A stretch of 64,000 nt of DNA, from assembly GCA_049513975.1 (NCBI GenBank), contig JBEKVM010000011.1:4637-68636 (forward strand), read 5' to 3'. This DNA is from Verrucomicrobiota bacterium. Lineage in GTDB: Bacteria; Verrucomicrobiota; Verrucomicrobiia; Limisphaerales; Palsa-1400. This document shows positions 1 to 64,000 of the stretch, one piece after another. Below the pieces are notes generated by a model. That model was not told the DNA's origin. It made no database searches and was given only the letters and a program-made list of their open reading frames with translations. The translations under genes were made by a program, and so were the position numbers. Every line of letters starts with the position of its first letter. Position 1 is the first letter of the stretch.

Positions 1-2000
1 AACGGATGCAGCCCGGCCTGGAGCTTGATGCTGCCGCTGACTTCCTGCCCGCCGGCGTAGCCGAAGTCCGCGTCAATCACCGTGGCGTCATGGATGCGCA
101 GCAGCGCGCCTGTGTCCGCTTGGAGGTAAAACGTGTAGTCGCCATCCTGCGGAATGTTCAGACAACCGGAGAACAACAGGCCGATGTTGTCGTCCCGGGT
201 GCGCTTGCCCAGGTCCGGCCGCTCCGCCGTGCCGCCGGCCACCGGTTGGAGCGTCTCCAAATCCGGCACCCACGGATAGTCGCCTTCATAAGCTTTCCAC
301 TCGACGCCGCCCGCGACGGGCATGGCCCCCAGCGCGGGAACCCATTCCTTGTCATACGGACGCGGCGCGGTGGGATTAGGGCGGCGCACTTGCAGCGTCG
401 CGGCTTTCATGCGCTGTTGCAAGTCGGGCATTGCGGGCGCGAGATCGTTCGTTTCATGCGTATCCAAAGTCGCCTGGTAGATTTCGAAAGGATCGGCTTG
501 GGATTTGGTGTTGTAGCGCACCCCCAGAAAGTCGCCCATGCGGATGAGTTGCATTTGATTGCGTTGGCGTCCGCGATGGCTCGGCGCAAAATCCTGGTAG
601 TCCGGGGTTTTGCCCGGCTCATAATACTCCACGTAAATGTAGCCCCGGTCATGCTGCGCGCCGCGGCCGGTCAACTCCGGCAACAGCGAGACTCCGTCGG
701 CCCGCGCCGGCGCGGGAACTCCTGCCACGTCCGCGAATGTGCGCAGCCAGTCGTAAGAGATGCTCGGACGGCTGACCACGCGTCCGGCGGGAATGTGCCC
801 CGGCCACCAAGCCAGGGTTGGCACGCGCAGGCCGCCTTCCCAGCAGTCCCGCTTGATCCCGTCGAAAGGCCCGTAGCTGCCGAAGAAATCCGCGCGCAAC
901 GGTTCGCGCGGAATGTAGGATTCGATGCTCGGCCCGTTGTCCGAGGAGAAGACCACCAGTGTGTCCTGGTCAATGTTGAGGTCCTTCAGCAGCTTTTTGA
1001 GGTCGCCCACGGCATCATCCAGGCGGCGAATGGCGGTGGCGTAGCGCTTGTAAACGTCCGGCCAGGGCACTTCGGGAGTGGCCGGGTTGTTGTCATCATC
1101 GAAAGTGGCGAAGCGATAATCAGGATGAATCCACGAATCCACCGCGCCGGAAGCGGTGTTGATCATCTGACCGGGGGTCCCCAACCATTGCACGCCGCCG
1201 TGCAGACCGCCGCCGGCGGGATAGGCCTGGGTGGGCAGTTCCTGGGCGGCGTGCGGCGTGTCGTAAGCCAGATAGATGAAGAACGGCTGGGTGGCATTGG
1301 TTCGTTGATGGTCCACGATCCAGTGCTTGGCCCACGCCGTCCACAAATCGCCTGTGTAACACTTGTCCAATTGCGGCGTCACATCGTTTATGCCATCCCA
1401 GACTTGCTTGGGTATCCTGCCCTGGGTGTAAGGCGCTTCCTTGGGATAGTGCTCATGGCCGTCATTATGCCGGGCGTAACCAAAGAAGCTGTCAAAGCCG
1501 CGTTTGGTGGGATAGGCCGGCCAGGTGGCCGGGCTGTCCAAGCCCGGACCTTCCCCCTGCAATCCCCACTTGCCGACGGCGACCGTGGTGTAACCGGCCC
1601 GCCGCAGCACGGTGGCCAGGGTGTGATTGTTCTCCAGCGATTTGTCGAACTGGTTGTCCCGCACATTGGCATGTCCCTGACTGACGCCGAGCAGGAGGGA
1701 AGCGCGCGAAGGCGCACAAACGGGCGCCGGGCAATAATGGTCGTGCAGGAGCGCGCCTTCCGCGGCGCACTGGTCCAGGTTGGGGGTCAATTGCCAGGGC
1801 TTGCTCCGCACGTTGGCCATCTGCCGGCTCTTCTGAAAAAACACGCCAACGTCACCCCAGCCCAAATCATCGGTCAGAATAAAAATAATGTTGGGGTGCG
1901 CCGGAGGAGCCGCGCCTGCCAGCGAGACCGCGGACGCGAGGAGCGCGGTGGCCAGCGGCAGCAGATTAGTTCTTGAGCCAAGCCATCTTGCGGAAGACAC
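1..2000 (-). CDS. Sulfatase (formylglycine-type arylsulfatase family) with a C-terminal PA14-like region; the 3' end runs off the window
   Basis: Absent from the ORF track because it has no stop inside the window. My reverse-complement translation from GTG at 2000 gives a signal-like MSSARWLGSRTNLLPLATALLASAVSLA. It continues with NIIFILTDDLGWGD, the sulfatase C-x-P-x-R motif (CAPSRASLLLG), SSDNGP, and a terminal GDYTFYLQADTGALLRIHD. No other minus-strand ORF uses this frame. Confidence 0.85.
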   Translation of the reverse strand, partial: MSSARWLGSRTNLLPLATALLASAVSLAGAAPPAHPNIIFILTDDLGWGDVGVFFQKSRQMANVRSKPWQLTPNLDQCAAEGALLHDHYCPAPVCAPSRASLLLGVSQGHANVRDNQFDKSLENNHTLATVLRRAGYTTVAVGKWGLQGEGPGLDSPATWPAYPTKRGFDSFFGYARHNDGHEHYPKEAPYTQGRIPKQVWDGINDVTPQLDKCYTGDLWTAWAKHWIVDHQRTNATQPFFIYLAYDTPHAAQELPTQAYPAGGGLHGGVQWLGTPGQMINTASGAVDSWIHPDYRFATFDDDNNPATPEVPWPDVYKRYATAIRRLDDAVGDLKKLLKDLNIDQDTLVVFSSDNGPSIESYIPREPLRADFFGSYGPFDGIKRDCWEGGLRVPTLAWWPGHIPAGRVVSRPSISYDWLRTFADVAGVPAPARADGVSLLPELTGRGAQHDRGYIYVEYYEPGKTPDYQDFAPSHRGRQRNQMQLIRMGDFLGVRYNTKSQADPFEIYQATLDTHETNDLAPAMPDLQQRMKAATLQVRRPNPTAPRPYDKEWVPALGAMPVAGGVEWKAYEGDYPWVPDLETLQPVAGGTAERPDLGKRTRDDNIGLLFSGCLNIPQDGDYTFYLQADTGALLRIHDATVIDADFGYAGGQEVSGSIKLQAGLHP

Positions 2001-2061
2001 ATCTCGAGGGTGCGAAACCGTTCCGGCAAAGTCGAGGCTAATAAATTTGAATCCCGAAAGC

Positions 2062-2203
2062 GGCGCATCTTGACACCACCACCGCGCGCTTCTTCTCCCT
2101 CTCCTCCACACACTTGTGGAGGAGAGGGTCGGGGTGAGGAGGTTTCCATCTGTTTCATGGGCCGGCGTTCATGCCATGCAGGGTGGTAGTATCAAGATGC
2201 GCC
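2062..2203. mobile_element. MITE-like element of 142 bp with terminal inverted repeats and a 9 bp flanking direct repeat
   Basis: GGCGCATCTTGA at 2062-2073 is the exact reverse complement of 2192-2203, and the match extends to 20/22. CCCGAAAGC directly abuts both ends (2053-2061 and 2204-2212). The interior has a 13 bp perfect hairpin, CCCTCTCCTCCAC / GTGGAGGAGAGGG (2097-2128). Confidence 0.55.
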
Positions 2204-2211
2204 CCCGAAAG

Positions 2212-2248
2212 CATCCGCGCTTGATTCGGGACGATTTCAATGGCATTA
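2212..2248 (+). repeat. 37 nt direct repeat, copy 1 (CATCCGCGCTTGATTCGGGACGATTTcAAtGGCATTA)
   Basis: 35/37 identical to 2719-2755. It lies immediately upstream of the antitoxin start. Confidence 0.7.
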
Positions 2249-2514
2249 TGCCGTTGATGACACTTCGCGTGTTGGAAAAACAAGTCTTGGAACTGCCGCC
2301 TCGCTCGCGGGTGCGGCTGGCGGAAAGAATCATCGAGAGCATTGACGATTACGCCGACTCTGAGTTGGAGGCGGCCTGGGACGATGAAATCGAGCGGCGC
2401 GTGAAGGAAATCCAATCCGGCGCGGAAAGAGGGATTCCAGCCGGGGATGTAATGAAGGAGGCCCGCCGCGCGTTGAATGAAACCCGTCGCTTACCATCGG
2501 CTCGCCGCAAGTGA
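2248..2514 (+). CDS. Putative addiction-module antitoxin (TIGR02574-like)
   Basis: MPLMTLRVLEKQVLELPPRSRVRLAERIIESIDDYADSELEAAWDDEIERR is typical of this antitoxin family. I trimmed the track ORF 2116-2514 to the ATG at 2248 because the upstream part is repeat sequence. Confidence 0.6.
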   Translation: MPLMTLRVLEKQVLELPPRSRVRLAERIIESIDDYADSELEAAWDDEIERRVKEIQSGAERGIPAGDVMKEARRALNETRRLPSARRK

Positions 2515-2731
2515 GTTGATCAAATCGGCGGAATTCTACGAGCGTCGGAATTCAACCCTCGGAGAGGCTTTTCTCTCCGCCGTCGAGGCAACGCTGCCGA
2601 AAATTCAACGCAATCCCGAACTCGGATTGCCCGGCAAGCTGGGAACCCGCAGTTGGAAAACAAAACGGTTCCCGTTCCGAATCATCTATTTGGAGCAACC
2701 ATCTTACTGCCGGGGGCGCATCCGCGCTTGA
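2477..2731 (+). CDS. RelE/ParE-family toxin whose C-terminus is replaced by repeat sequence (probably inactivated)
   Basis: MKPVAYHRLAASELIKSAEFYERR...KRFPFRIIYLEQP fits RelE/ParE toxins. The expected final ~20 aa are missing, and the ORF ends inside the 37 nt repeat (..SYCRGRIRA*). Confidence 0.5.
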   Translation: MKPVAYHRLAASELIKSAEFYERRNSTLGEAFLSAVEATLPKIQRNPELGLPGKLGTRSWKTKRFPFRIIYLEQPSYCRGRIRA

Positions 2732-2755
2732 TTCGGGACGATTTGAAGGGCATTA
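2719..2755 (+). repeat. 37 nt direct repeat, copy 2
   Basis: 35/37 identical to 2212-2248. It contains the stop codon of the truncated toxin. Confidence 0.7.
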
Positions 2756-3076
2756 GGGCATGGATGGCCGTTCCCAAAACTTCTCAAGGTCTCTCGCGCC
2801 GTGAAGGACATGAAAGACCTCAATGCCCTCTGCAATCGGGCCATAAAAGATCAGGTAGTTTTCAAATCCCTTGACCCGGAAGGACCGCACTTGGCGCAAC
2901 CGCGCTTGCGGAAAATGCCGGAGGCGGCCCATGCCCGGCATTTGTGCCAGTTCCTGAAAAGTGGCGTAAGCCGCTTCTACGAAGCGGTCGGCGGCATCCA
3001 TGTTGTCAAAGGCGATGTATTCCCAAATCGCCTCCAGTTCAGGCTCGACGTATTCCGAGAGGGTGAATTCAGGCAT
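2753..3076 (-). CDS. parE: ParE-family toxin
   Basis: MPEFTLSEYVEPELEAIWEYIAFDNMDAADRFVEA...FRVKGFENYLIFYGPIAEGIEVFHVLHGARDL. Start trimmed to the ATG at 3076, which overlaps the upstream antitoxin by 8 nt. Confidence 0.7.
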   Translation of the reverse strand: MPEFTLSEYVEPELEAIWEYIAFDNMDAADRFVEAAYATFQELAQMPGMGRLRHFPQARLRQVRSFRVKGFENYLIFYGPIAEGIEVFHVLHGARDLEKFWERPSMP

Positions 3077-3341
3077 TCTGGCGCCGTGCTTTAATCCGCT
3101 TCCGCAACCGCGCAAATACTTCTTCCCCATCCACGCCCTTGCCGGCATCGAGCGATTCCGCCGCTGCCAACAATTTCGCTTCCAGTTCCGGCAGCGACCG
3201 CGCCGAGATGCGTTTCAGCAATTGTTCCTTTTCCAGCAGTCGCAATCCCTCACGCAACACTTCGCTGGCGGTCCGGTAATCGCCGCTCTTGACCTTGCCT
3301 TCCACGAATTGCTCCCATTTCTCTCCAAGCGATACGTTCAT
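3069..3341 (-). CDS. parD: ParD-type (CC2985 family, RHH) antitoxin
   Basis: MNVSLGEKWEQFVEGKVKSGDYRTASEVLREGLRLLEKE is the characteristic N-terminus. It is coupled to parE. Confidence 0.7.
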   Translation of the reverse strand: MNVSLGEKWEQFVEGKVKSGDYRTASEVLREGLRLLEKEQLLKRISARSLPELEAKLLAAAESLDAGKGVDGEEVFARLRKRIKARRQNA

Positions 3342-3501
3342 GGTGTGCTCCGGTTAAATTTTTCTGTTCTCAATATATCAAAACAACAAAAAATGCGCAA
3401 GCCGTGTTATCTCCCACTTTGGCAGGAGGGCGCAAGACAAAATTCTTCGGCGCGCCGGTTCTCCGAGGCAGGGCATATATGGGCCTATATATCTGGGTCG
3501 C

Positions 3502-3543
3502 CTCTCTCGCCCCGCGAAGCGGGGAGAGAGCCGGAGAGAGGGG
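3502..3543 (+). repeat. GGAGAG-hairpin element with a GGAGAGAGGGG tail (dispersed family)
   Basis: CTCTCTCGCCCCGC-GAA-GCGGGGAGAGAG followed by CCGGAGAGAGGGG. The design matches 2097-2142, 6144-6182, 49863-49914 and the array units. Confidence 0.6.
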
Positions 3544-3644
3544 TTCCTAATATTTGTCAGGATCATTCCGCTGACAAAGTTCCCCCGCCTTCCCCCGGGC
3601 CTTTGCGATTCTCCATCCTCCATTCTCCATCCCCCACCCGCGCT

Positions 3645-6056
3645 TCATTTGCGCAAACGCAGCGCGTTGCCGATGACACAGACCGAACTGAGGCTCATGG
3701 CGGCGGCGGCCAGCATCGGGCTGAGCAAAATTCCAAAAAACGGGTAAAGCAATCCCGCCGCGATGGGAATGCCCGCCGCGTTATAGACAAAGGCGAAAAA
3801 AAGATTTTGCCGGATGTTTCTCATCACTTTCCGGCTCAATTCGATGGCCTTGACCACGCCTTGCAGGTCGCCTTTGACCAGCGTGATGCCGGCGCTGGCC
3901 ATGGCCACGTCGGTGCCCGTGCCCATGGCGATGCCGACCTGGGCCGCCGCCAGGGCGGGGGCGTCGTTGATCCCGTCCCCGGCCATCGCCACAATCCGCC
4001 CGCCCTCCCGCAACCGCCGCACTTCTTCGATCTTCTGCCCCGGACCGGCCTGGGCGCGCACATCTTCAATCTGCAATTGCCGGGCCACGCTGCGCGCGGT
4101 CTGCTCGTTGTCCCCTGTCAACATGACGATCTTCAACCCCATCTGATGGAGCCGCTGGATGGCGGCGGCGGTGGTTGGCTTGACCGGATCAGCCACGGCC
4201 AGCGCCCCGGCGATTTTTCCATCCAGCGCCACAAACACCACCGTTTGTCCCAATGCTTGACACTCCTCCGCCTCCTGGCGCGCCCCGGCCAGGCCGCGCG
4301 CGCCTTGCTCTTCCAGAAACGCGGCATTGCCCGCCGCCACCGGCCTGCCCCCGACGCGCCCCGTCACGCCTCCGCCGGTGTGTGAATTAAATTGTTCCGC
4401 CGGCGCCGGCTTCAATCCGCGTTCCTGCGCGGCGCGCACGATGGCCGCGCCCAGCGGGTGTTCGCTCTGCGCCTCCACCGCCGCCGCCAGCCGGAGCAAT
4501 CCCGCCTCATCCAGTGGAGAGTTGGGAGTGGAGAGTTGTGAATGACGGCATTCTGCACTCCGCACTCCGCACTCCGCACTGAGGAGAATGCGCACCACGC
4601 GGGGGCGCCCTTCGGTCAACGTGCCGGTTTTGTCCAGGACGATGGTGTCCACTTTTTCCAGCGTTTCGAGGGACTCGGCATTTTTCACGAGCACCCCTTC
4701 GCGCGCGCCGCGCCCCACGCCCACCATGATGGACATGGGCGTGGCCAAACCGAGGGCGCAAGGGCAGGCGATGATCAAGACCGCCACCGCGTTGGCCAGG
4801 GCGCGGGCGGCCGCCTTTTCCGGCGCGGCGGCGAGACTGGGATTCGTGCCCAGCCACAACCACAGCGCCAGGGTTATCACGGCCGCGCCCACCACCGCCG
4901 GCACAAACCAGCCCGACACCGCGTCGGCCAGCCGCTGCACCGGGGCGCGGCTCCGCTGGGCCGCCGCCACCATTTCAATGATCTGCGCCAGCAACGTTTC
5001 CCTGCCCACGCGTTCCGCCCGCATCAGGAACGCGCCGGTTTGATTGAGCGTGGCGCCCGTGACCAAATCCCCGGCCGCCTTGGGCACCGGCATCGCCTCG
5101 CCGGTGATCATGGCCTCGTCCACGCTGCTGGCCCCTTCCAGCAAAACTCCGTCCACGGGAATTTTTTCGCCAGGCCGCACCCGCAGGGTGTCTCCTTTGC
5201 GCACCAGCGTGATGGGGAGTTCCATTTCCTGGCCGGAGCGCACCACGCGGGCGCTTTTGGCGGCCTGATGGAGCAGGGCCTGGATGGCCTGGCCGGTGCG
5301 GCGGCGCGCCTTGGCTTCCAGCATCTGGCCCAGCAAGGCCAGCAAGGTGATCATGGCCGCGCTGTCAAAATAAACCGGAATCGGCTCAATGGTGTGGGAG
5401 GAAACCCGGGGCGAAAGGATGAAACTCGCGATGCTGAAGATGTAGGCCGCCACCACGCCCATTCCGATCAGGGTGAACATGTTCGCCCGGCGCAACACCA
5501 CCGAACGCCAGGCCCGCTCCAGGATCGGACGCCCCGCCCAACAAACCACCGCTGTGCATAATCCCCATTGAATCAAATAGTTGACCTCGAACCGCCATTC
5601 CTCGAAGACGCGATAACCGAGCATGTCGCGCATCGCCAGAATCATCACCGGAATGGAAAGCGCCAGCCCGGTCCAAAACCGCCGCGCCAGGTCCCCGGCG
5701 CCGGCCGGCTCCGTCTCGTCCCCGGCCCCGGCCGTCTTCGGCTCCAAATCCATCCCGCAGATCCGACAACTGCCCGGCAGGTCCTGCTCCACCTCCGGGT
5801 GCATCGGGCAGGTGTAGCCTTGTACGGCTTCAGTCATAGCTGCCCCTGGAAGGGTAGGGCGGGCAGTCCCCTGCCCGCCGTCGGGCATTGGCCGGGGAAT
5901 GAACGTCACACTGCCGTCGTGCGGCGCCGCCGGCGGCTGGGCGAGGAATTTCTGGCGGCAATGCTCGCAACAAAAAAACCAGGTTTGCCCGTCGCGTTCC
6001 GCGCGCAGGCCGCTCGCTTCATCCACCTGCATCCCGCAGACAGGATCAACGGCCAT
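3645..6056 (-). CDS. copA: Copper/silver-translocating P1B-type ATPase with N-terminal TRASH/YHS-like and YTCPMHPEV metal-binding modules
   Basis: 803 aa ORF containing CGMQVD...[14 protein letters not shown]...CRICGMDL, the CPC motif ([13 protein letters not shown]), DKTGTLT and [10 protein letters not shown]. Confidence 0.9.
5853..5897. repeat. Palindromic element GGTAGGGCGGGCAGTCCCCTGCCCGCCGTCGGGCATTGGCCGGGG inside the copA coding sequence
   Basis: 9 bp stem GGCGGGCAG / CTGCCCGCC. It is near-identical to the intergenic 62308-62353 and is translated in copA as ..[14 protein letters not shown].. Confidence 0.7.
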
Positions 6057-6143
6057 ACGGGGCAGGACAGCGGGTTATTTTGAATTCTGGAATCTGCATT
6101 TTAGAGCAAACTAAAAAATGATGCAGCCGAAATGAAGCTCCTC

Positions 6144-6182
6144 CCTCTCCTCCTCAGGAGGAGAGGGCCGGGGAGAGGAGGC
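6144..6182 (+). repeat. GGAGAGGG-hairpin element
   Basis: CCCTCTCCTCC-TCA-GGAGGAGAGGG (11 bp perfect stem) followed by the tail CCGGGGAGAGGAGG. Confidence 0.65.
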
Positions 6183-6289
6183 CGTTTGGTCGGCTTCCGT
6201 GCGGCTACAGTTTTCATGAAATTGCTATAGCCCTATTTTCCTGAAATCTGGGTTGAAGGGAAGTTTCTTTTTGCAGTCGTGACTAGCGG

Positions 6290-7380
6290 TGGGGCGCATC
6301 TTGACACTAGGGACTCCGTCGAACATTCTAATCTCGAAAAACCCGCGACTGCATTGGCCCCACAACCAGCCGCAAACCAACGACAGGCCATTGCTCTTTC
6401 CTCTCCCCCCGGGAGAGGACCAAGGTGAGGGGCTCCCAATGTGCCGGGAGGGCGCGTGTCCGCCGTCCTGTCTTCCGTCTGGTCCGCCAAAGCCTTGGCG
6501 ACGGCGGAAGCCTCGGCGAAGGAGGGCGTCGAGCCCTCTATTCTCGAAAAACCCGCGACTGCATTCCCCACCTAACCATCCGTTCACCCATAACCGCCAA
6601 TTGCTCTTTCCTCTCCCCCCGGGAGAGGACCAAGGTGAGGGGGCTCCCAATGTGCCGGCAGGGCGAGACTCCGTCGAGCTCTCTATTCTCGAAAAACCCG
6701 CGACTGCCTTCCCCACCCAACCATCCGTTCACCAATAACCGCCCATTGCTCTTTCCTCTCCCCCCGGGAGAGGACCAAGGTGAGGGGGCCCCAAATGTGC
6801 CGGCAGGGCGAGACTCCGTCGAGCCCTCTTATCTTGAAAAACCCGCGACTGCATTCCCCACCCAACCATCCGTTCACCCATAACCGCCGATTGCTCTTTC
6901 CTCTCCCCCCGGGAGAGGACCAAGGTGAGGGGCTCCCAATGTGCCGGGAGGGCGCGTGTCCGCCGTCCTGTCTTCCGTCTCGTCCGCCAAAGCCTTGGCG
7001 ACGGCGGAAGCCTCGGCGAAGGAGGGCGTCGAGCCCTCTATTCTCGAAAAACCCGCGACTGCATTCCCCACCCAACCATCCGTTCACCAATAACTGCCAA
7101 TTGCTCTTTCCTCTCCCCCCGGGAGAGGACCAAGGTGAGGGGGCCCCAAATGTGCCGGCAGGGCGAGACTCCGTCGAGCCCTCTATTCTCGAAAAACCCG
7201 CGACTGCATTCCCCACCCAACCATCCGTTCACCAATAACCGCCAATTGCTCTTTCCTCTCCCCCCGGGAGAGGACCAAGGTGAGGGGGCCCCCAAGGTGC
7301 CGGTAGGGCGCCTGTCCTCCGTCTCGTCCGCCAAAGCCTTGGCGACGGCGGAAGTCTTGGCGAAGGATGGCGTCGAGCCG
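6290..7380 (+). repeat. Tandem array of composite hairpin elements: 210 nt (L) and 145 nt (S) units in the order L-S-S-L-S-(L'), a 500 nt higher-order period
   Basis: The unit head TTGCTCTTTCCTCTCCCCCCGGGAGAGGACCAAGGTGAGGGG starts at 6391, 6601, 6746, 6891, 7101 and 7246 (spacings 210, 145, 145, 210, 145). L1 and L2 differ at about 5 of 210 positions. L equals S plus a ~65 nt insert. Both flanks are degenerate. Confidence 0.9.
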
Positions 7381-7609
7381 AAACTCGATTCCTTGCTCAA
7401 ATGCCCCGCTTCCACAGCGCGGGAAGCCGCAACCGAATCCGGAATTGCCCGCAGATTGACGCAGATACGGAAAAGAATAATTCTTCATCTGCGTTCATCT
7501 GCGTGATCTGCGGGCAAAAATCCCCCCCCTATTTTTAACGCAAAGCCGCAAGCGCGCGAAGACGCAAAGAGTTTTTCCCTGCTTGGCGTCTTGGCGTCTT
7601 GGCGACTCT

Positions 7610-7692
7610 TGCCCCGAAAGTTTTCGGGGTTGACCGTTGAATGGTCTTTCTTATCCGTGAAATCCGCGAAATCCGCGGTTCAATTCCTTTGT
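7610..7692 (+). repeat. ~85 nt dispersed repeat, copy 1 (CCCCGAAAGTTTTCGGGG hairpin, then GACCGTTGAATGGTC...GGTTCAATTCC)
   Basis: About 85% identical to 7847-7932. Confidence 0.7.
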
Positions 7693-7846
7693 TTGCGGCT
7701 TTGCCGTGCCGGGGCATTCCCCTTCTTTCGCGGCCATGCCGGTTTCCTTTGTTCAGTCCACCGGTTCGTGTGCGCTCAAAACTCTGTGCTCTCCGCGTTC
7801 TCCCGTTCAAATGCTTTTTCACTTTTCAGCCGCATTTCTAACTGTC

Positions 7847-7932
7847 AACCCCGAAAGCTTTCGGGGTTGACCGTTGAATGGTCTTTTATCCGTGTGATCC
7901 GTGCCATCCGTGGTTCAATTCCTTTGGTTGCG
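7847..7932 (+). repeat. ~85 nt dispersed repeat, copy 2
   Basis: About 85% identical to 7610-7692. Confidence 0.7.
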
Positions 7933-8157
7933 ACTCCGCTGCGCTGCGTTCTTTGCGCTGCAATAGCTCAAAATCGCGCAATTCCAACAAGATGTTTGCC
8001 ACTCCTATGATTTTGCCTTCCATGATTTTGCCTTCCAACGATCTCTTTGAACAGATCGCAGAGGGCGCAGAGATTTTTCCTCTCAGTTCTCCGCGTCCTC
8101 CGCGCGCTCCTGTTCAAATCCCCTTCTTGTTTGAGCGTTCTCCTGTTCCGCCGTCCC

Positions 8158-9624
8158 CTACCGGACCGGGGCGCTTTGCATCACCGCCTGGCGCAATCTG
8201 GTTTTGACGGCTTTGAGGCGCTCGGAGTCGAGTATCTTTCCGCCGTCCTGCTCGGTGACGTAGAAGCTGTCCACCGCCGCCCCTTTTTCCGTCAGGATTT
8301 TTGCCAGGGAGAGGTCCACCTCCAGGTCGGCCAGGGCGCGGGAAACGTCATACAACAGCCCCACCCGGTCTTCGGCCTGCAGGTCAATGATGCTGCGGGT
8401 TTCCGAGCTGTCGTTGTCCACCTCGATCAGGGTGGGGATGCGCTCCCCCTCGATGGATTTGTAAAGGGTGGGCGCGGCCTTGGTGCGGGCGATGAGGGCG
8501 GACAAGTCCACCGGCACATCCGTCAGCACCTTGTGCGCCAGGCTCTCGAGCTTCTCCCGCTCCTCCCGGTTGGCCAGCAGCCCGGTTTTGGCGTCGGTCA
8601 CGAAAAATGTGTCAATAATAATGCCATCGGTGCGCGTCAGAATTTCCGCGCTGAGGATGTTGAACCCGGCGGCGGTCAGGCAGCCGGTGATGTTGCTGAA
8701 CAGCCGGTCCCGGTCCCAGGTGCAGATCGTCACCGTGCTGTAGCCCCGGTCCGGCTCGTTCTGCCAGGTGACAATCGGCGCCAGCGCGTTCTCGTCGGTC
8801 GCCGCCAGTTGCAGGTGGATGAACCGATGCACCTGGGTCACGTCGCGCAGAATTTCCCGCGCGTCATTGACCTGGCAATAACGGGGCGGCAAATTCTGGA
8901 AATGGGCCTGCACTTCCGCCGGATCGAAGGTCGGGGGGGCCATCCGCTGCACCTCCTCCACCAGCAATTCCCGCTGGCGCTCCTCCGCCACCCGAAACTC
9001 CGTCGCCCCGGAGAGCAGCTCCGCCGCCCTGCGGTAGAGCCGCCACAGCCCCGCGTCTTTAAAGCCGTTCCACAGTTGGTCGCTCGTCGCCATCGAATCC
9101 GCCAGCGTGTGCAGCGCCAGCATGGCCAGATTCTCCGTCGTCTGAATCTGCCGGGCAAAATGGCGGATGACCGATGCGTCGTCCAGGTCGCGCCGCTGTG
9201 AAATCTGGGCCATGGCCAGATGGTTTTCAATGAGCAGGCCGAGGATGTGCGTCTTGGCGCCGTCCAATCCCAGGCGGCGGGCCACCCGCAAGGCCTGCTC
9301 GGCGCCGATCAAGGCGTGGCGGCCGGTGCGGAAGGCCTTGCCGGAATCATGCAACAACAAGGCCAGGTAGAGCAGGAAGGGCTGTTCCACCCCGCGAAAA
9401 AGCTCGGCGTACTCGGCCAGGGGCGGCGTCTTGGCCTCCCACACCGCGTCCAGTTTTTCCAGGCAGACCAGGGTGTGTTCGTCGGCGGTGTATTGGTGAT
9501 AGAACTCGTGTTGCACCAGGCAGGTCAGGCGGCCGAACTCGGGCAGGAACTTGCCCAGCAGCCCCACTTCGTGCATCCGGCGCAGGGCCGGGGCCACGTT
9601 GCCCCGCTGGTCCAGGATTTCCAA
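8158..9624 (-). CDS. glnD: [Protein-PII] uridylyltransferase, C-terminal fragment (HD domain plus two ACT domains)
   Basis: ..LRRMHEVGLLGKFLPEFGRLTCLVQHEFYHQYTADEHTL.. and ..LLLHDSGK.., followed by ACT-like C-terminal repeats. The frame differs from the N-terminal fragment, which it overlaps at 9525-9624. Confidence 0.8.
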   Translation of the reverse strand: MEILDQRGNVAPALRRMHEVGLLGKFLPEFGRLTCLVQHEFYHQYTADEHTLVCLEKLDAVWEAKTPPLAEYAELFRGVEQPFLLYLALLLHDSGKAFRTGRHALIGAEQALRVARRLGLDGAKTHILGLLIENHLAMAQISQRRDLDDASVIRHFARQIQTTENLAMLALHTLADSMATSDQLWNGFKDAGLWRLYRRAAELLSGATEFRVAEERQRELLVEEVQRMAPPTFDPAEVQAHFQNLPPRYCQVNDAREILRDVTQVHRFIHLQLAATDENALAPIVTWQNEPDRGYSTVTICTWDRDRLFSNITGCLTAAGFNILSAEILTRTDGIIIDTFFVTDAKTGLLANREEREKLESLAHKVLTDVPVDLSALIARTKAAPTLYKSIEGERIPTLIEVDNDSSETRSIIDLQAEDRVGLLYDVSRALADLEVDLSLAKILTEKGAAVDSFYVTEQDGGKILDSERLKAVKTRLRQAVMQSAPVR

Positions 9625-10823
9625 AGAAACACGCGCATGAGCCGGCGCGGACTGTCTCGAAATATGCTGGACGAAAGGGGGCGCATCTCCCCGTCCACAA
9701 ACTTCAACCCGTCCGCCGTCTGTTCGGGGGCCGCCTTGGGCCGGAGAAAGCCGGGCAGCCGCAGGAGCGGCCGGCGGGGAGCGGGCAGCAGCGCCAGCCG
9801 CTGCTCCACCGTGCGGGTGATGAGGTCAATATTCCGCCCGTGGGTGTAATAGACCTTCATGAATTTTTCCAGGCGCTCGCCGGGCGATCGGTCATGCCAG
9901 CCCAGGTTGGAGGCCACCGACGGCTGCACCGTTTTATTCAGGACATCGGAGGGGCGGTCCAGGAGATATTGCAGTTCATTGCGGGTGCGCAGGAGAAAGT
10001 CGTAGGCGTTTTGCAGTTGTTTGCGTTCGGCGTCGCTGATCATTTCCTTTTTCTCCAGCTCCTCCGGGGTGCGGGTGCGGTCCTTGAACCAGGCCATCCA
10101 GAACAGGTTCTGGTAATCGCGCAGGCCCCCGCAGCCGTTCTTGATGTTCGGTTCCTGCATGCAGGCCGAGTTGCCGTACTTGGTCCGCCGCGCCTCCTGG
10201 TCCAGCAGGCGCGCCTGGATATATTCATTCTCATAACCGCGCACGCACTTGGCCAGGAGCGTCTTCTCAAACCGCTCGAACAAAGCCGCGTCCCCAATAA
10301 TCAAGCGCGCTTCGATCAGCGAAGTTTTGGACTGCATGTCCCCGTTGGCCACGCTGACGCAATCCTCGACCGAACGCACCGAATGGCCGACCTTGAGGCC
10401 CAGGTCCCACAAGGTATAAAGCAGCCCGTCCACCAGCGCCGCCAGGGCGGGCCGGGCCTTGCCCCGGACCACCCCTTCCCCGTCGTGCAGAAACATGATG
10501 TCTATGTCACTATGGGGATTTAACTCCGCCCGCCCATACCCGCCGATGGCCACCAGGGCAAAGAGCTGCGGCGCCACCCCGGCCATTGCCGGCGAGCCAT
10601 TTTTAATCCCCTGCAAAATATTTTGCAGGAGCAAATCGAGGATGGCCGAGCGGGCCCGGCAAATCTCCCGTCCCGATGCGCCGGCGCGATGCAGCATTTT
10701 AAGGCGGTGGTGTTCGATCTTGAGAAAGTGCTTGTACCGTCCCAATTCCTGCCGGGGCAGCACGCCGGGCGGCAGCGTCAGCCGCGCCCTGGCGTTCGCC
10801 TCGATTTTTTCCAACAACGTCAT
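9525..10823 (-). CDS. glnD: [Protein-PII] uridylyltransferase, N-terminal fragment (nucleotidyltransferase domain)
   Basis: ..LVAIGGYGRAELNPHSDIDIMFLHD.. and ..NIKNGCGGLRDYQ.. are typical of the GlnD NTase region. The ORF leaves the GlnD-like sequence after ..SPRRLMRVFL and stops at 9525. Confidence 0.8.
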   Translation of the reverse strand: MTLLEKIEANARARLTLPPGVLPRQELGRYKHFLKIEHHRLKMLHRAGASGREICRARSAILDLLLQNILQGIKNGSPAMAGVAPQLFALVAIGGYGRAELNPHSDIDIMFLHDGEGVVRGKARPALAALVDGLLYTLWDLGLKVGHSVRSVEDCVSVANGDMQSKTSLIEARLIIGDAALFERFEKTLLAKCVRGYENEYIQARLLDQEARRTKYGNSACMQEPNIKNGCGGLRDYQNLFWMAWFKDRTRTPEELEKKEMISDAERKQLQNAYDFLLRTRNELQYLLDRPSDVLNKTVQPSVASNLGWHDRSPGERLEKFMKVYYTHGRNIDLITRTVEQRLALLPAPRRPLLRLPGFLRPKAAPEQTADGLKFVDGEMRPLSSSIFRDSPRRLMRVFLWKSWTSGATWPRPCAGCTKWGCWASSCPSSAA

Positions 10824-10889
10824 ATCCGGGCAGAGCTTAGGGCAGAGCGCTCATTGGGGGAAATGCAAAATGCAGACTCGTCAGCACCC

Positions 10890-11930
10890 TCATGGCTTGC
10901 GCCCGGCGGTTACTTCAATCTTGACGGGTTCGGACGGAAAGCGGTTGGTGACAGCAAGAAAGTCGAAAACAGCCGTGACCTCGTTATCATTTTCACCGAA
11001 TAGCTCGTGGCTCCCGCCGAAAGGCGTGGAAAGCGGCTGCCCGATTTCCAGCTTCGCCCCGCTGAATCGCACCACATACTTGCCCGGCTTGGTGATCGCG
11101 TAATGTTGGTTGAGATCAATCTTGTCGGCCAAAATTACCGACGCGCCGGACGCCACTTCGCCCTTGCGCACCGCGATTTGGCCGGGAATCTCAACACAGG
11201 GCAGCGGTTGGCCTTTGTCGTCAAGGACAGTGAGGGGCGCATAGGCCACGCCTGAGTCCATGTAATCAGCCGCCGTCTTGCCGGCGTTGGTCAGTTCCAC
11301 CCGAAACAGCATGGGTGAGCCGATGATGAACCGCTGGCTCACGGGGACCAAATGGGTTTTGAGGCCCGTGAGCTTGGGTTGGAGGCTGAGGCGAATCTGT
11401 TTGATTTTGTCCTCGCGCTCCTGAAGGGCTGCCTTCTTCCGGGCGACATAGTCTTCCATCTTGACAGGCGGATAGTCAACCACCCACGAATGATTGGTGG
11501 CAAATATGGTCCAGAACCACTGGAGAGCCGGTTTGGATTCCGGCTCAGTCAGGTTGACGACAAGTGCATAGAGGGTGGCCTTGTCGGTCCAGTCGAACCC
11601 GCCCGGCTGGTCGCATCGGAGCGTCCAAAACCCGAAGTCTTGCGCGAGCAAAAGGCGTGTCGGGATGGTGTCGTTGAAGAAGGCTTTGGGCGAGGGCCAT
11701 TGCGCGGCTTTGGCTCGAACACGGTCGGAGCAAAGAGCCAGCGCTTCCGGCCATCGTTCCGCCGCAAGAGCGTCCTGGAACCGTAAAAAGAGCATGTTGG
11801 CCTGGCGATATTCGGCGGAATGCTGGCGTGGCGGCCAAGGGGGGTGTCCCGCAAAAACCTGGAGCGCGCCCGCCAATACGGCCGCCAGCGCAACCCGGAA
11901 ACCCAGGCGGAAATTCCGGCTAATCTTCAT
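10890..11930 (-). CDS. Hypothetical secreted protein
   Basis: Trimmed to MKISRNFRLGFRVALAAVLAGALQVFA, which looks like a signal peptide. I do not recognise a family. Confidence 0.55.
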   Translation of the reverse strand: MKISRNFRLGFRVALAAVLAGALQVFAGHPPWPPRQHSAEYRQANMLFLRFQDALAAERWPEALALCSDRVRAKAAQWPSPKAFFNDTIPTRLLLAQDFGFWTLRCDQPGGFDWTDKATLYALVVNLTEPESKPALQWFWTIFATNHSWVVDYPPVKMEDYVARKKAALQEREDKIKQIRLSLQPKLTGLKTHLVPVSQRFIIGSPMLFRVELTNAGKTAADYMDSGVAYAPLTVLDDKGQPLPCVEIPGQIAVRKGEVASGASVILADKIDLNQHYAITKPGKYVVRFSGAKLEIGQPLSTPFGGSHELFGENDNEVTAVFDFLAVTNRFPSEPVKIEVTAGRKP

Positions 11931-12015
11931 CGCCTTGTTATCGTTGTCTTGCCGCATGGCGCGGCAGACCCGCCACGGAGCCGGCCGCAACCATGATAAT
12001 TCAGCCATGAACCCG

Positions 12016-13254
12016 TCATGGCGACTCGACGGTCAGCAGGGCGACGGAATCGTGGTCGCGGATGAAGAGGCGGTTGCCGGAGACGACCGGGTAGGCGAAG
12101 GTGGCTGAATCGGCCACCTTGATGCTGGCCACTTCGGTGTAGGCCTTGTCGGTGGGTTGCAGGACAACCAACTGCATCTTCGGGGTCAGCGCCAGGAGGA
12201 CCGAGCCGGCATCCACCACCGAACCGTAGCCCTGCGGACCTTTGGCATCGGTGTCCGTCCAGGCCACCTCGCCGGTCTTGGCGTTGACGCAGAACAAATT
12301 GCCGCGCTGGGTGAGGCCATAGAGGAAGCCGTCCTTGAGCACGGCGGTGCTGAACTGCGGGGAAACCTGGGCGGCGGTCCAAAGATCCGACGTGGCAAAG
12401 GCGTCGCCTTGCTTGGCGACTTTGACCGCGTGAACGCCGCGACCGGCCCCGGCGTAGATGAGCGTGTCTCCGTCAACAATCGGCGTGGCGGCGTTGTAAT
12501 TCATGCCCTGCGCCGCGAAGGGCGTTTGCCAGGCCATCTTGCCATCAGCAAGGCCGATCCCCACAATACTCTTGTCGGTGAGGGCGACGACGATTTTTAT
12601 GCCCGCCACGGTCATGACTGCCGGGGAAGAGTAGCCTGGTCCCGCGCCCGTCCAGTGCCATTTCTCGTCGCCGGATTTCAGATCATAAGCCGCCACGCCG
12701 CCATCGGAGGAGCCGCCCACCTGCACCACGCACATGCCATCGGCGATCAGCGGAGAGGAACCGGTGTAAAACCTGGGCCAAGTGGTGGCGTCTTTCTTCT
12801 GCCAAAGCTGTTTGCCATCGGCCGCGTTCCAGCAGCTCAGGATGCCGGTCACGCCGAATGTCACCACCTTGCCGTCGGCGACCGCCGGCGAACTGCGCGG
12901 CCCGGCATGTTGCTGCCCGGCCGGCGGCGCCGGCTGGGGCGCCTCATACTTTTGCCGCCAGATTTCCTTGCCGTCGGCGGCGTTGAGGCAGATGACGTTT
13001 TCCTCGGCGTCCACCCGCGAGAAGACGAAGAGCTTGTCGCCGACCAGGGCCGGGGTGGTGTCGCCCAGGCCGACGGTCTGTTTCCATTTCTGGGTCAGTT
13101 GGGCCGGCCAGGTTTTGGGGGCCTTGAAGCCGTCCACTTTGGCGTCGCGATTGGGGCCGCGCCATTGGGGCCAATCCTGGGCCGGAAGGGAGAGGGCAGA
13201 GGCAAGGAGAAGGCCGCTGACCATGGCGGTCTGAAGGAGGGTTCTATTCTTCAT
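12016..13254 (-). CDS. PQQ-like beta-propeller repeat protein (secreted)
   Basis: MKNRTLLQTAMVSGLLLASALSLPAQDWPQWRGPNRDAKVDG.. is the typical N-terminus of this family, followed by repeated propeller blades. Start trimmed to the ATG at 13254. Confidence 0.75.
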   Translation of the reverse strand: MKNRTLLQTAMVSGLLLASALSLPAQDWPQWRGPNRDAKVDGFKAPKTWPAQLTQKWKQTVGLGDTTPALVGDKLFVFSRVDAEENVICLNAADGKEIWRQKYEAPQPAPPAGQQHAGPRSSPAVADGKVVTFGVTGILSCWNAADGKQLWQKKDATTWPRFYTGSSPLIADGMCVVQVGGSSDGGVAAYDLKSGDEKWHWTGAGPGYSSPAVMTVAGIKIVVALTDKSIVGIGLADGKMAWQTPFAAQGMNYNAATPIVDGDTLIYAGAGRGVHAVKVAKQGDAFATSDLWTAAQVSPQFSTAVLKDGFLYGLTQRGNLFCVNAKTGEVAWTDTDAKGPQGYGSVVDAGSVLLALTPKMQLVVLQPTDKAYTEVASIKVADSATFAYPVVSGNRLFIRDHDSVALLTVESP

Positions 13255-13461
13255 AAACGATGGTGTTAAATGCTTGAGTGACAAGTCGCCAGTCAAAGCT
13301 GGTGTGAGATCGGAACCGAGGGTAATCCCGCCCGGTCCGTGGTTCAATGAAAAAGTACTTTGATTTGGTTTGATTTGGTTTGATGGGAAAAGCCCGTTCT
13401 GGAGCGCAAATTATTCATGGACAGGCACTTGAATTGATTTGCCGTGAAGAGAGCAATAATT

Positions 13462-13524
13462 GGGGTCACATCTAAACATTCTACATTCTCTCCATCCAAA
13501 TGTCGAATGTTTAGATGTGACCCC
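13462..13524. repeat. AT-rich 20 bp perfect inverted repeat (GGGGTCACATCTAAACATTC ... GAATGTTTAGATGTGACCCC)
   Basis: The arms are 13462-13481 and 13505-13524, and pairing extends by a further 5 bp after one mismatch. It lies in the divergent intergenic region. Confidence 0.8.
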
Positions 13525-13787
13525 AGTTCGTTCACTGCATGATAACTTGCCGGGGATTGCTCCCCGCCCTCCGCGCCGGCGCTGGCCGCCACCTGCCGGA
13601 GGCGGCCCGGACTGTGTGCCTCCGTTTCTCACGCTGACGATTCAACCATAGGTTCTAATTTTTGTCAAGCCCCCGGTTTGAAGAAAATGCAGAATTGCGC
13701 GCGTCGCAAAATGCAGATTGCGATGATCTGGCGGGTGGGGCTGTGTTCTGACTTGCAAATATGTCCAGCTTGGATGACCATTATCTT

Positions 13788-14027
13788 ATGACGAAAACGG
13801 TTGCCAAAGCCAAAGAACAATTCTGCGAGATTGTGTCGCTTGCCTGCCAGGGCAAAAGCACCACCATCACGCGACATGGTGAGCCGGTGGCCTGCGTGGC
13901 ACCGGTGGAGCGGGCCTCGCGCCGGCTGACCGAGCAATGGCGGCAGCGGGTGGCGAACGTGCGTTTGAACCGCAAGGGCCAGCCGAAACTGACCATTCCC
14001 CAACTGATCCAAGAGGGGCGCAAGTGA
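13788..14027 (+). CDS. Phd/YefM-family antitoxin
   Basis: MTKTVAKAKEQFCEIVSLACQGKSTTITRHGEPVACVAPV fits the Phd/YefM N-terminus. Its stop overlaps the next gene's GTG (GTGA). Confidence 0.7.
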   Translation: MTKTVAKAKEQFCEIVSLACQGKSTTITRHGEPVACVAPVERASRRLTEQWRQRVANVRLNRKGQPKLTIPQLIQEGRK

Positions 14028-14431
14028 GTCTCGCCGTGGACGCCAGCGCGGTCGTGGCGCTGCATTTCGCCGATGAGCGCCGTCCTTTTGCGGAGATGGA
14101 AGAGAGGCTGGCGGATGGCGAGGAAGCCTTCACCGCGCCGAATTTTTTCCAGGAAGTGATGGAGGCGTTGCGCCGCGCTCTTCGCGAGCGGCGCACCACG
14201 ACCGAGGACGTTCAAGCCTGGTTGAGCGTGCTCGACAGCTACAACGTCCTGACCGTGCATGTCAATCCGGTGGCCGGCTGCGCCACCTGGTTGATCGCCG
14301 AAACGCTGAACGTCTCGGCCTACGACGCCGGTTATATCGCCGTTGCCAAGGCGAAAGGATTGCCTCTCTGGACGCGCGACCGCGCGCTGGCCAACAAGGC
14401 CCCTCGCATCGCGGTCACGGTGTTGCCTTGA
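14024..14431 (+). CDS. vapC: PIN-domain toxin (VapC family)
   Basis: VSLAVDASAVVALHFADE... and ..NVSAYDAGYIAVAKAKGLPLWTRDRAL carry the PIN acidic residues and the typical C-terminal motif. GTG start at 14024. Confidence 0.7.
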   Translation: MSLAVDASAVVALHFADERRPFAEMEERLADGEEAFTAPNFFQEVMEALRRALRERRTTTEDVQAWLSVLDSYNVLTVHVNPVAGCATWLIAETLNVSAYDAGYIAVAKAKGLPLWTRDRALANKAPRIAVTVLP

Positions 14432-14454
14432 CGGCAAACTGCGCCAGAGGCGTC

Positions 14455-14489
14455 ATTAAAAGAAAAAGCCCGCTCGGCGGGAGCGGGCT
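14455..14489 (-). terminator. Rho-independent terminator of the ribosomal superoperon
   Basis: 8 bp stem AGCCCGCT / AGCGGGCT (14467-14489), followed on the minus strand by TTTTTCTTTT. It lies 30 nt downstream of the rplQ stop. Confidence 0.6.
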
Positions 14490-14518
14490 TGGGAGATGGG
14501 TAACGTCAACAATTAAGA

Positions 14519-15037
14519 TTAAGCGGGGGCGGCGGCGGCTTCCTTTTCCTGTTTGCCTTCCTTTTCCTGCTTGCCTTCGGCGGGCTTGGCGGCTTCGCCG
14601 GACTTTTTCGCGGCTTCGCCGGTCTTGGCTTCGGGAGTGGTTTCTTCGGGAACGGGCACGTCCACAAATTCGAGGATGACCATTTTGGCGGCGTCGCCCT
14701 GGCGAAAGGCGCGGTGCTTGCCACTGGGGCTGCCGAGACGGACGATGCGGGTGTAACCGCCGCGGCGCTCCTTCTGGGTCGGGGCGATGACGGTGAAGAG
14801 GATTTTAACCGCCTCCTCGTCCTGATGCAACCGGGCGGCGGCCAGGCGGCGGTGGTGGAGGGTGCCGGACTTGCCCAGGGTGATCATCTTGTCCGCCACG
14901 GAGCGGGCGGCCTTGGCCTTGGCCAGGGTGGTGGTGATGCGGCGATGTTTGATCAGGCTGCAAACCATGCTGGCCAGCATGCGGTTGCGGTGCGAGCCGG
15001 TGCGTCCGAGCTTGGCGGTGCGTTTTAAGTGGCGCAT
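14519..15037 (-). CDS. rplQ: 50S ribosomal protein L17 (with a Lys/Glu/Ala-rich C-terminal tail)
   Basis: MRHLKRTAKLGRTGSHRNRMLASM.. and its position after rpoA. Confidence 0.95.
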   Translation of the reverse strand: MRHLKRTAKLGRTGSHRNRMLASMVCSLIKHRRITTTLAKAKAARSVADKMITLGKSGTLHHRRLAAARLHQDEEAVKILFTVIAPTQKERRGGYTRIVRLGSPSGKHRAFRQGDAAKMVILEFVDVPVPEETTPEAKTGEAAKKSGEAAKPAEGKQEKEGKQEKEAAAAPA

Positions 15038-15047
15038 AAGAGCAAAA

Positions 15048-16064
15048 TTATTCGGTCAGCTTGACTTCTTCCTTGGGGGATTCCAGCAGGCTCTGGTCAA
15101 TGTTCATGCCCAAAGAAAGGCCGAGGCTGGCCAGTTTCTCCTTGATTTCGTTGAGGGACTTTTTGCCGAAGTTGCGGTATTTCAACATCTCCGCCTCCGT
15201 TTTCATGGAGAGTTGCCCCACCGAGGTGATGTTGGCGTTGTTGAGGCAGTTGGCGGCGCGGACGCTCAACTCGATTTCGTTGACGCTCATGTTGAGCAGC
15301 TTCTTCAGCTTGGCCTTCTCGTCGTCCTGCTTGGTTTCGGTCTCCTCGAACTCAACGGCGTTCTTGTCGTAGCCGATGAACACGTCCAGATGATGCTGGA
15401 GGATGGCGGAGGACTGGACCAGGGCGTCGTCCGGGCTGATGCGTCCGTCGGTCCAAATCTCCAGAATGAGCCGGTCGTAATCGGTGCGCTGGCCGACGCG
15501 GGCGTTTTCCACGGCGTAACGCACGCGGGTGACCGGGGAAAAAAGGGAATCAATGGCGATGACGCCGATGGGCTGGTCGGGCTTTTTGTTTTCATCCCCC
15601 GGGCAGAAGCCGCGGCCGACCTTGACCTCGAGTTCCATCTCGAACTTTTTCTTCTTGTCAAGGGTGCAAACAACCTGTTCGGGATTGACCAGCTCGACGT
15701 TCTGGTTGAGTTCGATGTCGCCGGCGGTGACCTGGCCCTCCTTGTTGACGGAGAGCAGGAGGGTCTGGGTGTCGCGGCTGTGCGCCTTGAAGAGGATTTT
15801 TTTCAGATTCAACACCACGTCGGTGACATCCTCGACCACGCCGTCAATGGTGGCGAATTCGTGCTGGGCGCCCTCGACCTTGATGGAGGAGATGGCGGCG
15901 CCTTCGAGGGAGGAGAGGAGGACGCGGCGCAGGGAGTTGCCGATGGTATGGCCGTAGCCGGTTTCAAACGGCTCGGCGAAGAACTTGGCGTAGGTGTCGG
16001 TGGCGGTGGCGTCCTCGCGGGTCAACCGCTTGGGCATTTCAAAACGTCCTAGACGAACTGGCAT
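15048..16064 (-). CDS. rpoA: DNA-directed RNA polymerase subunit alpha
   Basis: 338 aa with ..GYGHTIGNSLRRVLLSS.. and a C-terminal ..LSVRAANCL.. domain. Confidence 0.95.
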   Translation of the reverse strand: MPVRLGRFEMPKRLTREDATATDTYAKFFAEPFETGYGHTIGNSLRRVLLSSLEGAAISSIKVEGAQHEFATIDGVVEDVTDVVLNLKKILFKAHSRDTQTLLLSVNKEGQVTAGDIELNQNVELVNPEQVVCTLDKKKKFEMELEVKVGRGFCPGDENKKPDQPIGVIAIDSLFSPVTRVRYAVENARVGQRTDYDRLILEIWTDGRISPDDALVQSSAILQHHLDVFIGYDKNAVEFEETETKQDDEKAKLKKLLNMSVNEIELSVRAANCLNNANITSVGQLSMKTEAEMLKYRNFGKKSLNEIKEKLASLGLSLGMNIDQSLLESPKEEVKLTE

Positions 16065-16165
16065 AATTTCCTTTCCACAATTTTAATCTGGCCCCTCCGC
16101 CTGTTCCCGCGGCGGAGAAGCCCGTGTAATTGTTTGTGTCCCGCGCGGGCGGGACGGTTTCTGGT

Positions 16166-16774
16166 TTAGCGGGAATAAAATTCGACGACGGCCTGCTCAT
16201 TGGCGATGGGCTGGATCTCCGCCCGGGTCGGAATGCGCAGGACGGTGGCTTTGCAGGCTTCCTTGGCCAGGGACAACCAATCGGGCATGACCCGGCTGGT
16301 GGCCATTTCCAAATTTTTCGAGGCCAACTGGCGGGAGACGCTGGTATCCTTGACCTCCACGATGTCATTGACCTTCAATCCATAAGAGGGAATGTTGACC
16401 TTGCGGCCGTTGACCTTGATGTGGCCGTGGCTGACCATCTGGCGGGCGGCGGCGCGGGTGGCGGCAAAGCCCAGGTGGTAAACCACATTGTCCAGCCGGG
16501 TTTCCAGGATTTGCAGCATCTGCTCGCCGGTGACGCCACGGCGCTTGAGGGCGCGCTCATAGACGCCGCGAAACTGCCGTTCCATCAGCCCGTAAAAATA
16601 ACGCAGCTTCTGCTTCTCGATCAGCCCCAGGCCGTATTCGGTGTGCTTGCGGCGGGACTTGGGTCCGTGAACGCCAGGGCCGTAGTTGCGGCGCTCCAGG
16701 TATTTGTCCGGGCCGAACATGGGGATGCCGAAGCGGCGGCTGATGCGGGTGCGGGGTCCAGTGTAACGAGCCAT
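16166..16774 (-). CDS. rpsD: 30S ribosomal protein S4
   Basis: MARYTGPRTRISRRFG.. and operon position. Confidence 0.95.
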   Translation of the reverse strand: MARYTGPRTRISRRFGIPMFGPDKYLERRNYGPGVHGPKSRRKHTEYGLGLIEKQKLRYFYGLMERQFRGVYERALKRRGVTGEQMLQILETRLDNVVYHLGFAATRAAARQMVSHGHIKVNGRKVNIPSYGLKVNDIVEVKDTSVSRQLASKNLEMATSRVMPDWLSLAKEACKATVLRIPTRAEIQPIANEQAVVEFYSR

Positions 16775-16786
16775 AATATATTCTGA

Positions 16787-16850
16787 GTCTTACTCTTAAT
16801 CTTAAATCTTAATCTTACTCTTAATCTTACTCTTAATCTTAATCTCAAAT
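16787..16850. repeat. Hexamer microsatellite (TCTTAC/TCTTAA), ~10 units, in the rpsK-rpsD spacer
   Basis: Read directly: tcttac tcttaa tcttaaa tcttaa tcttac tcttaa tcttac tcttaa tcttaa. Confidence 0.85.
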
Positions 16851-16863
16851 CGCCCAAGACAAC

Positions 16864-17568
16864 TTATACGCGCCTCTTCTTGCGCGGGCGGCAGCCGTTG
16901 TGGGGAACGGGGGTCACGTCCTTGATCGTGCTGATTTCCAGGCCGATGGCTTGCAGGGCGCGAATGGCCGATTCCCGGCCCGAGCCGGGGCCTTTGACCC
17001 GGACTTCAATTTCCCTCATGCCGTGGGACATGGCCTGGCGGGCCGCGTCCTGCGCCACCTGCTGGGCGGCAAAGGCGGTGCTCTTGCGCGAGCCTTTGAA
17101 GCCGACCCGCCCCGCGCTGGACCAGCCCAGCACGTTGCCCTGCATGTCGGTGATGCTCACGTTGGTGTTGTTGAAGGTCGCCAGGATGTTGGCGATGCCC
17201 ACCGTAATGTTTTTCGCGCCCTTGGCTTTGATGATCTTGCGGGCATTGGCATCTTCGCCCAGCAATTCCGCCGCCGTCGGAGCCGAAGCCGCCGCCACCA
17301 TGCCAGGGGCGGCTGGGGCCGCGCCGGGGGCGGCGCCGGGAGCGGCGCCAGCGGCTGGGGCGGCGCCAGCGGCGGCGGGAGCGGCGCCGGGGACGGCAGG
17401 GGCGGCGCCGGGTTTGACTTTGCCGTCAGCAGCCGCCTCGGCGCCCGCCGTCTTTTTGGGCGGATGGGAAGCCTTGGGGGCGTGGCCTTCCGGCTTGCCT
17501 TCCGGCTTGCCCTCCGGCTTGCCGTCCTTTTTGGGGACGGGTTTGGTTTGTTTGGGTTCGTCAGCCAT
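16864..17568 (-). CDS. rpsK: 30S ribosomal protein S11 with a ~100 aa low-complexity N-terminal extension
   Basis: The C-terminal 130 aa (..[22 protein letters not shown]..) is canonical S11. The N-terminus is KPEG and AAPG repeats. Confidence 0.9.
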
Positions 17569-17577
17569 AGGAAAAAT

Positions 17578-17973
17578 TTAGTGGATGCCGGTCTTGGCGT
17601 TGGGATTGCGCTGCACGCCGACAGTCTTGCGCGGGCCTTTGCGGGTGCGGGCGTTGGTGGAGGTGCGCTGGCCGCGCACGGGCAGGCCGCGCAAATGGCG
17701 GATGCCGCGATAACATTTGATGCCCTGGAGCCGCTTGAGGTTGATGCCCAGTTCGCGCCGCAGGTCCCCTTCGATCACGTACTTGCCGTCCTGAATGGCA
17801 TGGACAATCTGGGACAACTGGGACTCGTCCAGGTTCTTGGCCCGCAGGGAGGGGTCAATGCCCGCCTTGGCCAGGATGACGCCGGCATTGGAAGGCCCGA
17901 TGCCGAATATGTAGCGCAAAGCAATATCAATGCGCTTCTCCCCCGGAATTTCAACTCCGACTAATCGTGCCAT
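17578..17973 (-). CDS. rpsM: 30S ribosomal protein S13
   Basis: [26 protein letters not shown].. Confidence 0.95.
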
Positions 17974-17979
17974 AATCTC

Positions 17980-18093
17980 TTATCCTTGTTTTTGTTTGTG
18001 GCGCGCATTGGTGCAGATCACACGAATGACGCCCTTGCGTTTCACAATTTTGCAGTTCTCGCAAAGTTTTTTGACTGATGCCCGTACTTTCAT
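17980..18093 (-). CDS. rpmJ: 50S ribosomal protein L36
   Basis: Too short for the ORF track. My translation is [37 protein letters not shown] (37 aa, zinc-ribbon CxxC...C...H). It lies between infA and rpsM as expected. Confidence 0.9.
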
Positions 18094-18106
18094 AAATTAA
18101 GTTGTT

Positions 18107-18316
18107 CTACCGCGTTATGCGGCCTTTCGACAAATCGAAAGGCGATACTTCCACTCTCACCACGCCGCCCACCGCCAGCCCTTCCGCCAGCCGGCGGTTT
18201 TTGGCCGAAACAAAAGCCAGCAAACGATGCCCGTTGGCCAGCTCGACCCGAAACCGCATCTTGGGCAGGGCTTCCACTACCCGGCCCTCAACCTGGATGG
18301 CATCTTTGCCGGCCAT
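18107..18316 (-). CDS. infA: Translation initiation factor IF-1
   Basis: MAGKDAIQVEGRVVEALPKMRFRVELANGH...VSPFDLSKGRITR. Confidence 0.9.
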   Translation of the reverse strand: MAGKDAIQVEGRVVEALPKMRFRVELANGHRLLAFVSAKNRRLAEGLAVGGVVRVEVSPFDLSKGRITR

Positions 18317-19089
18317 GTCAAAATCTCCGGTTCACCTTCGGTGATCAAGACCGTGTGCTCAAAATGAGCGGATAGTTGACCATCTTTGGTGACAACTGTC
18401 CAGCCATCATTCAAGACCATCACTTCGGGCCGGCCCCCGTTGACCATCGGCTCGATGGCGATGGTCATCCCCGGCCGCAATTTGGGCGACGGCTTGTTCT
18501 GCTCCACAAAATTGGGCACCTGCGGCTCCTCATGCATGGACCGCCCCACCCCGTGCCCGACAAACTCCCGCACCACGCTGTAACCGTTGGACTCCACAAA
18601 TTCCTGGATGGTCCGGGAGATGTCCACCACCCGGTTCCCGGCCGTGGCCCGCCCGATCCCCCAATGCAGCGCCTGCTCGGTCACATCCATGAGCCGTTGC
18701 GCCGCCACGTCGCAGCCGCCCACCGCCACCGTCCGCGCCGTGTCGCCGATAAAGCCGCGATAAAGCACCCCGATGTCCAGGCTGACAATATCCCCAAACT
18801 CCAGCCGGCGCGGTCCGGCCAGCCCATGCACCACCTGCTCATTGACCGAAATACAAATATGGCACGGAAACTTCCGATACCCCAAAAAGGCGCTTTTGGC
18901 CTCGTAATGCTTGATCCGCTCCGCCGCAAACTCATCCACCTCCCGCGTGCTCACCCCGGGCTGGATGAACATGGCCACCTCCTCCAGCACCGTCGCCGCC
19001 ACCACGCCGGCCGGACGCATCACTTCCAAATCTCGTTCGCTTTTTAAAATGATCATCTTCGGCCCGCGGGGTTCGGCTTTGTCCGGCAC
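18277..19089 (-). CDS. map: Type I methionine aminopeptidase
   Basis: ..FLGYRKFPCHICISVNEQVVHG.., ..DIGVLYRGFIGD.., ..GHGVGRSMHEEP.. The start may instead be the ATG at 19056. The 3' end overlaps infA by 40 nt. Confidence 0.9.
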   Translation of the reverse strand: MPDKAEPRGPKMIILKSERDLEVMRPAGVVAATVLEEVAMFIQPGVSTREVDEFAAERIKHYEAKSAFLGYRKFPCHICISVNEQVVHGLAGPRRLEFGDIVSLDIGVLYRGFIGDTARTVAVGGCDVAAQRLMDVTEQALHWGIGRATAGNRVVDISRTIQEFVESNGYSVVREFVGHGVGRSMHEEPQVPNFVEQNKPSPKLRPGMTIAIEPMVNGGRPEVMVLNDGWTVVTKDGQLSAHFEHTVLITEGEPEILTWPAKMPSRLRAG

Positions 19090-19100
19090 GACCCCGACCG

Positions 19101-20501
19101 CTAAAATCGGCCCTTGACCCGGCCCTTCTTCAAAAACCCCGGATATTGCCGGGTCAACAATTGCGCCTCCATCTGCCGCATGGTGTCCAGCATCACCCCC
19201 ACGATGATGAGCAGGCTGGTGCCGCCAAAGAACTGGGAAACCTGGTAGGGGATTTGCATCCAGGAATTCATGATGATCGGCACCACCGCGATGATGGTCA
19301 GGAAGATCGCCCCGGCCAGGGTGATCCGGCTCATCGTCTTATGCAGGAAATCGCTCGTCGCCTGCCCCGGCCGCACCCCCGGCACATAGCCGCCGCCCTT
19401 CTTCATGTCGTCGGCGATTTGGATTTCATTGAACTGGGTGGCCACCCAGAAATAGGAGAAAAACAGGATCATCAGACCGTATATAGTCAAATAGAGCGCC
19501 GAGCCGCGATTCAGGCTCTCGGCAATCTGGGTGAGGAAGACCCCGAAACCGCGATCGCTGTAATACTTGCCGAGGTACTGGGGGATAAAGGTGAAAAACA
19601 TGAGGATGGCCGAGGCAAAAATGACCGGCATGACCCCCGCGTAGTTGACCCGCAAGGGCATGAAGGAACTGCCGCCCGAATAGGTTTTGCGCCCCACCAC
19701 CCGCTGGGCGTATTGCACCGGGATTTTCCGCTGGGCCTGCGTCACGGCCACGATGCCGGCGACGACCGCGCACAGGAGCAGCACCATGGCGGCGAAATGA
19801 AACATATTATATTGATACTCACCGGTGGTGCGGTCCGGCGTCAGGAACATGTCCTTAAATCCCAGGACCATCTGCGGCAGGCGGGCCAAAATGCCGATGG
19901 TAATGATGAGCGAAATCCCGTTGCCAATGCCCCGGTCGGTAATCTGTTCACCCAGCCACATCAGCAAAACCGTGCCGGTGGTCAGGATGAGGGTGGTTTG
20001 AATCCGATACCACCACATGGCATGCATGGTCACCAGGACGCCGTGGAAATTGGTGAAGACACCGCTGGGATGCTCCCAACTGATGGCCATGACAAATCCT
20101 TGGATCAGGCACAGGCCCACCGTCAGGTAACGTCCCTTCTGGATCAGTTTGGCCCGGCCCCCTTCTTCGCGGGCCAGCTTGCTCAGGGAGGGGACCACCG
20201 CCTGCAAAAGCTGGAGGACAATGGTGGCGCTGATGTAGGGCATGATGCCCAGGCTGCCCACCGCGCACCTTTCAAAACCGCCGCCGGTGAACATGCTGTA
20301 CATCCCCATGAGGCTTCCCCCCATGCCCTTGCCGGCGGCCGACGAGAAATAGTCAACCAGCGCCCGGCTGTCCAGCCCGGGCGTCGGAATCAGCGAAGCC
20401 AGCCGGCAGAAAAAGAGCATCCACAAGGTGAACCCAATCCGCGACTTGAGCTCGGGAATCTTGAGGCAGTTGCCAAAGGTGGTGAAAATGGATGAGAACA
20501 T
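19101..20501 (-). CDS. secY: Preprotein translocase subunit SecY
   Basis: 466 aa multi-TM protein with ..GIMPYISATIVLQLL.., in the spc operon position. Confidence 0.95.
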   Translation of the reverse strand: MFSSIFTTFGNCLKIPELKSRIGFTLWMLFFCRLASLIPTPGLDSRALVDYFSSAAGKGMGGSLMGMYSMFTGGGFERCAVGSLGIMPYISATIVLQLLQAVVPSLSKLAREEGGRAKLIQKGRYLTVGLCLIQGFVMAISWEHPSGVFTNFHGVLVTMHAMWWYRIQTTLILTTGTVLLMWLGEQITDRGIGNGISLIITIGILARLPQMVLGFKDMFLTPDRTTGEYQYNMFHFAAMVLLLCAVVAGIVAVTQAQRKIPVQYAQRVVGRKTYSGGSSFMPLRVNYAGVMPVIFASAILMFFTFIPQYLGKYYSDRGFGVFLTQIAESLNRGSALYLTIYGLMILFFSYFWVATQFNEIQIADDMKKGGGYVPGVRPGQATSDFLHKTMSRITLAGAIFLTIIAVVPIIMNSWMQIPYQVSQFFGGTSLLIIVGVMLDTMRQMEAQLLTRQYPGFLKKGRVKGRF

Positions 20502-20516
20502 CGAATAATCCGGGAA

Positions 20517-20990
20517 TCAGGCTGCTGCCGCCGCCTTTTTTTTCGCGATCGCGACCACTTCGCAGACCCCGCCCAGTTTCTCAATCTTGGCCCGCGCCGA
20601 CGCGCTGAACGAATGAATCTTGACGGTCAGTTTCTTTTTCAATTCGCCATCGCCCAGAATTTTGATCCGCTTGCCCCCGTTGGCCAGCCCGGCCCCGCGC
20701 AAGGCCGCCTCGTCCACCGTCGCCCCGTCCTCAAACCGGTTGAGCGCCGCCAGGTTGACCGGCACATAGCGGGTGGTGAATCTGGCGTTGTTAAATCCCC
20801 GCTTGGGCAGCCGCCGGATCAACGGCATCTGCCCGCCTTCAAATCCAATCCGAATCGAACTGCCCGACCGGGCGGTCTGACCCTTGCCGCCGCGACCGCT
20901 GGTTTTGCCGTGGCCGCTGGATTCACCCTGGCCGAGCCGTTTGCGGCGGTGTTTGGCGCCGGGACGTGGTTTGAGATCGTGTAAACGCAT
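20517..20990 (-). CDS. rplO: 50S ribosomal protein L15
   Basis: MRLHDLKPRPGAKHRRKRLGQGESSGHGKTSGRGGKGQ.. Confidence 0.95.
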   Translation of the reverse strand: MRLHDLKPRPGAKHRRKRLGQGESSGHGKTSGRGGKGQTARSGSSIRIGFEGGQMPLIRRLPKRGFNNARFTTRYVPVNLAALNRFEDGATVDEAALRGAGLANGGKRIKILGDGELKKKLTVKIHSFSASARAKIEKLGGVCEVVAIAKKKAAAAA

Positions 20991-20994
20991 AAGA

Positions 20995-21795
20995 TCAAGG
21001 AGCAGCGGGCGGGGGCACGACTGCCGGAGCCGGCTCTGCCTCCGGAACTGCCGCTGGAGGGGTGGAGTGTTGGAGTGGTGGAGTGATGGCCGACTCCGCC
21101 GCGGGAACCACAGGCGCAGGCGACGCTGGTGCTGGCGCCAGGGGTGCCGCTGCTGACGCCACGGCCGCCGCCGCTGCCACCGGAACCGCCACCGGCTTTT
21201 TCTTTATTTCAATTCCCCGGTCTCGATAAACATCTTCGCGCAAACGAAGCTGCTGCAATCCGGCCAGGGTGGCCTTGACGACGTTGGACGGATTGTTGGA
21301 GCCGAGGGACTTGGTCAAAATGTCCTTGATGCCGGCGGATTCCACCACCGCGCGCACGGTTTTGCCGGCGATGATTCCCGTGCCGGGCGAGGCGGGACGC
21401 ATCATCACCTTGGCCCCGCCGTAGCGGCATAAAATCTCGTGCGGAATGGTCGCATCCTTGATGGAAACGGAAACCATCTGCTGCTTGGCCATGTCGCCCC
21501 CCTTGCGGATGGCCTCGCTGACTTCCACCGCCTTGCCCAAACCGATGCCGACCCGGCCCTGCTTGTCCCCGGCCACGACCAGGGCGCTGAAGCTGAAACG
21601 GCGCCCGCCTTTGACCACCTTGGCGGAACGGTTGATGAAGACCACCTTCTCGCTCAATTCCTTGCCGCCTTCTCCCCCGGCCGCGGCGGTGTCGCCCTCC
21701 GGCGTCGTCGCGCGGTTCCGCCGCGGGTTCCGGCCGGGACCGCGGCCGCCTCCGCCTCGGGCCGGTCCACTGGATGTTTTGTTTAAATCAGCCAC
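20995..21795 (-). CDS. rpsE: 30S ribosomal protein S5 with N- and C-terminal (Ala/Pro-rich, ~70 aa) extensions
   Basis: Core ..[29 protein letters not shown]..; 266 aa against about 166 typical. Confidence 0.9.
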
Positions 21796-21814
21796 AATTT
21801 TTTGGTTCTAAATG

Positions 21815-22180
21815 TTAAAATTTCAATCCGCCTTCGCGCGCCGCGTCGGCCAAAGCCTTTACCTTGCCATGATAACGGGCCCCGCTGCGATCAAAAACCA
21901 CGCTGGTGATCCCTTTGCTCTTGGCGGCCTCCGCCGCCCTGGCTCCGATCTTTTTCGCGCTGGCGGTGTTGGCCGCCAGGGTGGCCCGCTCCGCCAGCCC
22001 CTTGTCCAGAGTGGAGGCCGAGGCCAGCGTGGCCCCCGCCCCGTCGTCAATAAACTGCACGTAAATGTTCTCGTTGGTGAAGCGCACGCTCATGCGCGGA
22101 CGCTCCCGCGTGCCGGTTACTTTTTGCCGGATGCGATAGTGTCGCAGCTTGGCCAGCTTTTGTTTTTTGTCGCTTCTCAT
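21815..22180 (-). CDS. rplR: 50S ribosomal protein L18
   Basis: ..[20 protein letters not shown].. and ..[26 protein letters not shown]. Confidence 0.95.
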
Positions 22181-22215
22181 GGCATCGGACCGCGGATTTT
22201 GCCGCGGCGGGTTAA

Positions 22216-22752
22216 TTATTGCACGGTTTTGCCTTCCTTGCGCACGACCTTCTCCCCCACGTAACGCACGCCCTTGCCCTTGTACGGCTCCGGCGGATAA
22301 TAGCTGCGGATCTCCGCCGCCACCTGGCCGACCAATTGCTTGTCCGGGCCTTCGATGGTCAGCTTGGTGTTTTCCTCCACCGTCACTTTGATCTGCCGCG
22401 GAATGGGATAATTGATCGGGTGGGAATAACCGAGGGCAAGATTGACCTTGTCGCCCTGCACGACGGCTTTGAAACCGACGCCCTGGATTTCCAGCTTCTT
22501 GACAAACCCCTCGCTCACCCCCTTGACCATGTTGTTGATAAGGGCCCGGCTCAGGCCGTGCAGCGCCTTGGCTTCCGCATCCTCCCCGGCCCGGCTGACG
22601 ATCACGTTGGCGCCGTCCAATTTTGCGGTGGTGCGGCGCGGCAGTTCGAAATCGAGCTTGCCTTTGGGGCCTTCCACCGTGACCTGCTGGCCTTTAATGG
22701 CCACCGTCACCTTGGGCGGGACCGCCACCGGTATTTTTCCAATTCGCGACAT
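22216..22752 (-). CDS. rplF: 50S ribosomal protein L6
   Basis: [31 protein letters not shown].. Confidence 0.95.
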
Positions 22753-22809
22753 AAATTATTCTTTTTATCAGTCCGATCCGTCAGATCCGACGGATCAGAC
22801 TGATTGCTT

Positions 22810-23196
22810 CTACCATACTTCACAGAGCAATTCACCGCCCACATTCTTCTTGCGGGCTTGCGTTCCGGTCATAATCCCCTCTGAGGTGGACAGGATGGAG
22901 GTTCCCATCCCGCCCCGCACCCGCGGCACGCTGGCCGAGCCGACATAGCGGCGCAATCCGGGCGAACTGACCCGGCGGGAGCCTTCCAGCACCGGCTTGC
23001 GCCCGTGGTACTTGAGCTTGATTTTGAGCTTCTTGATCGCCTGGCCTTCCACCACCACCTCCGACAAATACCCCTCCTTTTTGAGCAATTGGGCAATGCC
23101 CTCCTTCAATTTGGAATGGGGCAGTTGGACCTCCGGCAGGAAAGCCCGGCCGGCGTTGCGCAGGCGCGTCAACATGTCTGAAATGGGATCGCTCAT
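22810..23196 (-). CDS. rpsH: 30S ribosomal protein S8
   Basis: MSDPISDMLTRLRNAGRA.. Confidence 0.95.
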   Translation of the reverse strand: MSDPISDMLTRLRNAGRAFLPEVQLPHSKLKEGIAQLLKKEGYLSEVVVEGQAIKKLKIKLKYHGRKPVLEGSRRVSSPGLRRYVGSASVPRVRGGMGTSILSTSEGIMTGTQARKKNVGGELLCEVW

Positions 23197-23201
23197 AAAT
23201 T

Positions 23202-23471
23202 TTACCAGCTCGCTTTGGTCACGCCCGGAATCAACCCGTTCAAGGCCGCCTCGCGAAAAGTCAGGCGGGAGCAGGCGAACTTGCGCAGATAGCCGTGGCG
23301 GCGCCCGGTCATGGAACAGCGGTTGACCAGGCGGCTGGGGCTGGCGTCGCGCGGCAGTTTGCTCAGGCCGGCGTAATCGCGCCGCGCCTTCAACTCGGCC
23401 CGCAAGGCCGCGAATTTCTTCACGGTGGCGGCTTTTCTCTTGTTGCGTTCTACCCAGGCTGTTTTGGCCAT
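23202..23471 (-). CDS. rpsN: 30S ribosomal protein S14 (89 aa, no CxxC pairs)
   Basis: [20 protein letters not shown]...[21 protein letters not shown]. Track ORF trimmed to the ATG at 23471. Confidence 0.9.
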
Positions 23472-23478
23472 ATATGTT

Positions 23479-24147
23479 CTAGGGTGCGTTGTGTTCTGTG
23501 GTCTTCTGCTCTGCCGTGGCTGGCTCCGCTGCCGGGTGCTCCGCCGCCGCAGCCTCCGCGGTCGCGGGTTCCGCGCTCGCATGCCCGGCCGGCTTGTGCT
23601 CCACTTTTGCCTCGGCAAACGGCAAGCCCATCAACTTGAGCAGGTCCATCGCCTCGCCGTCCGTCGGCGCGGTCGTGACGATGGTGATGTCCATGCCCTG
23701 GTTGCGTTTGATCTTGTCCAGTTCGATTTCCGGGAAAATCGTCTGCTCCGACACCCCCAGGGTGTAATTGCCCCGCCCGTCAAAGGAGCGGGGCGAAAGG
23801 CCGCGAAAGTCACGGATGCGCGGCAGGGCGGCCGCCACCAAGCGGTCAAAAAACTCGTACATCTGCTCGCGCCGCAGGGTGACGCGGCAGCCGATGGCCT
23901 GGCCCTCCCGCAGCTTGAAATTGGCGATGCTGTGCCGGGATTTGCTGACCACCGGCTTGCGCCCGGTGATCATGGCCATGTCCCGCACGGCGTCTTCGAC
24001 CGCCCCTTTTTCCAACGAGGCGCTCACCCCCATGTTGACCACAATTTTCTCCATCCGGGGAACCTGGTGGATGTTTTGGTATTTTCGCTTCTCCCGCAAA
24101 GCGGGCCGCACCTCGTTGAGATACTTTTCGTAAAGTCTGGGTTTCAT
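23479..24147 (-). CDS. rplE: 50S ribosomal protein L5 with a ~40 aa Ala/Glu/Pro C-terminal tail
   Basis: [20 protein letters not shown]... Confidence 0.95.
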
Positions 24148-24156
24148 GGCTGGCTT

Positions 24157-24483
24157 TTAGGCTTTGGCCTCTGCGGCGGAGGCGGCCGGCGCTGCCGCGG
24201 CGGATTTCTCCTCCTGGGCCGTTTGGCTGGCGCGGGCCGCGGCCCGCGCGTCATATTTTTCCGCCAGCATCAAATTGGAAAGATGGACGGTCCCTTCCCG
24301 TTCGACGATGGCGCCCTGGGGGTGGGCCTGGTTTTTCTTGGTGTGGCGCTTGATCATGTGCAGCCCCTCGACCACCGCCCGGCCCTTTTTGCCGGCAATC
24401 CTGAGGATTTTGCCGCGCTGGCCCAGGGCCTTGCCGGCGATCACCACCACCTCGTCGTCTTTTTTAACATGAAAATGGCGCAT
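24157..24483 (-). CDS. rplX: 50S ribosomal protein L24
   Basis: MRHFHVKKDDEVVVIAGKALGQRGKIL.. Confidence 0.95.
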   Translation of the reverse strand: MRHFHVKKDDEVVVIAGKALGQRGKILRIAGKKGRAVVEGLHMIKRHTKKNQAHPQGAIVEREGTVHLSNLMLAEKYDARAAARASQTAQEEKSAAAAPAASAAEAKA

Positions 24484-24485
24484 AA

Positions 24486-24851
24486 CTAGATGACCTCCGG
24501 GGCCAGGGAAATGATCTTCATGAACTTGCGGTCGCGCAACTCCCGCGCGACCGGCCCGAAGATGCGCGTCCCCCGCGGGTTGTTTTCCGCGTCAATGATC
24601 ACGATGGCGTTGCTGTCAAACCGCAAATACGACCCGTCCGAGCGCCGGATTTGCTGGCGCGTCCGCACCAGCACGGCGTTGACCACTTCGCCCTTCTTGA
24701 CCGTGCCGTCCGGGGTGGCCTCCTTGATGTGGGCCTTGATCACATCGCCGATGCCGGCGTACTTCTGGTTGCGGCCGATCACCCCGATGGCCGCCGCCCG
24801 CTTGGCGCCGGTATTGTCGGCCACATCTACAATGGATCGTACTTGTAACAT
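24486..24851 (-). CDS. rplN: 50S ribosomal protein L14
   Basis: [24 protein letters not shown].. Trimmed to the ATG at 24851, because the upstream poly-Gly part of the track ORF is the antisense of the rpsQ poly-Ala repeat. Confidence 0.95.
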
Positions 24852-24862
24852 AAATTCTCTCG

Positions 24863-25186
<324 letters not shown>

Positions 25187-25206
25187 AACGCATCATTCGG
25201 GTCAAA

Positions 25207-25404
25207 TCAGGCCGGTTTGGCGCGGAGTTGGGTGAGGCGGGTTTCCAGGCGCGCCACGTCGCGGCGCAACAGGCGCATCTTGGCCGGATGCTCCAGTTGG
25301 CTGCTGGCCTGCTGCAGGCGCATTTGAAACAGTTCCTGGCGCAGGTCGCGGCTCTTGACCACCAACTCGGCCGCCGTCAAATCTTTTATCTCGGACATCT
25401 TCAT
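25207..25404 (-). CDS. rpmC: 50S ribosomal protein L29
   Basis: MKMSEIKDLTAAELVVKSRDLRQELFQMRLQ.. Trimmed to the ATG at 25404. Confidence 0.9.
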   Translation of the reverse strand: MKMSEIKDLTAAELVVKSRDLRQELFQMRLQQASSQLEHPAKMRLLRRDVARLETRLTQLRAKPA

Positions 25405-25411
25405 GATCTGC

Positions 25412-25831
25412 TTACGCCATCCGGTGGCGTGAAATAAACTTGGTTCTGATCGGCAGCTTGGTCGCCGCCAGGCGCATGGACTCCCGCGCCACCGCTTCCG
25501 GCACCCCGTCCACTTCAAAAATCACGTTGGCCGGGCGAATCACCGCGACCCAGGATTCCAGCGGCCCCTTGCCCTTGCCCATGCGCGTTTCCAACGGTTT
25601 CTTGGTGAACGATTTCTGCGGGAAAATCCGAATCCACACCTTGCCGCGCCGCTTCATGAATCGCGTCACCGCGACCCGGGCGGCTTCCACCTGTTTGGTG
25701 TCCAGCCAGCACCGTTCCAGCGCCTGCAATCCGTACTCGCCAAAGGCCACCGTGCCGCCGCGCTGGGCCAGGCCCTTGCGGCTGCCCCGGTGCATTTTGC
25801 GATATTTTACTCTTTCTGGGATCAATGGCAT
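25412..25831 (-). CDS. rplP: 50S ribosomal protein L16
   Basis: [20 protein letters not shown].. Trimmed to the ATG at 25831. Confidence 0.95.
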
Positions 25832-25848
25832 GGCTGAAAAATCCTTCC

Positions 25849-26523
25849 TTAATTCTCCGCCGGGGCGGCGACGGCCGGCACGGGCAATTTCTTCTGCACG
25901 GCGACGTCGCCTTTGCAAATCCAGCATTTGATGCCGAGCTTGCCATAGAGGGTGTTGGCCTCGGCGAACCCGTAATCAATATTGGCCCGCAGGGTATGCA
26001 GCGGCACCCGCCCCTGGTGGTATTTTTCCACCCGCGCGATTTCCGCCCCGCCCAGGCGCCCGCCCACCCGCACCTTGATGCCCTCGGCGCCGAAGTCCAT
26101 GGCCACCTGCACCGCCTTCTTCATGGCGCGGCGGAAGGAGACGCGGCGTTCCAACTGCAAGGCGATGTTTTCCGCCACCAATTGGGCGTCCATTTCCGGC
26201 TGCTTGATCTCCTGGATGTCCACATACACTTCCTTGCCGGTCATCTTCCCCAGCTCCTCCTTCAACTTGTCAATCTCCGCCCCTTTGCGCCCGATCACCA
26301 CCCCGGGCCGGGCGGTAAAGATGGTGATGCGGCAGCGCGAGGCGGCGCGTTCCAGCTGGATTTTGGACACCGAGGCGCCTTCCAGCTTGGACTTCAAAAT
26401 CTCGCGGATTTTCCGGTCCTCGGTCAGCAGTTTGCCGAACTCCTTCTTCTCGGCAAACCACTTCGAGCCCCAGTCCTTGTTGACGGCGACCCGCAAACCG
26501 ATTGGATTAGTTTTTTGACCCAT
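25849..26523 (-). CDS. rpsC: 30S ribosomal protein S3
   Basis: [24 protein letters not shown].. Confidence 0.95.
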
Positions 26524-26531
26524 AAGTTGGT

Positions 26532-26891
26532 TTATTCGTCTGACAAAACAATTTTTACATGACAGTTGCGCTTGAGAATGGGGCCGGCCGAGCCGCGCGC
26601 CTTGGGCGTGAACCGCTTGAGGGTCGAGGCCGTCCCGGCCACCGCGCTCTTGATCCGCAAATTCTCCGTTTTCAAGCCGGAATAATCCTCTTTGTGGGCC
26701 TTCAGATCCTCCGCGTTGGCCAGGGCGGAGGCCAGCGTCTTGGCCACTACCCGCGCGCCCTTGCGCGGGACGATGGCCAAAACCGCCTGGGCGTCGGCCG
26801 TCTTCATGCCTTGAATCTGCCGCACGACCTCGCGCATTTTCTGCGCCGACATCCGCACGTTTTTGGTGATGGCTTGTACTTCCATAATCAA
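26532..26891 (-). CDS. rplV: 50S ribosomal protein L22
   Basis: ..[17 protein letters not shown].. and operon order. Confidence 0.9.
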
Positions 26892-26893
26892 AT

Positions 26894-27175
26894 CTATTTC
26901 GCCTCCGCCTTGGCGGTGTGCGCCCCGTGTTTCTTGAAGGTCCGCGTCAGGGAAAACTCCCCCAGGCGGTGGCCCACCATGTTTTCCGTGACAAAAACGG
27001 GGTGGAAAATCTTGCCGTTATGCACGGCAAAGTTCAGCCCGACAAAATCAGGCGTGATCATGGAGCGGCGCGACCAGGTTTTGATGGGCGCCTTGGACTT
27101 GGCCGCCTTGGCTTCCTCTATTTTGACCATCAAATGCCCGTCAATAAACGGTCCTTTTTTAATTGATCTTCCCAT
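26894..27175 (-). CDS. rpsS: 30S ribosomal protein S19
   Basis: [20 protein letters not shown]...[23 protein letters not shown]. Confidence 0.95.
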
Positions 27176-27197
27176 AAATAACTTATTTCACATTGCT

Positions 27198-28052
27198 TTA
27201 TTTGCGTTTCATGGGGCGGCCATCGCGGCGCACGACGATGAAACGGTTGGAAATTTTGCGCTTGTGGCGGGTGCGATAGCCCTTGGCCAGCAGGCCCCAA
27301 GGGGAGGTTAATTGCTGCCAGCCGCCGCCGCTCTTGGATTTGCCCGCCCCGCCGCCGTTGGGATGATCCACCGGATTGCGCACCACGCCGCGGCTGATCC
27401 CGCGGGTGCCGCGGTGGCGGGAGCGCCCCGCCTTGCCCAGCACGACGTTCTCATGTTCCAGATTGCCCAGCTGGCCGATGGTGGCCGAGCAGGTGTTATG
27501 CACCCGCCGGATTTCGCCGGAAGGCAGCCGGATCTGCGTGTACTCCTCGTCGCGCGACATCAACGTGGCCGCCCCGCCCGCCGTCCGCACCATCTGCCCG
27601 CCGCGTCCGGGCGTCAGTTCGATATTATGAATGGCCAGCCCGACCGGAATGCTGCCCAGGGGCAGGGAATTGCCCGTCTCCGGCGGGGCTTTGGGCCCGT
27701 TCATCAGCTTGGCGCCGACCTTCAAACCGCTGGGGGCGATGATGTAGCGCTTTTCCCCGTCCTGGTATTTGAGCAAGGCCAGCCGCGCCGTGCGAATCGG
27801 ATCATACTCAATCCCCAGCACTTCGGCCTCCATCCCCAGTTTCTGGCGTTTGAAATCCACGTTGCGATGAAATTGTTTGTGGCCGCCGCCGATGCCGCGG
27901 GCGGTGACGCGCCCGTAACAGTTGCGCCCGCCCGTCTTCTTGCGGATGTTGATCAGGCTTGGCTCCGGCTTGTGCTTGGTGATCTCGTCAAACGACGCCA
28001 CCGTGATATAGCGCGTCGAAGGAGTCAGGGGTCTGAAAGTTTTTACTGGCAT
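27198..28052 (-). CDS. rplB: 50S ribosomal protein L2
   Basis: MPVKTFRPLTPSTRYITV... and ..NPVDHPNGGG.. Confidence 0.95.
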   Translation of the reverse strand: MPVKTFRPLTPSTRYITVASFDEITKHKPEPSLINIRKKTGGRNCYGRVTARGIGGGHKQFHRNVDFKRQKLGMEAEVLGIEYDPIRTARLALLKYQDGEKRYIIAPSGLKVGAKLMNGPKAPPETGNSLPLGSIPVGLAIHNIELTPGRGGQMVRTAGGAATLMSRDEEYTQIRLPSGEIRRVHNTCSATIGQLGNLEHENVVLGKAGRSRHRGTRGISRGVVRNPVDHPNGGGAGKSKSGGGWQQLTSPWGLLAKGYRTRHKRKISNRFIVVRRDGRPMKRK

Positions 28053-28065
28053 AAAATTGTTCGCG

Positions 28066-28350
28066 TCAACTAATGAGGTGGATCTTGTCGTCCTTGCTCA
28101 GGGTGACGATGGCTTTTTTCCAATTGGGCGCGTTGCCGGCCATGGGCGTGCGGCTGCGGCGGGCCTTGCCCCGCACATTCAAGGTGTTGACCTTGATGAC
28201 CTTGACTTTGAAAAGCTCCTGGACCGCCTGGCGGATTTGCTGCTTGTTGGCCCGCGGATCGGCCACCACGGTGTATTGGTTGAGCTTGTCCGACTGCCGC
28301 GTCCCCTTCTCGGTCACGCGGATGGTTTTGATGGCGGTAAAGGAGTTCAT
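28066..28350 (-). CDS. rplW: 50S ribosomal protein L23
   Basis: Operon order between L4 and L2; ..IRVTEKGTRQSDKLNQYTVVADPRANKQQIRQAV.. Confidence 0.9.
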   Translation of the reverse strand: MNSFTAIKTIRVTEKGTRQSDKLNQYTVVADPRANKQQIRQAVQELFKVKVIKVNTLNVRGKARRSRTPMAGNAPNWKKAIVTLSKDDKIHLIS

Positions 28351-28351
28351 G

Positions 28352-28978
28352 TCAGGCCTGGGTCAGTCGTTCCGCCACGGTGTCAAACGCGCTGCGGGTG
28401 AAAACCAGCTTGTCGCTGCGCAAAACCTGGTAAGTATTGAGGTCCTGGCCCGTGGTCAATTCAACCTGCGCCACATTGCGCGAGGCGCGCCGCAAATTCT
28501 CATCGCCGCTGTGGCTCACGATCAGCGCACTGCCCTTGACCTGCAAGACGGAGAGCACGGCGAGAAACTCCTTGGTCTTGGCCGAGTTGAGTTTGAGGTC
28601 GTCAATCACCATCACGTCCCCCGCTTTGAGCCGCTCCGAAAGGGCCTTGCGCAGCGCCAGGCGTTTGACCGTCCGGTTGGTCTTCACGGAAAAATCCCGC
28701 GGTTTGGGGCCGAAGACTACTCCGCCCCCGCGCCAGAGAGGAGATTGGAACGAACCGGCGCGGGCACGCCCGGTGCCTTTTTGCCGCCAGGGCTTTTTGT
28801 TGGTTCCAGCCACTTCGCCCACGTTTTTGGTGCAAGCCGTGCCCATGCGCTGGGCGGCGCGAAACGCGACCACCGTGTCGTGAACGGCCTGGGTGCCGCC
28901 GCCGTTTTCAATGAGGGTGAACTTGACTTCCATTTCACCCTGGTCCTTGCCCTGCATGTCTTTGACGGTGAGCTTCAT
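28352..28978 (-). CDS. rplD: 50S ribosomal protein L4
   Basis: ..KKPWRQKGTGRARAGSFQSPLWRGGGVVFGPKPR.. Confidence 0.95.
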   Translation of the reverse strand: MKLTVKDMQGKDQGEMEVKFTLIENGGGTQAVHDTVVAFRAAQRMGTACTKNVGEVAGTNKKPWRQKGTGRARAGSFQSPLWRGGGVVFGPKPRDFSVKTNRTVKRLALRKALSERLKAGDVMVIDDLKLNSAKTKEFLAVLSVLQVKGSALIVSHSGDENLRRASRNVAQVELTTGQDLNTYQVLRSDKLVFTRSAFDTVAERLTQA

Positions 28979-28983
28979 AATTA

Positions 28984-29799
28984 TTACTTGTTGGCTGGGG
29001 GCGGAGTGGCGGCGGGTTTGGCGGCGGCAGTGGCGGCGGGTTTGGCGGCGGCAGTGGCGGCCGGTTTGGCGGCGGCAGTGGCGGCCGGTTTGGCGGCCGG
29101 TTTGGCCCCCTTGGCGGCGGGGGCGGCCGCGATCTTGACCGCCACCCTGCGCTTGGCCTGCTCCGAGCCTTTGGGCAGTTTCTTGGACTCCCGGATGACG
29201 ACGTAATCGTTGTTCGCGCCGGGAATGGCGCCCTTGATCAGCAATAAATTGTCCGCCTCGCGCACCTGGATGATCTGCAAATTCTGGGCCGTGCGCCGGA
29301 TCTGGCCCATGTGGCCGGGCATCTTCATGCCGCGCATGACCGTGCCTGGGAACAAGCGCTGCCCGATCGCGCCCGAGCGCCTCCGCCAGCCTTTGGCCCC
29401 GTGGGAGGCATCGCCGCCGCGAAAATTGTGCCGCTTCATCACCCCTTCAAATCCGCGTCCCTTGGTCACGCCGATGGCATCCACAAAATCGCCCTGGGCA
29501 AAAATCGCCGCCCCGATGACATCGCCCGGCTTGACCGGCAAGGAAAAATCACGGAACTCTCCCACCCGCTTGGTGGGCAAGGCGCTGTGTTTCTTGAAAT
29601 GGCCCAGCAATGGCTTGGTCATGCGCTGCTCTTTTTGGTCGTCGAAACCGAGCTGCACCGCATTGTAGCCATCGGTGGCGACGGTTTTGGTCTGGATGAC
29701 CCGGTTGGGGCCCACCAGGACAATGGTTACCGGCACGATCACTCCCTGCGCGTTATACACGCTGGTCTGGCCGAGCTTTTTTCCGAGCAATCCAAGCAT
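28984..29799 (-). CDS. rplC: 50S ribosomal protein L3 with a ~60 aa C-terminal tail containing AKPAATAA repeats
   Basis: [19 protein letters not shown].. and ..[20 protein letters not shown].. Confidence 0.95.
29006..29105. repeat. 24 nt tandem repeat (~3.9 copies) inside the rplC tail
   Basis: GTGGCGGC[G/C]GGTTTGGCGGCGGCA units start at 29006, 29030, 29054 and 29078. Confidence 0.9.
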
Positions 29800-29802
29800 A
29801 AG

Positions 29803-30111
29803 TCAAATTTTGATGGTGATGTCCACGCCCGCCGGCAGATTGAGCTTTTTGAGTTCATCCACCGTTTTGGCGGTCGGCTCAATGATGTCGAGCAGCCGTT
29901 TGTGGGTGCGCTGCTCGAAAGTCTCCTGTGATTTCTTGTCCGAATGCGGCGAGCGCAGCACGGTAAACCGCTCGATGCGGGTGGGCAGGGGAATGGGGCC
30001 AGCCACCCGCGCCCCGGTTCGTTTCACCGTCTCGACGATTTCGTGCGCCGACTGGTCAATGACCCGGTGGTCAAAGGCCTTGAGTCGAATTCGTATGCGT
30101 TGTCCAGCCAT
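29803..30111 (-). CDS. rpsJ: 30S ribosomal protein S10
   Basis: [34 protein letters not shown].. Confidence 0.95.
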
Positions 30112-30135
30112 ATAAAAAGAACGAGGTTAATGGGT

Positions 30136-32328
30136 TTAGCTTCTGGGCCCCGGCTTTTTGCCGGCGTCGTCCAAAATCGCCGTCAGAATACTGGCTGGAA
30201 CCTGGGCAAAGGTCAAGGGTTCCATGGAATAAGAGGCCCGGCCCTTGGAGAGGGACCGGATGGCGGTGGCGTAGCCGAACATTTCCTTCAACGGCACATC
30301 CGCGCAAACCGTCGCCTGCGCGTCCTTGGATTCAATACTATGGATGATGCCGCGCCGCCGTGTCACGTCGCCCACCAGGTCGCCCTGATATTCTTCGGGC
30401 GCGACCAGCTCCACCTTCATGATCGGTTCCAGCACGATGGGTTTGGCCCGCTTAAAGGCGTCTTTCAGCGCGAAAATACCGGCCATTTTGAAGGCCATCT
30501 CGTTGGAGTCCACCTCGTGGAAGGACCCGTCGGTGATCTCCACCTTGATGTCAATGACCTGATAGCCGGCGTAAACCCCGCTCTTGCACGCCTCTTCAAT
30601 CCCGTCAATCACCGGCGGAATGAATTCCTTGGGAATGGCCCCCCCCACGATCTTGTTAAGAATTTCCACACCCTTGCCCTTTTCATTGGGGGAGACCCGG
30701 ACACAGGCATGCCCGTATTGGCCGCGCCCGCCCGATTGCTTGATATATTTGCCCTCGCCCTCGGCTGAGGCGGTGATGGTTTCCCGGTAGGCAATTTGGG
30801 GCGCGCCGGTGGCGGCGTCCACCTTGAACTCACGCTTGAGCCTGTCAACAATAATCTCCAGGTGCAGCTCGCCCATCCCGGCGATGATCAACTGGCTGGT
30901 TTCCTCGTTGGTAAAACAGCGGAAAGTCGGGTCTTCCTCCGCCAGGCGCTGCAAGCCTTCGCCCAGCTTCTCCCGGTCCGCCTTGGTCTTGGGCTCGACC
31001 GCCATGCTGATGACCGGTTCGGGGAAGGTGGGCGGAAACAGGGTCACGTCAAAATCCTCGTCGCAGAGGGTGTCTCCGGTGATGATGTTGCGCAGGCCGA
31101 CCAGGGCCGCGATGTCGCCCGCAAAAACCGTGTCCACATCCTTGCGCTCGCTGCCCTGGATGATCATGAGGCGGCTGACCCGGTCGCGTTTGCGGGTGCG
31201 GGCATTGTAAATGGTGTCGCCTTTGCGCAATTGCCCGGAATAAACCCGGAAAAACACCAGCTTGCCGGCATAGACATCCGTCCATAATTTAAAGGCCAGG
31301 GAACAGAATTTCCCGTTGTCGTCGGCTTCCACCTGCACCACATTGTCGGTGCCCGGCTCGGTCCCTTCGGCCGGGGGAATGTCCAGCGGGCTGGGCAGGT
31401 AATCCACCACCGCGTCCACCAGCGCCTGCACCCCCTTTTTCTTGAAGGCCGAGCCGCACAAGACGGGAACAAATTCATTGCGGCAGGTCAGCCGGCGGAT
31501 GGCCGCCTTCAAAACCAGCGGTTCCACCGGCTTGTCTTCAATCACCAAAGCGGCGATTTCGTCATCCTTGTTCGAGACGGCATCCACCAGTTCGCTCAGG
31601 GCGGCCTGCGCCTTGGCCCGCAGCGCCTGCGGGATTTCCTGGATCTCATACTGCAACCCTTCCCGCACCACCTCGCCCGTTCCCCAGGTGATCGCCTTCT
31701 GGTTGACCACGTCAATCAGGCCCTCAAAAACGTCCTCCGCCCCGATGGGCAGGAAGACGGGCCAGGCGTAGGCGTTGAGCTTTTTGCGCATGTCGTTGAG
31801 GGCGTTTTCAAAATTGGCCCCGGTGCGGTCCATCTTGTTGACAAAGGCGATGCGCGGCACCTCGTACTTGGTCGCCTGGCGCCAGACCGTCTCCGACTGC
31901 GGCTGCACTCCGGCCACGCCGCAGAAGACCGCCACCGCCCCGTCCAGGACGCTCATGGAGCGCTCCACTTCGGCCGTGAAATCCACGTGGCCGGGGGTGT
32001 CAATGATATTAATGCGGTGCGGGATGCTGGAAAACAGCTTGTCCAGGCCCTCCTCCGGCTTCTGCGTCCAGTAGCACGTCACCGCCGCCGCCGTGATGGT
32101 GATGCCCCGTTCCCGCTCCTGCTCCATCCAGTCGGTCACGGTGTTGCCGTCGTCCACGTCGCCGATCTTGTGAATGAGGCCCGTGTAAAAAAGGATGCGC
32201 TCGGTGGTGGTGGTTTTGCCAGCATCAATGTGCGCGGCAATGCCGATGTTGCGCGTGCGCTCCATCGTGTATTGCCTTTTGGGCGAATTCACATTCACGT
32301 TTTTGCCTTCTACAGTTGCTTCGATCAT
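30136..32328 (-). CDS. fusA: Elongation factor G
   Basis: ..RTRNIGIAAHIDAGKTTTTERILFYTG.. Start chosen at the ATG at 32328 (MIEATVEGK..), but 32382 and 32265 are also possible. Confidence 0.95.
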   Translation of the reverse strand: MIEATVEGKNVNVNSPKRQYTMERTRNIGIAAHIDAGKTTTTERILFYTGLIHKIGDVDDGNTVTDWMEQERERGITITAAAVTCYWTQKPEEGLDKLFSSIPHRINIIDTPGHVDFTAEVERSMSVLDGAVAVFCGVAGVQPQSETVWRQATKYEVPRIAFVNKMDRTGANFENALNDMRKKLNAYAWPVFLPIGAEDVFEGLIDVVNQKAITWGTGEVVREGLQYEIQEIPQALRAKAQAALSELVDAVSNKDDEIAALVIEDKPVEPLVLKAAIRRLTCRNEFVPVLCGSAFKKKGVQALVDAVVDYLPSPLDIPPAEGTEPGTDNVVQVEADDNGKFCSLAFKLWTDVYAGKLVFFRVYSGQLRKGDTIYNARTRKRDRVSRLMIIQGSERKDVDTVFAGDIAALVGLRNIITGDTLCDEDFDVTLFPPTFPEPVISMAVEPKTKADREKLGEGLQRLAEEDPTFRCFTNEETSQLIIAGMGELHLEIIVDRLKREFKVDAATGAPQIAYRETITASAEGEGKYIKQSGGRGQYGHACVRVSPNEKGKGVEILNKIVGGAIPKEFIPPVIDGIEEACKSGVYAGYQVIDIKVEITDGSFHEVDSNEMAFKMAGIFALKDAFKRAKPIVLEPIMKVELVAPEEYQGDLVGDVTRRRGIIHSIESKDAQATVCADVPLKEMFGYATAIRSLSKGRASYSMEPLTFAQVPASILTAILDDAGKKPGPRS

Positions 32329-32388
32329 TTGTGTCAAGAATAAAAATGCCCCGATCCTCAAATCACCGGGGCGTTGCGCCAATAAATT

Positions 32389-32862
32389 TTACCAGCGGAA
32401 ATGGGCGAAGGCCTTGTTGGCCTGCGCCATCTTATGCACCTCGTCGCGTTTGCGGATGGCGTTGCCCTGGCCTTGGAACGCGTCCATGATCTCCGCCGCC
32501 AGCGCCTCTTTCATGGCCAGGCCTTTGCGCGCGTCGGCCAGATCCACCAGCCAGCGCATGGCCAGGGAAAGCTGCCGGTCCGTCGCCACCTCCATCGGCA
32601 CCTGGTAAGTCGCCCCGCCGACCCGGCGCGGCTTGACTTCCAGACGGGGCTTGGCGTTGTCCACCGCCCGCTGCAAGATTTCCAGCGGATTGGTGCTCGG
32701 ATTCTTGGTGGCAATATGGTCAAACGCCCCGTAAACAATGCGTTGGGCCACGGTTTTCTTGCCGTTGGCCATCACCGTGTTGACCAGGCGCGAAACCAGC
32801 GTGCTGTGATATTTGCTGTCTTCCAGCAGCGGCCTTTTAATTGCTCGACGGCGTCGGGACAT
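32389..32862 (-). CDS. rpsG: 30S ribosomal protein S7
   Basis: MSRRRRAIKRPLLEDSKYHSTLVSRLVN.. Confidence 0.95.
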   Translation of the reverse strand: MSRRRRAIKRPLLEDSKYHSTLVSRLVNTVMANGKKTVAQRIVYGAFDHIATKNPSTNPLEILQRAVDNAKPRLEVKPRRVGGATYQVPMEVATDRQLSLAMRWLVDLADARKGLAMKEALAAEIMDAFQGQGNAIRKRDEVHKMAQANKAFAHFRW

Positions 32863-32869
32863 ATAAAAT

Positions 32870-33319
32870 CTATGCTTTCACTTCAGGCGCGGGCGCCGCG
32901 GGCGCCGCGGGCGCGGCCGGCGCGGCGGCCGGCTTGGCCCCCTTGACCACTTTGGGCCGTTTGACTCCATATTTCGACCGGCTCACCCGGCGCTTCTCCA
33001 CCCCCGCGGCATCCAGGGTGCCACGAACGATGTGGTAACGGACGCCCGGCAAATCCTTGACGCGCCCCCCGCGCACCAGGACAATCGAGTGCTCTTGCAA
33101 ATTATGGCCCTCGTCCGGGATGTAGGCGATCACTTCAAACCCGTTGGTCAGCCGCACCTTGGCCACTTTGCGCATGGCCGAATTGGGCTTTTTGGGAGTG
33201 CGCGTCATCACCTGGATGCAGACGCCCCGCCGGTAGGGCGAGGTCTGCAAGGCCGGGGCCTTGGACTTGCTGCGCAATTTCCTTCGTCCGAAACGAACGA
33301 GTTGATTAATCGTCGGCAT
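32870..33319 (-). CDS. rpsL: 30S ribosomal protein S12 with a ~25 aa Ala/Pro C-terminal tail
   Basis: [25 protein letters not shown].. Confidence 0.95.
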
Positions 33320-33373
33320 TTGAGCAATAACGTTTTACCCCCAAATTTCCCCACCAAGGGAAACGGGAGGCGG

Positions 33374-33402
33374 AATATAAATAATCGGCCAAACCATTGC
33401 AA
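33374..33402 (-). promoter_or_regulatory. Candidate sigma-70 promoter of the str/S10/spc/alpha superoperon
   Basis: The minus strand reads TTGCAA-N17-TATATT, about 55 nt upstream of the rpsL ATG. Confidence 0.4.
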
Positions 33403-33580
33403 CAGCAAATTGCGAAAAAAATACATTTCCCTGCAATCTCGGCAAAATCAGCCTGTTTTCAGGGCGCAACTTTTTCCGCCTATTAGTAATGGAGGGCCTT
33501 AAAAGCCCGCTTAACGTCCTGGAATCTACACCCCTCCACCCCGTGAGCAAGCGAAAAAGCAAAAATAATTAAAAAAACCA

Positions 33581-33609
33581 TTGACAGAACATGGCTGCGC
33601 CTTTAGGTT
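33581..33609 (+). promoter_or_regulatory. Candidate promoter for tRNA-Thr/tuf
   Basis: TTGACA-N17-TAGGTT, preceded by an A-rich UP-like tract (aaaaagcaaaaataattaaaaaaa). The -10 element is weak. Confidence 0.3.
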
Positions 33610-33736
33610 TCGAGCAGGTTACAGGTTTGAAATAGCAAAGAAACATTGGCCCCGAGGCCTTTTCGCACGCGAGAGGGCTGGGGTTAGTGGTGTTTTGTCG
33701 TTTATGCACAGTCAGGATGGAGCAATTTTAGCTTTT

Positions 33737-33812
33737 GCCCATGTAGCTCAGTCGGCAGAGCGCGTCCTTGGTAAGGACGAGGTCATCAGTTCGATCCTGA
33801 TCATGGGCTCCA
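33737..33812 (+). tRNA. tRNA-Thr (anticodon GGT), CCA encoded
   Basis: Hand-folded cloverleaf. Acceptor GCCCATG/CATGGGC, D stem GCTC/GAGC, anticodon stem CGTCC/GGACG with loop TTGGTAA, T arm ATCAG-TTCGATC-CTGAT. Confidence 0.9.
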
Positions 33813-33869
33813 TGTAACCGAATGAATTGTCAGAATTTTTAACAAAACAAGAAAACACAGGAGAGCTCA

Positions 33870-35060
33870 ATGGCAAAAGAAGCGTTCCAACGGACCAAAC
33901 CGCATGTCAACATCGGCACCATCGGCCACGTGGACCATGGCAAATCAACCCTCACCGCCGCCATCGTGGAAGTCCAAAGCAAAAAGGGCATGGCCACGCC
34001 CAGGAGTTACGCCGAGATCACCAAAGGCGGCACGGTGCGCGATTCCACCAAGACGGTCACCATCGCGGTGTCGCATACGGAATATGAATCCCCTGCGCGC
34101 CACTATGCGCACGTTGACTGTCCGGGCCATGCCGACTATGTGAAGAACATGATCACCGGGGCGGCGCAGATGGACGGAGCCATCCTGGTGGTGAGCGCGG
34201 CGGACGGCCCGATGCCGCAAACGCGCGAGCATATTCTGCTGGCGCGCCAGGTGGGGGTGCCGGCGATCGTGGTTTACCTCAACAAGGTGGATCTGGTGGA
34301 CGATCCCGAGTTGCTGGATCTGGTGGAGATGGAAATTCGCGACCTGCTCAACAAATATCAATTCCCCGGCGATACCACCCCGGTGATCCGCGGCAGCTCC
34401 AAGGCCGCCCTGGAGGGCGAACCGGAGGGCCTCAAGTCCATCGCCGACCTGCTCGACGCGGTGGACAAGTTTATTCCGCTGCCGACCCGCGAGGTGGACA
34501 AGCCCTTCCTGATGTGCATCGAAGACGTGTTCAATATTGAGGGCCGCGGCACCGTGGTGACGGGCCGGGTGGAACGCGGTGTCTTGAAAAAAATGTCGGA
34601 CGTGGAAATCGTCGGCTTGAGGGAAACCCGCAAGACGGTGGCGACGGACATTGAAATGTTCCGCAAACTGCTGGACAACGCCAGCGCGGGGGACAATGTG
34701 GGAGTGCTGCTGCGCGGCACCAAGAAGGATGAGGTGGAGCGGGGCATGGTGCTGGCTAAGCCCGGCACGATCACCCCGCACACCAAATTCAAGGCGGAAG
34801 TCTATGTGCTGTCCAAGGATGAAGGCGGCCGGCACACGCCGTTTTTCACCAAATATTGTCCGCAATTTTATTTTCGGACCACGGACGTGACCGGCACGGT
34901 GACGCTGCCGCAAGGGGTGGAAATGGTGATGCCCGGCGACAACGTGTCGGTGGACATCGAGTTGATCGCGCCGGTGGCGATGGAAAAAGGGCAGCGCTTC
35001 GCCATCCGCGAAGGCGGCCGCACCATTGGCGCGGGCCGCGTGTCTGAGATCGTCGCTTGA
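33870..35060 (+). CDS. tuf: Elongation factor Tu
   Basis: [32 protein letters not shown].., 396 aa. Confidence 0.97.
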
Positions 35061-35128
35061 ACTTGAAGCGGGAGCGGCCCGGTCCGGTCCCGCCAAGAAT
35101 TGTGCAGAGAGGGACCACTCTACGGCAG

Positions 35129-35204
35129 AGGGCGGTAGCTCAATTGGTAGAGTAGCGGTCTCCAAAACCGTCGGTTGGGGGTTCGAGTCCCTCCCGCCCT
35201 GCCA
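35129..35204 (+). tRNA. tRNA-Trp (anticodon CCA)
   Basis: Acceptor AGGGCGG/CCGCCCT, anticodon loop CTCCAAA, T loop TTCGAGT. It sits in the canonical position between tuf and secE. Confidence 0.9.
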
Positions 35205-35317
35205 AACAAAATAAAGAATGGTGAATTAAGAGATTAAGATTAGGATCAGGAATAGGATTAAGAACTGAGGTGCAAAAGGCAATGGGGCCGCAGGGTGGAG
35301 AGTCGGATGCAGGGGCC

Positions 35318-35407
35318 GGAGGGGTGGCAGAGTGGTCTATTGCGACGGTCTTGAAAACCGTTGTGCGGGAAACCGCACCGGGGGTTCGAATCCCTCCCCC
35401 TCCGCCA
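35318..35407 (+). tRNA. tRNA-Ser (anticodon TGA), type II with a long variable arm
   Basis: Acceptor GGAGGGG/CCCCTCC, 3 bp D stem GCA/TGC, anticodon stem ACGGT/ACCGT with loop CTTGAAA, variable arm TGTGCGGGAAACCGCACC, T loop TTCGAAT, then GCCA. Confidence 0.85.
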
Positions 35408-35421
35408 AATAAGATTGTGAT

Positions 35422-35676
35422 ATGAATTTGATTATAGAATCGCTTGTGCTGGTGGCCGTGATGGTGGTGTTTGTGCTGATGCTGCGCGCCGGCTATTTCC
35501 TGAAGATTTCCGCCTATTGGGGGGAGATGATGGATGAGATGAGGAAATGCACCTGGCCGACCTGGGACGAATTGCTCGGGTCCACCGTCCTTGTCATGGT
35601 GGCGATAGCGATGATCGGCGGGTTTACCGTGGGAGTGGATTATATTTGCTCCAACATTATCAAGGCCATCATTTAA
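35422..35676 (+). CDS. secE: Preprotein translocase subunit SecE
   Basis: ..EMRKCTWPTWDELLGSTVLVMV.. plus a TM helix; located upstream of nusG. Confidence 0.85.
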   Translation: MNLIIESLVLVAVMVVFVLMLRAGYFLKISAYWGEMMDEMRKCTWPTWDELLGSTVLVMVAIAMIGGFTVGVDYICSNIIKAII

Positions 35677-35679
35677 GGA

Positions 35680-36237
35680 ATGCGCATGCCCAAGAGCCAA
35701 TGGTTTGTCATTCATACTTTGTCCGGCCAGGAGCACAAGGTCAAAGAGAACATCGAAAAGCGGATCAAAGCCGAGGAGATGTCCGAATACATCAAGGAAG
35801 TGCTGGTGCCGGTGGAGAAGGTGGTGGACGTGCGCGGGGGCAAAAAGACGGTGACCAGCCGCAAGCTCCATCCCGGTTATGTGTATATTGAGATGACGCT
35901 GCTGGACGAGCAGAACCGGATTTTGGAGAAGCCCTGGTATTTTATCCAGGATACGCCGGGGAAGATCGGCATCGTCGGCGGGGACCGGCCCCTGCCCGTG
36001 ACGCCGGATGAGATCGCAGTGATCAAGGAACAGATTTCGGAATCGGAAGAGACGGAGAAGCCGAAGGTGAATTTTGACATAGGGGAGACGGTGAAGATCA
36101 ATGACGGGCCGTTCCTGAATTTCAGCGGGGTGATCGAGGAGATTGAGCCGGAGCGGGGCAAGCTGAAAGTGACGGTGAACATATTTGGGCGCAATACGCC
36201 GGTGGAACTGGAGTATTGGCAGGTGGAAAAGGCGTAG
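35680..36237 (+). CDS. nusG: Transcription termination/antitermination factor NusG
   Basis: ..WFVIHTLSGQEHKVKENIE.. and the KOW motif ..GETVKINDGPFLNFSGVIEEI.. Confidence 0.95.
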   Translation: MRMPKSQWFVIHTLSGQEHKVKENIEKRIKAEEMSEYIKEVLVPVEKVVDVRGGKKTVTSRKLHPGYVYIEMTLLDEQNRILEKPWYFIQDTPGKIGIVGGDRPLPVTPDEIAVIKEQISESEETEKPKVNFDIGETVKINDGPFLNFSGVIEEIEPERGKLKVTVNIFGRNTPVELEYWQVEKA

Positions 36238-36351
36238 CGGAGAGAACGGAGAAACGGAGCGATGGAGCGATGGAGTAATGGGATTTTTCCAACACTCCTT
36301 CACTCCAATACTCCAGCACTCCGTTGGAGATAACTGAGCGAGAGATTTTTT

Positions 36352-36777
36352 ATGGCAAAGAAGATTATAGGACAGATCAAGTTGCAGATCGCGGCCGGGC
36401 AGGCCAATCCGGCGCCGCCGGTGGGGCCGGCGCTGGGCCAGCAGGGGGTCAACATCATGGCCTTTTGCAAGGAATTCAACGCCGCCACCCGGGATCAGTC
36501 GGGGATGATCATTCCGGTGGTCATCACCGTCTTTGTGGACAAATCGTTCAAGTTCATCACCAAGTCGCCTCCGGCAGCGATCCTGCTGAAGAAGGCGGCG
36601 GGGATCGCCTCCGGCTCGAAGGTGCCGAACAAGGAAAAAGTGGGCAAGGTGACGCGCAAGCAGGTGATGGAGATTGTGAAGATCAAGGCCAAGGATTTGA
36701 ACGCGGGCAGCGAAGAGGCGGCGTTCCGGGTGATTGCGGGAACGGCCCGCAGCATGGGAATAGACGTTCTGGAATAA
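36352..36777 (+). CDS. rplK: 50S ribosomal protein L11
   Basis: [43 protein letters not shown].. Confidence 0.97.
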
Positions 36778-36830
36778 CTTAACGCGGGAGAGTTTCGTTT
36801 GAGGAAACTCGGTTGCACCGCTCATAAACT

Positions 36831-37529
36831 ATGCCAAGCAAACGATATAAGAAAGCGCTCGAATTGGTGGATGGCCAGAAGGCCTATCTCCTGAAGTCAG
36901 CCATCGAAGTGCTGACCAAGTTCCCCAAGGCAAAATTCAACGAGACCATTGATCTGGCCTTCAAGCTGGGGGTGGATCCCAAGCAGTCCGATCAAATGGT
37001 GCGGGGTACCGTGCCCCTGCCTCACGGCAGCGGCAAGGTGGTGCGCGTGCTGGTTTTTGCCCGTCCCGGGGCGGCCGCCGACGCGGCGAAAGCGGCGGGG
37101 GCGGAATACGTGGGCTTCGAGGATTTGATCAAGCGCTGCACGGAAGGGTGGTCGGATTTTGACGTGGCCATTGCCTCGCCGGATGCCATGTCGGAGGTGC
37201 GCAAGCTGGGCAAAGCCCTCGGCCCGCGCGGCCTGATGCCCAACCCGAAGACCGGCACGGTGACGGAAGACACGGCCAAGGCGGTGAAGGAAGTCAAGGC
37301 CGGGCGGGTCGAATTCAAGGTGGACAAGGGAGGCAATGTGCATGTGCCGATCGGCAAGGCGTCCTTTGCCCCGGAGCAGTTGGTGGAGAACGCGCGGGCG
37401 GTGATCGAAGCGGTGGCCAAAGCGCGGCCGCACACGGCCAAGGGCCAGTTCATCAACAGTTGCACTTTGTCCGCCACGATGAGTCCGCCGGTGCGGGTGG
37501 ACGTGAAGGAATTTCAACAAGCGGCCTAA
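36831..37529 (+). CDS. rplA: 50S ribosomal protein L1
   Basis: MPSKRYKKALELVDGQKAYLLKSAIEVL.. Confidence 0.95.
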   Translation: MPSKRYKKALELVDGQKAYLLKSAIEVLTKFPKAKFNETIDLAFKLGVDPKQSDQMVRGTVPLPHGSGKVVRVLVFARPGAAADAAKAAGAEYVGFEDLIKRCTEGWSDFDVAIASPDAMSEVRKLGKALGPRGLMPNPKTGTVTEDTAKAVKEVKAGRVEFKVDKGGNVHVPIGKASFAPEQLVENARAVIEAVAKARPHTAKGQFINSCTLSATMSPPVRVDVKEFQQAA

Positions 37530-37548
37530 ACGGAGAGGAACCAATATC

Positions 37549-38112
37549 ATGCGCGCCGAAAAGCAATGCATCAGCAGCGAATATGTCAAGCGTCTGAACG
37601 CCTCGCCTTTTTTTATCGTGGTGGATTACCGCGGCCTGAAAGTCGGGCCGATCACCGAATTGCGCAAGCGCCTGGGCAAGGCGGGGGCGGAAATGCATGT
37701 GGTGAAAAACTCCCTGTTCCGTCTGGCCGTCAAGGAAGCCGGGGTGGTGGATTTGGGGACGACCCTGGCCGGGCAACTGGCGGTGGTGACCGGACCCAAG
37801 GATATTTCGTCCGCGGCCAAGGTGGTGAAGACCTTCGGGGCGGAATTCGACAAACCGAAAATCAAGTTTGGCTATTTGAAGAACCAGCGCCTGGAAACGG
37901 CGGAGATTTTGGTCCTGGCTGATTTGCCCTCGCTGGAAATAATGCGGGGCAGGGTGCTTGGGGTTCTGTCAGGCCCGGCCACCAAACTGGCGGTCCTGCT
38001 CAACACACCCGGCACGCAGTTGGCGCGGGTCTTGAAAGGCCGGCAGGAGAAGCAGGAGAAGCAGGAGAAACCGGAAAAAGCGGAGAAAGCGGGGACGCCG
38101 GTGGCGGCTTGA
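37549..38112 (+). CDS. rplJ: 50S ribosomal protein L10 (QEK-repeat tail)
   Basis: Operon order; ..FFIVVDYRGLKVGPITELRKRL.. Confidence 0.9.
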   Translation: MRAEKQCISSEYVKRLNASPFFIVVDYRGLKVGPITELRKRLGKAGAEMHVVKNSLFRLAVKEAGVVDLGTTLAGQLAVVTGPKDISSAAKVVKTFGAEFDKPKIKFGYLKNQRLETAEILVLADLPSLEIMRGRVLGVLSGPATKLAVLLNTPGTQLARVLKGRQEKQEKQEKPEKAEKAGTPVAA

Positions 38113-38283
38113 TCGGAGCCGATCGCCCGGATCAGACGCAGCGCACAAATTGAACAATTTCGTTTCCGCCGCAGAAGCTGGAAACGGAGCAACAACAATA
38201 ACAAAGTAAATCGTCGGTCCGGCCTGCCGGCCGGCAGAATCCATCCGCGGCTGCGGATGACGACGAGACTGAAAGGCAAAGTT

Positions 38284-38667
38284 ATGGCAGATATTGCAAA
38301 AATGGTGGAAGAACTCAGCACCTGGTCGGTGATGGACATCGCCAACCTGGTCAAAGAACTTGAAACAAAATGGGGCGTGACCGCCGCCGCCCCCGTGGCC
38401 GCCGCCGCCGCCGCGCCCAGCGGAGCCGCCGCCCCGGTCGTGGAAGCCAAGACCATGTTCGACGTGATCCTGGTTTCGGTGCCGGCGGACAAAAAGATTG
38501 CGGCCATCAAAGCGGTGCGGGAAGTCAAGGCGGGCCTGGGACTGGCCGATGCCAAGGCCCTGGTGGAAGGAGCGCCCAAGGCGGTGCTGGAAGGAGCCAA
38601 CAAGGCGGATTCCGACGCAGCCAAGAAGAAGCTGGAGGAAGCCGGAGCCAAAGTGGAAGTCAAGTAA
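38284..38667 (+). CDS. rplL: 50S ribosomal protein L7/L12
   Basis: [32 protein letters not shown]... and ..EAGAKVEVK. Trimmed to the ATG at 38284. Confidence 0.95.
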
Positions 38668-38874
38668 AGGCAAACCCGGACTGTTCCGGGGCGGCGGGGG
38701 CAGGCCCGCGCCCCGGTTGGAAAACAGCCAACCGCGAGATTGCTATCAGAAGATTTGCCATTGTCATAGCAGCAGTGAAACGGCTGCGCCTTCCGGGTTG
38801 CCGGGAGGCGGCCGCTTCGTCGTTTCGTTTAAACCAGGAGCTGGCCAGAGCCAGCCGTTGACCAGAGGTTGAAA

Positions 38875-41800
38875 ATGCCATCACGATTAACAGAACGCGT
38901 CCATTTTGGAAAGATCAAGGAGGTCATAGCCCCGCCGAATTTGATCGAGTTGCAGACCAATTCCTACCGGGAATTTCTCCAGAGTGAGGCTCCGCCCTCC
39001 AAGCGCAAAAACGTGGGATTGCAGGCGGTTTTCACCGAGGTTTTTCCCATCGAGAGTTACGATGGCAAATGCGTGCTGGATTTTCAGAGCTACGAAATAG
39101 GCGAGCCCAAGCACGACTGGCTGGAATGCCTGCGGGAGGGCATCACCTACGGGGCGCCGCTGCACGTCACCTTTTTGCTCAAAGAGGAAAAAGGGGCGAA
39201 AGAGGAAAAAGTGTTCATGGGCGAACTGCCTTTGATGACGCCCCAGGGGACCTTTGTCATCAATGGCGCCGAGCGCGTCATTGTCAGCCAGTTGCACCGG
39301 TCGCCCGGACTGGCCTTTGAAGCCAGCCAGCATCCCAACGGCAAGATCCTGCATTCCTTCCGCATCATCCCCGACCGCGGTTCCTGGTACGAGGCCCAAT
39401 TCGACACCAGCGACATGCTCTACGTTTATTTGGACCGGAAAAAGCGGCGGCGCAAATTCTTGACAACGACGTTCTTCCGGGCGCTGGGCTACGGGACGGA
39501 CGCGGACATTCTCAAGCTGTTTTATGAAATCGAAGAATTGAGCGTGAAGGAGGCGGAAAAACTGGAGGACATCCAGAACAAGGTGCTGGTGGAAGACGCG
39601 GAGGACAAGGACAAGGGGATGGTGGTGGCGCGGGCCTTCGAGCCGCTGTCCAAGGCGGTGGTCAAGCAAATCGCCGAACTGGGCGTGAGCAAAATCCGGG
39701 TGGTGGACACCACGGTGGATGACGGCATCGTGATCAAATGCCTGAAGAAAGATCCGACCAAGAACGAAGAGGAAGCGCTCAAGGACATCTACCGGCGGCT
39801 GCGCCCCGGCGACCCGCCGACGGCGGCCAACGCGCGGGCCCTGATCAAGCGGCTGTTCTTCGACGCCAAACGCTATGATCTGGGCCGGGTGGGCCGTTAC
39901 AAGATCAACCAGAAGCTGGGGATCAAGGGGGGGGACTCGCGCATCCTGACCAAGGAAGACCTGGTGGCGGCGACCAAGTATTTGTTGCGGCTGAAAAAGG
40001 GGGAAGGGTCGCTGGACGACATAGATCACTTGGGAAGCCGGCGCATTCGCACGGTGGGGGAATTGCTGGCCAACCAGTGCCGGGTGGGCCTGGCCCGCAC
40101 GGAGCGGCTGGTCAAGGAGCGGATGACCTTGTTTGATCAAAGCCTGGAGAGCATGTCGCCGCAGAAGTTAATCAATCCCAAGGCGCTCTCGGCTGTGATC
40201 CGGGATTTCTTCGGTCGCAGCCAGCTTTCGCAGTTCATGGACCAGATCAATCCGTTGGCGGAATTGACGCACAAACGCCGCCTCTCGGCCCTGGGGCCGG
40301 GTGGATTGTCGCGGGACCGCGCCGGGTTCGAGGTGCGGGACGTGCATCCCTCGCATTACGGACGCATTTGTCCGGTGGAAACGCCGGAAGGGCCGAACAT
40401 TGGATTGATCGCCTCGCTGGCCACCTTCGCCCAGGTCAATGATTTTGGCTTTTTGGAAACGCCCTACCGGCGCGTGGAAAAAGGGCGGGTGACCAATCAC
40501 CTGGATTATTTGACGGCGGACCGGGAGGAGACCTTCATCGTGGCGCAGGCCAATGCGCCCATTGACGAGAAGGGGAATTTCCTGGGCGAACGGGTCACCT
40601 GCCGGAGCAAAAGCGACTTCATAGACGTGGAGCCGATTCGGGTGGATTACATGGACGTTTCGCCCAAGCAACTGGTCTCGGTGGCGGCGAGCTTGATTCC
40701 GTTTCTGGAACACGACGACGCCAACCGGGCCTTGATGGGGTCGAACATGCAGCGCCAGGCGGTGCCGCTGCTCATCACGGAAGCGCCCTATGTGGCCACC
40801 GGGCTGGAAGAGCGGGTGGCGCGCGACTCGCGGGCCGTGCTGGTGGCGGAGGACGGGGGCAAAGTGGTGTCGGTCACCGGCAACCTGGTGGTGGTGACGG
40901 CGGACGGCAAAATGCCGGACAGCAAGAAGAAGCTGCGGCACGATCCGGCCAACGGCATCTGGGCCTATCCCATCCGCAAATTCATGCGTTCCAATGCCGC
41001 GACCTGCATCAACCAGAAAATACTGGTGGCCAAGGGGGACACGATCAAGAAGGGGCAGGTCATTGCGGACGGACCTTGCACCCAGGGCGGGGAGCTGGCG
41101 CTGGGACGCAATGTCCTGTGCGCGTTCATGCCGTGGAACGGCTACAACTTCGAGGACGCCATCCTCATCAGCGAGCGCATCGTCAAGGACGACGTGTTCA
41201 CCTCCATTCACATTGATGAATTTGAAGTGGGGGCGCGCGACACCAAGCTCGGCCCGGAGGAAATCACGCGGGACATTCCGAACCTGGGGGATGAAGCGTT
41301 GAAAAACCTGGGACCCGACGGGGTGATCCGCATCGGGGCGGAAGTCAAACCGGGGGACATCCTGGTGGGCAAAATCACGCCCAAGAGCGAGACGGAACTG
41401 GCGCCCGAAGAGCGGCTGCTGCGGGCCATCTTTGGTGAAAAAGCGGCCGACGTGAAGGACACTTCGTTGAAAGTTCCATCGGGAACTTACGGCATCGTCA
41501 TGGATGTGAAAGTCTCCTCCAAGAAGGAGCGGGAGGTGGAAGCCAAGGCGGTGCCGGAAACCAAGCGCCACTCCAAGGAAGTGCAGGACGACCACCGGGT
41601 CAAGACGGACGAGTTGCGGGAACAATTGACGGAGGCGCTGAGCAACATCCTGCTGGGCGAAAAAATCCCGCTGGACGTGGTCAATTCCGAGACGGGGGAA
41701 ATCATCATTCCGGCCAACCGCAAAATCACCAAGACCCTGCTGCGCAAGCTGGCGCTGGTCTATGATCGCATCGAGATAGATCCCTCGCCCATCCGCAACA

Positions 41801-42693
41801 AAATCAACGAGATCATAGGAAGTTTCAAGAAGAAGTTCGACGATCTGCAAATGCAGCACGACGAGGAACTGGAACGGACCGAAGCGGGGGAAGAGGTGGA
41901 CAGCGGGGTGATCAAATCGGTCAAAGTCTATGTCGCCTCCAAGCGCAAATTGTCGGTCGGCGACAAAATGGCCGGTCGCCACGGCAACAAGGGAGTGGTG
42001 GCCAAAATCGTGCCGGAGGAAGACATGCCCTTCCTGCCGGATGGCACCCCGATGGACATCGTGCTCAACCCGCTGGGGGTGCCCTCGCGCATGAACGTGG
42101 GCCAGGTGTTGGAAACCCACCTGGGCTGGGCCGCCCGGTTCCTCGGACTCAAATTTGCCACGCCCGTCTTCGACGGCATCAAGGAAAAGGACATTCGCGG
42201 CTATCTCAAGGAGGCCAAGCTGCCTGAGCACGGCAAAACCCTGCTGGTGGACGGGCGGACGGGGGAGGTTTTTGACCAGGAAATTGTGGTGGGTTACATC
42301 TACATGATGAAACTGGGCCATTTGGTGGCGGACAAGATCCATGCCCGCGCGGTCGGCCCCTACTCCCTGGTCACGCAGCAGCCGTTGGGGGGCAAGGCCC
42401 AATACGGCGGGCAGCGCTTCGGGGAAATGGAGGTGTGGGCCATGGAAGCCTACGGCGCCGCCTACAGCTTGCAGGAATTGTTGACGGTCAAGTCGGACGA
42501 CGTGCAGGGCCGCACGCGCATCTATGAGAGCATTGTCAAAGGGGACAACTGCCTGGAAGCGGGCGTGCCCGAATCCTTCAACGTGCTGGTCAAGGAAATG
42601 CAGTCCCTGGCCATGGACGTGAAGGTGGGCTATTCCAACCCGGTGGAACAAGCGGCGGCGGCGCAAGCGCAGACGCTGAGCAGCCTGAAGTAA
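38875..42693 (+). CDS. rpoB: DNA-directed RNA polymerase subunit beta
   Basis: 1272 aa counted from the ATG at 38875 (the track begins at TTG 38869); ..[14 protein letters not shown].. Confidence 0.97.
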
Positions 42694-42709
42694 CCTGTTA
42701 ATTCTTATT

Positions 42710-45700
42710 ATGAACACCAAAGAAACAGCGCGCGAGTTGCTCGGCCTGGATAAAGTCAACCAGGTGGAGTACGTGGCCATTTCGGTGGCCTCCCCCGAAG
42801 CCATTCGGGCCTGGTCCAAGGGCGAGGTGAAAAACCCGGAGACGATCAATTACCGCACCTTCAAGCCGGAAAAAGGCGGCCTCTTTTGCGAGCGCATTTT
42901 CGGCCCGGTCAAGGACTGGGAATGTTCCTGCGGGAAATACAAGCGCATCAAGCACCGGGGAGTGGTCTGCGACCGGTGCGGGGTGGAAGTGACCCTGGCC
43001 AGGGTGCGGCGGGAGCGGATGGGCCACATTGAGCTGGCGGTGCCCGTTTCCCACATCTGGTTCTTCAAGTGCATGCCCTCGCGGCTGGGACTGGTCCTGG
43101 ACATGACGGCGCGGAACCTGGAGCGGGTGATCTATTACGAGGATTACATGGTGATCAATCCCGGCTCGACCCCGCTGAAATTGCACCAGTTGTTGAGCGA
43201 GCATGAATACCGGGAAGCGCGCGAGACTTACGGCCCGGATGGGTTCGTGGCCAAGATGGGCGCGGAAGCGGTGCGGGAAGCGCTGGCCAATGTGGATTTG
43301 CAGAAGCAGGTGGATCATCTCTCGGTGGCCATGACGGAAACCAAGAGCAAACAAATCCGCAAAAAGGTGGCCAAGCGCATCAAATTGCTCTCGGCCTTCC
43401 ACTCCTCCAAGGCGCGGCCCGAATGGATGGTCCTGACCGTGCTGCCGGTCATCCCGCCGGATTTGCGCCCGCTGGTGCCGCTGGAAGGGGGCCGCTTTGC
43501 CACCTCCGACCTCAACGACCTCTACCGGCGCGTCATCAACCGGAACAACCGTCTGAAGAACCTGCTGCAACTCAAGACGCCGGAGGTCATCATCCGCAAC
43601 GAAAAGCGGATGTTGCAGGAAGCGGTGGACGCCCTCTTTGACAACGGCCGGCATGGGCGGGCCGTGACCGGGGCGGGCAACCGCGCCTTGAAATCGTTGA
43701 GCGACATGCTCAAGGGCAAGAGCGGACGGTTCCGGCAAAATCTGCTGGGCAAACGGGTGGATTACTCGGGGCGCTCGGTCATTGTCATCGGGCCGGAACT
43801 CAAATTGCACCAGTGCGGCCTGCCCAAGAAAATGGCGCTGGTGCTCTTCGAGCCGTTCATTATCCGGCGCTTGAAGGAGCTGGGTTACGTCCATACGGTT
43901 CGTTCGGCCAAGAAGATGATTGAACGGCAGTCGCCGGAAGTGTGGGACATCCTGGAAGAGGTGACCAAGGGCCACCCCGTCCTGCTCAACCGCGCGCCCA
44001 CCCTCCACCGGCTCTCCATCCAGGCCTTCGAGCCGATCCTGATCGAAGGGGAAGCCATCCGCATTCATCCGCTGGTCTGCACCGCCTACAACGCGGATTT
44101 CGACGGCGACCAGATGGCGGTGCATGTGCCGCTGTCGGTGGAGGCGCAGTTGGAGGCGCGTCTGCTCATGATGGCGCCCAACAACATCTTCAGCCCCTCG
44201 AGCGGGCGGCCCATCATGACGCCCACGCAGGACATCACCCTGGGTTGTTTCTATTTGACTGCGGAGCCGCGCGCCAAAAAGGAGGAGGCCGCCCCCATGC
44301 TCTTCGGCTCCAAGTCGGAAGTCGTCTTCGCCTACAGCGACGGCGGGGTGAAGCTGCACACCCGCATCCGCCTGGCCAACCCGGACCGGGGGCGCAAGAC
44401 GCAGTACGGGGAGGCGGAAAAGAACGTGATCGAAACCACGGTGGGCCGGGTGATTTTCAGCGAAATCTGGCCGGAGGAATTGGGCTTCCTCAACCGGGTG
44501 GCGGGCAAATCCATGCTGGGGGAGCTGATCTGGACCTGCTACAAAATTTGCGGGCACGAGAAGACGGTGGTGATGCTGGACAAGTTGAAGGAGCTGGGCT
44601 TCCGTTCCGCCACCCGCTCCGGCTGCTCCATCGGGATTGACGACATGATCATCCCCGAGGAGAAGGACCAGGAAATCCACACCGCGCAGAAGCAGATTTC
44701 CGACGTGGAGAAGCAATATCGCAAAGGCGTCATCACCCCGGGCGAGCGCTACAACAAGGTGATTGATATTTGGACCCATTGCACCGACAAGATTGCCAAC
44801 GTCATGCTGGACACGCTGAAGAAAAACCACGGCAAGCTGGAATACAACCCGGTCTCGCTCATGGTGGACTCCGGGGCGCGCGGCAACCGCCAGCAGGTCC
44901 GCCAACTGGCCGGGGTGCGCGGGCTGATGGCCAAGCCCAGCGGCGACATCATCGAGAAACCGATTCTGTCCAACTTCCGCGAAGGCTTGACCGTGCTGGA
45001 GTATTTCATCTCCACCCACGGGGCGCGCAAGGGCCTGGCGGACACCGCCCTGAAAACGGCCGACTCCGGCTACATGACGCGCAAACTGGTGGACGTGGCG
45101 CAGGACGTGATCATCCGCATGGAGGATTGCGGGACGAACAACGGCATCTGGGTGCAGGCCATTTATGAGGGGGAGGACGAAGTGGTCAAGTTGAGCGAAC
45201 GGGTCATCGGACGCATGGCCTGCGATGACGTGATGGATCCGGCCAATTTGAAGAAAGTGCTGGTTCACGCCAACGAGTTGATTGACGAGGCCAAAGGGCG
45301 GCAGATCGAAGCCAGCGGGGTGGAAAAGCTGCGCATCCGCTCGGTGCTGACCTGCGAAAGCAAATACGGCATCTGCGCCAACTGTTACGGGCGCAATCTG
45401 GCCACCGGCGGCATGATCAAACGGGGCGAGGCGGTCGGCATCATCGCCGCCCAATCCATCGGCGAGCCGGGCACGCAGTTGACCATGCGCACCTTCCACA
45501 TCGGCGGCACCGCCTCCCAGGTTTTCAAGCAGCCCCAAATCAAGTCCAAGAGCGACGGCATTGTCAAATATAACGATCTGCGCCTGGTCGAGCTGGAGGA
45601 CGGCAACAACATCGTCCTCAACAAAAACGGCTCCATCGCCATCATGGCCGAGGACGGCCGCGAACTGGAGCAGCACACCCTGGTGGTCGGCTCGGTCATT

Positions 45701-46837
45701 TCGGTGCGCAACGGCGAGCGCGTGAAAAAAGGGGCGCCCTTCGTGCAGTGGGACCCCTACAATGTCCCCATCCTTTCGGAAAAGGCCGGGAAGGTGAAGT
45801 TTGTGGACATCATCGAGGGGGTGACCATGAAGCAGGAAGTGGACGAAACCACCGCGCAGGAAGCGATGGTCATCATCGAACACAAGGAGGATTTGCACCC
45901 GCAAATTGTCATCTGCACCGACAAGGGCGAACCGCTGGCCAACTACCCCATTCCGGCCCACGCCCACATCGTGGTGGACGAGAACGACAAGATCGTGGCC
46001 GGCACCTTGATGGCCAAGACCCCGCGCAAATCTTCCAAGACCAAGGACATCACCGGCGGCCTGCCGCGGGTGGCGGAATTGTTCGAGGCGCGGCGTCCCA
46101 AGGACGCGTCGGAAATTTCCAAGATTGACGGGGTGGTGGATTTCGGCCCCAGCGTGCGCGGCAAGCGGACCATTCTCATTAAGGACCCGGCGACGGCGGT
46201 GGAAGAGGAGCACCTCATCCCCATCGGCCGGCATGTCATTGTCTTCAAGGGAGATTACGTCAAGAAAGGCCAGCAACTGACCGAAGGCCCGATGGATCCC
46301 CACGAAATTCTGGACATCTGCGGCCCGCAGGAATTGCAGGAACATCTGGTCAACGAAGTGCAGGAGGTTTACCGCCTGCAAGGCGTGACCATCAACGACA
46401 AGCACATCGAGATCATCGTCCGGCAAATGCTGCGCAAAGTGCGCGTGACCGAACCGGGCGACAGCCAGTTTCTCTGGGGCGAACAGATTGACAAAATCGA
46501 GTTTGAAAAGGAAAACGCGCGGGTGGAAAAAATGGGCGGCAAGCCGGCCGAGGCCCAGCCCGTTTTGCTCGGCATCACCAAGGCCTCCCTGGAGACGGAG
46601 AGCTTTCTCAGCGCCGCTTCCTTCCAGGACACCACCCGGGTCCTGACCGAGGCGGCGACCATGGGCAAAGTGGATTACCTGCGCGGCTTCAAGGAAAACG
46701 TCATCATGGGCCACATCATTCCGGCGGGGACCGGCTACACCCTGCACCGCCGGGTGGATTTGAAGCCGCTGGTCGAACCGATTCCCGTGGAAGAACCCAC
46801 GGAAATCCTCTCCCTGACCGAACCTCTGGCCGGATAG
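42710..46837 (+). CDS. rpoC: DNA-directed RNA polymerase subunit beta'
   Basis: 1375 aa with ..[14 protein letters not shown].. and the zinc motif [20 protein letters not shown]. Confidence 0.97.
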
Positions 46838-46857
46838 CAAATCATCCAGCCGACTGG

Positions 46858-46886
46858 AGCGGCGCTCAATGAGCGCCGCTTTTTTG
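46858..46886 (+). terminator. Rho-independent terminator after rpoC
   Basis: AGCGGCGCT-caatg-AGCGCCGCT (9 bp perfect stem) followed by TTTTTT. Confidence 0.8.
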
Positions 46887-46940
46887 CGGGCAGCAACCCA
46901 CTGCGCAACGCCGGAAGAAAAAACAGGCGGAGACCCCGTT

Positions 46941-48593
46941 ATGAAAACCCTCATCCCAGTTGCGTTGGTGCTTCTCTTGCGGTGGTCCCTGTTTGCGCAA
47001 GCCACGAAGGCCGCTGCCGCAGCAGACCCCGCCCCGCAACTGGTCGTGGGCATTGTGGTGGATCAGATGCGCTACGATTTTATTTACCGATTCTGGCAGA
47101 GATATGGCGACGGCGGCTTTAAAAGGCTGGTCCATCAGGGAGCCTTCTATCGGAATGCCGGGTATAATCATGTGCCCACCTTCACCGGGCCGGGACACGC
47201 CGGTATTTTCACCGGCGCCAACCCGGCCAGCCACGGGATCGTCGCCAACAACTGGTATGATCGCGCGCTGGGAAAAACCGTCTATTGTGTTGAGGACGCC
47301 GACTGCGCCCCGGTGGGCTGCGACAACGCGAAAGACGGCAGGATGTCGCCCAGGAAATTATTGGTGACCACGATAACGGATGAGTTGAAATTGGCCGGCA
47401 ATTTGCGTTCGAGGGTCATTGGGGTTTCCTTGAAAGACCGCGCCGCCATCCTGCCCGCCGGACACCTGGCCGACGGCGCCTACTGGTTTGATGACGGGTC
47501 CGGCCGCTGGATTAGCAGCACCTACTACATGACCCAATTGCCGGGATGGGTGACGCATTTCAACGGCTCCAACCGGGCGGAGGTTTATTTGCAGCAGACC
47601 TGGACAAACCTGGCCGACTACACCGAAGGTTTGCCCAATGGCAATGAGTACGAGAAAAGGTTGACGACCAATGAGACCCATCTTGGGTTTCCACACGACC
47701 TTCACCGCCTCTTTGCGACCGAGAAGACAAACCAATACGGCATCATCCGCTATACGCCTTTCGGCAATTGCCTGACGGAGGAATTTGCCGAGGAGGCGGT
47801 CCGGCGCGAGCAACTGGGCCAGCATGACGCCATTGACTTTCTCACCATCAATTTTGCCTCCACCGACTACGTGGGGCATAGATTTGGGCCGCGCTCGATG
47901 GAAGTGGAAGACACCTATGTCCGATTGGATCAGACCTTGGAGCGGTTTCTCCATTTTTTGGACGGTGGGATTGGGCAGACCAACGTGCTCGTCTTTCTCA
48001 CGGCCGATCACGGGGTGGCCGATGTGCCGGCATACAACCAGGCCAGGCATTTGCCGGGCGATATCTTCCATTGGGATCGGGTGGGGGCGAATCTGACCAA
48101 TCGTTTGCAAAACAAATACGGCCATTCCTTGATCCTTAACTATATCAATCAACAAATCTATTTGGACGCTAAATCCATCGAATTACAGAAACTCGACAAG
48201 AGCCGGGTGGAAGAGGACATCCGTGACTGGCTTATTACGGAGGAAGGCGTGGCCGATGTTATCTCCAGCCGCGATCTGAAGAAGGAAGCGGGATCGAGCG
48301 CGATCTACGGGGATCTGGCCAACGGAGTATATCCGTCCCGGTCGGGAGATCTGACGATTCTGTTGCAATCGGGCTGGATGGAAGAGGAGGACAAGCTGAC
48401 TGCCACAACGCACGGCACGCCCTACCAATACGATACGCATGTTCCAATCTTGTTCTGGGGCTGGCGCATTCCACACTTGATTTGCGATGAACCGGTGACG
48501 GCCACCGAAATCACGCCCACGCTTTGCCAGTTGCTCAACATTCAGTTCCCGAGCGCGTCGGCAAACCAGATCCTGCCCGGCCTTTGCAAATAG
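46941..48593 (+). CDS. Alkaline phosphatase-superfamily enzyme (PafA-like / nucleotide pyrophosphatase family), secreted
   Basis: MKTLIPVALVLLL.. signal peptide, then VVGIVVDQMRYDFIYRFW...VPTFTGPGHAGIFTGANPASHGIVANNWYDR. Confidence 0.75.
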   Translation: MKTLIPVALVLLLRWSLFAQATKAAAAADPAPQLVVGIVVDQMRYDFIYRFWQRYGDGGFKRLVHQGAFYRNAGYNHVPTFTGPGHAGIFTGANPASHGIVANNWYDRALGKTVYCVEDADCAPVGCDNAKDGRMSPRKLLVTTITDELKLAGNLRSRVIGVSLKDRAAILPAGHLADGAYWFDDGSGRWISSTYYMTQLPGWVTHFNGSNRAEVYLQQTWTNLADYTEGLPNGNEYEKRLTTNETHLGFPHDLHRLFATEKTNQYGIIRYTPFGNCLTEEFAEEAVRREQLGQHDAIDFLTINFASTDYVGHRFGPRSMEVEDTYVRLDQTLERFLHFLDGGIGQTNVLVFLTADHGVADVPAYNQARHLPGDIFHWDRVGANLTNRLQNKYGHSLILNYINQQIYLDAKSIELQKLDKSRVEEDIRDWLITEEGVADVISSRDLKKEAGSSAIYGDLANGVYPSRSGDLTILLQSGWMEEEDKLTATTHGTPYQYDTHVPILFWGWRIPHLICDEPVTATEITPTLCQLLNIQFPSASANQILPGLCK

Positions 48594-48652
48594 ACCGAAA
48601 CACTCGCACCATTGACGCGGGCCGCCTTGCCGGCGCAACTTGGAGGAAAGCT

Positions 48653-49738
48653 ATGAAGGCCGACCATTTCAGCGGCTGGAAAATAACCGGTCAGTTTGCG
48701 GCGTTACACTGGAAATGGTTTGCGCTGATTCTCCCGCTGGCGCCAATGTTTCCCACGGCGGCGCGCGCCGGGTGGGTCTGGCAGGAGAGTCACGCGCCCC
48801 GAACCAGCTTCCGCGCGGTCCAGGCGGTCAACCGCAAAGTGGTTTGGGCGGGCGGCACGGGCGGGACCTGCCTCCGCACGGTGGACGGCGGCGACACCTG
48901 GGAGATCCTGGCGGTGCCCGGCGCGGACAAATTGGATTTTCGCGGACTGTTCGCGTTCGATGAGCGCACGGTCGTGCTGTTGAGCGCGGGCGAAGCGTCG
49001 GAGGGGTTGACCCGGATGTATCGCACAGCGGACTCGGGACGGACCTGGCAGACGGTGTTTCAGACGGAAGATAAGGGCGTGTTTCTGGACGGGGTGTCCT
49101 TTTGGGACCGGACCAACGGGATGGCGGTGGGTGACCAGATCGAGGGCAAATGGTATTTGCTGAGAACCAAAGACGGCGGGCAAAGCTGGGAACGGGTGCC
49201 TCCGGCGGCTTTGCCGGCGATGCTGCCCAACGAAGGAGCCTTTGCGGCGGGGAACACCTCGATGGCGATGGAAGCCTCCTCCAAAGTCTGGCTGGCTTCG
49301 GGAGCGGCGGAGCGGGCGCGCATTTTTATCTCGACCGACCGCGCCCAGACTTGGGAGGTGCGGGAAACGCCCATGCCCGGCGGAACGACCGCGGGGATTT
49401 ACGGCTTGCGCTTTTTGGACGCGCAACGCGGCGTGGCCGTGGGCGGCGATTACAAGCAGGACAAAACGCCGTCGGACAACGTGATCGTCACGACCGATGG
49501 CGGCCAGACCTGGCAGAAAGGCGGGCGCACCGATCCGCCGGGATTGAAGGAAACCGTGGTGGCGCTGCCGGGGAGTGTGCTGCTGGCGGTCGGCCCTTCG
49601 GGCACGAGCCTGAGCCGCGATTTTGGAACCACCTGGCAAAAAGTGGACGAGTTCTCGCTGCACGCCGCCTCGTGCGCGGACGGGGAATGCTGGGCGGTGG
49701 GAGGACGGGGAGCAATCGGGAAGTGGAAGGGGAATTGA
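48653..49738 (+). CDS. BNR/Asp-box beta-propeller protein (Ycf48-like)
   Basis: Six Asp-box motifs (DGGDTW, DSGRTW, DGGQSW, DRAQTW, DGGQTW, DFGTTW). ATG at 48653 is preceded by GGAGGAAAG. Confidence 0.75.
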   Translation: MKADHFSGWKITGQFAALHWKWFALILPLAPMFPTAARAGWVWQESHAPRTSFRAVQAVNRKVVWAGGTGGTCLRTVDGGDTWEILAVPGADKLDFRGLFAFDERTVVLLSAGEASEGLTRMYRTADSGRTWQTVFQTEDKGVFLDGVSFWDRTNGMAVGDQIEGKWYLLRTKDGGQSWERVPPAALPAMLPNEGAFAAGNTSMAMEASSKVWLASGAAERARIFISTDRAQTWEVRETPMPGGTTAGIYGLRFLDAQRGVAVGGDYKQDKTPSDNVIVTTDGGQTWQKGGRTDPPGLKETVVALPGSVLLAVGPSGTSLSRDFGTTWQKVDEFSLHAASCADGECWAVGGRGAIGKWKGN

Positions 49739-49862
49739 ATTTGGAAAAAACGCGCTCTTGAGATTACGATTAGCCTTCTTTCTCGTTAAAGCGTGCATCG
49801 GGACCAGGAATCTGCCGCTGCTCGACAGACCTCCGTGGAACAATTCGTGTCCGTCTCCTGTT

Positions 49863-49914
49863 CCCTCTCCGCTCCCATCCGATGGGAGGGGAGAGGGTCA
49901 GGGTGAGGTGAGGG
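49863..49914 (+). repeat. GGAGAGGG-hairpin element
   Basis: CCCTCTCCGCTCCC-ATCCGAT-GGGAGGGGAGAGGG (14 bp stem, 1 mismatch) followed by the tail TCAGGGTGAGGTGAGGG. Confidence 0.65.
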
Positions 49915-49949
49915 TTCATGGCAAGGATCGAGATTAAGAGTGAACGGCA

Positions 49950-50240
49950 TCAACTGACCGGCACCAGGGAAACGCGCTCGCCCTGGTCGTTGTGGCTGAT
50001 GCCCTGGGCTTGGGGATCCAGGGTGAGATGGCCGTCCACCAGAAAGGCATAGCGGTGGTGGCCGTGGCGCAACTCGACCTGCAGCAACCAGGCCCCGTCC
50101 GGCCGGTGGCTCATGGGATGGGCCTTCGGGTCCCAGTGGTTGAAGTCGCCGACCAGGCTGACGTGTTTGGCCTGGGGCGCGTTGCAGATGAAATTGACGG
50201 GCCGCAAGTTGCGATGGGCGCTGTAAACGTGGTAGTTCAT
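49950..50240 (-). CDS. CBM48 / glycoside hydrolase family 13 N-terminal-like carbohydrate-binding protein
   Basis: ..VNFICNAPQAKHVSLVGDFNHWDPKAHPMSHRPDGAWLLQVELRHGHHRYAFLVDG.. fits the isoamylase-N/AMPK-beta glycogen-binding fold. Confidence 0.7.
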   Translation of the reverse strand: MNYHVYSAHRNLRPVNFICNAPQAKHVSLVGDFNHWDPKAHPMSHRPDGAWLLQVELRHGHHRYAFLVDGHLTLDPQAQGISHNDQGERVSLVPVS

Positions 50241-50291
50241 GTCAAGAAGAAACGTGGGGCAAAAGGGCCGGGAGTTGGCGGACGGGCTGGC

Positions 50292-51245
50292 TCAAGTGAG
50301 GAGGTTTTCCAGGAGGAGCAGGGCGGTGTGCCGGACCTGTTCCGATTGAGTTTCCAGCAGGCGATAGCTGGCGGTCCAGCCCGCCCGCGTTCCGTGGCGT
50401 TCGCGCCAGAGGGTTTTGAGGACACGTTCGGTGCGTTCAACTTGTTGGATGGCTGAGGTGAGACTCTCGCGCCCTTCCGGCAGGTCGGAGATGTCGCCGA
50501 CCAGAAACCGGCTGATCTGCTTGCGGCCGAACACGGCATGCAACAGCGTCACCACCGTCTGTTCGTAGGCATACCAGCGGCGGTGGAGCAACTCGCCCAG
50601 AAAGTCGTGGCGCAGGGCGAAGAACTCTGATCGCGGCCGCTCGGTGTATTGGCGAATCTCCCGCGCCTCGGCCGGAAACCAGGTGTAGAGCAGGGCAAAG
50701 GTGCCGTAGGTGTCAATCAATTGCTTGGGATTGTTGTGGTCGGTGGCAATCTCGCCCACGCAGACATCCTGACCCAGCTCGGCGCAGATTTCGGGAAGAT
50801 CATGCAGCCGCCCCAGCACCCGCCTTCCCGCCTCGCTGCCGTAATTGAAATCGCCCGGAATCAGCCAATAGACATCGTCCGGTTTGCCCCTCTCAAACGC
50901 CAGCCCAAGACCGCAATACCACATCTGGCAGGTGTCCACGCACCACGCATCCACCAGGTCCGAATGCCGGGCGGCGACGCCGTCGCGAAACGGCAGGTAG
51001 CGCTTGTCCCGCAGGGCGGCGGCATGGGTCTTCCGGTCAATGACCGTGATGGGACGCGCATAAGTCTGCTGGCGCGAGTCCAGTTCGGCGACCAGACGGT
51101 ACAATTCCCGGATGTTGGCGTAATCATCCAGGGGCCGGAACGGATAAATGACCACGGGATGAATGAGGGCCGGCTTGGCCGCCCTGGACGGGGTTTGGGC
51201 GGCTGCGGAAACCCGGGCTTTCCTGCGGTGCTCGTTCTTCTTCAT
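50292..51245 (-). CDS. Hypothetical protein (no family recognised)
   Basis: The 317 aa ORF is non-repetitive. Trimmed to the ATG at 51245 (MKKNEHRRKARV..). Confidence 0.55.
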   Translation of the reverse strand: MKKNEHRRKARVSAAAQTPSRAAKPALIHPVVIYPFRPLDDYANIRELYRLVAELDSRQQTYARPITVIDRKTHAAALRDKRYLPFRDGVAARHSDLVDAWCVDTCQMWYCGLGLAFERGKPDDVYWLIPGDFNYGSEAGRRVLGRLHDLPEICAELGQDVCVGEIATDHNNPKQLIDTYGTFALLYTWFPAEAREIRQYTERPRSEFFALRHDFLGELLHRRWYAYEQTVVTLLHAVFGRKQISRFLVGDISDLPEGRESLTSAIQQVERTERVLKTLWRERHGTRAGWTASYRLLETQSEQVRHTALLLLENLLT

Positions 51246-51536
51246 CGGCCCATCATGCCGGATTGGCCGGAAAATTCCAAATGCTTTTGCCGGCGGATGG
51301 CCGCACGGGCCACGCGGAAGACGGCTAATGAAAACACTGAATTGCCAATGACAAATACTCAATGGAAAATTCCCGATTTCCGGTCGCGAGCGCTACCACA
51401 TGGATTCTCAGAATTAAAAATTGAGGATTGAAAATTGGTCATTGGCAATTAAAACGCCCTCTCGACAAAGGTGAGATGCGCCTCGCTCTTGGTGTTCTGC
51501 CACAACCCCCTTGCGGGACGGAGCGGTCTGTGGTAA

Positions 51537-53660
51537 TTGAAACCTCATCCCATGAAAACGAAATTCCCGGTTCTCATTCTCGCGCTGGTGGTCTCCTCGG
51601 GTTTTTCTGCCGATGCCGCGCCGGCGGTCGCCCAGTCCGAATCCAACGCCGCCGTGAGCATCACCGACAACGGCCGCACCTGGACGCTCGACAACGGCAT
51701 CGTCAAAGCGACGATCAACAAGTTCAACGGCAACCTGTCGTCGCTCCTCTATCACGGCATCGAGACCATGGGCGGCGGGGGATACTGGGAGCAAACCCCG
51801 CAGGAGGCGCCCCAACTGACCCAAACGCTCACGATTGACCCGGCGAAAAACGGCGGGCTGCGCGCCGAAGTCGCCGTCAAGGGCGTCACCGGCGGCACCG
51901 TCATGCTGACGCCCGGCGCGCCCGGCGGCGGAACGTACTGCGACATCGAAGTTCGCTACGCGATGGGCCGCGGCGAAAGCGGCATTTACGCCTGCGCTAT
52001 TTTCTCCCACCCGGCTGGCTACGGCGCGATGGGCGTGGGCGAAAGCCGCTACATCACCAAGCTCAGCAAGATCTTTGACTGGATTTCGGTGGACGCGGAC
52101 CGCAACATGCTCGAATGCACGCCCCAGGATTGGGGTGCGGGCATCCAAATCCACGCCAAGGAACAGCGGATCTTGAGCACCGGCATTTACAAAAACTCCG
52201 TCGAGCACAAATACAGCTACACGGCGGTGCAATACAAAATCCCCGCTTTCGGCTGGTCGAGCACCACGCATCATGTCGGCGTGTGGTTCATCAATCCGAC
52301 CATTGAATTTCTCAGTGGCGGCGCATCCAAGCAGGAACTGGTCTGCCATTTTGACGCCAATGACAACCCGGACCCGATCATCCTCGATTACTGGCGCGGG
52401 ACCCATTACGGGGGCGGGGCGGCCTGCAACCTCCGCGCCGGGGAAGAGTGGAGCAAGGTCATCGGCCCGATCTTTGTCTATTGCAACGCCCTGGCCGACC
52501 CCAAAGTCCCCTCCCAGGCCGGCCTCGCCACCCTGGCTGCCACCGCCGGCAACCCCTCCGTGCCTGCCGCCTGGCAGGACAACGCGACGGCTTTGTGGCA
52601 GGACGCCCTCAGCCAGGCAAAAAAAGAAAGAGCCTTGTGGCCCTACGACTGGGTCAACGGCGTGGACTACCCGCACCGGGAGGGGCGCGGGACTGTGACC
52701 GGCCAAATCGTGCTCAACGACCCGCAGGCGGCCACGACCAAGCTGCCCAATCTGACCGTGGGCCTGGCCCATCCGGATTATTCCGGCGGTGGCAGGCGCG
52801 GCGGCGGGTTGGTGGACTGGGCGCACGACGCCAAGTTCTACCAGTTCTGGAACGACGGGAGCGAGGACGGCAAATTCACCATTCCCAACGTCCGCCCCGG
52901 CACTTACACGCTGCATGCGTTTGCCGACGGCGTGCTGGGTGAATTCGTCCAGACCAACATCACCGTCCAGGCCGGCAAGACGGTGAACCTGGACAGAATG
53001 GAGTGGAAGCCCCTGCGCTACGGCAGGCAGGTCTGGGACATCGGCTACCCCGACCGCACCGGCGGCAAATTCTACAAGGGCGACGGCGCGAACTACTGGC
53101 TCTGGGGCTGGGGTCTGCGCTATGGCGACCTGTTCCCCAACGACATCACCTACACCATCGGCAAAAGCGATTACCGCAAGGACTGGTTCTTTGAGCAGGT
53201 GCCGCACGCACTGTCCGACGCCTGGATCAATCCTCAAGCCAAGGATCCGCTCAATCAGCGCTTCGGCTGGGTCAAGGTTCAGGGATCGGACACTTGGAGA
53301 TCCATCGGCCAAGGCCGGGCGACTACCTGGACCATTAAATTCGACATGGACAAAACACCCAAGGGCCAGGCGGCCCTGCGCGTGGCCCTGGCCGGCGCCG
53401 ACGGCATGGGCGGGCTGGCCGTAGCTGTCAACGGCCAGAGCGCCGGCGCCATCCGGCCGACGCCTACCAACGCCCTGCGCTATAACACCGACAAGAGCGT
53501 CTGGCAGGAATGTGTCCTGACCTTCGGCGCCGCGCTGCTGAAGCAGGGCGAAAACGAAATGCAGCTCACTGTGCCTGCCGGGGAAGTCACCTCCGGCGTC
53601 GTTTACGACTACCTGCGGCTCGAACTCAACGAGGATTACAAACCCGGCGGCGCGCAGTAA
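51537..53660 (+). CDS. Rhamnogalacturonan lyase, polysaccharide lyase family 4, secreted
   Basis: ..DNGIVKATINKFNGNLSSLLYHGIE.. and ..IPNVRPGTYTLHAFADGVLGEF...WDIGYPDRTGGKF...YTIGKSDYRKDWFFEQV match the PL4 domain I-III signatures as I recall them. The start may be the ATG at 51552. Confidence 0.75.
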   Translation: MKPHPMKTKFPVLILALVVSSGFSADAAPAVAQSESNAAVSITDNGRTWTLDNGIVKATINKFNGNLSSLLYHGIETMGGGGYWEQTPQEAPQLTQTLTIDPAKNGGLRAEVAVKGVTGGTVMLTPGAPGGGTYCDIEVRYAMGRGESGIYACAIFSHPAGYGAMGVGESRYITKLSKIFDWISVDADRNMLECTPQDWGAGIQIHAKEQRILSTGIYKNSVEHKYSYTAVQYKIPAFGWSSTTHHVGVWFINPTIEFLSGGASKQELVCHFDANDNPDPIILDYWRGTHYGGGAACNLRAGEEWSKVIGPIFVYCNALADPKVPSQAGLATLAATAGNPSVPAAWQDNATALWQDALSQAKKERALWPYDWVNGVDYPHREGRGTVTGQIVLNDPQAATTKLPNLTVGLAHPDYSGGGRRGGGLVDWAHDAKFYQFWNDGSEDGKFTIPNVRPGTYTLHAFADGVLGEFVQTNITVQAGKTVNLDRMEWKPLRYGRQVWDIGYPDRTGGKFYKGDGANYWLWGWGLRYGDLFPNDITYTIGKSDYRKDWFFEQVPHALSDAWINPQAKDPLNQRFGWVKVQGSDTWRSIGQGRATTWTIKFDMDKTPKGQAALRVALAGADGMGGLAVAVNGQSAGAIRPTPTNALRYNTDKSVWQECVLTFGAALLKQGENEMQLTVPAGEVTSGVVYDYLRLELNEDYKPGGAQ

Positions 53661-53707
53661 GGTGTCATCGCCGGGTAGTGGTCAAGGTGACTGACAAGTA
53701 TTGCCCT

Positions 53708-55558
53708 ATGAAATCTTTCTTCGTAACGGCCCTCGTGGCCGCCGCCATTCCCCTGGCCGCCCAGGATTCCCGCACCAATGTCATCATCCGGGCCGAACCG
53801 CTTTCGGGCGGGCGCGTCGAACCCACCTTGTTCGGCAACTTTATGGAATTGCTGGATGACGTTGTGCCCGGATCGTGGGCCGAGTTGTTGAACGACCGGT
53901 CTTTTGCCGGAGTCCTCCCGGCGGCGGACTGGGTGTACTACGACGGCTCCCTGGATATTTGCGACCGCCAGTGGGACACCAACCGCACCTGGAGCTACGA
54001 CACCAACAACCCCTTCAACGGGAAACGTTGCGCCAAACTCACGGCCGGCCCCAGCCCGGCCAGCCTGACCCAATCGGGCCTGTCGGCGCGAAAAGGCATG
54101 GATTACAGCTTCTCGACCTATCTGCGCGGGGACAACGGGATCAAAGTCACCGTCCTGCTCAAGGCCCTGCTGCCGGGCGGAGAATGGCTTGCCCTGGCTT
54201 CGGCCAGGCTTCCCCCGCCTTCGTCAGAATGGCAAAAGTACTCGATCAAAATGACCTGCAACGGCCAGGCCGACCGCGCGGTCTTCGAGCTGCGCGCCGA
54301 AGGCCAGGGCCGCCTCTGGGTCAACAAACTGTCCCTCATGCCCGGCGACAACCGAAACGGCTGGCGGGCGGATGTGGTGAAAGCAATCAAGGAAATCCGT
54401 CCCGGCATCCTCCGCTGGGGCGGCTCGACCGTGGATCCCGGCCATTACCGCTGGAAAAATGGCATCGGCGACCGCGACCGGCGCACACCCTGGCCCAATG
54501 AGAATTGGGGCCGAATGGACCCGGATGACGTGGGGATGGACGAATTCTGCCAATTCTGCGAACTGACCGCCGCCGAACCGCTCATCTGCGTCAGCTTTGC
54601 CGATGGCGCCCAAAGCGCGCACGACTTGGTGGAGTATTGCAACGGAGATGCCCGGACCGCCTGGGGCGCCAAACGCGCGGCCAACGGCCATGCCAGCGCC
54701 TACCATGTCAAGTATTGGGAAATCGGCAACGAGATCAGCGGCAGCGACGCCAACTATTTGGATCAATTCCCCGGCTTCATCCAGGCGATCCGCTCCGCCG
54801 ACCCCGGGGCGCGGATCATGACTTCCTATCCCTCGCAACAGTTGCTGGACCGGGTGGGGCGGGAGGTTGATTTTGTTTGCCCGCACCACTACACGACCGA
54901 TCTCAAGGAGTGCGAGTTGGACTTCACCCGGATTGGGGAGATGATAGACCGGACCCCCGGCTGTTCCCGCATCCAGATGGCTGTGACGGAATGGAACATT
55001 GACGCCGGGGCGTGGGGCCTGGGCCGCGCCCGGCAATCCACCCTCCTGGCGGCCCTGGAAAACGCCCGCTATCTCAACTTGATGATGCGGTACTCGGACA
55101 AGGTCAAGATTGCCAACCGGTCCAATCTGGCCAACAGTTATTGTGGCGCGACCATTCTGACCGCCGCCTCCGGCACCGGCGTCCTGCGGCAGCCCAGCCA
55201 TTATGTCATGAAACTCTATTCCCTCCATGCCAAACCGGTGCCGCTGGGGGTGGAGCGCTCTGACAACCGGTTGGACCTCTTCGCCTGCGCTTCGGATGAC
55301 AAGAAATCCGCCGTGGTTTTCGCCGTCAATCCGACGCGCAACCCGCTGCCACTCGTTCTGGGCTTCGGCGCCTTCGACCCGGCCCCCCGCGTCGTCAGCG
55401 CCGAGACGGTGTGCGATGTTCTGAACCTGCGCCAGCCCGACGTGGAGAACCATTGGCAGGAGCCTGAAAGGGTCAGGATGGTCAGTTTGCCCGTTACCGA
55501 AGGCGCGGTCCTGCTGCCGCCCTTTTCCGCCACGGCGATTGAGTGTGCGGTGAATTAA
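53708..55558 (+). CDS. GH51-like alpha-L-arabinofuranosidase, secreted
   Basis: MKSFFVTALVAAAIPLAAQ signal peptide, then ..GILRWGGSTVDPGHYRWKNGIGDRDRR.., ..YWEIGNEISG.. and ..MAVTEWNI.. Confidence 0.7.
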   Translation: MKSFFVTALVAAAIPLAAQDSRTNVIIRAEPLSGGRVEPTLFGNFMELLDDVVPGSWAELLNDRSFAGVLPAADWVYYDGSLDICDRQWDTNRTWSYDTNNPFNGKRCAKLTAGPSPASLTQSGLSARKGMDYSFSTYLRGDNGIKVTVLLKALLPGGEWLALASARLPPPSSEWQKYSIKMTCNGQADRAVFELRAEGQGRLWVNKLSLMPGDNRNGWRADVVKAIKEIRPGILRWGGSTVDPGHYRWKNGIGDRDRRTPWPNENWGRMDPDDVGMDEFCQFCELTAAEPLICVSFADGAQSAHDLVEYCNGDARTAWGAKRAANGHASAYHVKYWEIGNEISGSDANYLDQFPGFIQAIRSADPGARIMTSYPSQQLLDRVGREVDFVCPHHYTTDLKECELDFTRIGEMIDRTPGCSRIQMAVTEWNIDAGAWGLGRARQSTLLAALENARYLNLMMRYSDKVKIANRSNLANSYCGATILTAASGTGVLRQPSHYVMKLYSLHAKPVPLGVERSDNRLDLFACASDDKKSAVVFAVNPTRNPLPLVLGFGAFDPAPRVVSAETVCDVLNLRQPDVENHWQEPERVRMVSLPVTEGAVLLPPFSATAIECAVN

Positions 55559-55718
55559 CGGAGCTGCAACGCCCGCCAGCAGGGCAACATTTCAACCAGG
55601 ACAGAGGCATGTTTATCACGGCGGCAGGTGATGCGGGCCGCGAGGCGCGGCCCGCTGCACGCGAGGGCGCATGCGCTCAACGAAAACAGGAAATATCCGA
55701 TGGCTCTGCGCTGACTTT

Positions 55719-56795
55719 TCAGCTCTTCTTCAACTGCCCCGCAATGACTTCCCAGCGGTGCAGGCCGCGGCCCAGCTCCTGCGGCCAGCTTTCCTCCGTG
55801 CAGGTCATGAAGACCTGGCTGCGGGCGTGTTGCGCGCGGTCCAGCAAGGGCAGAAAGGCGGCGCGCCGTCTGGCGTCCAGCTCGCCCATGACGTCATCAA
55901 TCAATAAAATCGGCGGCACGCCGTGGATGTCGGTCAGGTATTCCGCCTGGGTCAGCTTCAAGGCGATGGCGATGGAGCGCTTTTGCCCTTCGCTGGCGAA
56001 TTTGGCGGCCGATTTTCCGTCCAGCCGCAACTGCAATTCGTCCCGATGCGGCCCGATGAGGGTGGAGCGAAACACCCGTTCGCGCGCGCGGTTGCGCGCC
56101 AGTTCCACGGCGAAATCGTGCTTGACGGAGGGCAGGTATTCCAGTTCCAGCGGCTCGGCGGAGCGGGCCACCCGGGCGTAGGCTTGGCGGGCCAATCCCG
56201 CCACGCGGGGGAGCAGTTCGCGGCGAAAATCCATGATTTGTTGCCCCGCCTCGATCAATTCGTGGGTGAACCCTTCCAGGGCGGCTTCGTCAACAAAACG
56301 CTGGCGCAGCAGGGCGTTGCGCGAGCGCACGGCGCGGGCGTAGCGTTGGAGGACGGGCAGATAGACGGCGTGGGTGTGGGCCAGGAGCAAATCCATGAAG
56401 CGCCGCCGCAGGCGGGCCACGCCCTTGACCAGTTGCAAATCCTCGGTGCAAAAAACCACCGCGCGCACCACGCCCAGGTAGTCGCCCAGTTTGCGCACCG
56501 GCTGGGCGTCCAGGGAAAGTTTGCGTTGGGCCGGCGACCAGTAAATCTTGATGTCGTGTTCGGCCTGGGAGGAAACGGTGGCGCTGACAAAGTAACCCTT
56601 TTGGCCGTGGCGGACCATTTGCGCGCCGCCCACGCCGCGGAAGGAGCGCAGGGTGGCGAGCAAATAAATGGCTTCGAGCAGGTTGGTCTTGCCCTGGGCG
56701 TTGTCGCCCAGCAACAAGTGGAACCCGGCGGGAAAATCGGCGTCCAACCGCGCGTAATTGCGGAAGTCGCGAAGCCTCAAATGAAGCAAATGCAC
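55719..56795 (-). CDS. recF: DNA replication/repair protein RecF
   Basis: MHLLHLRLRDFRNYARLDADFPAGFHLLLGDNAQGKTNLLEAIY.. and ..ILLIDDVMGELD.. Confidence 0.92.
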   Translation of the reverse strand: MHLLHLRLRDFRNYARLDADFPAGFHLLLGDNAQGKTNLLEAIYLLATLRSFRGVGGAQMVRHGQKGYFVSATVSSQAEHDIKIYWSPAQRKLSLDAQPVRKLGDYLGVVRAVVFCTEDLQLVKGVARLRRRFMDLLLAHTHAVYLPVLQRYARAVRSRNALLRQRFVDEAALEGFTHELIEAGQQIMDFRRELLPRVAGLARQAYARVARSAEPLELEYLPSVKHDFAVELARNRARERVFRSTLIGPHRDELQLRLDGKSAAKFASEGQKRSIAIALKLTQAEYLTDIHGVPPILLIDDVMGELDARRRAAFLPLLDRAQHARSQVFMTCTEESWPQELGRGLHRWEVIAGQLKKS

Positions 56796-56841
56796 AGCCC
56801 CGGCAGTCTAAGCTGGCGCGGGCAAAGTTGAAAGACTTTTG

Positions 56842-57087
56842 CTACCGGAGCCTCTGCGTGGAATACTTTTTGAGCTGGGCGTCGTCCCCCGCGCTGGCCG
56901 GGTAGCTGACGTCGTTGATGGGGTCCTTGAATTTAACGACCACCAAGGCCAGGGGCAGGTTTTGCTGGCGGCAAAAATCCTCCGCTTGCGCCACATTGCC
57001 GAATTCGGTGGCGTGATTCTCGTCCACATCCCAGTCGTCCCCGCTGAAGTAGGCCCTGCTCTCCGGGTTTTGAATCAAAATACGCAT
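56842..57087 (-). CDS. Small hypothetical protein (81 aa) upstream of recF
   Basis: Supported only by a clean, non-repetitive ORF. Confidence 0.4.
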   Translation of the reverse strand: MRILIQNPESRAYFSGDDWDVDENHATEFGNVAQAEDFCRQQNLPLALVVVKFKDPINDVSYPASAGDDAQLKKYSTQRLR

Positions 57088-57297
57088 CTAATGAATTATC
57101 GGCATTGTAGGGGATTCCATTAGGGGATTACAAGGAAAACTTACATTACAAACTTGTCATTATTGTCCCTTATTATTCTCCGCGACCGCTTTCGCCCCCC
57201 GAACCCAAACCCGGCCGGGGCAAAATGTTGCCGAAATAGTGCTTGAATTGGCCGCCGGCAACGATTACCTTCCCCCGCTCTTAGCGAAAGAATATTT

Positions 57298-57576
57298 ATG
57301 TCCAGAATCTGTGAGTTAACCGGTACCCGCCCGATCAAGGGCAGCCATATATGGCGTAGTGGCAAGGCCAAGAAAAAAGGCGGCATCGGCATGCACATCA
57401 CCGCCACCACCAAGCGCCGTTTCATCCCCAATCTCCAGCGGGTCAAGGCCGTGATTGACGGCGAAGTGCGCTACATCAGCGTGACCGCCAAGGCTCTGAA
57501 AAAAGGGCTGATCACCAAAGCCCCCAGGCGTCGCTGGACCAAGGACGCGCCCGCGCCCGCGCCCGCCGCCGGGTAA
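57298..57576 (+). CDS. rpmB: 50S ribosomal protein L28
   Basis: MSRICELTGTRPIKGSHIWRSGKAKKKGGIG...RRFIPNLQ.. Confidence 0.9.
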   Translation: MSRICELTGTRPIKGSHIWRSGKAKKKGGIGMHITATTKRRFIPNLQRVKAVIDGEVRYISVTAKALKKGLITKAPRRRWTKDAPAPAPAAG

Positions 57577-57592
57577 GGCCTGGCGCCCGGTT

Positions 57593-58048
57593 TCACTTCC
57601 GTTTGAGCCGGTGCATGGTGGCGCGCTTCAATTCGCGGTCCATTTCCCGCTCCTTGATGTCGTCGCGCTTGTCAAATTCCACCTTCCCCTTGCCGACGCC
57701 CAAGGCCACTTTGACCTTGCCATTTTTCCAGTAAAGGGAAAGCGGCACCAGGGCATGGCCTTTGACCGCGGCCAGGGCGGAGAGCTTGCGAATTTCCGAT
57801 TTGTGCAGGAGGAGCTTGCGGGGGGCTTTTGGCTCGTGGCCGAAGCGGTTGGCCGGGGTGTATTCGTCAATGTGGGCGTTATAGAGCCAGACCTCCTCCT
57901 TTTCCACCCGGGCAAAGGCGTCGCCAATTTGCGCTTTGCCGGCCCGCAGGGCCTTGACCTCGGACCCATGCAGGACCAGGCCCGCCTCGTAGGTTTCTAA
58001 AATGTGATAATCGCGCCGGGCTTTGGAATTGTGCAAAATTTCGGCCAT
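57593..58048 (-). CDS. smpB: SsrA-binding protein SmpB
   Basis: ..NSKARRDYHILETYEAGLVLHGSEVKALR.. and ..KLLLHKSEIRKL.. Confidence 0.95.
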   Translation of the reverse strand: MAEILHNSKARRDYHILETYEAGLVLHGSEVKALRAGKAQIGDAFARVEKEEVWLYNAHIDEYTPANRFGHEPKAPRKLLLHKSEIRKLSALAAVKGHALVPLSLYWKNGKVKVALGVGKGKVEFDKRDDIKEREMDRELKRATMHRLKRK

Positions 58049-58095
58049 AACGGATAGCGGCCCTTCCGCCCGGAATGGGGCCGCCGGACCCGGCG

Positions 58096-58350
58096 TCAGG
58101 CGCGACGGCGTTTCTTGGGGGCGGGCTGCGCATCTTCTTCGGTCGCGCTGGATACTTCAAAATCCATTTTCCCCTCGATCAACTCCACCAGGGCAACGTC
58201 GGCGATGCCCATGCCGGGGGACTGCTCGATCAACGGCCGGCCACTGCTGCCGCCGCCGGTCAGTTGGCGGACGCGCCGGGAGATGATGTTCACCAAAACG
58301 TTGGGGTTTCCAACCTTGGCCATTGCTTGTTTGACGTATTCGCTGTTCAC
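58096..58350 (-). CDS. rpoZ: RNA polymerase subunit omega
   Basis: ..NPNVLVNIISRRVRQL.. and ..IADVALVELIEGKM.. Confidence 0.8.
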   Translation of the reverse strand: MNSEYVKQAMAKVGNPNVLVNIISRRVRQLTGGGSSGRPLIEQSPGMGIADVALVELIEGKMDFEVSSATEEDAQPAPKKRRRA

Positions 58351-58504
58351 GGGTCGTGCAAACTAACCGTTCTCCGCAGGAACGCAATGATAAAATCGCA
58401 AAATGCGGCGGAAATTCTGTTGTGGCAATGGATTCTTCTGTTAAAACCACTGGTCATGTCCGCCGCCATCGCGCTATTCTAGCTCAACCGAAGGAAGCCT
58501 TGCC

Positions 58505-60607
58505 ATGAAACCATTGTTCCCCGCCAAATTCGCCTTCGCCATCGGCGCCCTCGCCGCCCTGATCTTCGCCGCCTGCCAGGCAACCAAAGAGCCGGCCACC
58601 ATCGCCAACCCAAAGGCCTTCGCCCCAGCCTCCTCCCGGCCAACTGCCGACGCACCCACAGCCATCCCATCCGTCTCATCCAACCTGCCCGCGCCCGCAT
58701 CTCCCGCCGCCGCAGCTCCCGCCGCCGCAGTTCCAACAGCCCCTGTCACCCCCGCCCAAGAGCCTGCCAGCCCGGCGGCGGAAGCCACTCCGGCTGCGGG
58801 AGCGGCTGCCGAAGAGCGGGCCACCTCCAGCGATCCCATTGAGCGGATCAAGGAGGAGGGTTTGAACCATTCCCAAGCGATGGATACTTTGAGCTACCTG
58901 AGCGATGTCATCGGGCCGCGCCTGACCGGCTCGCCCAACCTCAAGCGCGCCAATCAGTGGACCAAAATGAAATTGGAAAGCTGGGGCTTGACCAACGCCC
59001 ATTTGGAACCTTGGGGACCGTTCGGACGGGGCTGGGAGGCAAAACGGTTTTCCGCTCAAGTCATTGAGCCGCAGGCCTTTCCCATCATTGCTTATCCCCT
59101 GGCCTGGTCGCCCGGATATGACAAGCCGATGGAGGGGGATGCGGTTTTCATTGACTTGGCGCAGACCACTAATTTGGATCAATACAAGGGAAAACTCAAG
59201 GGCGCCATGGTCCTCGTCAGCCCCATGCGCACCAACCTCGCCGTGCCATTTCAACCTCTGGCAGTGCGGTTGGCGGACAGCAATCTGCTGGTGGCGGCAA
59301 ACACTGTGGACGACCTGGGATTCTTCGGCATGGTGCAGTCGCGCGGCGGCGGGGGCGGAGGCCGCCGGGGCGGATTTGCATCGCAGCTCGGAGCAAACCG
59401 AATTTCGCCGGCACGATTGCTTTCGTTTTTGACTGAGGAAAAGGTGGGGGTCGTGTTGAGCGTCACCTCGCAGTTCGACAACGGGACGGTTTTGGTGCAG
59501 AGCGCCTCGGTTCCGGCGGGCACCAACGCCGGCGGCGGCGGCCGCGGAGGGAGCAGCCCGTATTCCACCAACGCCCCGGCCATGCCCCCGCAAATCGCCG
59601 TGGCGGTGGAGAGCTACAACCGGATCGTCCGCATGATCAAGGCGGGGGAGAAAGTGAAAATGCAGATTGACCTGGAGGTCAAGTTTCACAATGAGGATTT
59701 GATGGCTTACAACACCATCGCCGAAATTCCCGGCACCGATTTGAAGGACCAAATCGTCATGCTCGGCGGGCACATGGACTCGTGGCCGGCGGGAACAGGC
59801 GCCACGGATAACGGCGTCGGCGCGGCCGCCTGCATGGAAGCGGTGCGCATTATCCAGGCGGCCGGCTTGCATCCGCGCCGCACCATCCGCATCGCCCTTT
59901 GGACCGGGGAAGAAGAAGGCCTCCTCGGCTCCAGGGCTTATGTGACCCAACATTTCGGCTCGAATGCAGGAGGACGGGGCGGCGGCGCGGGGCGCGGTGG
60001 CCGCGGCGGCCGGGGAGGACGCGGTGGCGGCTTGAGTGCGCCGGGAACCAACGCCCCAACCGAATTGGCCGCAAACACCAACAACCCGCGCGTCGCCGGT
60101 TCCGTTGCCCCCATGGCTTTTCCAATCGATGCACAAACCACCAACAACCCGGCCGCGCAGAGTGGTGCTCTTGCCGGAGCCGGAGCCTCCACCAACGCGC
60201 CCGCCCGCAGAGGGTTCACTCCCGGCCCCGAATACGACAAACTCTCCGCCTACTTCAACCTCGACAACGGCGGCGGGAAAATCCGGGGCATTTTCATGGA
60301 GCAAAACGAGGCTGTCCGCCCCATTTTCCGGCGCTGGATGGAACCGTTCCGCAGCCTGGGCGCGGAAACTCTCAGCATGTCGCGCACCGGTTCCACCGAC
60401 CACGTTTCCTTCGACAGCATTGGCCTGCCCGGATTTCAGTTCCTCCAGGATCCGATGGATTACTTCACCCACACCCACCACACCAGTGAGGACGTGTTTG
60501 ATCGCATCTCGGCCGAGGATCTCAAACAAGCGGCGACCGTCATGGCGGCCTTTGTCTATGACGCGGCGATGATGGATGAAAAATTGCCGCGCAGCCCGCG
60601 CAATTAG
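58505..60607 (+). CDS. M28-family aminopeptidase with a PA domain (lipoprotein-like signal) and Gly/Arg-rich inserts
   Basis: ..YNTIAEIPGTDLKDQIVMLGGHMDSWPAGTGATDNGVGAAACME.. and ..WTGEEEGLLGS.. Confidence 0.8.
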   Translation: MKPLFPAKFAFAIGALAALIFAACQATKEPATIANPKAFAPASSRPTADAPTAIPSVSSNLPAPASPAAAAPAAAVPTAPVTPAQEPASPAAEATPAAGAAAEERATSSDPIERIKEEGLNHSQAMDTLSYLSDVIGPRLTGSPNLKRANQWTKMKLESWGLTNAHLEPWGPFGRGWEAKRFSAQVIEPQAFPIIAYPLAWSPGYDKPMEGDAVFIDLAQTTNLDQYKGKLKGAMVLVSPMRTNLAVPFQPLAVRLADSNLLVAANTVDDLGFFGMVQSRGGGGGGRRGGFASQLGANRISPARLLSFLTEEKVGVVLSVTSQFDNGTVLVQSASVPAGTNAGGGGRGGSSPYSTNAPAMPPQIAVAVESYNRIVRMIKAGEKVKMQIDLEVKFHNEDLMAYNTIAEIPGTDLKDQIVMLGGHMDSWPAGTGATDNGVGAAACMEAVRIIQAAGLHPRRTIRIALWTGEEEGLLGSRAYVTQHFGSNAGGRGGGAGRGGRGGRGGRGGGLSAPGTNAPTELAANTNNPRVAGSVAPMAFPIDAQTTNNPAAQSGALAGAGASTNAPARRGFTPGPEYDKLSAYFNLDNGGGKIRGIFMEQNEAVRPIFRRWMEPFRSLGAETLSMSRTGSTDHVSFDSIGLPGFQFLQDPMDYFTHTHHTSEDVFDRISAEDLKQAATVMAAFVYDAAMMDEKLPRSPRN

Positions 60608-60631
60608 CCCGCGCGCCGCGGAAAGCGATGC

Positions 60632-62284
60632 ATGAAATCAGCCGCCCTGTTGTGCGCCTTGTCCTGCCTGGCCGCCCTGCCCTCCCCCGCGCCGGGCCAG
60701 ACTAACGATGGCGCCTTGTTGTCCCGGGCCGAAGCCAGCAACTGCGAGGAGACCAGCCGCCATGAGGACGTGCTCCGTTTTTTCAACGAACTCCAGAAAC
60801 GCAGCCCGCTCCTGCGCCAGCAAATATTCGGCCGCACCGAGGAAGGCCGCCCCATGCCGCTCATCATCCTGGGCGACCCGCCCGTCTCCCAGCCGCGCGA
60901 GGCGCGCGCTTCCGGCAAGCCGGTCATTTTCGTCATGGCCAACATCCACGCCGGCGAAGTGGAGGGCAAGGAAGCCGTGCAACATCTGGCGCGGCGCATT
61001 CTGACGGGCGGCCTTCATTCTCTGCTTGACAAACTCATCATTCTGATCGCTCCGGATTACAACGCCGATGGCAATGAACAGATCAGCCCCACCCACCGCA
61101 CCGCCCAAAACGGCCCCATCGGCGGCGTCGGCATCCGCGAGAACGCGATGGGCCTGGACCTCAACCGCGATTATATAAAAATGGAAGCGCCGGAAACCCG
61201 CGCGTTGATCGGTCTGTTTAACACCTGGGACCCGGACCTGACGGTGGATCTTCACACCACCGACGGTTCTTATCACGGCTACCATCTCACTTATTCCATC
61301 CCGCTCAACCCGACGGTGGACGCGCGCCTTCTCTCCTATTCCCGCGACATAATGATGGCCGCCCTGACCCAGGCCATGAGCCAGGACGGCTTTCGCACTT
61401 ATTACTACGGCAATTTCTCCGGCCGCGCCCCCGGGCCGGGCGAACCGGAAACGCGCACTTGGAACGCCTTCTCCCAGCAACCGCGCGTCGGCCAAAATTA
61501 CCTCGGCTTCCGCAACCGCCTGACCATCCTTTCCGAAGCCTACAGCTACCTGGATTTCCACGATCGCATCCAAGTCACCGCCGTCTTCGTGGAAGAAATT
61601 CTCAAATACTCCGCCGCCCACGCCGATGAAATCCGCCAGGTCACGGCCCGCGCCGACCGGGACACCGTCAGCAACGCGCGTTCCGCCAACCCGCCCCTAA
61701 TCGGCGTGGAATACGAACCCAAGGCCCTGCCCGAAAAAGTTCCCTTGCTGGTCGGCCAGGTCACCAACGCCCTCAACCCGCGCTCCGTCCGGAACATGAC
61801 CGTGGTCGTCAAAGACAAGTTCACCGCCGTGCCCATGCTGGATTACGAGCTCTTCGCCGCCACCCGCTCCGTTCCCCAAGGCCGCGCCTATCTTTTCCGC
61901 GCCGAAGACGGCCTGCGCGTGGTCACGGACAAACTCCTGGCCCACGGCATCGCCGTCGAGGAGTTGACCGCCCCGCTGGCCGTCGGCGTGGAAAATTTCA
62001 CGATCACCAATGTCCACAAGAATCCTGTCATCTTTCAGCGCCATCACGAAGTCAAACTCGCCGGCCAGTTCAAAACGGAAACCGTGACTTTCCCGGAAGG
62101 CTCCCGCCTGGTCCGCACTGACCAGCCCCTGGGCACCCTGGCCGCCTACTTGCTTGAACCCGAAAGCGACGACGGCCTGGTGACCTGGAATTTCCTCGAC
62201 GCTTATTTGGCCCCCGGCCAAGTCTATCCCATCTCCAAGCTGACGCAGGACGCCAAAATCTCCAGCCGCCTCCTGAGCCAGTGA
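60632..62284 (+). CDS. M14-family zinc carboxypeptidase, secreted
   Basis: ..[15 protein letters not shown].., ..DLNRDYIK.. and ..[13 protein letters not shown].. Confidence 0.8.
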
Positions 62285-62307
62285 TTTTTTCCCAAGCGTG
62301 GTGGGCC

Positions 62308-62410
62308 GGGTAGGGCGGGCAGTCCTCTGCCCGCCGTCGAGCATTGGCCGAGGAATCAATGTTGCGCTACCAGCGTCCGGCGGCCAGAGGACTGCCCGCC
62401 CTGCCACCCA
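62308..62410. repeat. Two inverted copies of the GGGCGGGCAGTCCTCTG palindromic element
   Basis: AGGGCGGGCAGTCCTCTGCCCGCCG (62312-62336) faces the reverse complement of 62381-62405 (AGGGCGGGCAGTCCTCTGGCCGCCG). Same family as 5853-5897 inside copA. Confidence 0.7.
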
Positions 62411-62461
62411 TGACTGCCGCATTACGCGCGGCCTGCTTATGCTGGCGTTTGCCTTTATCAT

Positions 62462-62680
62462 TTGTATATGTTCACAGCGGTTTATCGAAAGTGCGGCAAG
62501 TGGTGGGCGGCATACGTGGAAGAGGTGCCTGGAGTCAACACTCAGGGCGCCACGCTCGCGGAGACGCGCGCCAACTTGAAAGAAGCGCTGGCCTTGATGT
62601 TGGAGACCAACCGCGAACTGGCCCGCGAACAAGAGCGGGACCCCGCCTGTATCCGCGAGTCGGTCAGCGTGGACGCGTGA
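62462..62680 (+). CDS. hicB: HicB-family antitoxin (UPF0150-like)
   Basis: ..FTAVYRKCGKWWAAYVEEVPGVNTQGATLAETRANLKEALALMLE.. is typical of short HicB. Confidence 0.7.
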   Translation: MYMFTAVYRKCGKWWAAYVEEVPGVNTQGATLAETRANLKEALALMLETNRELAREQERDPACIRESVSVDA

Positions 62681-62730
62681 AACGCCTCGAACTCGAACGG
62701 CATCTGCGGGAGCAAATGCCGTGTTTTGAA
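62677..62730 (+). pseudogene. hicA: HicA toxin remnant
   Basis: A GTG overlapping the hicB stop gives VKRLELERHLREQ, a HicA-like N-terminus. All HicA similarity is lost after about 13 codons. Confidence 0.35.
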
Positions 62731-62833
62731 GCGCTTGAGGACAGCTTTGGTGACGTGATCGGCGTACAGAGCCTGCAAGAGTTGAAACCTCGCCCAATCG
62801 CCTTTCACAGCCTGGGCACATGTTTCTGCTCAT

Positions 62834-63451
62834 CTACGGCCTTCGACTCTGATTGCCGTACTTCTTGATTTCTAGGATTCTCAAAAATCGCCGAAACGAC
62901 CTTGAATTTGCCGCAATATTTAACGGGTCGGCTTTCGTCAAGATTCTCTCCGCGTCATCAATTTTATCATAGCTCTTGTTTAAAGCCATTTTCGAAAGAA
63001 GCGCAGCCGCATCGACGTGATCCGCCTTGTCTGGCGTAATTCTTTCCAGGTCAGAGGCTGAAACGTTGAATCGCCCAGACATGCTTGCGATCGCGCTGGG
63101 GTCGCCCAGGACCCAGTTTTCGAACTTCCGCGTCTTCATCACGACCTTGTATTCGGAAATACTAAGTCCTTCGTAAGCTATCCGGAGTGCGTCTTCCAAT
63201 AGGCGTGCCCAGGAACCAGGGCACGTGGCCCTGGTTTCGAAATCGATGAGAAAAACCGCTCGATCGACGCCCCTATTAGCAAGAATATGCACCCTGCCCT
63301 TCACAGACCGAACGATTTGGGCCACAGGAGCCAAAGGTTGCATATCGGCGTAAAGTGGGTCAAGTATTGCGCAAGGTGTGCTAAGTCGTCGAATTATCTT
63401 CGGGATGCAACGAAACTCAGCCTGCCCATCTACGATAAGACCTATTCTCAC
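62834..63451 (-). CDS. DUF4276-like protein (possible Toprim-like fold)
   Basis: 205 aa starting (GTG)RIGLIVDGQAEFRCIPKI, with ..RAVFLIDFETRA.. My recollection of the DUF4276 family is its ~200 aa size, an acidic motif on the N-terminal strand, and pairing with an AAA_21 ATPase. The GTG start overlaps the upstream stop (GTGA). Confidence 0.5.
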   Translation of the reverse strand: MRIGLIVDGQAEFRCIPKIIRRLSTPCAILDPLYADMQPLAPVAQIVRSVKGRVHILANRGVDRAVFLIDFETRATCPGSWARLLEDALRIAYEGLSISEYKVVMKTRKFENWVLGDPSAIASMSGRFNVSASDLERITPDKADHVDAAALLSKMALNKSYDKIDDAERILTKADPLNIAANSRSFRRFLRILEIKKYGNQSRRP

Positions 63452-64000
63452 GGTTTTTCCTGCTCCCTGTCAGCATTAGCAGCCGATTTTGGAGGTATCG
63501 CCTCGGAAACCGTGCCGCTATCGATCAGTTCGAAGGTCGCAACTTCGCCCGACTCCCAAAGCGCGGTTATACTTGGGTCAAGTTCATTGAGTTTCTTGAC
63601 GTGGGACTCGCCATCTGTGCGCCACATAACCCAGACCTTATCTGGCGTCACATGATCGATGATAACAGGCGAGTGAGTCGTAATTAGGATCTGTTGCGGT
63701 TTCATTCCTCCTGCGGTAGCCTCTGAGCAGGCGCTGAGGAGATTTCTAATCACCCACGGATGAACCGAGTTCTCGAGTTCTTCGAGGACCAGCATCGTTC
63801 TGGTAGGATCGAAAATTGCGACTAAAAGACAGAGCGTCTGAATGGTACCGTCAGAAATCTCCTCAACCGTCCACGGACGTCCAAATCCTTTCTCATGGAA
63901 AAAAAGGCCCAAGGTCCTGGAGGTAGTATAATTGACTTCTATTCGCTCAAGGGCTGGCAAAACTCGCCGCATAGTTTGGAGAATTCTTTGCCAAACCTCC
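63448..64000 (-). CDS. ABC-type (AAA_21 / SMC-RecF-like) ATPase, C-terminal part; the 5' end is beyond the window
   Basis: ..EEISDGTIQTLCLLVAIF.. (signature-like), ..MLVLEELENSVHP.. (Walker B / D-loop) and ..ILITTHSPVII.. (H-loop). The frame stays open upstream of the track's ATG (63972) to the window edge. Confidence 0.65.
   Translation of the reverse strand, partial: EVWQRILQTMRRVLPALERIEVNYTTSRTLGLFFHEKGFGRPWTVEEISDGTIQTLCLLVAIFDPTRTMLVLEELENSVHPWVIRNLLSACSEATAGGMKPQQILITTHSPVIIDHVTPDKVWVMWRTDGESHVKKLNELDPSITALWESGEVATFELIDSGTVSEAIPPKSAANADREQEKP

What the first reader, a model, noticed from the sequence alone, without database searches (positions are those of the whole stretch)
62285..64000. 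Low-GC island ending in a coupled ABC-ATPase + DUF4276/Toprim-like pair: candidate two-gene defence module
GC content drops sharply here. I counted 27/60 at 62881-62940 and 29/60 at 63781-63840, against 36/60 at 40021-40080. The island holds a minus-strand gene pair whose stop and start overlap as GTGA. The upstream gene has the ABC/SMC-type signature, Walker B (LVLEELENSVHP) and H-loop (TTHSP). The downstream 205 aa protein looks like DUF4276, with acidic motifs IVDGQAE and FLIDFE placed as in Toprim folds. An ABC ATPase plus a small Toprim-like partner is the architecture of PARIS (AriA with DUF4435 AriB) and, in fused form, of OLD-family nucleases. As far as I recall, the ATPase+DUF4276 combination has no experimentally defined function. 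The island also carries palindromic repeats and a decayed HicAB module. That context is typical of a defence island, but the ATPase is cut off by the window.
Basis: partly seen in the sequence, partly recalled or inferred. Interest (0 to 1): 0.75.

Follow-up and report, generated by a model that had tools for sequence, protein, structure and literature searches.

The report
HEC-01 ATPase–DUF4276 defence gene pair
The low-GC patch at the window's end is a horizontally acquired two-gene cassette (an ABC ATPase plus a small DUF4276 nuclease-like protein) that matches the already named candidate anti-phage system HEC-01, so it is a real but ordinary find.

Summary
A minus-strand pair with a GTGA stop/start overlap sits in the lowest-GC stretch of the window (GC 0.505, against 0.61 for the window). 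The 205 aa protein is DUF4276, above Pfam's cut-off. The upstream gene is an ABC ATPase (AAA_21/AAA_15). An identical public contig gave its full 455 aa, including Walker A.

Both proteins hit the PADLOC models HEC-01A and HEC-01B best. HEC-01 was named by Payne et al. (bioRxiv 2024), who saw no protection in E. coli. A cold-seep HEC-01 protected against at least one of T7, T5 and T4 (Nat Commun 2026). The related Mad3–Mad4 pair belongs to the MADS system.

The pair is conserved: 13 of 13 genomes from at least five phyla have the ATPase directly upstream, often with a 4-nt overlap. A strain about 99% identical in the flanks lacks the cassette. It lies beside a truncated hicA, between peptidase genes, so this is not a rich defence island.

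The Toprim assignment of DUF4276 rests on the literature and on motifs. Foldseek found no Toprim match, and hhalign against P2 Old gave only 30% probability.

Verdict: new member of a known candidate family; low interest.

The parts
62834..63451 (-). HEC-01B: 205 aa DUF4276 protein, the putative Toprim-superfamily nuclease effector. GTG start.
   Evidence: Pfam PF14103, 41.9 bits against a cut-off of 30.2. PADLOC HEC-01B PDLC04196, E=2.2e-13, covering 1-188 of 197 model positions. 50 homologues found, all PF14103. D70, E111, D144, K163 and S183-R187 (within NSRSFRRF) are invariant, and E12 and E72 are conserved in 90% or more. AF2 model pLDDT 95.4.
63448..64000 (-). HEC-01A: C-terminal 183 codons of a 455 aa ABC ATPase. 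The gene runs on to about 64815 on the identical contig L001.
   Evidence: Pfam AAA_21, 5.5e-20. The full-length protein from L001 gives AAA_21 1e-29, AAA_15 8e-18 and PADLOC HEC-01A 2.5e-56. L001 matches the window with 0 mismatches in 1600 nt. Walker A is GANASGKSN. All ABC motifs are invariant. Foldseek gives PtuA and SMC heads at E 1e-13.
63448..63451 (-). GTGA stop/start overlap, implying translational coupling of A and B.
   Evidence: The same 4-nt overlap (ATGA or TTGA) occurs in 6 of 13 homologous loci from other phyla.
62728..64000 (.). Low-GC, strain-variable cassette (continues to about 64900-64969 beyond the window).
   Evidence: GC 0.505 and GC3 0.53 against 0.75-0.80 in neighbours. 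Similarity to L022 ends at 62727. In L019, about 99% identical in the flanks, window/extended 62614-64969 is replaced by 86 nt.
62677..62727 (+). hicA remnant: the first 13-16 codons only (VKRLELERHLREQ...).
   Evidence: Aligns with the intact 61 aa HicA of L022 (PF07927, 43.4 bits) up to this point, then diverges. The remnant itself has no Pfam hit.
62468..62680 (+). HicB-like (UPF0150) antitoxin gene, intact; a neighbour of the cassette, not part of it.
   Evidence: Pfam UPF0150 at 25.2 bits (below the 27.3 cut-off) and HicB_lk_antitox at E=0.013. 91% identical to the L022 orthologue, which is followed by an intact HicA.
62309..62405 (.). Palindromic (REP-like) repeat downstream of the M14 peptidase gene. 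Independent of the cassette.
   Evidence: 28-nt arms, 93% complementary. The core GGCGGGCAG-N4-CTGCCCGCC also occurs at 5858-5879; 3 matches against 0.19 expected. Present in L019, which lacks the cassette, and absent from L022.

Best explanation
The feature is a horizontally acquired two-gene cassette of the HEC-01 type. HEC-01A is a 455 aa ABC ATPase of the defence-associated AAA_15/AAA_21 (OLD/PtuA/AriA-like) group. HEC-01B is a 205 aa DUF4276 protein.

Shown here:
- Both genes are intact and carry all catalytic motifs.
- They are translationally coupled.
- They are always neighbours across phyla.
- They are compositionally foreign to this genome.
- They are present in one strain and absent from a strain about 99% identical in the flanks.

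Inferred: the two proteins form a complex. The ATPase would act as the ATP-dependent sensor or switch for an infection cue. The DUF4276 subunit would be the metal-dependent nuclease effector, using E12, D70/E72 and E111 as a Toprim-like acidic site, with K163 and the NSRSFRRF helix available for nucleic-acid or partner binding. Once released or activated it would cut phage or host nucleic acid (DNA or tRNA) and stop phage propagation, by analogy with PARIS, OLD and Gabija. I put identity as HEC-01 at about 0.9 and the sensor-plus-nuclease anti-phage mechanism at about 0.55.
For: Family identity:
- PADLOC's best hits are HEC-01B (2.2e-13) and HEC-01A (2.5e-56, nearly full model length).
- Pfam gives DUF4276 above its cut-off, plus AAA_21 and AAA_15.

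ATPase:
- Walker A, signature, Walker B and H-loop are invariant and the Q-loop (Q235) is conserved in 90% or more.
- The AF2 model (pLDDT 90) matches PtuA and SMC heads at E about 1e-13.
- The profile hits OLD, PtuA, GajA and AriA chains in the PDB.

Effector:
- The conserved acidic residues sit after strand 1, after the strand at 64-70 and after the strand at 100-106.
- RloB is the only recurrent weak Pfam cross-hit, in 5 of 33 members.
- hhalign of a 193-sequence DUF4276 alignment against the P2 Old C-terminal region aligns B 5-85 with the start of the Old Toprim domain (probability 29.6%, E 5.7e-4).

Literature:
- DUF4276 and RloB are assigned to the Toprim superfamily with the catalytic residues conserved (PMC12065111).
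- HEC-01B shares a metal site with BpOLD (bioRxiv 10.1101/2024.01.29.577857).
- A HEC-01 protected E. coli B against at least one of T7, T5 and T4 (PMC12881386).
- mad3 and mad4 deletions reduce MADS defence.

Linkage and mobility:
- 13 of 13 genomic loci have the ATPase directly upstream, and 6 show a 4-nt overlap.
- GC3 is 0.53 against about 0.78 in neighbours.
- The cassette is absent from L019.
Against: - No biochemical activity has been reported for any HEC-01 or DUF4276 protein in the papers I could read.
- The HEC-01 tested by Payne et al. gave no protection against their phage panel.
- The positive cold-seep test is a spot assay with no fold-change reported for HEC-01.
- Foldseek of a very confident model found no Toprim, OLD or AriB match in PDB or BFVD. 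No hit reached E<=1e-3 and the best TM was about 0.38.
- A profile search of PDB sequences found nothing.
- The hhalign support is weak and misaligns the second acidic motif.
- No sigma-70-like promoter was found upstream of the ATPase gene.
- This locus is not in a defence island.
Confidence: 0.6

Rival explanations
1. The pair is a selfish addiction or toxin-antitoxin-like module rather than an anti-phage system. The nuclease would be a toxin held in check by the ATPase, and the cassette would persist by post-segregational killing.
For: It sits in a slot occupied by TA genes: HicB with a hicA stump, and an MNT-like NTase. Pfam calls AAA_21 a 'putative AbiEii toxin, Type IV TA system'. One HEC-01 showed no phage protection. 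The cassette is strain-variable.
Against: Another HEC-01 did protect against phage. The closest ATPase relatives (PtuA, GajA, AriA, OLD) are all defence sensors or effectors. TA behaviour and abortive-infection defence are not mutually exclusive.
Confidence: 0.15
2. The pair is an orphaned accessory module of a larger methylation-linked system (Hma-embedded HEC-01, or Mad3-Mad4 of MADS) and is non-functional on its own here.
For: HEC-01 was discovered embedded in Hma systems. Mad3 and Mad4 work inside the 8-gene MADS. The ATPase hits the mad3 model at 9e-26. One of 13 related loci carries HmaB and HmaC next to the pair.
Against: No methyltransferase, helicase or MAD6-8 homologue lies within about 5 kb on either side; the neighbours are peptidases. 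B hits no mad4 model at E<=1. 12 of 13 related loci lack Hma. The pair is conserved as an autonomous unit in unrelated contexts.
Confidence: 0.07
3. It is a divergent PARIS system (AriA + AriB) or a split OLD-family nuclease.
For: The architecture is the same: an ABC ATPase plus a small putative Toprim partner. The generic AriA/AAA_21 model hits at 6.7e-31. OLD, GajA and AriA chains are hit in the PDB.
Against: B matches no AriB/DUF4435 or Toprim_OLD model in PADLOC or Pfam, even at E<=10. The HEC-01A models score far better than AriA (189 against 106 bits). The nearest solved ATPase structures are PtuA, not AriA.
Confidence: 0.03
4. It is a housekeeping DNA-repair or recombination ATPase pair (RecF/SMC-like), unrelated to conflict.
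For: One homologue is annotated 'recombination protein F'. There are weak SMC_N and Rad50 similarities.
Against: Foreign composition. Absent from a strain about 99% identical in the flanks. Patchy distribution across phyla in varied contexts. Best matches are defence-system models.
Confidence: 0.03

Closest known systems
HEC-01 (Hma-embedded candidate 01; PADLOC-DB v2; Payne et al., bioRxiv 10.1101/2024.01.29.577857)
   Same: Two genes: an ABC ATPase (HEC-01A) followed by a DUF4276/TOPRIM-like protein (HEC-01B). Both window proteins hit these models best, over nearly the full model length. Gene order, strand and tight coupling are the same.
   Different: This copy is not embedded in an Hma system but lies between peptidase genes. 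It is only 48-58% identical to its nearest relatives outside its own 90% cluster. Activity of this copy is untested.
Mad3-Mad4 of MADS (methylation-associated defence system; Maestri et al.)
   Same: An AAA_15/21 ABC ATPase plus a DUF4276 protein. Both are needed for full MADS defence.
   Different: MADS is an 8-gene system whose detection model treats MAD6-8 as mandatory, and none is present here. B does not hit PADLOC's mad4 model. The NCBIfam MAD3 score is 47.8 bits (C-terminal fragment queried) against a cut-off of 420.
PARIS (AriA ABC ATPase + AriB DUF4435 Toprim nuclease)
   Same: The logic is the same: a separate ABC ATPase sensor and a small Toprim-type effector. This is the best mechanistic template, in which the trigger releases the nuclease, which then cleaves tRNA.
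   Different: The effector family differs (DUF4276, not DUF4435). The ATPase is much closer to the HEC-01A models. No trigger is known.
OLD-family nucleases / Gabija GajA
   Same: An ABC ATPase of the same broad group. The profile hits 6p74 OLD at 1.6e-11 and GajA at 4e-8. The nuclease is Toprim-type.
   Different: In OLD and GajA the Toprim domain is fused to the ATPase; here it is a separate, translationally coupled gene. Similarity of B to the P2 Old Toprim domain is only marginal.
Septu / retron type I-A PtuA ATPases
   Same: These are the closest solved structures to the ATPase model (Foldseek E about 1e-13).
   Different: PtuA pairs with an HNH nuclease (PtuB), not with DUF4276. TM-scores are only 0.35-0.48 because the inserts differ.
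Menshen NsnC C-terminal DUF4276 domains and RloB
   Same: The DUF4276 effector domain is assigned to the Toprim superfamily together with RloB. Weak RloB cross-hits were seen here in 5 of 33 members.
   Different: In Menshen the domain is fused to NsnC within a three-gene system. Here it is a free-standing 205 aa protein.

Membership tests
HEC-01 (PADLOC candidate system) | Protein matching a HEC-01A ATPase model | tested here: met
   PDLC04182: E=2.5e-56, 189 bits, protein 9-423 against model 5-388 of 406. It is the best of 122 PADLOC hits. The window fragment alone gives 6e-32.
HEC-01 (PADLOC candidate system) | Protein matching a HEC-01B (DUF4276) model | tested here: met
   PDLC04196: E=2.2e-13, protein 1-193 against model 1-188 of 197. 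All five PADLOC hits are HEC-01B models.
HEC-01 (PADLOC candidate system) | The two genes are adjacent on the same strand | tested here: met
   4-nt GTGA overlap. 13 of 13 related loci have the same arrangement.
HEC-01 (PADLOC candidate system) | Called as HEC-01 by the PADLOC pipeline with its own per-model thresholds | not testable with these tools
   Only the HMM library is available, not the pipeline or its system rules.
HEC-01 (PADLOC candidate system) | Anti-phage activity | not testable with these tools
   The literature is mixed: negative, positive. This copy is untested.
DUF4276 (Pfam PF14103) | Score above the Pfam gathering threshold | tested here: met
   41.9 bits against 30.2. All 33 aligned homologues also match.
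ABC ATPase (AAA_21/AAA_15, OLD-like group) | Walker A, Q-loop, ABC signature, Walker B with catalytic Glu, and H-loop | tested here: met
   G34-N36-G39-K40, S321-D322-G323-T324, E345-E346 and H381 are invariant, and Q235 is conserved in 90% or more of 38 sequences. The fold matches PtuA and SMC heads.
Toprim superfamily | Conserved Glu after strand 1 and an acidic pair (DxD-like) after strand 3 | tested here: met
   E12 follows strand 2-7, D70-x-E72 ends strand 64-70, and E111 follows strand 100-106. The second motif is DxE rather than DxD.
Toprim superfamily | Detectable fold or profile similarity to established Toprim domains | tested here: inconclusive
   Foldseek against PDB and BFVD gave no hit at E<=1e-3 and no Toprim protein among the top 50. 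The HMM against PDB found nothing. hhalign against P2 Old gave probability 1.3% with 33 sequences and 29.6%, E 5.7e-4 with 193 sequences. Published analyses assert the relationship.
PARIS | AriB effector of the DUF4435 family | tested here: not met
   No AriB hit in PADLOC and no DUF4435 hit in Pfam, even at E<=10 across 33 members.
MADS | MAD6, MAD7 and MAD8 present (mandatory in the published model) | tested here: not met
   Neighbours within about 5 kb are the M28, M14 and M16 peptidases, HicB, an NTase and a 3-keto-disaccharide hydrolase. B does not hit the mad4 model.
OLD-family nuclease (classes 1-2) | ATPase and Toprim domains fused in one polypeptide | tested here: not met
   They are separate ORFs. 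The ATPase ends in a disordered tail with no extra domain.
HicAB toxin-antitoxin (neighbour) | Intact HicA toxin next to HicB | tested here: not met
   The window's hicA matches the L022 orthologue only up to 62727, after which the frame diverges. The remnant has no Pfam hit. L022's HicA scores 43.4 bits on PF07927.

The most novel reading that the evidence does not exclude
DUF4276 may not be a conventional Toprim nuclease. It could be a strongly derived or separate fold: a very confident model finds no Toprim neighbour with Foldseek. It would have its own catalytic set (E12, D70xE72, E111, D144) and an invariant NSRSFRRF helix. In that case HEC-01 would use an effector chemistry or target different from PARIS, OLD and Gabija. 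A more speculative add-on is that the two orphan antitoxin genes flanking this copy (HicB and the MNT-like NTase) now modulate it.
Probability: 0.12. Interest if true: 0.55.

Novelty: new member of a known kind. Interest (0 to 1): 0.22.

Why it matters
HEC-01 is an abundant candidate defence type. It was among the 12 most common candidate types in cold-seep genomes. The DUF4276 subfamily found here has 256 clusters at E<=1e-30 and 1562 at E<=1e-3 among 50%-identity representatives. Its mechanism, trigger and target are unknown, and the phage-protection data conflict.

This locus adds little that is new. It does offer a clean natural example: a stand-alone, intact, translationally coupled pair, outside any Hma or MADS context. 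It shows a presence/absence polymorphism between strains about 99% identical in the flanks, probably Acidobacteriota. That supports the view that the pair is an autonomous mobile unit rather than an accessory of methylation systems. It also gives a defined construct (about 2.2 kb) for testing.

Tried and rejected
1. Structure search of the DUF4276 model (pLDDT 95) against PDB and BFVD found no significant match, so the Toprim fold could not be confirmed that way.
2. A profile of the family against PDB sequences found nothing relevant.
3. I tried to build an OLD-Toprim alignment for profile-profile comparison. The protein search with the P2 Old C-terminal region returned only 5 near-identical fragments, and tblastn against plasmids returned nothing. 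I was left with a single-sequence template.
4. The ORF after the NTase gene on L001 (EWVKKAEEDFLAASSLGRRR...) looked like an N-terminal HEPN remnant. Neither Pfam nor tblastn against all fetched loci supports this, so it stays a guess.
5. I searched for terminal direct or inverted repeats that could explain how the cassette moves and found only chance-level short repeats.
6. An 80-nt element shared by L019 and L022 at the junction is not found in the window.
7. No sigma-70-like promoter or terminator brackets the pair.
8. Krishnan et al. 2020 (PMC7544218), the ABC ATPase classification paper, is not held in the library.
9. The MANTIS preprint turned out to be irrelevant.
10. 'Candidatus Acidoferrum' is not in the NCBI taxonomy copy. 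The host assignment therefore rests on one source annotation and my own knowledge that this is a GTDB-style Acidobacteriota name.
Full report
**1. What is in the sequence**

On the minus strand, ORF 62834..63451 (205 aa, GTG start) is preceded by an ORF that runs off the window end and stops at 63448. The stop and the start overlap as GTGA.

The anomaly is strong. The pair has GC 0.505 and GC3 0.53-0.54. The flanking peptidase genes have GC3 0.75-0.80, and none of 620 sliding 2-kb windows of the 64 kb falls below 0.551.

The drop does not begin at 62285, however. Bases 62251-62750 still have GC 0.61. The low-GC segment is essentially the two genes.

**2. Extending the contig**

The exact 205 aa protein is on record on several public contigs. 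L001 (6.6 kb) overlaps the window with 0 mismatches in 1600 nt, so it extends the window by about 5 kb.

The ATPase is 455 aa with Walker A GANASGKSN. Upstream of it lie a 119 aa MNT-like nucleotidyltransferase gene (NTP_transf_2), an M16 peptidase and a 3-keto-disaccharide hydrolase. On the window side lie a HicB-like ORF, an M14 peptidase, an M28-like peptidase, rpoZ and smpB.

The setting is therefore a small variable slot between housekeeping-type genes, not a defence island.

**3. Family assignment**

The 205 aa protein matches Pfam DUF4276 above the curated cut-off (41.9 against 30.2 bits). In PADLOC it matches only HEC-01B models (best 2.2e-13, nearly full length).

The full-length ATPase matches AAA_21 (1e-29) and AAA_15 (8e-18). 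Its best PADLOC hit is HEC-01A (2.5e-56, 189 bits), well ahead of the generic AriA/AAA_21 model (106 bits), mad3 (89 bits), AbiLi, Old and GajA. The window's C-terminal ATPase fragment scores 47.8 bits on NCBIfam's MAD3 model, against a cut-off of 420.

**4. What the literature says**

- Payne et al. (bioRxiv 10.1101/2024.01.29.577857) named HEC-01 as an ABC ATPase associated with a TOPRIM protein. They reported that HEC-01B shares a metal-binding site with Burkholderia OLD. They saw no protection against the phages tested in E. coli.
- A Nature Communications 2026 paper (PMC12881386) tested one cold-seep HEC-01 in E. coli B and lists it among four candidates that protected against at least one of T7, T5 and T4. 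No fold-change is given for HEC-01.
- Others still treat HEC-01 as unvalidated.
- The Menshen analysis (PMC12065111) places DUF4276 and RloB in the Toprim superfamily and identifies Mad4 of MADS as a DUF4276 homologue.
- The PARIS paper adds 'MADS3-4' to the systems that combine an ABC ATPase with a TOPRIM nuclease.
- In MADS, deleting mad3 or mad4 reduces defence.

The ATPase+DUF4276 combination is thus named, catalogued and partly tested.

**5. The ATPase**

In a 38-sequence alignment the Walker A residues (G34, N36, G39, K40), the signature S321-D322-G323-T324, Walker B and catalytic Glu (E345, E346) and the H-loop H381 are invariant, and the Q-loop Q235 is conserved in 90% or more.

The AF2 model is confident (pLDDT 90.3, pTM 0.91). 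It shows a beta-rich first insert, a short helical second insert and a disordered C-terminal tail.

Foldseek's best PDB matches are PtuA ATPases of Septu and type I-A retrons, followed by SMC heads (E 1e-13 to 1e-11, TM 0.35-0.48). A profile search of PDB sequences hits class 2 OLD (1.6e-11), PtuA, GajA, SMC, AriA and Rad50. The single sequence hits nothing, so no member of the family itself has a solved structure.

**6. The DUF4276 protein**

Fifty homologues were found, all about 200-215 aa and all PF14103. The nearest outside its own 90% cluster is 48-52% identical.

D70, E111, W113, D144, K163 and S183-R187 (within the NSRSFRRF motif) are invariant. G9, E12 and E72 are conserved in 90% or more.

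The AF2 model is very confident (pLDDT 95.4). E12 follows strand 2-7, D70-x-E72 ends strand 64-70, and E111 follows strand 100-106. A helical C-terminal half comes after that. This layout is what a Toprim core would give.

My independent tests were weak, though:
- Foldseek found no hit at E<=1e-3 in PDB or BFVD, and no Toprim protein among the top 50.
- The family HMM found nothing in PDB sequences.
- hhalign against P2 Old gave 1.3% probability with 33 sequences. With 193 sequences it gave 29.6% (E 5.7e-4). It aligned B 5-85 with the start of Old's Toprim domain (LIVDGQAE with LLVEGKTE) but did not register the second motif properly.
- RloB was the only Pfam family weakly hit by several members (5 of 33, best E 0.018). 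That agrees with the published DUF4276-RloB link.

I therefore treat 'Toprim-superfamily nuclease' as the literature's assignment. It is consistent with the motifs but was not confirmed here.

**7. Conservation of the pair**

A scan of one genome per species returned 13 loci, from Acidobacteriota, Chloroflexota, Proteobacteria, Eremiobacterota and Actinomycetota. In all 13, an ATPase homologue (31-50% identity) lies immediately upstream on the same strand. Six show the same 4-nt stop/start overlap.

Of 108 neighbouring ORFs, HmaB and HmaC, Shedu SduA and a PD-T4-6 kinase each appear once. The rest are mostly housekeeping genes. The pair therefore behaves as an autonomous unit.

The family is widespread. 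There are 1562 cluster representatives at E<=1e-3 and 256 at E<=1e-30 among 1.84 billion representatives, and 813 ATPase homologues at E<=1e-10.

**8. How the locus arose**

A metagenome scan with the adjacent M14 peptidase found the following.

- **L019** has M14 99.5% identical, the available 197 aa C-terminal part of M16 100% identical, and flanking DNA 97.5-99% identical, yet it lacks the pair. Extended coordinates 62614-64969 (2356 nt) are replaced by 86 nt.
- **L022**, from a related lineage (87% identity), has HicB followed by an intact 61 aa HicA (PF07927, 43.4 bits) and then an IS-type transposase-like ORF.

In the window, hicA matches L022 only up to 62727 and then diverges. The cassette abuts a truncated toxin gene. 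No terminal repeats flank it.

The slot between the two peptidase genes is thus a small hotspot with different contents in close relatives. The cassette was gained (or lost) recently. The palindromic repeat at 62309-62405 has a relative at 5858-5879. It is present in L019 but absent from L022, so it is a separate REP-like element.

**9. Host**

A fragment at least 90% identical to the ATPase is annotated 'Candidatus Acidoferrum sp.'. As far as I know this is an Acidobacteriota lineage; the name is not in the NCBI taxonomy copy. This is a weak indication only.

**10. Mechanism**

*Shown:*
- Both genes are intact, with all motifs.
- They are translationally coupled.
- They are strictly linked across phyla.
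- They are compositionally foreign.
- They are strain-variable.

*Inferred by analogy with PARIS, OLD, Gabija and Septu:* the ATPase is the ATP-dependent sensor or switch, and the DUF4276 protein is a metal-dependent nuclease effector. The trigger and the target (DNA or tRNA) are unknown.

*Rivals:*
- A TA-like addiction module (0.15).
- An orphaned accessory of Hma or MADS (0.07).
- A PARIS or OLD variant (0.03).
- A housekeeping repair pair (0.03).

**11. Verdict**

This is a new, fairly divergent member of the known candidate system HEC-01. Interest is low (0.22). What remains open is the biochemistry of DUF4276 and the conflicting phage data, and this locus does not resolve either.

Noticed in passing
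window 5852-5926 and 62309-62405: Copies of a GC-rich palindromic (REP-like) element with core GGCGGGCAG-N4-CTGCCCGCC. Three core matches were found against 0.19 expected. The copy at 62309-62405 is a 28-nt inverted pair directly after the M14 peptidase stop codon. It may be a terminator or a dispersed repeat family.
   Followed up: partly
L001 4012-4135 (about 64861-64984 on the extended window, minus strand): Directly after the MNT-like nucleotidyltransferase gene, overlapping its stop, a short ORF begins EWVKKAEEDFLAASSLGRRR... It resembles the N-terminus of a HEPN toxin truncated by the cassette. Pfam and tblastn gave no support.
   Followed up: partly
L019 11982-12068 and L022 about 2100-2200: The 86 nt that replace the cassette in the cassette-free strain share an approximately 80-nt motif (CCCAAGG..CGCCGCGCCTCCAAACGGAAT..GCCGGGCATC..TCTTAA) with the region after hicA in L022. 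It is not found in the window. It may be a small mobile or structured element at this hotspot.
   Followed up: partly
L022 2358-4130: In the related lineage the same slot, downstream of intact hicBA, holds a 590 aa ORF that looks like an IS-type transposase. No family search was run on it. This fits the slot being an insertion hotspot.
   Followed up: no
window 58505-60607 (+): A 700 aa predicted secreted peptidase (I call it M28-like without a family search). It carries unusual glycine/arginine-rich inserts (GGGGGGRRGG; GGRGGGAGRGGRGGRGGRGGG) and a long Ala/Pro-rich N-terminal linker.
   Followed up: no
window 33001-34000: The second-lowest 1-kb GC value in the window (0.523 against a mean of 0.61). 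It may be another foreign insert.
   Followed up: no
PADLOC model PDLC04144: This model is labelled HEC-01B but matches the ATPase (3.6e-37 on the full-length protein), not the DUF4276 protein. It looks like a labelling inconsistency in the library, or a variant with swapped gene order.
   Followed up: no
L014, L006, L007, L013 (genome loci): Several HEC-01-like pairs sit next to very large ORFs (1070-1199 aa). Among all 108 neighbouring ORFs, HmaB and HmaC were each hit once. I did not map which locus carries them, and the other large neighbours were not identified individually.
   Followed up: partly
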